Source: a virus (Duplodnaviria > Caudoviricetes). Taken from it: a stretch of DNA of 36,224 bases. The stretch's first letter is position 1; every line of letters starts with the position of its first letter. Location: positions 1-36,224 of IMG/VR virus record IMGVR_UViG_3300024038_000030; one strand, written 5' to 3'. This document shows, piece after piece, positions 1 through 36,224 of the stretch. Position numbers and translations under genes: made by a program. Under the pieces are notes generated by a model. It was given only the letters and a program-made list of their open reading frames with translations. It was not told where the DNA came from and made no database searches.

Positions 1-558
1 CTAATCCTCGAAATCGCCGAGACCCACATCACGCAGGCGCTGCTTGAGTTCTTCCAGCCCGCGCGACACCAGTTTCCTGGCCGCCTCGGCCGACGGGATG
101 CCGGCGAGATCGGCGATTTCCTGCAGTGAAAAGCCCTGCAGGTGCAAAGCGATCGGCAACCGGCGACGCTCGGGAATCTCGTCTAGGCACCGCTTGAGAC
201 CGTGCATCCGTTCCAAGTCGCCGGCGCGCCGATCCGGCGCAACCTGCGCCACGTCCAGATCGATCGCTCCTTCGTCTTCCTCCTCCGGCAGCGGCTCCGC
301 CGCCCGGACCTGGGCCCGTCGCAGGGCATCGATCACGGTGCTCGCAACGACCCGCTGCACATAAGACGCATGAAAGGCGCCGGACCGGTCACGCTCAAGC
401 GCATGCCACAGGCGGATGCGGACTTCCTGCTCGACATCGGCCGGGTCGATGCCGTGCTTGTCGAGGCCGTAGGTCGACAGCAGCGCCCGCACGCGGGCGC
501 CATAGGCGGCCAACAGCTCTTCGAGGCGGGCATGGATCGGATCGGAGGGGTTGGGCAT
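1..558 (-). CDS. ECF-family RNA polymerase sigma factor (host gene flanking prophage)
   Basis: Region-2-like 'ADVEQEVRIRLW...VIDALRR' and region-4 HTH 'LDEIPERRRLPIALHLQGFSLQEIADLAG...ARKLVSRG'; ATG 558 (MPNPSDP) preferred over the 705 ORF start. Confidence 0.85.
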   Translation of the reverse strand: MPNPSDPIHARLEELLAAYGARVRALLSTYGLDKHGIDPADVEQEVRIRLWHALERDRSGAFHASYVQRVVASTVIDALRRAQVRAAEPLPEEEDEGAIDLDVAQVAPDRRAGDLERMHGLKRCLDEIPERRRLPIALHLQGFSLQEIADLAGIPSAEAARKLVSRGLEELKQRLRDVGLGDFED

Positions 559-823
559 GACGGACGTGGACGAGCGGCCGGCTATGCTCCCCGACGGGGC
601 GCGCTGGCGCAACCGGAGCGCGACCGAGCGCGGAGCGAAAAATTGCCGGAAGCCATTTTTGACATCGCGCAAACGATGGCCCGAGGGTTGCCTGACGGGG
701 CACACGATATCTCTTCACAGGGATCGTTGATAACTGGGATATCGTGGGCAACCAAGGGAAGAAACGGGAACGAAAATTGAAAACCCGTTTCGTGGTGCAA
801 AAAACGGCGCTGAGCACCTGTTG

Positions 824-1720
824 CTACTGGTTAGCGCGGATGCCGTTGTCGGTGAAGACCGTCACGAGGTAGCGCAGGAACGCCGGAACATCGGCCTCGT
901 TGGCCGGCACGTCGCTCCCCTCGATGCAGACCTCGGCGAGGTGGTTATCTGGCGGCGTGCGTACCAGGCAGGTCACCGCTTTGACGCCCTCGAACGGGCG
1001 CACCAGATTGATGGAAACAATCGGGTTTCGATCTCCGTCGAGGGCGTCAGCAGCGGCGCCCAGGAACGCTGGGATGTCAGACAGGCTCTCTGGAGAAGCG
1101 ACGCCGGACAGTCGAACGTTGAGTAACGACCCGCCGCGGCGGAGTTGCACGTTAAAAGTGCAAATGCGCCGAGTCGGCACATTGAGCAGCTCCTTTGACG
1201 GGTCGATTTGGAGAGGACGCAGAACTGGGGCCAGTGGCGAACTCATGAGGGCGCCCTTGCGCTCGTTGTGCAGGACGGTCTCGACGCCGGGGTTACTGCC
1301 CGACGGCTCGATCGGAGAGGCTGGAAGCGGCATCCAATGAGTGGGGACGTCATCCACGAACGAACCTGGCTTGAGGGGGCCGTCACGGCCATAGTCCCTC
1401 CACCAAGCTCCACGCTCAAACCAGCAATCGGTCTCTCGCGCCCCCGCGTTTCTCGGCCCGGCCACCCAGAGATCAACAAGCGTTCCGTCTGTCGGGGCCG
1501 TCGCGATCGGACGCCACATCGTGCCCGGCGGCTGGATCGGACCGATGACCTTGATGCGCTCGACGTAGTCGACGTCGACCTCCAGCGCGCTGCCGTCCTC
1601 GAATCGGATGCGCAACACGTCAAGGCGAAAATGGGGTTCGTTCTCTTCCCATTCGACGGCTGCGACCGTTCGGCCAGCGCATTGCGTACTGACCGCCGTA
1701 ATCTCGCTGGTCTTCATCAT
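824..1720 (-). CDS. Multi-module hypothetical protein with central DUF551-like module
   Basis: 'WRPIATAPTDGT...PTHWMPLP' DUF551-like motifs; GGAGGA RBS directly upstream; last gene of early operon. Confidence 0.65.
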   Translation of the reverse strand: MMKTSEITAVSTQCAGRTVAAVEWEENEPHFRLDVLRIRFEDGSALEVDVDYVERIKVIGPIQPPGTMWRPIATAPTDGTLVDLWVAGPRNAGARETDCWFERGAWWRDYGRDGPLKPGSFVDDVPTHWMPLPASPIEPSGSNPGVETVLHNERKGALMSSPLAPVLRPLQIDPSKELLNVPTRRICTFNVQLRRGGSLLNVRLSGVASPESLSDIPAFLGAAADALDGDRNPIVSINLVRPFEGVKAVTCLVRTPPDNHLAEVCIEGSDVPANEADVPAFLRYLVTVFTDNGIRANQ

Positions 1721-1990
1721 TCCTCCGGGAACAGCGCGCCCTGGCGCTCGTTTAGAGTTGTGTCTTCAGCTTCGTCAAAACGGCAATCGCTAGTGCGACC
1801 GCTTCCTCCGTCTGATCAGATCGCAGCGCGGCTTCAAACACGTTGGCGATACGATTTGCGAAGGACAGCCTGTCGAAAGTGAAGCTGTCCGCAGGTTGCA
1901 GCGTGTCGATCGTCTGAATTACGAGCCGCAGGACTTGTTCTGTAGCCATTAGTTTTCTTCCTCCGGGAACAGCGCGCCCTGGCGCTCGTT
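1720..1990. repeat. Perfect 33-bp direct repeat (1720-1752 and 1958-1990)
   Basis: ttcctccgggaacagcgcgccctggcgctcgtt occurs twice; second copy is the 3' end of mor. Confidence 0.95.
1752..1949 (-). CDS. Small hypothetical protein (65 aa) between the 33-bp repeats
   Basis: ATG overlaps mor stop (TAATG); RBS within mor 3' end. Confidence 0.7.
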   Translation of the reverse strand: MATEQVLRLVIQTIDTLQPADSFTFDRLSFANRIANVFEAALRSDQTEEAVALAIAVLTKLKTQL

Positions 1991-2314
1991 GTACAGGGCG
2001 GTCTCGACGATCTTGACACGCTTGTAGGCGGTCGGCACGGAGACCTCGAACTTCTTCGCGGTGGCGCCGATGTCACGGCCGTTGAGGCAGTACCACTCGA
2101 ACATTTCCTGGTCGCGCTCGGAGATCCGCAGCGCGAGGCCGATCGGCACGTAGATGAGCTGGCCGCGAAACTCCTCGCACGCCTTCTGCGCCGTGGCCAG
2201 GCCGAACTCGGCCGCTCGATCCGCGGGCACGCCCAAGACGGTCTGCACCTCCCGCCCGACGATGTCGGCAAGGTCGCGCATGAACGTGGCGACGCGGTCG
2301 AGGTTGGCGCTCAC
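1949..2314 (-). CDS. mor: Mor/C-family transcription activator
   Basis: 'FRGQLIYVP...ISERDQEMF...NGRDIGATAKKFEVSVPTAYKRVK' Mor-type signature; GTG start overlaps gemA stop; usual position after gemA. Confidence 0.85.
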   Translation of the reverse strand: MSANLDRVATFMRDLADIVGREVQTVLGVPADRAAEFGLATAQKACEEFRGQLIYVPIGLALRISERDQEMFEWYCLNGRDIGATAKKFEVSVPTAYKRVKIVETALYNERQGALFPEEEN

Positions 2315-2793
2315 GAGCCAGGCTTCTCCACGCGCGCGAGCCAGCGCTTGAGCTGCTCGATGACGTCGTGCGCCTGGGCGCGGTTGAGGTGCTGTGGCGC
2401 CAGCTCGTCCGGCGCGGGGATGGCCACGCTGGCGTGCTGCGCGATGTAGCGGCGCAGGGCGCGGTCGGACGCGTCGCGCACGGCGCCGGCGTTGGCCAGC
2501 TGCGTCCATAGCCAGCGGATCAGCGCGGCCGGCGTGCCCCGCTGGTAGTGGTTACCGGCGCGGCGCGGCGGCGACGTGTCGATCCAGCCTACGGCACGCA
2601 GATGCTTGAGCACGGCTTCTCGGCCGGCGGCGTCGAGCTGCGCGGCCGAACGCACGCGGGCGATCGACCACAGCATGTCGCGATAGGCCGAGTCGTCGCC
2701 GGGCTGGATCAAGCGGCGATCGGTGGCGCCGATGTGGATCTTCGCCAGCTCGATGGAGCGAGCCGATTTCGGCGCGCGCGGTGCGGGGCGCAT
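2311..2793 (-). CDS. gemA: Mu gp16/GemA-family protein (DUF1018)
   Basis: 'LAKIHIG...DDSAYRDML...SAAQLD...VLKHL..GW', 'IRWLW..L', 'VIEQLKRW'. Confidence 0.88.
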   Translation of the reverse strand: MRPAPRAPKSARSIELAKIHIGATDRRLIQPGDDSAYRDMLWSIARVRSAAQLDAAGREAVLKHLRAVGWIDTSPPRRAGNHYQRGTPAALIRWLWTQLANAGAVRDASDRALRRYIAQHASVAIPAPDELAPQHLNRAQAHDVIEQLKRWLARVEKPGS

Positions 2794-3734
2794 CAGCGCG
2801 CCTCCGGCATCGCGTTGTGCTCGACGCCATCGAGCGTGCGGCCGGCGAGCTTCTTGCCGGTGCGACGCACCGTGGCGCCATCATCGAACTGGTGGTGCCG
2901 GCCGGGGCCTTCGACCTCGGACACGGAAACGAACTCGCCCCACTGCTTGAAGAAGAACGGCACGCCGGAATCGGCGCATTGATCGCGCAGCGAGCGAGCC
3001 CAGTCCGGATGCATCGGGCGTGCGTGTGGGCCGCTCTCGCCGCCGGCAATGACCCAGTCAATCCTTGTGCCTTTCCAATCGCAGTCGGGAATGGCACGCG
3101 TGCCGGAAAGCGGGTAGACCTCCGCGCCAACGCTGTCTTCGTCGAAGTCGAGCACGCCGAGCTTCCAGAGGCGCAGATCGCCGAGCAGCGGCTCGCACGA
3201 CAGGAAACGCACCGCTGCCGGCGTCCGCAGTAGATACGGGATGCGCTCGTCCGCAGTCGCCTGGTTCTCCACGCTCACGCCAAGCCAGACGTTCGGCAAC
3301 GGCCAGCGCGAGCCATCGCTTGGGGCGTGCCGCCCCGCGAGCTTTGGCAACAGGTCGGCCATCCGCTGCGGCCGCTTCGTCAGCACCTGGAAGGTATGCT
3401 GGGGCGCCATCGACATGATGCCGAACACCTCGTCGATCCACTTATACGGCACGTTCTCGTGGAACAGGTCGCCGTGCGCGCAAACGAAAATGCGCCGCGG
3501 CCGCGACCAGCGCAGCGGCTGTTCGAGCCATTGCCGGTTGAAGCGCACCTGGCCGTTCCACACGGGGCCGGCTGCAGTGTCGACGGTCAGGCCCGCGCGC
3601 GACGGCTCGTTGCGCATGCGCGTGCCGGCGAGCTTCATCGCGTAGCAGTGCTTGCAGCCGGCCGACACGACCGAGCAGCCAGTAATCGGGTTCCAGGTCG
3701 CGTCGGTCCATTCGATCTTCGTGCCGTCGCTCAT
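2793..3734 (-). CDS. Phage Gp37/Gp68 (DUF5131) three-Cys-motif protein
   Basis: 'TKIEWTDATWNPITGCSVVSAGCKHCYA', 'DLFHE', 'FQVLTKRP', 'FLSCEPLLG', 'WVIAGGESG', 'FFFKQWG'; ATG 3734. Confidence 0.92.
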   Translation of the reverse strand: MSDGTKIEWTDATWNPITGCSVVSAGCKHCYAMKLAGTRMRNEPSRAGLTVDTAAGPVWNGQVRFNRQWLEQPLRWSRPRRIFVCAHGDLFHENVPYKWIDEVFGIMSMAPQHTFQVLTKRPQRMADLLPKLAGRHAPSDGSRWPLPNVWLGVSVENQATADERIPYLLRTPAAVRFLSCEPLLGDLRLWKLGVLDFDEDSVGAEVYPLSGTRAIPDCDWKGTRIDWVIAGGESGPHARPMHPDWARSLRDQCADSGVPFFFKQWGEFVSVSEVEGPGRHHQFDDGATVRRTGKKLAGRTLDGVEHNAMPEAR

Positions 3735-4324
3735 GTGGTCAATTCCTTGTAGAGGCACTCCACGCGATAGGCGTTGCGGGTGCTGATCCGATCGCCGAAC
3801 TGCAGGTAGGGCCGCGTGTAGCCCAGGCGCCTGGCGATGAATGCCTCGGTGTAGCCTTCGTCGTACAGCCGGGCGAGCAGCCTCTTCGTGCGCGCGGAAG
3901 AACGAATCGCGGCATCGGCGGCGCAGTCGAGGTTGACCTGCAGAATCAAGCGCTCGGTGCGCGCGCGAATGCGCGTGCGGCGGCCAGCGCGGATCTCGGT
4001 CAGGATGCAATCGGCAACATCCGTGGCCGCGTGAACAGCACGCCGCCCCACGCCAAGGCCGGCCAGCTTGTGCAGATGCGCGCGAGCGCGAGCGGCCGGC
4101 ACGAAACCGTTCCAGTCGCCCGCTGCGCGTGCCTTGCGCCGCTCATTTTCATAGCGGCTATTCGCCTTGCGGCAATCGGTGCAGCGGCATCCGGCGATGT
4201 AGCGAAGCCGATCGCCGTGCGGGCGATTGGCGGCAAGCTCGCTGACCGGCCGGAGACCGCGCTCTGCCAACGCTTGGCTCGGCAGCTTCGGCGCCGCCAT
4301 GAATCCGGCCGGGCCAATCATCAC
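3731..4324 (-). CDS. Hypothetical phage protein with HG-Y-GCRC-x2-C putative Zn motif and HTH-like segments
   Basis: 'HGDRLRYIAGCRCTDCRKAN'; coupled start/stop overlaps on both sides. Confidence 0.7.
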   Translation of the reverse strand: MMIGPAGFMAAPKLPSQALAERGLRPVSELAANRPHGDRLRYIAGCRCTDCRKANSRYENERRKARAAGDWNGFVPAARARAHLHKLAGLGVGRRAVHAATDVADCILTEIRAGRRTRIRARTERLILQVNLDCAADAAIRSSARTKRLLARLYDEGYTEAFIARRLGYTRPYLQFGDRISTRNAYRVECLYKELTT

Positions 4325-4536
4325 TCCACCTCGCGCTTTTTGCCGCAGAACGGGCAGTAATTGGCCACCACCACGGGCGCCTTCTTTACCGCGTTCCGTG
4401 GTGCGTCCGACAAGGGTTCAACGGCGATGCGAAGCCGAGCGATGAGCGCTTTGTCCGTAACTTGAATCGCGTGCGCCAAGCGGATGTTGTGCGGTCGAAG
4501 ATGGCTGTCCATCCTTGCTTCACAATCGCAGGACAT
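4321..4536 (-). CDS. Small Cys-rich (CxC...CPFCG) putative Zn-ribbon protein
   Basis: 'MSCDC...NYCPFCGKK'; coupled overlaps; GGAGG RBS. Confidence 0.75.
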   Translation of the reverse strand: MSCDCEARMDSHLRPHNIRLAHAIQVTDKALIARLRIAVEPLSDAPRNAVKKAPVVVANYCPFCGKKREVE

Positions 4537-4739
4537 CAGCGGCCTCCTTCGTTGGGCGCGCGGAACGCGCCGCGCTCATTGAGATAGCGCCGCGTGCCGT
4601 CTTCATCGACCACGGCCAGATTCAAGCCGCCCGCCGCGCGCGACAGCGCGGCAGCGGCATCCTCGACTTCGTGCGTGCGCTCGGCGTCGAACTCGACAAC
4701 CGTCTTCCACGCGCCATTCGCATTGATCTGCAACTTCAT
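4536..4739 (-). CDS. Small hypothetical protein (67 aa)
   Basis: AGGAG RBS; TGATG coupling to next gene. Confidence 0.7.
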   Translation of the reverse strand: MKLQINANGAWKTVVEFDAERTHEVEDAAAALSRAAGGLNLAVVDEDGTRRYLNERGAFRAPNEGGR

Positions 4740-4764
4740 CGCCTGCTCCTGTGGGGGCTTGGGG

Positions 4765-5295
4765 TTACGTCAACGCTTCCAACTCGGCATCGCCGACGAG
4801 CGCGTCGATCAGCTTGTCGATCTCGCCGTCCGCGGCCTTGATGACGACGGCGTCGACGTCGTCGGTGAGCGTCACGCCGACGCGCTTGAGGTCTTTCGCC
4901 GACAGGTTCGCGAGCGCCGCCTTGATCGGCACTTCGGTGGATTTGATGTAGGTGTCGGCGTCGTCGCCGAGCACGCGGCGCAGCGCCGCGACGCAGGCTT
5001 CGGCGTCGGAGATTTCCAGCTTCCCTTTTTGCTTCATCCAGCCGACGCGGATGCCGTGCAGCACGCGCGTCTTCGGCTTCTCGAACAGCACAGCGCTGGC
5101 TTCCAGCGACGCACGCAGCTCGCCGTGCGCGTCCTGCACGCGCGCCAGCGCGTTCTTGATGCCCTGCAGGCGGCGCCGCTTCGCGGCTTCCTGTTCCTCG
5201 CGCAGGGCGTTGAGGCGCTCGGCCAGCTCGGCGCGCGCGCCGGCGAAGACCTTCGCCTGGGATTCGATCGTTTCCATCGTGATGGTGTTGGACAT
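4765..5295 (-). CDS. gam: Gam-like host-nuclease inhibitor (DNA end-binding)
   Basis: N-terminal coiled coil then 'LFEKPKTRVLHGIRVGW', 'YIKSTEVPIKAAL', 'LKRVGV'; ATG 5295 with AGGA RBS. Confidence 0.7.
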   Translation of the reverse strand: MSNTITMETIESQAKVFAGARAELAERLNALREEQEAAKRRRLQGIKNALARVQDAHGELRASLEASAVLFEKPKTRVLHGIRVGWMKQKGKLEISDAEACVAALRRVLGDDADTYIKSTEVPIKAALANLSAKDLKRVGVTLTDDVDAVVIKAADGEIDKLIDALVGDAELEALT

Positions 5296-5345
5296 GGTGG
5301 TTCCTGTGACTGGGCGGATTGCCTGCGGGGGCGTCGGGAAATCCG

Positions 5346-5690
5346 TCAGGTCGGGATGCGTATCTGGCCGAAGAGGTCGGGCACCGAGACGCGCTTCATC
5401 GCGGCCATCTGCTGCGCGGTGCTGACCAGGCGATGGCGCAAGAACGCGAGCGTGTCGGCGAGTTCCTCCGGCGTTTCCGCGAGGAAATAGCCACTCGCCG
5501 GATGCGCGCACACGTGATGCCCTTCCATGCGCAGCTCGACCACCAGCCTGCGCACCAGGCGTTCGTCGCCGCGCGTCGGCTCAAAGCCGAGCGCCTCGCG
5601 CGTGAGCGCGGTCACCGTGACGCCGCGCGCGCGGCCGATGTGGTTGCGCAGCGCCACCAGCAGCGCGTCGCGCGTGATCCGGTCATCCAT
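5346..5690 (-). CDS. Winged-HTH protein conserved in Mu-like phages
   Basis: 'HIGRARGVTVTAL...ERLVRRLVVELRMEGHHVCAHPASGYFLAETPEEL'. Confidence 0.75.
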   Translation of the reverse strand: MDDRITRDALLVALRNHIGRARGVTVTALTREALGFEPTRGDERLVRRLVVELRMEGHHVCAHPASGYFLAETPEELADTLAFLRHRLVSTAQQMAAMKRVSVPDLFGQIRIPT

Positions 5691-6255
5691 CGAGAGCCTC
5701 CGGGCCAATGCCGTGTTGGCGCAGCTGTTCGATCGCCGCGTCGCGCGGGATCAGGCCGAGCTGCACGTCGCCGCGCATGCGCGAGATCAGGTTCATGCGG
5801 GCGACGCGCTCGTCGCCCTGATTCGTGCGCTCGCCGCGTCGGCGCGTTTCCTCGACGGCGCGCTCTTCCTGCGCACCGGCCTTGTCGGCCAGCGAAAAGA
5901 CGATCTCCAGCAGATAGCCGTGCGTCTTCAGCGGCAGGTCGAGCTTGTTCGCGTCGCGCTGCTCGACCATGCGTTCGAGCGCCTGCTGCCAGAGCGCGTG
6001 CGGGCAGCGACGCGTCAAACCGTTGCGAACAACGATCCCCTCGTCGAGCATCGGTTTCAGCTCGGACAACAGGTTTTCCACGCGGGCAAACGCGAGCGCG
6101 CGGCCCTTGGCGCGGAACATGCCCAGGTACGGCACCAGCAGTCCGCCGAGCGCCGGCACGCCGAGCGCGGTCACCAGCGCCGAGCGCGCGGCGTCCACCG
6201 CTAGCGCGGCCTCCAGCGAGAACGAGGCGTTACAGGCTGGACACTTGAGCTGCAT
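5683..6255 (-). CDS. Conserved Mu-like phage protein with N-terminal CPxC
   Basis: 'MQLKCPACNASFSLEA', 'YLGMFR', 'LPLKTHGYLLEI'. Confidence 0.75.
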   Translation of the reverse strand: MQLKCPACNASFSLEAALAVDAARSALVTALGVPALGGLLVPYLGMFRAKGRALAFARVENLLSELKPMLDEGIVVRNGLTRRCPHALWQQALERMVEQRDANKLDLPLKTHGYLLEIVFSLADKAGAQEERAVEETRRRGERTNQGDERVARMNLISRMRGDVQLGLIPRDAAIEQLRQHGIGPEALDG

Positions 6256-6508
6256 GCCGCTGCTCCTGCTCCGCGTTGTCCAGGATCGCCTGCAGCTTCG
6301 TCAGCACGTCTTCCGCGCGCTCGCGCGCCGCCTTCGCGGCAACGCGCTCACTGATCGCGTCGCGGCGTTCGTTGTAGGCGTCGCGCAGCTGCTGCGTGGC
6401 GAGCACCGATGCCGCCAGCTGATAGCCGACGAACACGGCCATGAGCAGCACCAGCACCAGCCATGCCGCGGACATCTTCGAGATCGAAACGACAACGGGG
6501 ATCTTCAC
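6230..6508 (-). CDS. Small single-TM/coiled-coil protein
   Basis: Hydrophobic 'AAWLVLVLLMAVFVGYQLA'; AGGAG RBS. Confidence 0.65.
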   Translation of the reverse strand: MKIPVVVSISKMSAAWLVLVLLMAVFVGYQLAASVLATQQLRDAYNERRDAISERVAAKAARERAEDVLTKLQAILDNAEQEQRHAAQVSSL

Positions 6509-6516
6509 GGCGGCTC

Positions 6517-6795
6517 CTAGGCGTGATGGTGGCGACGGAACAACGACGGCCGGCGGTACGGGCGCGGCGAGGTGTGATGCAGCGGGTCGATGAGGCGATC
6601 GCCGTGCATCGCCGCGTCCGGCAGATCGCTTTCGAGCCTTCCCTGCAGGTGGCGCACCTCGCGGTGTTGCGAGATGCGCCGCTCGCGCAGCGCCGGCGAC
6701 AGCGTGAGGAACTGCTCCAGCGACATGACCTCGGCCAGGCGCGCGTCGATGAAGCGGTCTGCCCAGTAGTCGAGCGTCTCGTCGGCGAGCCTCAT
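6517..6795 (-). CDS. Hypothetical protein
   Basis: ATG 6795 overlaps upstream stop (ATGA) with GGAG RBS. Confidence 0.65.
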   Translation of the reverse strand: MRLADETLDYWADRFIDARLAEVMSLEQFLTLSPALRERRISQHREVRHLQGRLESDLPDAAMHGDRLIDPLHHTSPRPYRRPSLFRRHHHA

Positions 6796-7016
6796 GACGG
6801 CTGCTCCGGCAGGCGAAAGCGCACCGGGCCCGGCTCGACCGTGACCACGCGCACCACCTTGCCCTTGCGCGCGTAGCGGCACAGCACGCTGCGCACCTCG
6901 AACGCCTCGGCGTCGATTACATCGGCGACTTCCCTGGCCGAGAACGCGCGCTTCGGATCACTCGCGAGCACGTCGCGCGAGCGCGACCACAGGCCGCCCC
7001 GCATCGGGCGGTTCAC
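6792..7016 (-). CDS. Small winged-HTH-like protein
   Basis: 'FSAREVADVIDAEAFEVRSVLCRYARKGKVVRV'; GTGA coupling. Confidence 0.6.
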   Translation of the reverse strand: MNRPMRGGLWSRSRDVLASDPKRAFSAREVADVIDAEAFEVRSVLCRYARKGKVVRVVTVEPGPVRFRLPEQPS

Positions 7017-7417
7017 GGCTGCACCGCCTGGTCGTCGACCTGCGCGGGCTTGAGCCATTGGTCAGGCAGGCACGAAAGGCCACCGCGGTAGCCCAGGTCG
7101 TAGAGCCAGCACGTCGCGCCTTCCGTCTCGTCGTGGAAGCGCGTGGTGCCCAATGGAAGCTCGCTCGGCACCGGCACCGGCGCCGCCTCGGCCTCGCGAA
7201 CCGTCATGCCGCGATCGCCGGTGCCGCGGCCGATCGCGAACACAAGCGGCTGCGCAATGAGCAGCGCGACGACGACCATGCGCAGGTGCTTGCGCGCGGC
7301 CGCATTTGCGGCGAGGGCGCGACGCAGGGTTTCGACCTTGGTCGCGTACGGCCTTATCGCCTCGTTGATGTCGCGGGCGCTGAACGTCCTGTGGAACGGA
7401 TAGGGTTCGGCGCTCAT
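7013..7417 (-). CDS. Hypothetical membrane-anchored protein
   Basis: TM-like 'MVVVALLIAQPLVFAIG'; C-terminal 'HDETEGATCW...GGLSCLP' Cys pair. Confidence 0.6.
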   Translation of the reverse strand: MSAEPYPFHRTFSARDINEAIRPYATKVETLRRALAANAAARKHLRMVVVALLIAQPLVFAIGRGTGDRGMTVREAEAAPVPVPSELPLGTTRFHDETEGATCWLYDLGYRGGLSCLPDQWLKPAQVDDQAVQP

Positions 7418-7761
7418 GGCGCGCACCCGGCGAACGCCAGCTGCATCGGCTGCTGCGCGGTGATGCGCACGCGCGTGAGCTGGCAGTCGTGCCAGTACGT
7501 GCCGTTGATCACGACCGTCCAGTTCTCGCCGAACGTTGCCGGCAACGCGCCGCGCGCAAACGATGTCGGAACCGGCGTGGACGTGTAGCCGAGCGATCCG
7601 AAATCCACGCGTGCGAGCGAGCCGTCGCCGCTGGTCTGGCGAAGGGTCACGCCCTCGTACACGTCGGTGCGGTCGGGGAACGAAAGGGTCAGCGTGTCGG
7701 CGAGCGCGGGCTGCGCGAGCGCGGTGACCAGGGCAAGAGCGAGCAGCGAACGATGGTTCAT
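7414..7761 (-). CDS. Putative secreted/periplasmic protein
   Basis: Sec signal peptide 'MNHRSLLALALVTALAQPALA-DT'; GGAGGA RBS. Confidence 0.7.
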   Translation of the reverse strand: MNHRSLLALALVTALAQPALADTLTLSFPDRTDVYEGVTLRQTSGDGSLARVDFGSLGYTSTPVPTSFARGALPATFGENWTVVINGTYWHDCQLTRVRITAQQPMQLAFAGCAP

Positions 7762-7762
7762 G

Positions 7763-8026
7763 TCATTCCTCCAGCGATTGTTTGAGCGCCTGGATCAGCG
7801 CGGTGATTTGCTTGCGGTCGAGCGCGCACAGGCCCGCGTCCACTTCGCTGCCGTGGCGCGGCGGCGTGACGGCGGCAGTGCGGAAGAACCGGTCGTGCGC
7901 GAGGGTGAAACAGCGCGTGTCGAGGTCGTTGTCGCGCATGAGGATTCGCGCGTACTGCCGCTGGTGCGGCGTCGCCGGGAAGCTGCCCACTGGCCGCTGC
8001 GCGAAAGGGATTTTCTCGGGCGTCAT
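7763..8026 (-). CDS. Hypothetical protein (87 aa)
   Basis: ATGA coupling; in early operon orientation. Confidence 0.65.
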   Translation of the reverse strand: MTPEKIPFAQRPVGSFPATPHQRQYARILMRDNDLDTRCFTLAHDRFFRTAAVTPPRHGSEVDAGLCALDRKQITALIQALKQSLEE

Positions 8027-8217
8027 GCGCGCAGCTCCGGTGGCAGCGTGGCCGTGATCAGCGCGCGCGCCTGCGTCAGCTCGCGCATCGACATGTCGAT
8101 GGCATCAAGGGCGTCGATGCGGTCTTCGCGCGCAATGTCGCGACGGGCGGTGCTGTTCCAGGAGGCAGCCTTGCGCAGCTGCGCGGCCACGACCTTCTTC
8201 GTTTCGGCCTTGTCCAT
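8023..8217 (-). CDS. Small hypothetical protein (64 aa, MDKAETKK...)
   Basis: Start overlaps ATPase stop; GGAGG RBS; 3' part of the 8023-9282 ORF. Confidence 0.65.
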   Translation of the reverse strand: MDKAETKKVVAAQLRKAASWNSTARRDIAREDRIDALDAIDMSMRELTQARALITATLPPELRA

Positions 8218-9455
8218 CACAGCCTCCCGATCAGCTGCGCGTTGACTTTCGGCAGGCCCAGTTCCACAGCCGTGTTCATCGCCTTGGCGACCAGGTTCTG
8301 CACGACGAGCGGATACAGGTGCGACTCGGACTCGCCGTTCAATCGACGACGCGTGAGCCGCGCGCGGATCGCATCGAACGCATCCGCCTCGAAGATGTCG
8401 CCGAGCGCGGCGCCCACGCGCTTGAACTTGAGCGCCAGGTATTCCTCGAGATTGCCGTTGAGGCTCTTGAGCTTGGCGATCTCGCAGCGGCGGATGAACT
8501 CGCGCAGTTCCGGGTTCTTCTGCTCGTTGAGCAGTTCGAGCAGTTCGGGCTGCGCGATGAGCACGATGCCGAGCAGCTTGCGGAAGCCGTCTTCCAGCTC
8601 CCAAAACCGCTTCAGGTATTTCAGCATCGGCGTCGTGAGGTCGTGCGCCTCCTCGATGATCAGCACGTGCAGGTTGCTCGCCGCCGCGCTCGCGGTGAGG
8701 ATGCGTTCCACCTGTCGGCCCTTGGCCTCCAGCGACTGCCTGGGCTGCTCGGTCGACAAGTCGTAGATGATCGCGTCGCAGATGTGCGCGGTCGTCAGCC
8801 GCTTCTTGTCCACCGTCTTCGGCTGGATGACGGTGATCTTGTCGCCGTCGCGCCGAATGCGCTCGATGAGGTCGCGGCGCAGCGTGCTCTTGCCCGCGCC
8901 GGATTCGCCCACCACCGCGAGCAGGCCGCTGTGCTTGGCGGAGTAGTACATGCTCTCGCGCACGTAGCGCTGATCCTTGCTCACGTACACGTCGGCGGCG
9001 GAACGCACGTCGTCGATGAACGGGTGCGCGGCCAGGTGAAAGTGCTCGCGGGCGGCGGGTGATAGCATGGTCTTCTCCGGTAGGTTGAAAGGCGGCTCGA
9101 TCGGGTCTGGATTGGCGTCTGTCCCGACGTCTGCTTGTTGGCTGGAGGCGGCTTGGGTTTCGGCGTCGGCATCGACGTCGTATTCCCAGGCTTGCTCGAT
9201 CTCCTCTTCGGGAATGCCGCGTGCGCGCAGCAGCTCCGCGACCGTGAGGACGATCTGCTGCCTGGCGATCTGGATCGGCCACTTCCGCAGGCTGAGCAGC
9301 TGCGAGAACGTCGTCGCCGAAATGTGCTCACCCGCGCGGCGACCGAACGCGTAGCGAATGCGCGAATACACGTCCAGGTGAGCGATGCGATGCCGCTGCA
9401 GCGTCTCGCGCAGCCGGTACGGCCGGGCCGCTTGGCTTTTGAGTTCGACGATCAT
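8217..9455 (-). CDS. Transposition ATPase (MuB equivalent, ExeA-like AAA+ with N-terminal HTH)
   Basis: Walker A 'GESGAGKS', Walker B 'VLIIEEAH', 'LKRFWELEDGF..LLGIVLIAQPEL'; downstream of transposase. Confidence 0.9.
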   Translation of the reverse strand: MIVELKSQAARPYRLRETLQRHRIAHLDVYSRIRYAFGRRAGEHISATTFSQLLSLRKWPIQIARQQIVLTVAELLRARGIPEEEIEQAWEYDVDADAETQAASSQQADVGTDANPDPIEPPFNLPEKTMLSPAAREHFHLAAHPFIDDVRSAADVYVSKDQRYVRESMYYSAKHSGLLAVVGESGAGKSTLRRDLIERIRRDGDKITVIQPKTVDKKRLTTAHICDAIIYDLSTEQPRQSLEAKGRQVERILTASAAASNLHVLIIEEAHDLTTPMLKYLKRFWELEDGFRKLLGIVLIAQPELLELLNEQKNPELREFIRRCEIAKLKSLNGNLEEYLALKFKRVGAALGDIFEADAFDAIRARLTRRRLNGESESHLYPLVVQNLVAKAMNTAVELGLPKVNAQLIGRL

Positions 9456-9457
9456 CG

Positions 9458-9775
9458 TCAGTGCTCGCTCACCGTGAGCTGCCACGGCGCGATCGAATGC
9501 ACGCGCTGCACTTCGATGTCGCGCGGCAGGCCGAAGAACTCGCCGATCAAACCTTCGTGCGGGTTGCAGCACACGACGGACACCCAAATGCGTGCGTTGT
9601 CGCTCACGGGCGCGCCGTGGTTGTGCATGAGGGCCAGCGCGGCGCTCGTCGCGATCGCGGGGATGCCGTCCGCGGCTTTCGTAACGCGGAACAAGCCGCC
9701 CGGCACCATTTGGAACAGGCGCAGGTTCTGGCGCTGAATGATCGGCGTGACGACGGCTTGGATTTGGGTATGCAT
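9458..9775 (-). CDS. Hypothetical protein (105 aa) between transposase and ATPase
   Basis: AGGAG RBS; stop 2 nt before ATPase start. Confidence 0.7.
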   Translation of the reverse strand: MHTQIQAVVTPIIQRQNLRLFQMVPGGLFRVTKAADGIPAIATSAALALMHNHGAPVSDNARIWVSVVCCNPHEGLIGEFFGLPRDIEVQRVHSIAPWQLTVSEH

Positions 9776-9829
9776 GGGGCACTCTCCTGTGGGGGTGTTG
9801 GAGTGCGGCGCGTTTTCGGCAGCGCCGCT

Positions 9830-10132
9830 TCAGCCGTGGGAAAGGGGTTGGCGTTGCCGGAAGGCGACCGGCTCGACGGGTTCGACGAACGTGATCGGCG
9901 CATCGGGATCGATGCTCACGATCATTCCGGTCTTGAAGTAACCGGGTTCGTTCGATCCAATGCGGCAAGCAATAACGACCGCGCGAACACGGAGCTTGTG
10001 GCGAACGTCGCCGTCGCGATCGATCGCCGCGAACACGCACTCCTGCAAACCGGATGCGTGCGAAACGAAGAGATCGCCGAGCTTCGCCTCGAAGGCGATG
10101 TTCGGTTCGGCGATGGAAACAGTGGCACGCAT
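9830..10132 (-). CDS. Hypothetical protein (100 aa, MRATVSIAE...) between transposase and ATPase
   Basis: GAGG RBS at transposase stop; 3' part of 9830-11542 ORF. Confidence 0.65.
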   Translation of the reverse strand: MRATVSIAEPNIAFEAKLGDLFVSHASGLQECVFAAIDRDGDVRHKLRVRAVVIACRIGSNEPGYFKTGMIVSIDPDAPITFVEPVEPVAFRQRQPLSHG

Positions 10133-10140
10133 GGAAAACC

Positions 10141-11916
10141 TCACTTCACCGCGACCAGGCGCGGCGGTTCTTGGAATGCCGGCGACGCGCCGGCGGCGGG
10201 GAGCTGCTCGATGCGCGCGACGAGCGCGTCGAGTTCTTCGTGGGGCACGCCATCGGGGAACCAAACGAGAACGGCTTCGGCCTCGCGCCGGTCGAGCGAG
10301 CGGCCGAGCCGCGCGCGCAGCTCGAACAGCGCCTCGACCTGGTCGAGCGGTTTCATTTCCACGTAGGCCGGATTCGGCACGTGCAGTTCGGTGCCGCGGC
10401 GCTGCATGTATGTCGGCGTCTGCGCCGCCTTCTCGCGCACGTCCGCGAACGGGTCGATCTCGCCGTCGAAGGCGATCGCGCCCTTCGTCTTCTTCGCGAC
10501 AGCATCGAGCGTGTCGCGCTCGCCGTAGGCGAGTTCGTTGGCGTCCTTGCGTGCGGTGTCCACGTCGGTGTCGGCCTGCGCGGCGTAGCGCTCGCCGAAC
10601 ACCGGCGCGTCCATGAAGAAGCCGGCGGCGTCGGTCGCGATCGGCTCGCACTCCCAGTAGCGGTCGGCGCCGTCCTCTTCTTTCGTGACGACGAAGATCG
10701 ACGGTGCGTTGTACGGGTTGACGATCACGTCCACCTTTTCGCCGACGCGCACGTTCGGCACGTGCGCCACGCTGTACGTCGCGCGCTCGTGTCCGCGCGG
10801 GCGGAAGGTCACCGTGAGGTTGCCGATGATCGTGCGCGGCTCTGGCTTGCTGTGCATGAGCACCGAGCAGGTCTCCACGGGCGGGCACAGGCGCAGCTGA
10901 TCCGCGCGAATCGTCTGCCACACCGCGTCGCGCGCATGGCCGTGCCGACGGTGGACCGCTGCGCCGTTGAACGCGCGCAGCCAGGTGTCCAGGTGCGCAT
11001 TGAGCTGCTCCACGCTGTCGATGCGCGTGAACGTGAGCCGGCCTTCGAACTTGCGTTCGATCACGTTGTGGATGGATTCGATCTGCCCCTTCGCGCGCGG
11101 ATTGCCGGGCACGTGCGCCCAGTGGCGAATGCCGAGTTGCGTCAGCAGGTTCTTGATGCCGTGGCTCTGGTTCGCGCTGCCCGCGTCCCACACCAGCATC
11201 CACGGCACGCCATGCATCACGCGGCCCTGCTGCGCGTGCATCGCGAACATCAGGAAATCGAACAGCGTGCGCTGGTCCTCGCCGGCCACGTGGTAGTAGC
11301 GGCCGATGGTGTCGCCGCTGTTGTGGTCTGTCAGCGCGTAGCGCAGCACCCGCTGGTTGCTGACGCGGGCCAGGTCGCGCGGCTTGCGCGCATTGAAGGT
11401 GCGCTCGTCCATCACCGCGGCGCGGCCGTTGCGCAGGTAGTACAGCACGCACAGCGAGGCATCCAGCTGCCACACGTGGTTCGGGTGCAGCGAGCGCATG
11501 CTCACGTGCGGCGTCGGCTGCGCGAGCTGCGCGGGGTGGCAACCCTCGCGCCGCATGATCCGCAGCATCGTCGTCGCGCTTACGCGCTCGGCGAGCAGGC
11601 CGTTCGCCTCGGCCACGTCGATCGCGTCGGCCACCGGCAGCAGCGCCTTGCCCGTCGTGCGGCGCGACGCCTGCAGGATCGCCGCGACCGCCTTCACACC
11701 GTCCTTGCCGACGCGCGTGTCGCCGCGGTCGCTGCGCAGCTTGCGGCCGCTCGAGTAACCCACCTTGCGCAGGCGCTTGTAGAGCGTCTGCACGCTCACG
11801 CCGAGCAGCTTCGCGCCATCGGCCGCGATCGCGCCGCGGCCGCTGTGCGGCGCCGCGGTGAGGCGCGAGGCAATGTGCTGCAGCGTTTGCATTTCGGCGA
11901 GTTCCCCTGCGTGCAT
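10141..11916 (-). CDS. Mu-like phage DDE transposase (MuA equivalent, B3/BcepMu type)
   Basis: HTH 'LGVSVQTLYKRL', 'RSDRG', catalytic 'HPNHVWQLDAS', 'VWDAGSAN', 'NPRAKGQIE'. Confidence 0.93.
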   Translation of the reverse strand: MHAGELAEMQTLQHIASRLTAAPHSGRGAIAADGAKLLGVSVQTLYKRLRKVGYSSGRKLRSDRGDTRVGKDGVKAVAAILQASRRTTGKALLPVADAIDVAEANGLLAERVSATTMLRIMRREGCHPAQLAQPTPHVSMRSLHPNHVWQLDASLCVLYYLRNGRAAVMDERTFNARKPRDLARVSNQRVLRYALTDHNSGDTIGRYYHVAGEDQRTLFDFLMFAMHAQQGRVMHGVPWMLVWDAGSANQSHGIKNLLTQLGIRHWAHVPGNPRAKGQIESIHNVIERKFEGRLTFTRIDSVEQLNAHLDTWLRAFNGAAVHRRHGHARDAVWQTIRADQLRLCPPVETCSVLMHSKPEPRTIIGNLTVTFRPRGHERATYSVAHVPNVRVGEKVDVIVNPYNAPSIFVVTKEEDGADRYWECEPIATDAAGFFMDAPVFGERYAAQADTDVDTARKDANELAYGERDTLDAVAKKTKGAIAFDGEIDPFADVREKAAQTPTYMQRRGTELHVPNPAYVEMKPLDQVEALFELRARLGRSLDRREAEAVLVWFPDGVPHEELDALVARIEQLPAAGASPAFQEPPRLVAVK

Positions 11917-11922
11917 GTCGCG

Positions 11923-12756
11923 TTACTCGCCCACTTCCGCGATGAGCTGCTCGTACCAGCCGCGGATCGACTCGGCGTTCGTCTCGATGCGCTGCTGCAC
12001 CTCTTCCTCGATCGCCTCGCCGGCGTCGGCGTAGAGGGTGTTGATTGCGCCGACCGTGTCGCGCACCTGCTTGAGGAACGTGAACGCCTCCACGCTGTAG
12101 CGGTCCAGGTCTTCCAGCAGCGTGGCGATCTGCTCGCGCGATGCGCCGCGCGTCGAGCGGCGTGCGAGCTTGTTGATGCGCTCGTCTTTCTTGCGAATGA
12201 TTTCCTCGTCCGCGGCTTTCTCGTCGGCGCGCTCGGCGCGTTCCTTGCGGAGCGACTCCTTCAGCTCGCGAGTGCTCATGCGGTCGATCTCGTCGAGCGT
12301 GATCCCCGCGATGGCACCGTCATGCTCAAGGGCACCGAGCGTCGCGTCGTCTTCGCCGAGCAGTTCGAGCGCCTTCGAGAAGCCGAGCGACCGCAAGCTC
12401 GGGAACTGCTTGAGCCGGGTAACCACCTGCATGCGCCTTTGGGCCCAGCGCGGCGTGATTCCGACTGTCTCCAGCGCATCGTGAAAACGGCCAGGCGTGT
12501 GGGCCTTGATTTGGAGCAGCACCAGGCCAGCCTCGACGGCGCCGCTGGTTTCGATGGCCGCGCACTCGCGCAAGCGAACCACAGCCGCTTCGTAGTTGAA
12601 GGGCATGCCGATGTCGTAGTGCTGCTGGATCAGCGCCAGCTGCTGGCTTTGCAGAGAAGCCGCGTCGCCGGCCTTCGACAATGCCTCGTGATCAATATCA
12701 GCAGCGGCGATGCGATCGGTTTCGTCGGGAGAACGCTGTGTGCGTGGACGTGCCAT
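11923..12756 (-). CDS. DUF3102-like protein of B3/BcepMu-type phages
   Basis: 'EAGLVLLQIKAHTPGRF...GITPRWAQRRM', 'LGFSKALELL', 'GITLDEIDRMSTRELKESLR'; ATG 12756. Confidence 0.75.
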   Translation of the reverse strand: MARPRTQRSPDETDRIAAADIDHEALSKAGDAASLQSQQLALIQQHYDIGMPFNYEAAVVRLRECAAIETSGAVEAGLVLLQIKAHTPGRFHDALETVGITPRWAQRRMQVVTRLKQFPSLRSLGFSKALELLGEDDATLGALEHDGAIAGITLDEIDRMSTRELKESLRKERAERADEKAADEEIIRKKDERINKLARRSTRGASREQIATLLEDLDRYSVEAFTFLKQVRDTVGAINTLYADAGEAIEEEVQQRIETNAESIRGWYEQLIAEVGE

Positions 12757-12760
12757 GAAA

Positions 12761-13129
12761 TCAATTCCTGTCAGAGTCGGTTGAAAGCAGTTCGTCCAGC
12801 GCGCATTCGAGCTGACCGGAAAAAATGTCCCAGAGGTCGTTGATCCTTCCGGGATGGCCATGAGCCAGCCGGTGAAACAAACGGTCGATCGGCATCGACT
12901 CGGCAGCCGGGTCTGCTTCGGCTAGCGCAGCCAACTTCATCGCGAGCTGCGCCGCCGTCGCGGACAAGCCGATGCGCTGCACAGATCCCCAGTACGTTTC
13001 CGCTGGTTCGCGTTCTTTGATCGCCAGCAGCATTCGGCCAAGAGCGATTTGCGCGCGCGATATCAGGACGCTGTTCTGCTGCGCCGATCGCAATAGATGA
13101 TCGAAGTGGTCTTCCATGCCGTTCCTCAT
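12761..13129 (-). CDS. Second, shorter DUF3102-like protein
   Basis: 'IALGRMLLAIKEREP...IGLSATAAQLAMKLA' aligns with the DUF3102-like core of the next gene. Confidence 0.6.
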   Translation of the reverse strand: MRNGMEDHFDHLLRSAQQNSVLISRAQIALGRMLLAIKEREPAETYWGSVQRIGLSATAAQLAMKLAALAEADPAAESMPIDRLFHRLAHGHPGRINDLWDIFSGQLECALDELLSTDSDRN

Positions 13130-13431
13130 CGTTCCCGCGAGAAGCGCTGACGCGCCTCATCGAGTCGGTCTTGCGCCTTGGCGAACGCGGTGGATGCAGC
13201 GAGCGAGATCTGCACAACGCGCGGCGTGAGCCGCCAGCGGCCGGAATCGAGCGGCTCGGCGAAGCCGGCCTCGCGCAGGTTGGCGAGGTCGCGCGTGATG
13301 TTGCTGGCGCTGGTGTGCACCGCCGAGGCCAGTTCGCTCGGCGCGATGCCCTCGATCTCGTGACCGGCGAGCCGGAACACGATCGCCAGCACGCGCTGCT
13401 GCGCGGCATTGATGTAGCGGTCGGCGCTCAT
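13126..13431 (-). CDS. IclR-like HTH DNA-binding protein
   Basis: 'GIAPSELASAVHTSASNITRDLANLREAGFAE...GRWRL'. Confidence 0.8.
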   Translation of the reverse strand: MSADRYINAAQQRVLAIVFRLAGHEIEGIAPSELASAVHTSASNITRDLANLREAGFAEPLDSGRWRLTPRVVQISLAASTAFAKAQDRLDEARQRFSRER

Positions 13432-13637
13432 CGTGCGGGCACTCCCGCCGCGCGGAACGCCGCACGCCAGCGGCGCGCGGTCGCGTCGCTCATGCCGTAT
13501 TCAAGCTGCAATTCGATAGACGTAGGCGCGTGGTCGGGGTACTTGCGCGCGATCTGCACGGCACGCAGCACGGAACCGCTTGCCGTGTCCGTGTTGGGGG
13601 AGCGCTGCTGCTGGCGATAGCTCTGCACCGCGCTCAT
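13428..13637 (-). CDS. Small HTH protein
   Basis: 'PTSIELQLEYGMSDATARRWR'; ATGA coupling. Confidence 0.65.
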   Translation of the reverse strand: MSAVQSYRQQQRSPNTDTASGSVLRAVQIARKYPDHAPTSIELQLEYGMSDATARRWRAAFRAAGVPAR

Positions 13638-13891
13638 GCCGCATCGTCCTTCGCCGGAGGCGGCGGCAACGGCATCCAACGCGTGGGCTTCACCGGATAT
13701 GCGCCGTCGCCGAACCAGACGCCGCCATCGGTGAGCGGTTCCCACCAGATCACGCGGATCAGCGATGCGGGATCGGCGTCCGGCTCTTCCGGCTCCGGCA
13801 CGTAGCCGAGCAGGTACACGCCGACGACGCGGCCATGTTCGTCCACCGTGCTCTTGGGCGCGGTTTCCATCGATTGCCATGTGGGGGTCAT
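13634..13891 (-). CDS. DUF551-like small protein
   Basis: 'WQSMETAPK...PTRWMPLPPPP'. Confidence 0.7.
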   Translation of the reverse strand: MTPTWQSMETAPKSTVDEHGRVVGVYLLGYVPEPEEPDADPASLIRVIWWEPLTDGGVWFGDGAYPVKPTRWMPLPPPPAKDDAA

Positions 13892-14355
13892 TGCAGGTCA
13901 AGCTCCGGCTGGTTGTGCCGCTCGACGTTCGCGCGCTCGGAGGCGAGCGCCGTCATCGCGGCGGTGAGGGAGGCATGGGTGTCGGCCGCATTCGAGCGGC
14001 CGGCAGAGAATTCAATGAGCGCGGCCACGGCTGCGGTGCAGCTCGCCTGCAGGGCAGCCACGTCGCTCGGTGTCGCAAGGCGCCCGGTCGGCACGTCCAC
14101 GAGGAGCTTGTGTGCGCTCGATGCGAGATAGCGCGTCACGTAGTGAGCGCCGCAGGCGAACTCGAATCCGGCGATCTTGCGAGCCGGGATGCCGCCGCTC
14201 TGCACCCACTTGTAGACGGTCCAGTTGGACTCGCCGACGAGATCAGCCACCTGGTCTACGCTGCGGCGGTGCTTGTGCAGGGCAAAGCCCAGGCAGCCCT
14301 CGACGGCCTCTTGCAGGCAGCTCGGTTGCCACGTGTTCCAAGCGCGCTTACGCAT
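13888..14355 (-). CDS. Conserved early HTH protein of B3/BcepMu-like phages
   Basis: 'SVDQVADLVGESNWTVYKWVQSGGIP', 'LLVDVPTGR', C-terminal 'QPELDL'. Confidence 0.75.
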   Translation of the reverse strand: MRKRAWNTWQPSCLQEAVEGCLGFALHKHRRSVDQVADLVGESNWTVYKWVQSGGIPARKIAGFEFACGAHYVTRYLASSAHKLLVDVPTGRLATPSDVAALQASCTAAVAALIEFSAGRSNAADTHASLTAAMTALASERANVERHNQPELDLQ

Positions 14356-14456
14356 TGGAAATGCCCCTGTTCCAAACGCCGGGGGTTTTTGTCATTGCAA
14401 AAACGATTTGCGCGGGGTGAAATGCCAAGACCCCCACAGCAAGGAAGGAAGCACGC

Positions 14457-14696
14457 ATGAAATTCGCGAGCCTGATTGAGATGGATCGGCACGATGACCA
14501 CTGGGCAGTGCGGTGGCGCTTCGTAGACGAAGCCATCGGCGAGGTCACGGTCGTCACCGACATTCCCCCGTCCGAGAAGGAGCCGACGCTGCAGGAGATC
14601 GAGCGTCACTGCGTGCAGGCCGGTTACAAAATGCTCGCCGACTTGAATCGACGGCACGGTCTTCAAGCCGTTGCAGATGGCGATTTGCCTGCGTGA
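14457..14696 (+). CDS. Small acidic hypothetical protein antisense to the early operon
   Basis: AAGGAAGGAAG RBS; globular-looking 79-aa sequence; 3' end overlaps Ner-like gene 1. Confidence 0.6.
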   Translation: MKFASLIEMDRHDDHWAVRWRFVDEAIGEVTVVTDIPPSEKEPTLQEIERHCVQAGYKMLADLNRRHGLQAVADGDLPA

Positions 14697-15153
14697 GCAG
14701 CGCGACGATGTCATCGAGCTGTTGCGCCGGATCGGACGCCAAGCCAGTGCCCGGCACCTTGGTGGTGTCCGTGCGCAGCGGCGAATACAGCAGCTGCCCT
14801 GCGGTGCGTTCGGCCCACTGCGTGAGCGTGTCGAGCTTGCGCTCGATGCGGTCGAGGCGCGTGATCTCGGAATCTTCATCCGCAGAGTCCGGTACTGGCT
14901 TGGGCCCTTCTACGGCACGCGCGCGGCGGTTTTCGATGGCTTTAACGATGGCCGAAGGCTTGAACCACTGCGGCCAGATTTCTTCTCGCGACAAGCCGAC
15001 GGTATCGGCAATGAACCGTTCAACGCGATGGCTCCTGCTACGACCAGCAATCACCGCGCAAACGGTGTTTGCCCTTATGCCGAGCGTCGCGGCGATGTCG
15101 GTTTGCGAAATGCGGCGAATGCCGAGTTCTGCGCGAATCTTTGCGGGATGCAT
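14554..15153 (-). CDS. Ner-like HTH regulator 1 with C-terminal coiled-coil extension
   Basis: 'MHPAKIRAELGIRRISQTDIAATLGI...GRSRSHRVERFIADTVGLSREEIWPQW'; GAGGA RBS. Confidence 0.8.
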   Translation of the reverse strand: MHPAKIRAELGIRRISQTDIAATLGIRANTVCAVIAGRSRSHRVERFIADTVGLSREEIWPQWFKPSAIVKAIENRRARAVEGPKPVPDSADEDSEITRLDRIERKLDTLTQWAERTAGQLLYSPLRTDTTKVPGTGLASDPAQQLDDIVALLTQANRHLQRLEDRAVDSSRRAFCNRPARSDARSPAASAPSRTGECR

Positions 15154-15157
15154 GGCG

Positions 15158-15436
15158 TCAGTTCCTCGCGGCGGTCGGCAGCGTTTTGAGCGCAGCCTGA
15201 ATTTCCGCAGCCGAAAGGCGGCGACGGCGAGATGCCTTTGGGCCGTACCACTGCGGCCAGATTTCCGTGAGCGGCCTGTTGATGATCGCGGCGATGCGCA
15301 GCTCGACGCGCTTGCTTCGGGTATTGCCTTCAATCACGGAATGAACAGTGGATCGGGCAACCTTCAGTTCTTCCGCGATGTCGGCCTGTTGCGTATTGGC
15401 CATCGCGATAGCGGCCTTGATGAGGGCGGGATGCAT
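15158..15436 (-). CDS. ner: Ner-like HTH regulator 2 (first gene of early operon)
   Basis: 'MHPALIKAAI...QADIAEELKVARSTVHSVIEG..RSKRVELRIAAII....EIWPQWY'; Ner position. Confidence 0.8.
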   Translation of the reverse strand: MHPALIKAAIAMANTQQADIAEELKVARSTVHSVIEGNTRSKRVELRIAAIINRPLTEIWPQWYGPKASRRRRLSAAEIQAALKTLPTAARN

Positions 15437-15480
15437 GACGTGAACTGACCCTTGTGGAGATGCGCCAGCGTTGGCGCGCA

Positions 15481-15532
15481 ATTTGTTAGCTAATTATGTT
15501 CGACAATGGTGTTAGCTAAACACATTAACTTT
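15481..15532. promoter_or_regulatory. Divergent lysis/lysogeny control region with operator-like repeats
   Basis: AT-rich; TGTTAGCTAA at 15484 and 15510 (palindromic core TTAGCTAA), degenerate TGTTCGACAA at 15497. Confidence 0.7.
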
Positions 15533-15562
15533 GCGTCGTCAAGCGATGCGAACGGAGTGGGT

Positions 15563-15991
15563 ATGCATCCAGCGGAAATTCAGGCGGCTCTCAAGGTGCG
15601 CGGCTACTCACAAGCGGCGTTGGCAAAGGAGTGCGGCATAAAGCCGGCGACGATGAGCACGGTCATCAATGGGCGCAGCCGAAGCGCGCAGATCGAAGAG
15701 CGGATCTCCGCGATCACGGGCTACACACTCGAAGAGCTGTGGCCGCAATGGCATGGCGAGGCGCCGCTCGTGCTGTCGCTCGACGAGCGCGCCGTGGTCT
15801 TGCTCTACCGGGAATTGCCGCCAAGTGCTCGCGAGCAGGTGTTGCCGGTGCTGCGGGAAATGAGCCGCGACGTGCGTGGTCGTTCGCCGCGTCGAGGTGC
15901 GACTATCGTTACGGCAAAGGGCGGCTTCGCAGCGGGGCGCGATCAGCACATCGGCGTGCCGCCGCCGAAGCCGAAGAAGTCCAGGAAGTGA
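15563..15991 (+). CDS. Putative prophage repressor with Ner-like N-terminal HTH (Ner-like 3)
   Basis: 'MHPAEIQAALKVRGYSQAALAKECGI...GRSRSAQIEERIS....EELWPQW' plus 'LSLDERAVVLLYRELPPSAREQVL'; divergent from early operon; GGAG RBS. Confidence 0.75.
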   Translation: MHPAEIQAALKVRGYSQAALAKECGIKPATMSTVINGRSRSAQIEERISAITGYTLEELWPQWHGEAPLVLSLDERAVVLLYRELPPSAREQVLPVLREMSRDVRGRSPRRGATIVTAKGGFAAGRDQHIGVPPPKPKKSRK

Positions 15992-16002
15992 AAGGAGGAA
16001 GC

Positions 16003-16245
16003 ATGAAGACAGAGAGTCTCTTGATCGCGGCAATGCTGGCGTTCACGCCGAGCGCCCACGCTGCGACGCTCGCCGACAAGCTGCGCGAGTACATCGGAAA
16101 GCCTGCGACCATCGCAAACGGCCGTAACACGCTGGATGCGAAGATCACATCCGTCGAGTCCGATCACTTCTGCGCCGAGGTGCGGCCGCCGGGTTTTACG
16201 CACGAGCGCTGCTATGCCATCGCCGCGATCTCGTTCATCTGTTAA
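16003..16245 (+). CDS. Putative secreted protein (80 aa) co-oriented with repressor; possibly C-terminally truncated
   Basis: AAAGGAGG RBS; signal peptide 'MKTESLLIAAMLAFTPSAHA-A'. Confidence 0.7.
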   Translation: MKTESLLIAAMLAFTPSAHAATLADKLREYIGKPATIANGRNTLDAKITSVESDHFCAEVRPPGFTHERCYAIAAISFIC

Positions 16246-16456
16246 AGACTGGGAGAGCAAGGGCGAGGTTCAGTGGGATGATTACGGGTTCAAATTCAAG
16301 TCGGATCAACAGATCTACTGGTTGAGCGGCGCGCGCGCCAGCGGTGAGTTCACGATCGATGTAACGCGAGATGCTGCGTCCGGAAAGATCGATGCAACAA
16401 AGCTGCTTGGGCAGGTAATGAAGATCAAAGCGGAACTGCTTAAACTCATGTCATGA
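16241..16456 (+). pseudogene. Orphan 3' gene fragment (VKDWESKGEVQWDDYGFKFK...LLKLMS) coupled to the membrane gene
   Basis: Protein-like open frame with no RBS/start; its stop overlaps next ATG (ATGA); composition more AT-rich than phage core. Confidence 0.5.
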
Positions 16457-17010
16457 AGCGTCGACTCACCACGAGCGGTTTGATGTTCGCGGCTCTCTTG
16501 GTCGTGTCCATTGCAGTGTTTTTTTGGGCTCCGGCTATCCATTTCTCGGGGACACAGTGGCCTTTGTACGAGGCCCTCCGCACGACTGCCGCCATCATTT
16601 TTGCCGTTGTCGGAGCATGGATTGCCATCGCTTTCCCTGAGCGGCTGCGCCTGATGCCTGGCGGTGTGGATTCGAGGGCGGGTGTCAGCGAACGCTTTCT
16701 TGATCTGTTCGAGCCCGTCGTCCATTCAACGGTCACCCTGTGCGTGATCTTGTTAATTGGCGTAGTGGCGCCGATAGCGAAGGGGATGAATTTTTCGCCG
16801 CCCACGATGGCAATTCTTAGCCGCGCATCGTTCGCACTGTTGGTACTCTTGACGTTGTGGCAGGTGTGGACGGTAGTTCTCACGCTCCGGCCAGCGGATA
16901 TGCTCAAGTCGGCTATGGATCAGGATGTCTCCGCGGCCCGGTCACGCGATGCACTTCGAGGGCTTGGCTCCGTCGAGCAGCCTGAAAAGGATGATGCGGA
17001 CACCTTTTAG
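16453..17010 (+). CDS. Multi-pass (about 4 TM) membrane protein, moron
   Basis: Four hydrophobic segments; 'YEALRTTAAIIFAVVGAWIAIAFPERL'; atypical codon usage. Confidence 0.75.
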   Translation: MKRRLTTSGLMFAALLVVSIAVFFWAPAIHFSGTQWPLYEALRTTAAIIFAVVGAWIAIAFPERLRLMPGGVDSRAGVSERFLDLFEPVVHSTVTLCVILLIGVVAPIAKGMNFSPPTMAILSRASFALLVLLTLWQVWTVVLTLRPADMLKSAMDQDVSAARSRDALRGLGSVEQPEKDDADTF

Positions 17011-17050
17011 CGTCCGCTAAAAGACCGGCTGCCGTCCGTGCCGCGACGAT
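17004..17050 (+). promoter_or_regulatory. Putative activator-dependent late promoter (lysis operon)
   Basis: Palindrome CTTTTAGCG-tc-CGCTAAAAG (17004-17023); -10-like GACGAT 17045-17050; same element at 25605. Confidence 0.7.
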
Positions 17051-17056
17051 CGCGGC

Positions 17057-17419
17057 ATGGACATTCCTTCCCTCTGGCAGTCGATCCGCACCCGCTTCGC
17101 GGCCTTTGTCGCGTCAGCGCTTCCCACCCTGCGCGACAAGCTGCGCGGCACAGCGCTGCTCGCCATCGCGCTGCTGCTGCTCCTGCTCATCGCTCAGCCG
17201 AACGCGCTCATCGACTACCCGCAGCCGGTCAAGAACGGCCTGCTCGCCTGGCTGGTGTGCAAGCTGGCGATCGCCGCCTATCTCGGCTACTGGTTCGACC
17301 GGCTGCTGCATCCCAAGTCGCGGCCCGGTTCGCTCAAGGACATCGAACGCATGGCCGCGGAAAAGCGCCGCGCGTTCATCGTCTGCGCGACGATCCTCGC
17401 GGCGGGGTTCTTCCAGTGA
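17057..17419 (+). CDS. Putative 2/3-TM holin
   Basis: 'AYLGYWFDRLLHPKSRP...RRAFIVCATIL' motif; precedes endolysin. Confidence 0.8.
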   Translation: MDIPSLWQSIRTRFAAFVASALPTLRDKLRGTALLAIALLLLLLIAQPNALIDYPQPVKNGLLAWLVCKLAIAAYLGYWFDRLLHPKSRPGSLKDIERMAAEKRRAFIVCATILAAGFFQ

Positions 17420-18141
17420 TCCGTCGCGCTGCACAGTTGGCGTTCGTGGCGTTGAGCTTCGTGGGCTTCCTCACGGCCGTGCTGCTCGCTTTCGTCATTG
17501 TCATTTACGTGTTCATCGCGACGCTTCATCGCACCGGCCTGATCGCGTCGGCGAGCGCTGCGGAAGTCGCACCGCCGCCGGAGCGCATCGTCGTGCCGGC
17601 CACCTCGTACCTGTACCGCTTCAAGTTGCAGCGCGAGGTTGTCGCCCGCTTCGGCGAGCCGAGCAGTCTCGCGCGCATCGCCGCGCAGGTGCACCAGGAA
17701 AGCCTCTGGCGCGCCGACGCGCGCAGCCCGTACGCAGAAGGCCTGGCGCAATTCACGCCGGCCACTGGCGCCTGGCTCTCGAAAGACGTCTGCCCCGAGA
17801 TCGGACCGCCCGATCCCTGGTCTGCGGACTGGAGCGTGCGCGCCGTCGTCTGCTACGACGCGTGGCTCTACGCACGCGTCGCGGATGCGGCGACGCCGTG
17901 CGACCGCTGGGCGTTCGCGTTCGGCAGCTACAACGGGGGCCTGGCCAATCTCCAGCGCGATCAGCGCCGGGCGTCAGCCAAGGGGGCTGATCCTGCCCGG
18001 TGGTTCGATCATGTTGAGCGGTTCTCGGCGCGCGCGCGCTGGGCGTTCGTCGAGAACCGCAATTACGTGCGGCGCATCCTCACGCTGCTGGAACCCGCAT
18101 ACCTCGCCGCCGGCTGGTCCGGCACGGCGGTGTGCGCGTGA
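17416..18141 (+). CDS. Endolysin, SLT lytic transglycosylase with N-terminal signal-anchor
   Basis: 'AAQVHQESLW', 'AEGLAQFTPAT', 'SYNGG', 'ENRNYVRRI'; N-terminal TM; GTGA coupling. Confidence 0.9.
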   Translation: MIRRAAQLAFVALSFVGFLTAVLLAFVIVIYVFIATLHRTGLIASASAAEVAPPPERIVVPATSYLYRFKLQREVVARFGEPSSLARIAAQVHQESLWRADARSPYAEGLAQFTPATGAWLSKDVCPEIGPPDPWSADWSVRAVVCYDAWLYARVADAATPCDRWAFAFGSYNGGLANLQRDQRRASAKGADPARWFDHVERFSARARWAFVENRNYVRRILTLLEPAYLAAGWSGTAVCA

Positions 18142-18569
18142 CGCGCGCCGTCGCCATCGTCGTTGCCGTGCTCGCGCTCATGGCCGCGAGCGCCTTCGCC
18201 GGCTGGTCGTGGCGCGGCGAGCGCGCGCAGACCGCCGCGACCGACGCGGCTGCGCAGGTCGCCACGTGCGTGTCCGGCGCGTCCGCCGCGGAGGTCGCCA
18301 ACGCGGCGCTCGCCGGTCGCATCGACGCCTGGCGCACCGAGCACGACAAGCGCCTTGCCGCGGCGGAAGCCGCCATTGCCGATCGCCCCGCGGCGGTCGA
18401 GCGCATCCAGACCCGCGCCCGCGAGCGCACCGAATCCCTTGCACGAGCCCGACATGAAGACCCCGCCTGCGCTGCGCTGGCCACTCTGCCTGTTTGTCCT
18501 GCTGTCGCTCGCCAGTTGTGGCCTGCGCGCGAACAAGCCGGCGGTAGTGACGCGCCCCGTCACGATTGA
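18138..18569 (+). CDS. i-spanin (Rz-like)
   Basis: N-terminal TM, Ala-rich helical domain, C-terminal Cys; overlaps lipoprotein gene. Confidence 0.7.
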   Translation: MTRAVAIVVAVLALMAASAFAGWSWRGERAQTAATDAAAQVATCVSGASAAEVANAALAGRIDAWRTEHDKRLAAAEAAIADRPAAVERIQTRARERTESLARARHEDPACAALATLPVCPAVARQLWPAREQAGGSDAPRHD

Positions 18570-18783
18570 AGTGCCGGTGATCGCGTACCGGCCGCTGCCG
18601 GACGCGCTCACCGCACCGCTCATGAAGCCGCCGGCACCGCCGGCGCTGTGTTTTCTGGACGGCCAGTCGTTCGTCTGCGCGCTCGATGCACTCGCGCTGC
18701 TGCCGGCCTACGACGCGATCGTGGACATGTGCAACGCGGACCGCGCGCGCGCCGCGCTGTTGGGGCGCACCGATGGCCAGTAG
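18454..18783 (+). CDS. o-spanin (Rz1-like lipoprotein)
   Basis: Lipobox 'LLSLAS-C', Pro-rich 'PLPDALTAP', 'CNADRA'; overlapped with Rz-like gene. Confidence 0.8.
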   Translation: MKTPPALRWPLCLFVLLSLASCGLRANKPAVVTRPVTIEVPVIAYRPLPDALTAPLMKPPAPPALCFLDGQSFVCALDALALLPAYDAIVDMCNADRARAALLGRTDGQ

Positions 18784-18973
18784 CCGAACCTGGACCGACG
18801 AGCTGTGCAACCGCTGGGACAGCGAGGCCAGCGGCCTGGAACGGCTCGCCGAGCTGCCCAACGCCGACTATTCCGCCGTCGATCGCAAGCTCATGAACAT
18901 GCATGCGCGCATCAAGCGCGCCTGCGCGCAGGAGCTGCGCCTGGAATCGAGGAAATTGCGCCGTGGTGGATGA
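18773..18973 (+). CDS. Small hypothetical protein (66 aa)
   Basis: Overlaps neighbours in late operon; phage-like codon usage. Confidence 0.6.
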   Translation: MASSRTWTDELCNRWDSEASGLERLAELPNADYSAVDRKLMNMHARIKRACAQELRLESRKLRRGG

Positions 18974-19181
18974 CGTGGAGCGCGGACAGGAGCGCGAGCA
19001 GCTCGATCGCGACGCGGCGCTGGACGCATGGCGCCGCAAGGCGGCGAGCGCGCCCTCCGGTATCGGCGCGTCGGAATGCATCCGCTGCGGCGAGCCGATC
19101 GATCCGCGCCGCCGCGCGGCGGTGCCGGGCGCGGAGCGCTGCGCCGAATGTCAGGGGACGTGGGAGAAATACGGTGCTTGA
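18966..19181 (+). CDS. TraR/DksA C4-type zinc-finger protein
   Basis: 'D..ERGQERE', 'CIRCGEPIDPRRRAAVPGAERCAECQ'; GTG start 18963 or 18966. Confidence 0.88.
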   Translation: MDDVERGQEREQLDRDAALDAWRRKAASAPSGIGASECIRCGEPIDPRRRAAVPGAERCAECQGTWEKYGA

Positions 19182-19599
19182 AGTCGATTGGGTTTTCGTC
19201 GCGGCGATCGTTGCCGCCACCTGCGCGGTGATCGCCGCGGCGGTGTGCGTCGGCGTGTGGCGCCGCGTGCGCTCGCTCGACGTCGTCGGACAGCAGATCA
19301 TCGACGGCGATGCTGCGGTGAAACGGCACGCCGAGGAATCGCTCGAAGAGATCCGCGAGCGCGTCGGCGAAATGGGCAACGCGCTCGCCCGCATCGAGAC
19401 GCGCCAGGCCGAGGACGAGAAGCACGTCCTGCGCGCCAAGGATCTCGGCGCCATCCACGAAAAGATCAACCGCCTGGCGGAAGACCTCGCCGCCACGCGC
19501 GCGCAGTCCATCACGCAGAGCCAGATGATCGGCGAGCAGCTGCGCGTTCTGCAGCGCCTCATGCAAGACAACCTCGCCGGCCACCGCAGGAGCCGCTGA
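19174..19599 (+). CDS. Mu gp25-like (DUF2730-like) TM + coiled-coil protein
   Basis: N-terminal TM, 'LARIE...KDLGAIHEKINRL'; position before gp26/gp27-like genes. Confidence 0.6.
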   Translation: MLEVDWVFVAAIVAATCAVIAAAVCVGVWRRVRSLDVVGQQIIDGDAAVKRHAEESLEEIRERVGEMGNALARIETRQAEDEKHVLRAKDLGAIHEKINRLAEDLAATRAQSITQSQMIGEQLRVLQRLMQDNLAGHRRSR

Positions 19600-19600
19600 C

Positions 19601-19891
19601 ATGAACCTCACCGAACAGACCATGCCCTACCGCCGCGGCCGCATTCTCGCGCTGCTGCGCGCGAGCAACGACACCGGCATGTCCGAACCGCTTCTGCGGC
19701 AAACGCTGCGCAGCTTCGGCTACAAGACCGACGCCGATACCTTCGCCATCGACATCGCCTGGCTCTCGCGTCACGGCCTGCTCGTGCAGCGCGACGTCGC
19801 GGGTGTGCTGTTCGTGCGCATCACGGAACGCGGTCGCGACGTCATCACGGGCGACCTCGACTTCCCCGGCGTGCAGCTCATCGAGGACTGA
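19601..19891 (+). CDS. Mu gp26-like winged-helix protein
   Basis: 'RRGRILALL', 'IAWLSRHGLL', 'ITERGRDV..G....PGV'. Confidence 0.8.
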   Translation: MNLTEQTMPYRRGRILALLRASNDTGMSEPLLRQTLRSFGYKTDADTFAIDIAWLSRHGLLVQRDVAGVLFVRITERGRDVITGDLDFPGVQLIED

Positions 19892-19895
19892 CGCC

Positions 19896-20060
19896 ATGAA
19901 GCCGAAGAAGCCCGTGCGCCACCGCTTGCCATCGCATCGCGCGCTGCCGTTGTCGATTCGCGCGGCGCTGCGCGATCCGCCGACGTGCGCGGAGCGGTCG
20001 ACAGAAGTCATTCGCGCCTTCCTGCTGTGGGCGTTTGCCGGCCTGCTGCCGGAGGCATGA
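19896..20060 (+). CDS. Small hypothetical protein (54 aa)
   Basis: GAGGA RBS; fills gap; ATGA coupling to next gene. Confidence 0.45.
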   Translation: MKPKKPVRHRLPSHRALPLSIRAALRDPPTCAERSTEVIRAFLLWAFAGLLPEA

Positions 20061-20620
20061 CGATGGCCCGCCCCTCGACCATCGCGCGCCTGCCGCAGGA
20101 ACTCGCGGACCTGTGCCATCGCCTCATCCGCGAAGGCAAGACCATCCACGAGATCACCGACAAGCTCAACGAGCTGGACGCGGACGTTTCCAAGTCCGCG
20201 GTCGGCCGCTACGTGAAGAGCGCGCGCGAGCAGATGACGCGCTTCCGCGAGGCACAGGAAGTTGCCGGCCGCTGGGTCGCCGAGCTGGGCGAGCACAGCA
20301 AGGGCGACGTCGCCACGCTGTGCCAGCAGATGCTCACCGGCATTGCCTACCAGACGCTCGACCAGGTCGCGCAGACGCAGCTCGACGGCACCGCGCCGGA
20401 CGGCAAGCCCGCCAAGCCGGTGAAGGCGATGGACCTGATGCTGTTCGCCAAGGCGCTCGAATCGCTGGAGTCGAGCACCAAGCGCAGCATCGAGCGTCGC
20501 GAAAAGATCGAGCGCGCCGCCATCGAGCGCGCGGCGAAGAAGGCCGGCGAGGTCGGCGAACGCGTCGGCCTGTCGCAAGCCACGATCGACGAAATCCAGA
20601 AGGAGCTGCGGCTGCTGTGA
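20057..20620 (+). CDS. Mu gp27-like (DUF3486) putative terminase small subunit
   Basis: 'RPSTIARLP', 'VSKSAVGRY', 'GLSQATIDEIQKEL'. Confidence 0.85.
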   Translation: MTMARPSTIARLPQELADLCHRLIREGKTIHEITDKLNELDADVSKSAVGRYVKSAREQMTRFREAQEVAGRWVAELGEHSKGDVATLCQQMLTGIAYQTLDQVAQTQLDGTAPDGKPAKPVKAMDLMLFAKALESLESSTKRSIERREKIERAAIERAAKKAGEVGERVGLSQATIDEIQKELRLL

Positions 20621-20826
20621 GAACGAACACGCTCGCCATCGCGCTCGCGCTCGCCGCCGGCGGCATCTCTTCCATTGCCGAGCCGCTCGACGCCATCGTC
20701 GCGGGTGATGCGTACTACCCGCGCGCGAGTCGCCGTCTGCGTCCAGCCAACGGCGCGCCGAAGAGCCGCTCGAAAGCGAAGCGCGAAAAGCGTCGCGCGG
20801 AGCGCAAGGCACGCCATCGGCGATGA
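20617..20826 (+). CDS. Small protein with hydrophobic N-terminus and very basic C-terminus
   Basis: GTGA and ATGA coupling on both sides; AAGGAG RBS. Confidence 0.55.
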   Translation: MRTNTLAIALALAAGGISSIAEPLDAIVAGDAYYPRASRRLRPANGAPKSRSKAKREKRRAERKARHRR

Positions 20827-22250
20827 GTGCGAGCCTTTCCACCTACTTCATGCCGTACCAGATCGCATGGCTGCGCGATCAGTCGCGCCTGAAGATCGTC
20901 GAGAAGTCGCGCCGCGTCGGCTTCACCTACGTGCAGAGCTACGAGGACATGCTCGACGCCGCGCGCGCCGACAACCCGCTCGACGTGTGGTTCTCCTCGG
21001 CCGATGAGTCCGCCGCGAAGGAATACATCCGCTACGTCGCGCAGTGGGCGCGCATCTTCAAGATCGCCGCCACCGACCTCGGCGAGACGGTCATCAGCCG
21101 CGACGACGACATCAAGGCGCTCACCGTCGAGTTCGCCACCGGCCGGCGCATCAACGCGCTCACCTCGAACCCGAAGGCATTTCGTTCGAAGGGCGGCAAG
21201 CTCGTGCTCGACGAGTTCGCCTTCCACGCCGACCAGGAAGCGATGTGGAAGGCCGCGCGCCCGATCATCACCTGGGGATTCCCGGCGCGCATCCTGTCCA
21301 CCTACAACGGCAAGGGCAATCGCTACTACCGCATGGTGAGCGAGGCGAAGAAGGCGATCGCCGAAGGCCGCAAGCCGCTGTGGAACCTGCACACCGTCAC
21401 GATCGTCGACGCGGTAAACGACGGCCTCGCCGATCGCATCCTCGGCCGCAAGCTCACCGACGCCGAACGCCAGGCATGGATCGACGCCGAGCGCGAGAGC
21501 TGCGGCGACGAGGACACCTGGCAGCAGGAGTACATGTGCAACCCCGTCGACGAGGCGTCGGCCTGGTTGTCGTGGGAGCAGATCACCGCGTGCGAGTCGG
21601 CCGAGGCCGGCAACATCGCGCACCTGGAAAAGGTCGGCGAGTGCTACGTCGGTTGGGACGTCGCGCGCACGCAGGACAAGTCCGTCATCTGGGTCGTGCA
21701 GCGCGTCGGCGATGTGTTCTGGACGCGCTCCGTTCACACCATGAAACGCACCACCTTCGCCGAGCAGCTCGACGTGTTCGACCGCTGCATGCGCTTGTTC
21801 AGCGCGCGCCGCGCCTGCATCGACAAGACGGGCCTGGGCATGCCGATCGTCGAAGAGGCGCAGCGGCGCTGGGGCGAGTACCGCGTCGAAGGCGTCACGT
21901 TCTCCGGCGAGGTCAAGCAACACCTGGCCACGACCGGCAAGCAGCTGTTCGAGGACAAGCGCGTGCGCATCCCCGTGAGCCGCGACATCCGCGACAGCCA
22001 CCACGCCGTACGCAAGATGACGACCGCCGCCGGCAACGCGCGCTTCGACGCCGACCGCAACGAATCCGGTCACGCGGATGAGTTCTGGGCGCACATGCTC
22101 GCACTGCATGCCGGCGAGACGAACGCGCAACCGGCAGCCGGCGCCACGGTGGAAGCCACCGAGGCCGACCGCCTTCCCGAAGGCATGCTCGGCCGTCGCC
22201 GGGCCTCGATGTTCGGATCGCGCACAGAACGCGCCACAGGCGATTCCTGA
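20823..22250 (+). CDS. terL: Terminase large subunit (Mu gp28-like)
   Basis: 'EKSRRVGFT', 'LVLDEFAFH', 'STYNG', nuclease 'VGWDVAR', 'IDKTGLG', 'HADEFWA'. Confidence 0.93.
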   Translation: MSASLSTYFMPYQIAWLRDQSRLKIVEKSRRVGFTYVQSYEDMLDAARADNPLDVWFSSADESAAKEYIRYVAQWARIFKIAATDLGETVISRDDDIKALTVEFATGRRINALTSNPKAFRSKGGKLVLDEFAFHADQEAMWKAARPIITWGFPARILSTYNGKGNRYYRMVSEAKKAIAEGRKPLWNLHTVTIVDAVNDGLADRILGRKLTDAERQAWIDAERESCGDEDTWQQEYMCNPVDEASAWLSWEQITACESAEAGNIAHLEKVGECYVGWDVARTQDKSVIWVVQRVGDVFWTRSVHTMKRTTFAEQLDVFDRCMRLFSARRACIDKTGLGMPIVEEAQRRWGEYRVEGVTFSGEVKQHLATTGKQLFEDKRVRIPVSRDIRDSHHAVRKMTTAAGNARFDADRNESGHADEFWAHMLALHAGETNAQPAAGATVEATEADRLPEGMLGRRRASMFGSRTERATGDS

Positions 22251-22354
22251 CCCCGGAGCGCCGCAATGCCCCATCCAAAGAACCCGACCCGCTTTGCAAA
22301 ACGATTCTGCGCGTTCTCGGCCCGTCCGAGGGGCGCTTCCCGGAGTGAAACCCC

Positions 22355-23821
22355 ATGAGCCTGCTCGAACGCCTCGTTTCGGTCTTCCGCCCGGCCGCGC
22401 CGCCGCCCGTCGAACAACCGCTGCGCGAAGCCGCCGGCGCGACGGTCGACGCCGACGACGACCAGTGGCGCCGCCTCACCGGCGACGGCAACCGCGACCT
22501 GGCGCCGATGACCCACATGCGCATGCAGAAGCTCGCGCATTTCCTGTGGGAATCGAACCTGCTCGCCAACCGTCTGGTCGAGCTGCCCGTCGCCTACCTG
22601 CTTTCGCAGGGCGTGAAGATCGTCATCGACGACGAGGACGCACAGGCCGCGCTCGATGCGCACTGGCGCGACGGCCTCAACGCGTGGAAGGCCAAGCTCC
22701 CCAAGCGCGTGCGCGAACTCGGCCTGTTCGGCGAGCAGTGCTATCCCGTGTTCCGCAACGAAACCACGGGCTTCGTGCGTGTGGGCTATCTCGACCCCGC
22801 GCTCATCGAAACCGTCGTGGTCGACCCGGACAACAGCGAGCAGCCGATCGGCATCGTCACGCGCAAGAACGCCAGGGGCGTCGCGCGGCGTTATCGCGTC
22901 ATCGTTAACGTGCCCGAAACCGCGTTCGGCGAGACGGCGCAGAAAATCCGCACGACATTCACGACCGGCGATTGCTTCTACTTCCGCGTCAACGACCTCT
23001 CCAGCGCCACGCGCGGCCGCAGCGACCTGCTCGCGCAGATGGACTGGCTCGATGCCTACGACACGTTCCTCTTCGGCGAGGTCGATCGCGCCGCGGCGCT
23101 GCGCGCCTACTTCTTCGACGTGACGCTCAACGGGGCCACGCCGGAGGAAGTGAACGAGCGCGCCCGCAAGATCACGCCGCCGCGGCCGGGCGGCGTGCGC
23201 GTCCACAACGAGAACGAAAACTGGAAGGCCGAGGCGCCGTCGCTCAACGCGTACGACGCCGCGCAAGCCGCGCGCCTCATCCGCAACCACATGCTCGGTG
23301 GCGCCACGGTGCCGGAGCACTGGTACGGCGGCGCCGAGGACGTGAACAAGTCCACCGGCAGCAGCATGACCGAGCCGACCGAGAAGATGCTCGACATGCG
23401 CCAGCAGGTCGTCGGCGACATGCTCGCCTGCGTCGGCGAATACGTCGTGCGCGCGCACTGGGGCGTGCTCGACGACGAGGTGCCAAAGGACAAGGCGGCG
23501 CTGCTCGCGACGCTGCACGTGGAATGGCCAGAGCTGACCGCGAAGGACACCACGAAGTACGCCTCGGCGCTGCAACAGATCACCGCGGCCGTGGCGCAGC
23601 TCATCGCCGAAGGGCTTCTGTCACGCGAAACGGCCTTGCGCATGGTGGCAGCGATGGCCGCGCGCCTGGGCGTGGAGTTCGACGTCGAAGACGAGCTGAA
23701 GACGGCGCAGGAAGAACTTGCCGAGCGTGGCGGCGACGACCTCGACGGCCTCAACCCGAACCCGCCGCCAAATGGCGCGCCGCCGCCGGCGCCCGCGCCG
23801 GCAGAAGAGGTCGCCGAGTAA
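22355..23821 (+). CDS. Portal protein
   Basis: 488 aa directly after TerL; 'RELGLFGEQ', 'RGRSDL', 'VPEHWYGG'. Confidence 0.8.
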   Translation: MSLLERLVSVFRPAAPPPVEQPLREAAGATVDADDDQWRRLTGDGNRDLAPMTHMRMQKLAHFLWESNLLANRLVELPVAYLLSQGVKIVIDDEDAQAALDAHWRDGLNAWKAKLPKRVRELGLFGEQCYPVFRNETTGFVRVGYLDPALIETVVVDPDNSEQPIGIVTRKNARGVARRYRVIVNVPETAFGETAQKIRTTFTTGDCFYFRVNDLSSATRGRSDLLAQMDWLDAYDTFLFGEVDRAAALRAYFFDVTLNGATPEEVNERARKITPPRPGGVRVHNENENWKAEAPSLNAYDAAQAARLIRNHMLGGATVPEHWYGGAEDVNKSTGSSMTEPTEKMLDMRQQVVGDMLACVGEYVVRAHWGVLDDEVPKDKAALLATLHVEWPELTAKDTTKYASALQQITAAVAQLIAEGLLSRETALRMVAAMAARLGVEFDVEDELKTAQEELAERGGDDLDGLNPNPPPNGAPPPAPAPAEEVAE

Positions 23822-23827
23822 AGCGCG

Positions 23828-25372
23828 GTGCCGGCCGCGCCGCTCCCGCCGATTCGCCGCGCGCTGATCGACGAGCTGCTGCGCCAGCTCGGCATCGCGC
23901 GCGAGCAGATCGAGGAATCCCTGCGCACCGCGACGAGCGCGGACGTTGCGCGTCGCCTTCAGCGGCAGCGCGCCGAAATCGACCGCGTGCTCGGCGTGTT
24001 CCGGGGCGATGCGACAGCCGCGGCGATCGCCGGCGCAGACCAGGCGTGGGCCGCGGGCGTCTCGCAAGCGTCGGCATCGGCCTTGCGCATCAACACGCGC
24101 GCGCTGCTCGCCGTGCGCAACATGCTCACCGACCGCATCAAGGACGTCTCGCAGCAGGCGATCCGCCAGATCAACACCGCGCTCACGCAGCACCTGCTCG
24201 GCGTGCGCACGCTCTCGCAGACGATCAGCGACATCCAGGCAATCCTCGACCACGCCCCGCGGCGCCGCGCGATGACGATCGCCTACACCGAGATCGGCCG
24301 CGCCTACAACGCCGCGCACTACGAGGCGCTGCTCGAACAGGCCAGGCGCATCCCCGGCCTCAAGAAGCGCTGGATACACAGCGGCAAGGCGCACGGTCGG
24401 CCGGGGCACATCCACGCCGCGCAGCAGGAGCCGATCCCGGTTGAAGAGCCGTTCGAGATCGTCGATCCGAAAACCGGCGAGGTCGAGCAGCTGCGCTTTC
24501 CGCTCGATCCGAACGCGAGCGCGAAGAACACCATCAACTGCGGCTGCATGATGGAATCGGTGCTGCCGAGCGTCGAGGACATCTTCGCCGGCCCCATCGG
24601 GCCGATCGTCCAGCCGGGCGATGGCACGCGCAACGGCGTGCCGTTGCCGAACCCCGCGCCTCCCGTGCCGGCGGCGAAGCCGGCAACGACACCACCCGCT
24701 GCGCCAAAGCCGCCGAACCCGTCGACGTCGAGCATCGACGACATCTTCGCCGGCCCCATCGGCCCGATCGTCCAACCCGGAACGATCGTGCGCAACGGCG
24801 TCGTCGTGCAGGAGCCGGCGGGCATGCTCGCCAATCACGCGCCGCCCGCCGCGTGGGAACGCGCCGGTGTGGGCGGCTTGAGCCAGGCGCTCGCCGACGC
24901 ACTGATCCAGCTCGAACGCGAACTGCCCACACGCGCGGTCGAATGGGCCTACCTGCTTGACGAAACGGGCGCCGTCCTGTGGTCGGCCGAAGGCACGCGC
25001 AAACTCGTGAGGCTCGAAGGATTGGCCGTTTCGGTGGCGCGCGGCGCAGTCCTCACGCACACCCACTTCGATGATGCGCTGCCGTCGATCTTCGACATCT
25101 TCGCCGCGGCCGGGCGCGAGTTCGCAGAGATGCGCGTGGCCGGGCCGAACGTGCGCCACCGGCTGCTGCCGCCCCTGTCCGGATGGAACCTCGCTGCGCT
25201 CTTGCGGCAGGAGCATGAATTGCGTGCCTACGCCCGCTCCCTGCGCGATGACCTGCGCAAAGCCGGGGCGCCGGAGTCGGAGTATGATCGCCGTATCCTG
25301 GCGGGCCTGATTGAAGAGCTGGTCCGCCGGGGCCTGATCCGCATCGAGACTTATCGCAACCCGACGCCATGA
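23828..25372 (+). CDS. MuF-type minor head protein with C-terminal JAB/JAMM-like domain
   Basis: MuF motifs 'RAMTIAYTE', 'KKRWIHSG..RPGH', 'LRFPLDP...NTINCGC'; Pro-rich linker; E372...H411-T-H413...S420-x2-D423. Confidence 0.85.
   Translation: MPAAPLPPIRRALIDELLRQLGIAREQIEESLRTATSADVARRLQRQRAEIDRVLGVFRGDATAAAIAGADQAWAAGVSQASASALRINTRALLAVRNMLTDRIKDVSQQAIRQINTALTQHLLGVRTLSQTISDIQAILDHAPRRRAMTIAYTEIGRAYNAAHYEALLEQARRIPGLKKRWIHSGKAHGRPGHIHAAQQEPIPVEEPFEIVDPKTGEVEQLRFPLDPNASAKNTINCGCMMESVLPSVEDIFAGPIGPIVQPGDGTRNGVPLPNPAPPVPAAKPATTPPAAPKPPNPSTSSIDDIFAGPIGPIVQPGTIVRNGVVVQEPAGMLANHAPPAAWERAGVGGLSQALADALIQLERELPTRAVEWAYLLDETGAVLWSAEGTRKLVRLEGLAVSVARGAVLTHTHFDDALPSIFDIFAAAGREFAEMRVAGPNVRHRLLPPLSGWNLAALLRQEHELRAYARSLRDDLRKAGAPESEYDRRILAGLIEELVRRGLIRIETYRNPTP
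24567..24801. repeat. Imperfect 73-bp in-frame direct repeat (24567-24639, 24729-24801)
   Basis: Identical 23-bp core gacatcttcgccggccccatcgg; encodes DIFAGPIGPIVQPG...RNGV twice. Confidence 0.9.
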
Positions 25373-25569
25373 CGCGCCACGTACTCAACCTGCAGCAGCT
25401 CGACGGTGCGTCCATCCAGCAATGGATGGATTCGCCGACGTCGACGCATGTTTCCATCGACGGCGTTACGCTGTCGGTCGAACAGGTCGAGGAGTTCGTG
25501 CGCATCGGAAAAGCCGAGGGCGGCGCCGCGCAGGAACGCTATCTCGATCGACTTCGGCCCGCCGCCTGA
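25369..25569 (+). CDS. Small protein coupled to MuF-JAB gene (candidate immunity/partner)
   Basis: ATGA overlap; followed by terminator. Confidence 0.6.
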   Translation: MTRHVLNLQQLDGASIQQWMDSPTSTHVSIDGVTLSVEQVEEFVRIGKAEGGAAQERYLDRLRPAA

Positions 25570-25582
25570 TCCACTCACTCCG

Positions 25583-25610
25583 AACCCCGCTCCGGCGGGG
25601 TTTTTCTTTT
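25583..25610 (+). terminator. Intrinsic terminator
   Basis: AACCCCGC-tccg-GCGGGGTT followed by T-rich run. Confidence 0.85.
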
Positions 25611-25651
25611 AGCGCCCGCTAAAAGACTGGCCGACACGGCCTTCGCATCAT
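25605..25651 (+). promoter_or_regulatory. Putative activator-dependent late promoter (head/tail operon)
   Basis: Palindrome TCTTTTAGCG-cc-CGCTAAAAGA (25605-25626); -10-like CATCAT 25646-25651. Confidence 0.7.
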
Positions 25652-25690
25652 CGCCTCCGCAACGGTTGTTCCCCGTTCCCCGGAGGTTCC

Positions 25691-25867
25691 ATGTCCAAGC
25701 CCAAGAAGGCAGCCGCGCAGCCTGGCGCGTCGGCCGATCAGAACGACAACGTCGAAACCGCTGCGGCCGAGTACGAGCCGGTCGGCGAAGTGCGCGTCAT
25801 TGCCGAAGGCAAGCACGCGCGCATCCTCGAGGACGATGTGCGCCGCTGGAAGGAGCCGCGCGAATGA
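25691..25867 (+). CDS. Small protein (58 aa, MSKPKKAAAQ...), absent from ORF track
   Basis: GGAGG RBS; open frame; ATGA coupling to capsid polyprotein. Confidence 0.7.
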   Translation: MSKPKKAAAQPGASADQNDNVETAAAEYEPVGEVRVIAEGKHARILEDDVRRWKEPRE

Positions 25868-28224
25868 AGCTGCGCGCGCTCGCCGCGGCGATCGCCGCCG
25901 CAGGCATCGTCGGCGAAACCGCCTTGCGCGAGGCGGCAGCCACCGAGCTTGGCCAGGTGGTCGATCTCGTGCGCGCTGCCGTGCGCGAAGCGCGACGCGT
26001 GACGTCGGACGGCTGGGATTTCTCCCTCGACTCCGTGTTCCCCGACCGCGCGATCGTCTTCGCGCAGGGCCGCTACTGGGCCTATCCGTACACCATCGGC
26101 GACGACAACCAGGTCACGCTCGGCACGCCGGGCGAAGTCATCGTCGATTTCGCACCTGTGGGGGCACGGGTGGCAGAGGCAGTCGCGGCGGGACAAAGCT
26201 CCCCCGCCGCGGCTGCCCATGCTTCCGTGTTCATCGAGGCCATCGCCGGCGCGGATGCTTCCGCGCCGCCGCGTTACCTGGTGCGCGTCATCAAGGCCGG
26301 CACGTCGCTCAACGGCGTGGACTATCCCGCCGCCGTGCTGCGCGAGGCCGTCGGCAAGTTCGACGGCACGCGCGTCTTCGTGAAGAACGACGACGCGCAC
26401 ATCAAGGGCGATCGCGCCGCAAAGGACTTTCGACAGCTCGTCGGCAAGCTCACCGAGCCGCGCTTCGTCGAAGCGTCCGGCGAAATCCAGGCGGTGCTCG
26501 ACGTGCTGGAGACCAGCGACGTCGCCGCAAAGCTGCGCGAGGCCGTCTCGCGCGGCATGACCGATCTCTTCGGCCTGTCGATCGACGCGACCGGCAGCGC
26601 GAAGAAGAAAGGCAAGTTCCGCGAGGCCACCAAGCTCGTGAAGGTCGACAGCGTCGACCTGATCATCGAGCCGGGTGCTGGCGGGCAAGTCATCCGTTTC
26701 ATTGAAGCTGCATCCACCCAGGAGTCCGACATGCTGCGTCAGCAGATGCTCAAGTTCATCGAAGCGCGCGACGCCGATCGCGCCAAGGCCCTCGCCGACG
26801 CCACGGACGAGGACGTCATGACCGCCTACCGCGAGGCCGTTGCGGCCGAATCGGCGGCGAACCCCAACAACTCGGCAGGCAGTGGTGGTGGAAACGGTGC
26901 CGGCGCGGGTGAGTCCGCGCCGGTTACCGCCGCCGACGTCGATGCGCGCATCCGCATGGTCGAGGCGCGTGCCAACGCGCGCGTCGCCATCGCCGGCAGC
27001 CGCTTGCCCGCGGCCGCGCAGGAGCGTCTCACGCAGCGCTTCGCGGAAGCGGCCAGCTTCACCGATGCAGACGTCACCGCGGCGATCACCGGCGAGCGCG
27101 AATACATCGGCCGCATGACCGAGGGCGCGCAGATCCGCGGGCTCGGCTCGATCGAGGCCGGCGAGGACCGCGCCGAGAAGGTCGACGCGATGCTCGACAA
27201 CTTCTTCGACCGCAGCAAGCCGGCGTCGAGTTTCCGTGAGGCGTACATCGAGATCACGGGCGACACGCGCGTGACCGGCCTGATCCAGAACTGCGACCTG
27301 CGCCGCCTGCGCGAAGCGGTCGGCGAGCAGCGCTTCGCCGAGGCCGTCAGCTCCACGACGTTCTCCAACATCCTGGGCGACTCGATCACCCGCGCAATGA
27401 TCCGCGACTACGGCTCGTCGGAGGCATACAGCGACTTCCGCTGGATGTGCGACGTCGTGCCGGTCAACGACTTCCGCGAGCAGAAGCGCGTGCGCATGGG
27501 CGGCTACGGCAACCTGCCGGCGGTCGCGGAAAACGGCGCGTACAACGCACTCACCACGCCAGGCGATGAAGCCGCCAAGTATTCGGCGACGAAGCGCGGC
27601 GGCACCGAGACGCTGTCGATCGAGACGATCGCGAACGACGACGTCGGCGTGATCCGCCGCATTCCGATGAGCCTGGCCACGGCCGCGGGTCGCACGCTGT
27701 ACGAGTTCGTCTACGACTTCCTGGCGACGAACCCGACCATCTACGACACCAAGGCGCTGTTCCACGCCACGCACAACAACACCGGCACCGCCGCGCTCGA
27801 CGCGACGTCCTTCGCCGCGGCGCGCCTGGCGATCAAGCAGCAGACCGAGCTGTCGAGCAACAAGCGCCTGGGCCTCACGTTGCGCCATCTGGTGATTCCG
27901 GCGGAGCTGGAGGAGACGGCCTTCAACCTGTTCGTGCGCAACACGAACAACGACGAGACCTTCGTCCAGTCGCGCAAGCCGACCGTGCACGTGGTCGACT
28001 ACTGGACCGACGTCAGCAACTGGTACGCGACGACGGACAACGCGCAGTGCCCGCTGATCGAGCTGGGCTTCTACGGCAGCGAGACGCCGGACCTGTTCGT
28101 GCAGGATCTGCCCACGCAGGGCTCGCTCTTCACGAACGACCAGATCAAGTACAAGATCCGGCACATCTACGGCGGCGCGGTGCGCGACTTCCGCGGCTTC
28201 TACGGCGCGATCGTCGCCGACTGA
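25864..28224 (+). CDS. Fused prohead protease-scaffold-major capsid protein (Mu gpT-like C-terminus)
   Basis: Protease-like 'GTSLNGVDYP..VL', 'GLSIDA', 'VDLIIEPGAGG'; capsid-like 'STTFSNIL', 'IANDDVG', 'LFHATHNN', 'LVIPAELE', 'YKIRHIYG...DFRG'. Confidence 0.88.
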   Translation: MKLRALAAAIAAAGIVGETALREAAATELGQVVDLVRAAVREARRVTSDGWDFSLDSVFPDRAIVFAQGRYWAYPYTIGDDNQVTLGTPGEVIVDFAPVGARVAEAVAAGQSSPAAAAHASVFIEAIAGADASAPPRYLVRVIKAGTSLNGVDYPAAVLREAVGKFDGTRVFVKNDDAHIKGDRAAKDFRQLVGKLTEPRFVEASGEIQAVLDVLETSDVAAKLREAVSRGMTDLFGLSIDATGSAKKKGKFREATKLVKVDSVDLIIEPGAGGQVIRFIEAASTQESDMLRQQMLKFIEARDADRAKALADATDEDVMTAYREAVAAESAANPNNSAGSGGGNGAGAGESAPVTAADVDARIRMVEARANARVAIAGSRLPAAAQERLTQRFAEAASFTDADVTAAITGEREYIGRMTEGAQIRGLGSIEAGEDRAEKVDAMLDNFFDRSKPASSFREAYIEITGDTRVTGLIQNCDLRRLREAVGEQRFAEAVSSTTFSNILGDSITRAMIRDYGSSEAYSDFRWMCDVVPVNDFREQKRVRMGGYGNLPAVAENGAYNALTTPGDEAAKYSATKRGGTETLSIETIANDDVGVIRRIPMSLATAAGRTLYEFVYDFLATNPTIYDTKALFHATHNNTGTAALDATSFAAARLAIKQQTELSSNKRLGLTLRHLVIPAELEETAFNLFVRNTNNDETFVQSRKPTVHVVDYWTDVSNWYATTDNAQCPLIELGFYGSETPDLFVQDLPTQGSLFTNDQIKYKIRHIYGGAVRDFRGFYGAIVAD

Positions 28225-28913
28225 TGAGCCTTGCCGCCGTCCAGCAGCTCGTCGATGACCTGGTCCGGGATTCGGACCAGGTCATTTCTTCGACGCAACG
28301 TGACGATGCGATCGCCAATGCGCTCGCTCGCTACAGCGTCGATGCGCCACGCCGCGTCATCGAAGACGTGAGCGTCGCCGGCGACGGCTCCCTGCCGTTG
28401 CCTGACGCCTGGACGATGGGCGCCTCGCGCCTGGTCAGCGCGGAATACCCGATCGGCCGGCGGCCGATCGCTTTCATTCCTCCGGAGCTGCTCGACGTGC
28501 GCGCCACGCCGAGCGGCGAAGACATCCTGCTCCTCGCGGAGCTGCCGGCCGGCGACGCCGTACGGCTCACCTACAGCGCGCTGCACGTGCTCGACGCCGG
28601 CACCGACACCGTGCCCGTGGCGCATCGCCGCGCGCTCGCCGCGCTCGCCGCGTCGGACCTGTGCGGCCAGCTTGCCGCGCAGTACAGCAGCGAGGGCGCG
28701 CCGACCATCAGCGCCGACACCGTCGATCACCAGGGCAAGAGCGGCCGTTGGCGCCAGCGCCAGCGCGATCTCGCCGCGGACTACGCGAAGGTGGTTGCCC
28801 CGGCGCCGAACGATCGTGCCAAGCCCGCGTACGCCGAGACCGTACTGCCGAGCCGCAACGCGCTCGGCGGTCGCCGCCTGTTCCATCCACCTTCGGAGTG
28901 GCCGCGCTCGTGA
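28224..28913 (+). CDS. Putative head-tail connector protein
   Basis: TGATG coupling after capsid; position. Confidence 0.6.
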   Translation: MSLAAVQQLVDDLVRDSDQVISSTQRDDAIANALARYSVDAPRRVIEDVSVAGDGSLPLPDAWTMGASRLVSAEYPIGRRPIAFIPPELLDVRATPSGEDILLLAELPAGDAVRLTYSALHVLDAGTDTVPVAHRRALAALAASDLCGQLAAQYSSEGAPTISADTVDHQGKSGRWRQRQRDLAADYAKVVAPAPNDRAKPAYAETVLPSRNALGGRRLFHPPSEWPRS

Positions 28914-29428
28914 AAGCGACGATCGACGCCTCCGACTACGCGCAGCTCGCGGACTACTGGCAACGCTCGCCGGACATCACGCGCACCGTGCTCATGCGCG
29001 CGATGACGGTGATCGACCTGGACCTTCAGAACACGCTCAAGCGCGACCTGCCCAAGGGCGCGGGCGGCGCAGCCGGCCTGCAGGGATCGGTCACCACCGA
29101 GGAGCACGCGCTCGCGGACAACGTCATCGGCATGACGTACTCGTCGCTGCCGCAGGCCGTGTTCGTGGAGCTGGGCACCAAGCCGCACCCGGTGTCGGAA
29201 GAAGGCGTGCAAGCGCTCGCCGACTGGGTGCAGGCCAAGTTCGGCGAATCCGATGAGGAATCCGCGTTGTCGATCGCGCACGCCGTCGCCTGGAAGATCC
29301 GGCGCAAGGGCACACCGGCGAACCCGGTGTGGCAGCGCACCTGGGACGCCAAGCAACCCTACATCCGCGAAGTGTTCGACGGCGCCATGCGCCGCATCGC
29401 CGCGGAACTCGCCCGGAGCGGCGCATGA
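28910..29428 (+). CDS. HK97 gp10-like / virion morphogenesis protein
   Basis: 'AVFVELGTKPH', 'KIRRKGT'. Confidence 0.7.
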   Translation: MKATIDASDYAQLADYWQRSPDITRTVLMRAMTVIDLDLQNTLKRDLPKGAGGAAGLQGSVTTEEHALADNVIGMTYSSLPQAVFVELGTKPHPVSEEGVQALADWVQAKFGESDEESALSIAHAVAWKIRRKGTPANPVWQRTWDAKQPYIREVFDGAMRRIAAELARSGA

Positions 29429-29907
29429 GCATCGAAGCGATCCGCCTCGCGATCGTTGCGCGCATGTCGTCGGTCGATGACGTCGGCATCGTGCAGTTGC
29501 ACGAGCGCTACGCGGCCGACCTGGCCAAGCTCAAGGCGCTCTACTGGTCGGCGCCGCACAACCAGCTGCGCGGCTGGTACGTGCGCCGCGTCGCCACCGC
29601 CGAGACCGGCAACCGCCAGGCGCACACCGTCGAGCAGCTGCGCTGGCGCATCGTCGGCTTCATGGCGTTCGACGATGCGAACGCGAGCGAGCTGACGTTC
29701 GACGCCCTCATCGAGTCCCTGCGCGATGCGTTTGCGCAGGACGAAACCCTCGGCGGCACCGTCGACCAATGCTCGGACCCGACGAGCCCGGATGGCGTCA
29801 GCGGCCTGCAGCTCGACGACTCCGGCCCCGTGATGTTCGCGGGCGTGCTCTGCCACGCCTGCCGCTTGAGCCTCACCACCGTTCGCTACCTGGATCGCCA
29901 ACCATGA
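29425..29907 (+). CDS. Putative tail terminator/completion protein
   Basis: Position before tail tube; 'TLGGTV', 'VMFAGVLCH'. Confidence 0.65.
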   Translation: MSIEAIRLAIVARMSSVDDVGIVQLHERYAADLAKLKALYWSAPHNQLRGWYVRRVATAETGNRQAHTVEQLRWRIVGFMAFDDANASELTFDALIESLRDAFAQDETLGGTVDQCSDPTSPDGVSGLQLDDSGPVMFAGVLCHACRLSLTTVRYLDRQP

Positions 29908-30131
29908 ACCGCACTCCCCACGAACCCGACAAGAGCGTCGGCGGCACGTTCCACTACGACCGCACCGGCCGCTTCACGCACCACACGCCGGCGACGCGCG
30001 CGGCAACGGCCCCTGCGCCGGCCGCCGCGCCTTCGGCGCAACCCGAATCCGCTCCGGCCGAAGAGCCGGCAGCGTCGCCCGCGGCCGAGCCGCACCGTTC
30101 TCGCGGCGCGCGCCGCGGCAAGCAGGAGTAA
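29904..30131 (+). CDS. Small Ala/Pro-rich hypothetical protein
   Basis: ATGA coupling; 'GGTFHYD'. Confidence 0.55.
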   Translation: MNRTPHEPDKSVGGTFHYDRTGRFTHHTPATRAATAPAPAAAPSAQPESAPAEEPAASPAAEPHRSRGARRGKQE

Positions 30132-30137
30132 GTCACC

Positions 30138-31058
30138 ATGCGCATGCGCAAAATCGCGCTCTTCGCGGATCTCGAAGTCACCTACGGCACCGCCGTCGCG
30201 CTGACCGGCGACAACGCCATCCGCACCCACGAACTCAAAGTCACGCCGTTCGTCGCGCAGACCGTCGATCGCAAGCTCGACGGCGCCAAGCCCGGCAACA
30301 GCGGAGCCATTCACACCGGCCCGCACATCGAGATCGAGTTCGATGTGGAGCTGGCCGGTTCCGGCACCGCCGGCACCGCGCCCGCGTACGGCGTGCTGTT
30401 CAAGGCCTGCCAGATGTCCGAGACGGTCGTCGAAGACACCAGCGTGACGTACGCGCCGGCCAGCGACAGCCTCGGATCGCTCACGATGTACGTCGAGCTG
30501 GACGGCCAGCGGCATGCGACGAAGGGCGCACGCGGCACTTGGTCCATCAAGTTCGACAGCCAGGGCATTCCGTACATCCACTTCAAGTTCACGGGCCTGT
30601 GGATCGACCCGGTCAGCGCGGCCGCGCTCGCGCCGGATTTCAGCGGCTTCAAGACGCCGCGCCCGGTCACGTTCGCGTTCACGCCCAAGGTGAGCCTGCA
30701 TGGCCTGGATTCGGTGTATCGCAGCTTCAGCTACGACCACGCCAACGACGTGCAGTTTTTCGACAACCCCGGCGAGCAGTTCGTGGACATCATGGAGCGC
30801 AACCCGGCCGGCAGCATCAGCCTGCTTGCGCCGACGCTGGCCACGAAGAACTACTTCACCACGGCCATGAACGACACGACCGACGCGCTCACGCTCGTCC
30901 ACGGCATGACGCCGGGCAACATCGTCACGATCGCCGCGCCGAACGTGCAGCTGCTGGAACCCAACTACGCCGACGACAAGGGCCGCGCGATGCTGGAGGC
31001 CAAGCTCGGCTTCGTCTACGGCGCCGGCGACGACGAGGTGTCGCTCGCCTTCACCTGA
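30138..31058 (+). CDS. Major tail tube protein (non-contractile)
   Basis: 'E.TYG', 'VELAGSGTAGTAPAYGVLFKAC', 'GARG', 'F.FTGL'; no sheath gene. Confidence 0.85.
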   Translation: MRMRKIALFADLEVTYGTAVALTGDNAIRTHELKVTPFVAQTVDRKLDGAKPGNSGAIHTGPHIEIEFDVELAGSGTAGTAPAYGVLFKACQMSETVVEDTSVTYAPASDSLGSLTMYVELDGQRHATKGARGTWSIKFDSQGIPYIHFKFTGLWIDPVSAAALAPDFSGFKTPRPVTFAFTPKVSLHGLDSVYRSFSYDHANDVQFFDNPGEQFVDIMERNPAGSISLLAPTLATKNYFTTAMNDTTDALTLVHGMTPGNIVTIAAPNVQLLEPNYADDKGRAMLEAKLGFVYGAGDDEVSLAFT

Positions 31059-31070
31059 CGCCGCTTCAAG

Positions 31071-31108
31071 CCCTCCCCTTCAAGGGGAGGGTTGGGTGGG
31101 GATGGTGT
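31071..31108. repeat. REP-like hairpin CCCTCCCCTT-c-AAGGGGAGGG with G-rich tail
   Basis: Perfect 10-bp inverted repeat 31071-31091 followed by ttgggtggggatggtgt. Confidence 0.6.
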
Positions 31109-31190
31109 CCATTATCGTCGCCACCGCACCACGCAACGTCCCGTGCCCCCACGGGGAGATTTTTTCCGCTCCCACGAAAGGACGTTTCGC

Positions 31191-31541
31191 ATGTTCAAGC
31201 TCGACCAAGGCAATACCTACTTCTTTCCCGTCACGGTTGAAATGACCGACGCGGAAGGCCGCAAGCGCAAGTTCGAGTTCGACGCCGAGTTCGAGCGCCT
31301 GCCGCAGGACGAGATCAACGAGTTCTTCCGCAAGCGCGAAGAGGGAGAGGCGCCGCTGAAGGATGCCGATCTCCTCGATCGCGTGTTCAAGGGCTGGCGC
31401 AAGGTGCAGGACGCCGAAGGCCGCGAGCTGGAAGTCACGCCGGATAACCGCGCCATGCTGCTCAACGTGTACCCGGTGTCGCCGTCCATCGCGAAGGCCT
31501 GGCTCAAGTCCATCGGCATCGAGGGCAAGGCAAAAAACTGA
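31191..31541 (+). CDS. Tail assembly chaperone
   Basis: Between tail tube and tape measure; 'FDAEFERLPQ', 'GWRKVQD', ends 'AKN'. Confidence 0.85.
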   Translation: MFKLDQGNTYFFPVTVEMTDAEGRKRKFEFDAEFERLPQDEINEFFRKREEGEAPLKDADLLDRVFKGWRKVQDAEGRELEVTPDNRAMLLNVYPVSPSIAKAWLKSIGIEGKAKN

Positions 31542-31909
31542 CCGCGGCGGCGGTGTGGTGGGCGCAGGACGGACCCGGCAGCGACATCGAGCAATACATC
31601 GACGAACTGCGCGGGAAAGGGTGGAGCGAAGAGGCCATCGCCCTGGAATACGCAGAAGCAACCCGGCTCGCGGAGCCGGGTCGCATCTGGCCCGAGTGCA
31701 AACCGGCGCTCGACGTGTTCCTCGCCTGCGAATGGACGTACATCCCGACGTTTGGCGGTCCGCCGATTCGCATCGGCATCGCGAACACCGAGATCGAATC
31801 CGTCTGCTGCCTGCACCGCATCCCGCCGCGCGATCGCCGTGAGATTGCCTACCTGGTCCGCGCAATGGCCAACGCCGCTGCTCCCGTGTTGAACGAGAAG
31901 AAATCCTGA
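31532..31909 (+). CDS. -1 frameshift extension of tail assembly chaperone (DUF1799-like)
   Basis: Slippery A AAA AAC 31532-31538; -1 frame open to 31909 ('IWPECKPALDVFL'). Confidence 0.8.
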   Translation, partial: KKLTAAAVWWAQDGPGSDIEQYIDELRGKGWSEEAIALEYAEATRLAEPGRIWPECKPALDVFLACEWTYIPTFGGPPIRIGIANTEIESVCCLHRIPPRDRREIAYLVRAMANAAAPVLNEKKS

Positions 31910-31910
31910 C

Positions 31911-34900
31911 GTGGCCGACCTGCAGCTCCAGCTCAAGCTCACCGCCGATGGCAGCGGCCTGATCGGCACGCTGCGCACGGCGACGGGCGAGCTGCGCTCG
32001 TTCGTGGCGGTGACGAAGGATGGTGGCAGCGAAGCGGCCCAGGCCGTGCAGAACACATCGACGGCGCTGGGCGACGCGGGCAAGACCGCCGCGTCCACGG
32101 GCGCCGAAGTCGCGGCCGGCATGGGCGTGGCCGCAAGCGCCGTGAAACAGCTGGCGGAGTCCGAAGAAGAAGCGACCGCGCGCATCCGCGCGATGGTGCA
32201 GGAGTCGCTGGCAGCGAAGGAAGCTGCCGGTGGTATCCAGCTGTCGCAGCGCGCGCTTGCGGAACAAGCCGCAGGGATGCGCGAAAAGATGGATGCCTGG
32301 TGGGAGGCATCGCAGCGCAACGCGAACGTGCAGGAAGTGATGCGCGAGCGTCTGGACGCACTCAATGCATCACAGGAGCGCGCGGCTCGCGGCGCGAAGG
32401 CGGGCGGCGACTCGGTGTCGGAGGAGGCTGCGGATCTCGCCAAGCTGATCGGGCAGATCGACCCTGTCGCCGCGAAGCTCGACGAACTCGACAAGATCGA
32501 AGCGAAATTGCGGGCGCATCGTCGGGCAGGTCGGCTGGGGGACGACGACTACTCGGTCTATGCGGCCAAGCTCGAGGAGGTACGCAGGAACGCGCTCGGT
32601 GCCGGTGAAGGCATGGGACATTTTTCGCTGAAGACGGCGGGCGCCCGGCGCGAAATCGGGGTGATGATCGGCGAGATCGCGCGCGGTAACTTTGCGGCAC
32701 TCGAGGGCTCGTTCATCACGCTGGCCAATCGAACCGGAGCGCTCGGCGCGCTGATGAATCCGCTGGCAATCGGCCTCGGCCTGGTCATCGCGGCCGTCAT
32801 CGCGTTCGGCGTGGCCGCGGTGAAGGGGTCGAACGAGGTCGGGCAGCTCAAGGCATCGATCATCGCGACGGGGAACTTCGCCGGCGTTACTGCCGCCTCC
32901 GTGCTCGACATGGGCGCGCGCATCGGCGAGAGCACGGGCCGCATCGGTGTCGCGCGCGCGGCCTTGACCAGCCTCGTGGACACTGGGCGAGTCACCGGCG
33001 AGCAACTGGAAGTGGCAGGACGCGCCGCAGTCGACTTCGCGACCGTGACCGGCAAGTCGGCGAACGAAGCCGCCAAGGAGCTGGCCAAGATCGCAGAAGA
33101 TCCATTGCGCGCGACGATGGCGCTGAACGAGCAGTACCACTTCCTCGACATCACCACGCAGCAGCACATTCGCACGCTGCAGGAGCAAGGCCGAACAACC
33201 GACGCGGCGACAGCGGCCTATCAGGCATTCGGCAACGCATTCGCTACGCGCGCGCAGCAGGTCACCGAGAATCTGGGCTCGCTGGAGCGCGGCTGGAACG
33301 CCGTGCGCAACGCGGCGGCGGCGGCGTGGGATCGCATGTTGAATGTCGGCCGTCCGGAGACGATCGATTCGCTGAAGGCCGATCTCAAGACCGCCGAGGA
33401 AGCGCTCAACACGGCGCGGGAAAATGCAGCGCGCGTCCGGGTGACCGGCGTCGGGTTCCTCGACTCGATCTTCCAGCAGTCCGAGGATTCGCGTGTCAAC
33501 TTTGCCGTCGCGCAATACGAGGCGATCGGCAAGAAGCTCGCTGCCGCGATCGCCAAGCAATCCAACGCGTCGCTCGATGCCGTGCACACAGCGGACCAGG
33601 CCGCCGCCACGGCGGCCGAGGAGCGGCTCGACGGCATTCTCAAGCGGTATGACAAGGTCGAGGCAAAGCAGAGGGCGCTGAAGGAAGCGGCTCAAGCGCT
33701 CTACGAAATACATGCGGGCGGCGGCACGCTGCCCGCGGGCATCAACTTCGATGGCCCCGTGGCGGACGCACCACAGGGGCCAGGCTGGGAGAAGCTGAAG
33801 GCGCAGATCCTCAGCACCGGCAACGCTGCCAAGCAGGTCGCGCACGATACCGTCGAGGCCTCGAACGCGCTCGATGCGCTATCCAACTATGCGGGCTCGC
33901 TCGCCGCGCGCCTGGGTGGCCCGCTCGACCAGGCCTGGACGAAATACAACAACGCGATCGAGCGTGGTAACCAGCTCGCCGAAGCAGCACTCATCAAGGG
34001 AGCGCAGCTGACGGATGTCGAAGCGCAGCTGGCGCAGGTGCGCGAGAACGCGCGCGCGGAGCGGGACCAAACGATCGACAAGATCGTCGGGGAGACCGAC
34101 CTGGTCGGCAAGCTGCGGGAGGAATATGCGGCCGAGGCACAAGGTCTCGGCTTGAGCGGACGCGCCTACGCGCAGAACGCCGCGCTTATCACGGAGTCTA
34201 TTGCAGCGCGCAAGCAATTCGATCAGAAACTTCGCGCAACGTCGACGTTGACGAAAGAAGAGATCGCCGAGATCCGCGAGCTGGCGGGCGCGCAATACGA
34301 CCTGCGACAGGGCACCGACGCGCTCAAGGACATCTATTCGCAGTTTGGCGCCAACGATCCGTTCCTCACGCTTGTCCACAGCATCGGCCAGGCCGAGAAG
34401 GCGCTGAAAGACCTGAAGGGGCCAATGGGCGAAGCCTTGGACCCGGAGCAAGTCAAGAAGTACGAAAACGCCATCGCCAACGCGAACAACCAGCTCGGCG
34501 TCAAGATGGTCGGCTCCTACGCCGCGCTGCTGGGCTCCGTGCGCGCCTTCACGAAAGAAGGCAGCAAGTCGTACCAGCAGATTTCCGCCGGCATGGCAGC
34601 GCTGCAAATCATTCAGGACGCGCTTGCGATGCGCGCAGCCGTCATTGCCGTGCTCACGCAGGGCGAAGGCGAGCCATACAGCGCGTGGGCGCGAATGGCT
34701 GCGATGGCGGCGGCGGTCGCGCCGTTCATCGCCAGCATTGGCGGAACGCTCGCCAGTCTCGGCGGCGGCGGTAGCAGTCCATCTGCGCAGTCGGCAGAGG
34801 TGCGGCAGGCGTCACAGGGCACCGGGACGGTGCTCGGCGACGCCGATGCGAAAAGCGAGACGATCGCCAATTCGACCGAGATCACCGCGAACGCGGTGCA

Positions 34901-36224
34901 GAAGCTCGTCGGCATCAACCGCAGCATGCTCGATGCGCTGAACTCGCTCAATGCCGCGCTCGGCGCGGCTGGAAATCAGATTGCCCGCGGCGCGGCGAAT
35001 GCCGATTTCGGAGCCAGCCCCGGTGTTGGGCTTGCTCCGGGCCTGATCATCAAGATTGCGTACGGCCTCGATGGTGGAAAAGGCGACTGGGCCAACCTGT
35101 TCCACGACGATCCGGAGCTGATCGACCAAGGCGTGAAGCTGCTGGGCGGCACGCTCAGCGACATGCTCGACGGCATCGTCGCGGTCGCGTACCAAGAATT
35201 CAAGACGGGGCACGGCCTGCTCGGCAGTTTGTTCGAGGATGACGACTACGACGAGCTGACCGCCAGTATCAGCGACAAGCTCAACCATCAATTCCAGCTC
35301 ATCCTCGGCGGGCTCGCGGACACTGTTGAGCAGGCCGCCGTCGCGCTGGGACTCCCGCTTGAGGACGTGCAGCGCAAGATCGCTGCATTTCAGATCGCAG
35401 AGCAAACGATCAGCCTCAAGGACCTCTCGGCCGAGGATCAGCAAAAGGAACTGGAAGCCGTATTCAGCAGCATATTCGACGGCCTCGCCGGCGCCGTCGT
35501 TCCGTTCATCGAGAAATATCAACAGGTCGGCGAAGGCCTCGGCGAAACGCTCGTGCGGGTCGCGACGGAAGTGCAAGTCTCGCAGGAGGCATTCAAGCAG
35601 CTCGGCATCGTCGTCGACGAGACGGACCCGGAGAAATTCGCCGACATCGCGGACGGACTCGTGCAGGCCGCGGGCGGGCTGGATGCATTTATCGAAAGCA
35701 TGCAGTCGTTCGTCGAAAAGTTCGCACCCGACGCGCACAAATTCAGCGTGGCCAACGACGCGCTCACGTCTGCGCTCTCACAAGTCGGCCTCACGCTGCC
35801 ACCGACGCGCGACGGCATGTGGGCGCTGATGCAGTCGCTCGACGCGACGACCGAATCCGGACGCGAGCAGATCGCGACGCTCTTGCGACTGACCGACGTC
35901 GCCGACCAGTACTACAGCGCGCAGGACCAGCAGGCAAAAAAGCTCGCGGACGCGAGCGCGTATCTGGAAAGCCTGGACCTCACGCACGGCCTTTCGGAAT
36001 ACGGCAAGCAGCTGCAGTCGATCCACGACTCGGAAACCAAGGCGATCGACGCGGCCAACCTGCTCGCGCAGGCACAGGGCCGCGAGGGCGCGAGCGCAAT
36101 CCAGAACCTCGCGATCAAGCGCTGGGTCATCGCGCAGGAAGCGGCCGCGTTGCGGCAGCTGCAGGCGACCGTGCGCGACCTGGTCGCCAAGCTCTACGGC
36201 GGCGTGCCCGGTTCGCTCGATGCG
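31911..36224 (+). CDS. Tail tape measure protein (3' end outside window)
   Basis: GTG start MADLQLQLKLTADG; long Ala-rich helical frame still open at window end; lambda-TMP-like 'DPLRATMALNEQYHFL...LGSLERGW'. Confidence 0.9.
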   Translation, partial: MADLQLQLKLTADGSGLIGTLRTATGELRSFVAVTKDGGSEAAQAVQNTSTALGDAGKTAASTGAEVAAGMGVAASAVKQLAESEEEATARIRAMVQESLAAKEAAGGIQLSQRALAEQAAGMREKMDAWWEASQRNANVQEVMRERLDALNASQERAARGAKAGGDSVSEEAADLAKLIGQIDPVAAKLDELDKIEAKLRAHRRAGRLGDDDYSVYAAKLEEVRRNALGAGEGMGHFSLKTAGARREIGVMIGEIARGNFAALEGSFITLANRTGALGALMNPLAIGLGLVIAAVIAFGVAAVKGSNEVGQLKASIIATGNFAGVTAASVLDMGARIGESTGRIGVARAALTSLVDTGRVTGEQLEVAGRAAVDFATVTGKSANEAAKELAKIAEDPLRATMALNEQYHFLDITTQQHIRTLQEQGRTTDAATAAYQAFGNAFATRAQQVTENLGSLERGWNAVRNAAAAAWDRMLNVGRPETIDSLKADLKTAEEALNTARENAARVRVTGVGFLDSIFQQSEDSRVNFAVAQYEAIGKKLAAAIAKQSNASLDAVHTADQAAATAAEERLDGILKRYDKVEAKQRALKEAAQALYEIHAGGGTLPAGINFDGPVADAPQGPGWEKLKAQILSTGNAAKQVAHDTVEASNALDALSNYAGSLAARLGGPLDQAWTKYNNAIERGNQLAEAALIKGAQLTDVEAQLAQVRENARAERDQTIDKIVGETDLVGKLREEYAAEAQGLGLSGRAYAQNAALITESIAARKQFDQKLRATSTLTKEEIAEIRELAGAQYDLRQGTDALKDIYSQFGANDPFLTLVHSIGQAEKALKDLKGPMGEALDPEQVKKYENAIANANNQLGVKMVGSYAALLGSVRAFTKEGSKSYQQISAGMAALQIIQDALAMRAAVIAVLTQGEGEPYSAWARMAAMAAAVAPFIASIGGTLASLGGGGSSPSAQSAEVRQASQGTGTVLGDADAKSETIANSTEITANAVQKLVGINRSMLDALNSLNAALGAAGNQIARGAANADFGASPGVGLAPGLIIKIAYGLDGGKGDWANLFHDDPELIDQGVKLLGGTLSDMLDGIVAVAYQEFKTGHGLLGSLFEDDDYDELTASISDKLNHQFQLILGGLADTVEQAAVALGLPLEDVQRKIAAFQIAEQTISLKDLSAEDQQKELEAVFSSIFDGLAGAVVPFIEKYQQVGEGLGETLVRVATEVQVSQEAFKQLGIVVDETDPEKFADIADGLVQAAGGLDAFIESMQSFVEKFAPDAHKFSVANDALTSALSQVGLTLPPTRDGMWALMQSLDATTESGREQIATLLRLTDVADQYYSAQDQQAKKLADASAYLESLDLTHGLSEYGKQLQSIHDSETKAIDAANLLAQAQGREGASAIQNLAIKRWVIAQEAAALRQLQATVRDLVAKLYGGVPGSLDA

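Follow-up and report, generated by a model that had tools for sequence, protein, structure and literature searches.

We asked what a C-terminal extension on the minor head protein of a phage, and the 66-aa ORF coupled to its gene, might do. The locus lies in a 36,224-nt stretch of viral DNA (IMG/VR record IMGVR_UViG_3300024038_000030), the whole of which we call the window. An earlier note on this DNA had proposed a packaged enzyme, acting either as a toxin restrained by the 66-aa protein or as an anti-defence isopeptidase.

Organization of the MuF-JAB locus

The window phage is Mu-like and temperate, with PHROGs matches to a transposase, a transposition protein, a Gam-like protein, repressors and a late activator, as expected for a phage that carries a MuF toxin. 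Directly 3' of the portal gene (22355–23821) lies the 514-aa ORF under study, whose GTG start fits its relatives, the alignments with them beginning at residue 1. The gene matches phrog_2468 (head morphogenesis; E = 5e-32), and PF04233 covers aa 114–241 with 35.2 bits against a cut-off of 29.6. The capsid gene of the window matches head-maturation protease families.

The earlier note had ended the MuF domain at NTINCGC near aa 240, followed by a duplicated Pro-rich linker, the residues E372, H411, H413, S420 and D423, a coupled 66-aa ORF and a terminator, and each of these elements was recovered. NTINCGC occupies aa 234–240, a 52-nt repeat lies in the linker, the five residues are where the note had placed them, the small ORF overlaps the stop codon of the MuF-JAB gene, and a terminator-like stem with a T run follows (Table 1). 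When folded, the stretch 25570–25630 formed two hairpins (z = -4.96); the overall count of the terminator scanner, 6 vs 4.9 in shuffles, is at chance level. Contigs from runs X1 and X5 are identical to the region, letter for letter, over the parts that they cover. A metatranscriptome contig spans 24934–25686; as an assembled contig it is no measure of transcription. A genome contig (L014) considered as a host-genome match was discarded as spurious, the match being to a carboxylase-like protein.

Table 1 Features of the MuF-JAB locus, in window coordinates
Feature	Position	Strand	Basis
MuF-JAB gene, 514 aa	23828..25372	+	ORF call; GTG start
MuF domain core, aa 114–241, ends NTINCGC	24167..24550	+	PF04233, E 2.4e-8
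Linker repeat, copy 1	24567..24618	+	resembles C-terminal tail of short MuF relatives; L002 tail, 0/2000 shuffles as high
Linker repeat, copy 2	24729..24780	+	L005 tail, 0/2000 shuffles as high
Predicted JAB/MPN-fold domain, aa 340–514	24845..25369	+	predicted structure
E372, predicted catalytic glutamate on strand 1	24941..24943	+	kept in 58/60 rows; role by analogy to JAB domains (PMC3239186)
H411-x-H413-x6-S420-x2-D423, predicted zinc site	25058..25096	+	motif conservation
Partner ORF, 66 aa, candidate immunity protein	25369..25569	+	ATGA overlap with MuF-JAB stop
Intrinsic-terminator-like hairpin and T run	25582..25611	+	stem 25582–25603
Dyad, likely late-activator site for capsid operon	25607..25625	+	repeated at 17005; putative function

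The C-terminal domain is predicted to adopt a JAB/MPN fold

A word-indexed protein search with aa 340–514 returned the query alone, and a PDB sequence search returned designed Pizza repeats only; relatives were reached by exhaustive HMMER searching, in which phmmer found 59 proteins at E ≤ 0.001. Conservation was counted over 60 rows, the query plus these 59 matches. One match, P0020, lacks the motif, looks spurious and was left out of the Pfam scan. Alongside E372 (Table 1), the predicted zinc-site residues are nearly invariant (H411 in 59 rows, H413 in 59, S420 in 57 and D423 in 60), and further conserved positions are E363 (56), T410 (60), E434 (57), R436 (59) and W453 (55). The canonical JAMM spacing between HxH and Ser is seven residues. 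We ruled out the six-residue spacing of the window as a sign of decay, since HxH-x6-S-x2-D is kept in 48/60 rows and is thus a family trait. At N412, P414, F419, H492 and Y506 the window subclade differs from the rest of the family, so its activity may not be the same. A MuF-superfamily match at E ≤ 0.01 was present in 15 of the 58 scanned proteins, 11 of them above the curated cut-off, and the domain is also found as tandem copies and within large multi-domain proteins (four copies in P0019, three in P0035, two in P0022).

An AF2 model of the domain, built on a 36-sequence alignment, reached a pLDDT of 93.5 and a pTM of 0.86. Among 48,161 solved chains its best match was PfJAMM1 (Z = 9.2, rmsd 3.4, 108 residues aligned), with an Rpn11 homologue at 8.4, Cap3 at 8.3, AfJAMM at 7.3, Sst2 at 7.1, RadC at 7.0 and bacterial Ubl deubiquitinase structures at 6.7–6.9, in line with the MPN/JAB fold that the earlier note had expected. 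JAB/MPN entries fill the whole-domain ranks, short helical matches to an insertion being interleaved among them, and the top Z of 9.2 is modest. Foldseek against the PDB placed RadC first (E = 0.013) and PfJAMM1 next (0.023), both weak E-values. Predicted viral structures matched the domain at E down to 5e-10, many of them labelled as minor capsid proteins and others as uncharacterised phage proteins, and ESM Atlas clusters that contain MuF, Phage_min_cap2, portal or VG15 domains matched at TM 0.71–0.78. Separately, an Atlas feature score of 0.80 for Tox-JAB-2 (DUF4329) was noted as a lead only.

In the model, elements E34–38, E69–73 and H82–91 carry or flank the predicted zinc-site and catalytic residues, and a two-helix insertion has its helices at about aa 455–478 and 483–500. 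The predicted arrangement follows the JAB/MPN+ layout, with Glu on strand 1, HxH at the end of strand 3, then Ser, and Asp in the next helix, the residues by which the JAB domain has been defined (PMC3239186). We thus predict a JAB/MPN fold for aa 340–514 and, judging by modelled fold and motif, take the domain to work like a JAB zinc hydrolase.

None of the profiles in Pfam, PHROGs, NCBIfam or PADLOC identifies this domain. PF04002 (RadC) did not match the window domain and hit 2 of 36 family members, with a best E of 0.11; its cut-off was passed only by proteins with tandem domain copies. Prok-JAB (PF14464) matched neither the window domain nor any of the 36 members, PADLOC models did not match the window proteins, and DUF4329 was absent from the window domain and from the 25 of 30 families listed for the 36 members.

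The domain and the 66-aa partner move as a cassette

Searching with the MuF part returned seven viral loci, six of which reach the gene end. The genes of L001–L006 (five distinct MuFs, 54–59% identical to that of the window) stop soon after NCGC and have neither domain nor partner, and three of these loci (L001, L003 and L004) carry other inserts at the cassette slot. The nearest phages, with portals 66–72% and capsids 66–73% identical to those of the window, have no such domain. The closest relatives of the domain itself (L008, 64% identical; L010, L011 and L013, 58%) have 66-aa homologues downstream that overlap in the same way. A single clade of the three cassette-bearing MuFs was rejected (AU p = 2.4e-6, for 12 rows in which L008 fills 23% of columns), and the window MuF groups with the five short MuFs with support 100/100. 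The same domain and 66-aa pair is found on another MuF lineage and so travels as one cassette. Outside the window MuF clade, P0008 and P0029 have more distantly related forms of the domain. The differing C termini and downstream ORFs that the earlier note had suggested looking for are thus present, as short MuFs without either element and as other inserts, with domain and partner co-varying.

The two copies of the linker repeat are 90% identical and 162 nt apart. The best copy aligned with the tails of the short MuFs L002 and L005 better than in any of 2000 shuffles each; alignment was weaker for L006 (9/2000) and L008 (31/2000), and none rose above shuffles for the L010 and L012 tails. The repeat is probably a scar left when recombination joined the cassette to a short MuF gene. 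An apparent third copy at the S420/D423 region (76% over 29 nt) was set aside as coincidence, L008 and L010 keeping the motif without the repeat.

Homologues of the partner, 60% and 48% identical, have the same domain upstream, the same length and the same overlap. Among 5.8 billion proteins the family amounts to three clusters; all three sequence types sit behind this JAB subclade, the viral loci being the same contigs. Q10-L11-D12 is invariant in the three homologues (3/3). In both genes codon differences peak at the third position, an effect that is clear for the domain and only mild for the partner. A partner model from three sequences (pLDDT 75.6) had no fold match (best Z = 3.9), and its Atlas matches were at chance level; neither result points to a new fold. 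Pfam, PHROGs, NCBIfam and PADLOC had no informative match for the partner.

Small ORFs accompany the domain across its family

To survey the wider family, we scanned IMG/VR with the strict motif HNHP-x4-FS-x2-D, which the window subclade does not carry, and found at least 121 loci (about 370 estimated), of which 80 with wide flanks were used. These held 83 matches, 82 scoring on the family profile; 68 lay at a C terminus with the stop codon in view and grouped into 53 clusters at 70% identity. An ORF of less than 150 aa followed in 47/53, with a -1, -4 or -8 overlap in 29. The remaining six were followed by a large ORF (three) or by none (three), and some partner starts may be mis-called. As a control, 43 other long genes at the same loci were followed by a small ORF in ten cases, two of them coupled. 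The 47/53 rate resembles that of MuF toxins, 89.4% of which have a small ORF after them vs 25.5% of short MuFs (PMC5576092). The MuF1-type profile scored on 27/53 members only.

The partners belong to several unrelated families, including a Cys-rich one with 13 members. Placed on the domain tree, partner labels required 19 changes vs 32.7 when shuffled (0/200 as low), on a quick tree with 26/53 branches unresolved and with seven changes needed by the largest partner family. This clustering shows linkage, not binding. A hydrophobic–Asp pair, [LIMF]D, occurs in the first 20 residues of 37/50 partners (shuffle mean 16.7, maximum 27) and in 8/34 control N termini (vs 7.1), the motif having been chosen post hoc, after the data were seen. 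Partners are net negative in 31/50 cases; the family domains are not basic (median net charge -1), and GC across the family loci ranges from 31 to 69%.

Five tblastn queries against 50,697 cultured-phage records gave four distinct records only. In Dorea phage DO134P1 the domain sits on a post-portal head protein followed by a 46-aa ORF. Cyanophage CL131 ORF044, a family member by hhalign (probability 99.9), is a standalone domain followed by the gene of a 453-aa virion protein, with no small ORF. Table S5 of PMC6293099 places ORF044, the one family member with evidence from virions, among 23 proteins of purified virions (nine peptides, 46% coverage), and the CL131 table gives Methanosarcina as its best hit. 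The absence of a small partner from this locus argues against a universal need for immunity.

The pair probably ends a late transcript

The dyad that follows the partner gene precedes the capsid operon, and its other copy, at 17005, precedes the lysis and packaging genes; the dyad is found at the same place in 6/8 related loci examined. PHROGs identifies a late-activator gene at 1949–2509, and we take activator and dyad to be of the Mor/C type. Together, dyads and activator gene suggest a single late transcript that probably finishes with the MuF-JAB gene and its partner. A promoter scan found no sigma-70-like promoter that could supply immunity in lysogens.

A probable toxin–immunity cassette and its alternatives

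We favour, as the probable reading, a MuF polymorphic toxin–immunity cassette in which the 66-aa ORF encodes the cognate immunity protein. It draws on the observed layout, the conserved motif, the co-travel of domain and partner, the presence of the cassette on two MuF lineages and the family-wide coupling to small ORFs. Enzyme and inhibitor would be co-translated late, and probably only late; the 66-aa protein would bind and block the enzyme in the producing cell while the MuF part puts between one and a few copies into the phage head, MuF proteins being reported at one to three copies per head (PMC5576092). The earlier note's packaged enzyme gains indirect support from a family member in a virion proteome, CL131 ORF044; for the window protein, packaging is presumed by analogy with that protein and with SPP1 gp7. 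The predicted JAB zinc hydrolase would then pass into the next cell along with the DNA, there to damage a universal target in the cytoplasm. With one to three copies the effect might be growth arrest or a bias between lysis and lysogeny, not killing; such a bias has been proposed for MuF toxins (Jamet et al., PMC5576092). More speculatively, the partner could plug the active site with a short strand, the Asp of L11-D12 taking the position of the zinc water. The plug is proposed by analogy with metalloprotease inhibitors.

If the domain is a toxin, a nucleic acid or nucleotide is narrowly favoured as its substrate, and a protein amide bond is nearly as probable. The spread of the family, with a cyanophage, a Dorea phage, a Methanosarcina best hit and loci of 31–69% GC, favours a universal target, and arguments for universal targets and nucleic acids have been made for RadC and Tox-JAB domains (PMC5512222, PMC3482391, PMC3239186). 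The nuclease reading is weakened by Ubl peptidases outranking RadC (9.2 vs 7.0) and by domains that are not basic.

Those same structural matches, from PfJAMM1 (9.2), the Rpn11 homologue (8.4) and Cap3 (8.3) to the bacterial Ubl deubiquitinases (6.7–6.9), speak for an anti-defence isopeptidase, that is, a packaged domain that strips off either the CD-NTase conjugates made by Cap2 or Ubl conjugates of the Bil type, with the partner regulating it or setting its specificity. The CBASS response is lowered when Cap3 deconjugates (PMC10419184), a preprint on Bil speculates that phage DUBs on tail proteins counter that system (bioRxiv 2023.09.04.556158), and the optional presence of the cassette fits an arms race. 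However, Prok-JAB found nothing in 36 members and PADLOC nothing among the window proteins; according to the same preprint, Bil works on the tail fibre as virions are assembled and depends on a DUB of its own, whereas the window domain is on a head protein; and most hosts of toxin JABs have been argued to be without Ubl conjugation (Zhang et al., PMC3482391). Self-protection accounts better for a small, clade-specific partner in 47/53 clusters, and it is difficult to see why an enzyme directed solely against host conjugates would have a dedicated, variable partner gene. We consider this role improbable. Of the two roles that the earlier note had left side by side, toxin and anti-defence, the former is the one that we retain, and the latter found little support.

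A peptidase-like fold and a place in the head module could also belong to a virion-processing enzyme that, during assembly, trims its linker or else other head or ejection proteins, held inactive by the partner until then, and CL131 ORF044 is among virion proteins without a small partner. Yet the domain is missing from the nearest phages (portals 66–72% and capsids 66–73% identical), head-maturation protease families are already represented by the capsid gene's matches, and swapping among MuF lineages is atypical of a core assembly enzyme; a processing role would therefore surprise us. RadC domains of phage polyvalent proteins have been proposed to process nucleic acids or nucleotides (Iyer et al., PMC5512222). 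This proposal and the tandem copies and large multi-domain carriers (P0019, P0035 and P0022) could point to a non-toxic packaged helper that acts on nucleic acids or nucleotide signals in DNA processing, anti-restriction or signal degradation, the small ORF being an accessory. Such a helper leaves the varied, often acidic small ORFs that track the domain tree unexplained, and we give it little credence.

Returning to the toxin–immunity cassette, a broader proposal is that a large, unnamed clade of virion-delivered JAB zinc enzymes hydrolyses nucleic acids or nucleotides at a universal bacterial and archaeal target, a chemistry that no JAB is yet known to perform, and is checked by unrelated 30–130-aa partners that converge on a hydrophobic–Asp 'zinc plug'. 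As a whole this is tentative, and we hold it to be doubtful. If true, it would offer the first directly assayable non-peptidase JAB activity, long predicted, and it points to a possible inhibition motif shared among unrelated small phage proteins. The 175-aa single domain, its catalytic residues intact, with its cognate 66-aa partner would be a convenient system for the JAB substrate question.

Comparison with known systems

The architecture is not new, since five entries with MuF fused to RadC (PF04002, 'putative nuclease') were tabulated in 2017 (Jamet et al., PMC5576092, Tables S5/S7). Its five entries are compared here by table description. Architecture lists in PMC5512222 may already include MuF fused to the present clade. 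In the open-access literature we found no description of the clade, its partners or any activity, and no test of the proposal, made in 2011–2012, that RadC-type and toxin JABs act on nucleic acids (PMC3239186, PMC3482391).

The locus resembles the MuF polymorphic toxins, of which Apk2/IapK is a tested example (PMC12226406), in its MuF1 N terminus after the portal, variable C-terminal enzyme domain, small downstream ORF, temperate phage and short relatives, and differs in that the window domain scores on no Pfam JAB model. With RadC (PF04002; PDB 2qlc) it shares the JAB fold, the E...HxH...S-x2-D residues, the family consensus HNHP, the top Foldseek PDB row and a predicted nucleic-acid activity, whereas the six-residue spacing, the conserved E-x-R and W positions, the long two-helix insertion and single domains that fall below the Pfam cut-off set the window family apart. 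Tox-JAB-1 and Tox-JAB-2/DUF4329 likewise combine a JAB toxin tip, predicted to be a nuclease, with an immunity gene (Zhang et al. 2012, PMC3482391), but their carriers in that paper are RHS, T2SS, T6SS, T7SS or TcdB/TcaC proteins, not MuF, and their immunity proteins Imm65 or Imm-NTF2-2. PfJAMM1 (5ld9), Cap3 (9ild) and a bacterial Ubl deubiquitinase (8tyy) have the same five catalytic residues and match the model at Z = 9.2, 8.3 and 6.9; in contrast, these Ubl-processing JAMMs are 11–14% identical to the domain, belong to Ubl or CD-NTase operons and not to a head protein, have no inhibitor gene and offer no helices that align with the insertion. Set against these systems, the tip of the window protein represents, on the genomic evidence, an unnamed and widespread JAB clade with strong signs of cognate immunity. 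A MuF extension that is both common and 'unknown' gains a predicted fold and a probable role; the strict motif alone matches an estimated 370 or so IMG/VR stretches.

Genomic surroundings of the MuF–JAB gene

The slot behind the MuF gene varies among viral loci that encode short MuF relatives lacking the JAB domain and its partner. At L001 it is occupied by a 151-aa open reading frame with an HAE motif and a Cys further on, a combination reminiscent of deaminases. Pfam and PDB sequence searches with this protein gave no informative match; it may be another effector. In L003, a diverged second copy of the MuF C-terminal half lies behind the short MuF gene, providing further evidence for recombination at the post-MuF slot.

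A 19-nt dyad precedes both the lysis/packaging genes and the capsid operon in the window, and it is kept in relatives of both kinds, that is, those with short MuF genes (L001–L005) and L010, which has a related domain and a 66-aa homologue. The dyad copies are likely binding sites for the phage-encoded late activator. Head-maturation protease families and major capsid families are both matched by one 786-aa gene, a fused head gene. A sigma-70-type factor gene is carried by the phage or its flank.

Positions of the features discussed
Feature	Locus	Position	Strand
Sigma-70-type factor gene	Window	1-705	-
Late activator gene	Window	1949-2509	
19-nt dyad, copy 1	Window	17005-17023	
19-nt dyad, copy 2	Window	25607-25625	
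786-aa gene	Window	25864-28224	
151-aa ORF	L001	4822-5277	
Second copy of MuF C-terminal half	L003	4801-5250	
CL131 ORF044 and ORF045	L019	3881-5915	
19-nt dyad in relatives	L001; L002; L003; L004; L005; L010	5395; 1989; 5319; 5222; 5034; 5806	

Relatives and partners of the JAB domain

The commonest partner encoded downstream of JAB-clade members is a Cys-rich family of about 56–130 aa with a CxxC...C motif (L030, L036, L045, L055, L056, L062, L065, L070, L083, L099 and L102), which is likely to be zinc-binding.

Two to four JAB-domain copies stand in tandem in single proteins found with the window domain by phmmer (P0019, P0035, P0022, P0014 and P0052) and at L041/L042. These polyvalent-type virion proteins in some cases also have MuF or ADP-ribosyltransferase domains. 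In cyanophage CL131, the virion proteins ORF044, a JAB-family member, and ORF045 resemble each other by eye in a basic, Cys-rich segment (KCKK...CG..C.P....C) that may be a packaging tag common to the two.

A search of BFVD with the predicted structure of the window JAB domain also brought up, as weaker hits at E 1e-5 to 1e-3, uncharacterised proteins encoded by large DNA viruses of eukaryotes. These hits fit the report by Zhang et al. (PMC3482391) of JAB versions in viruses.
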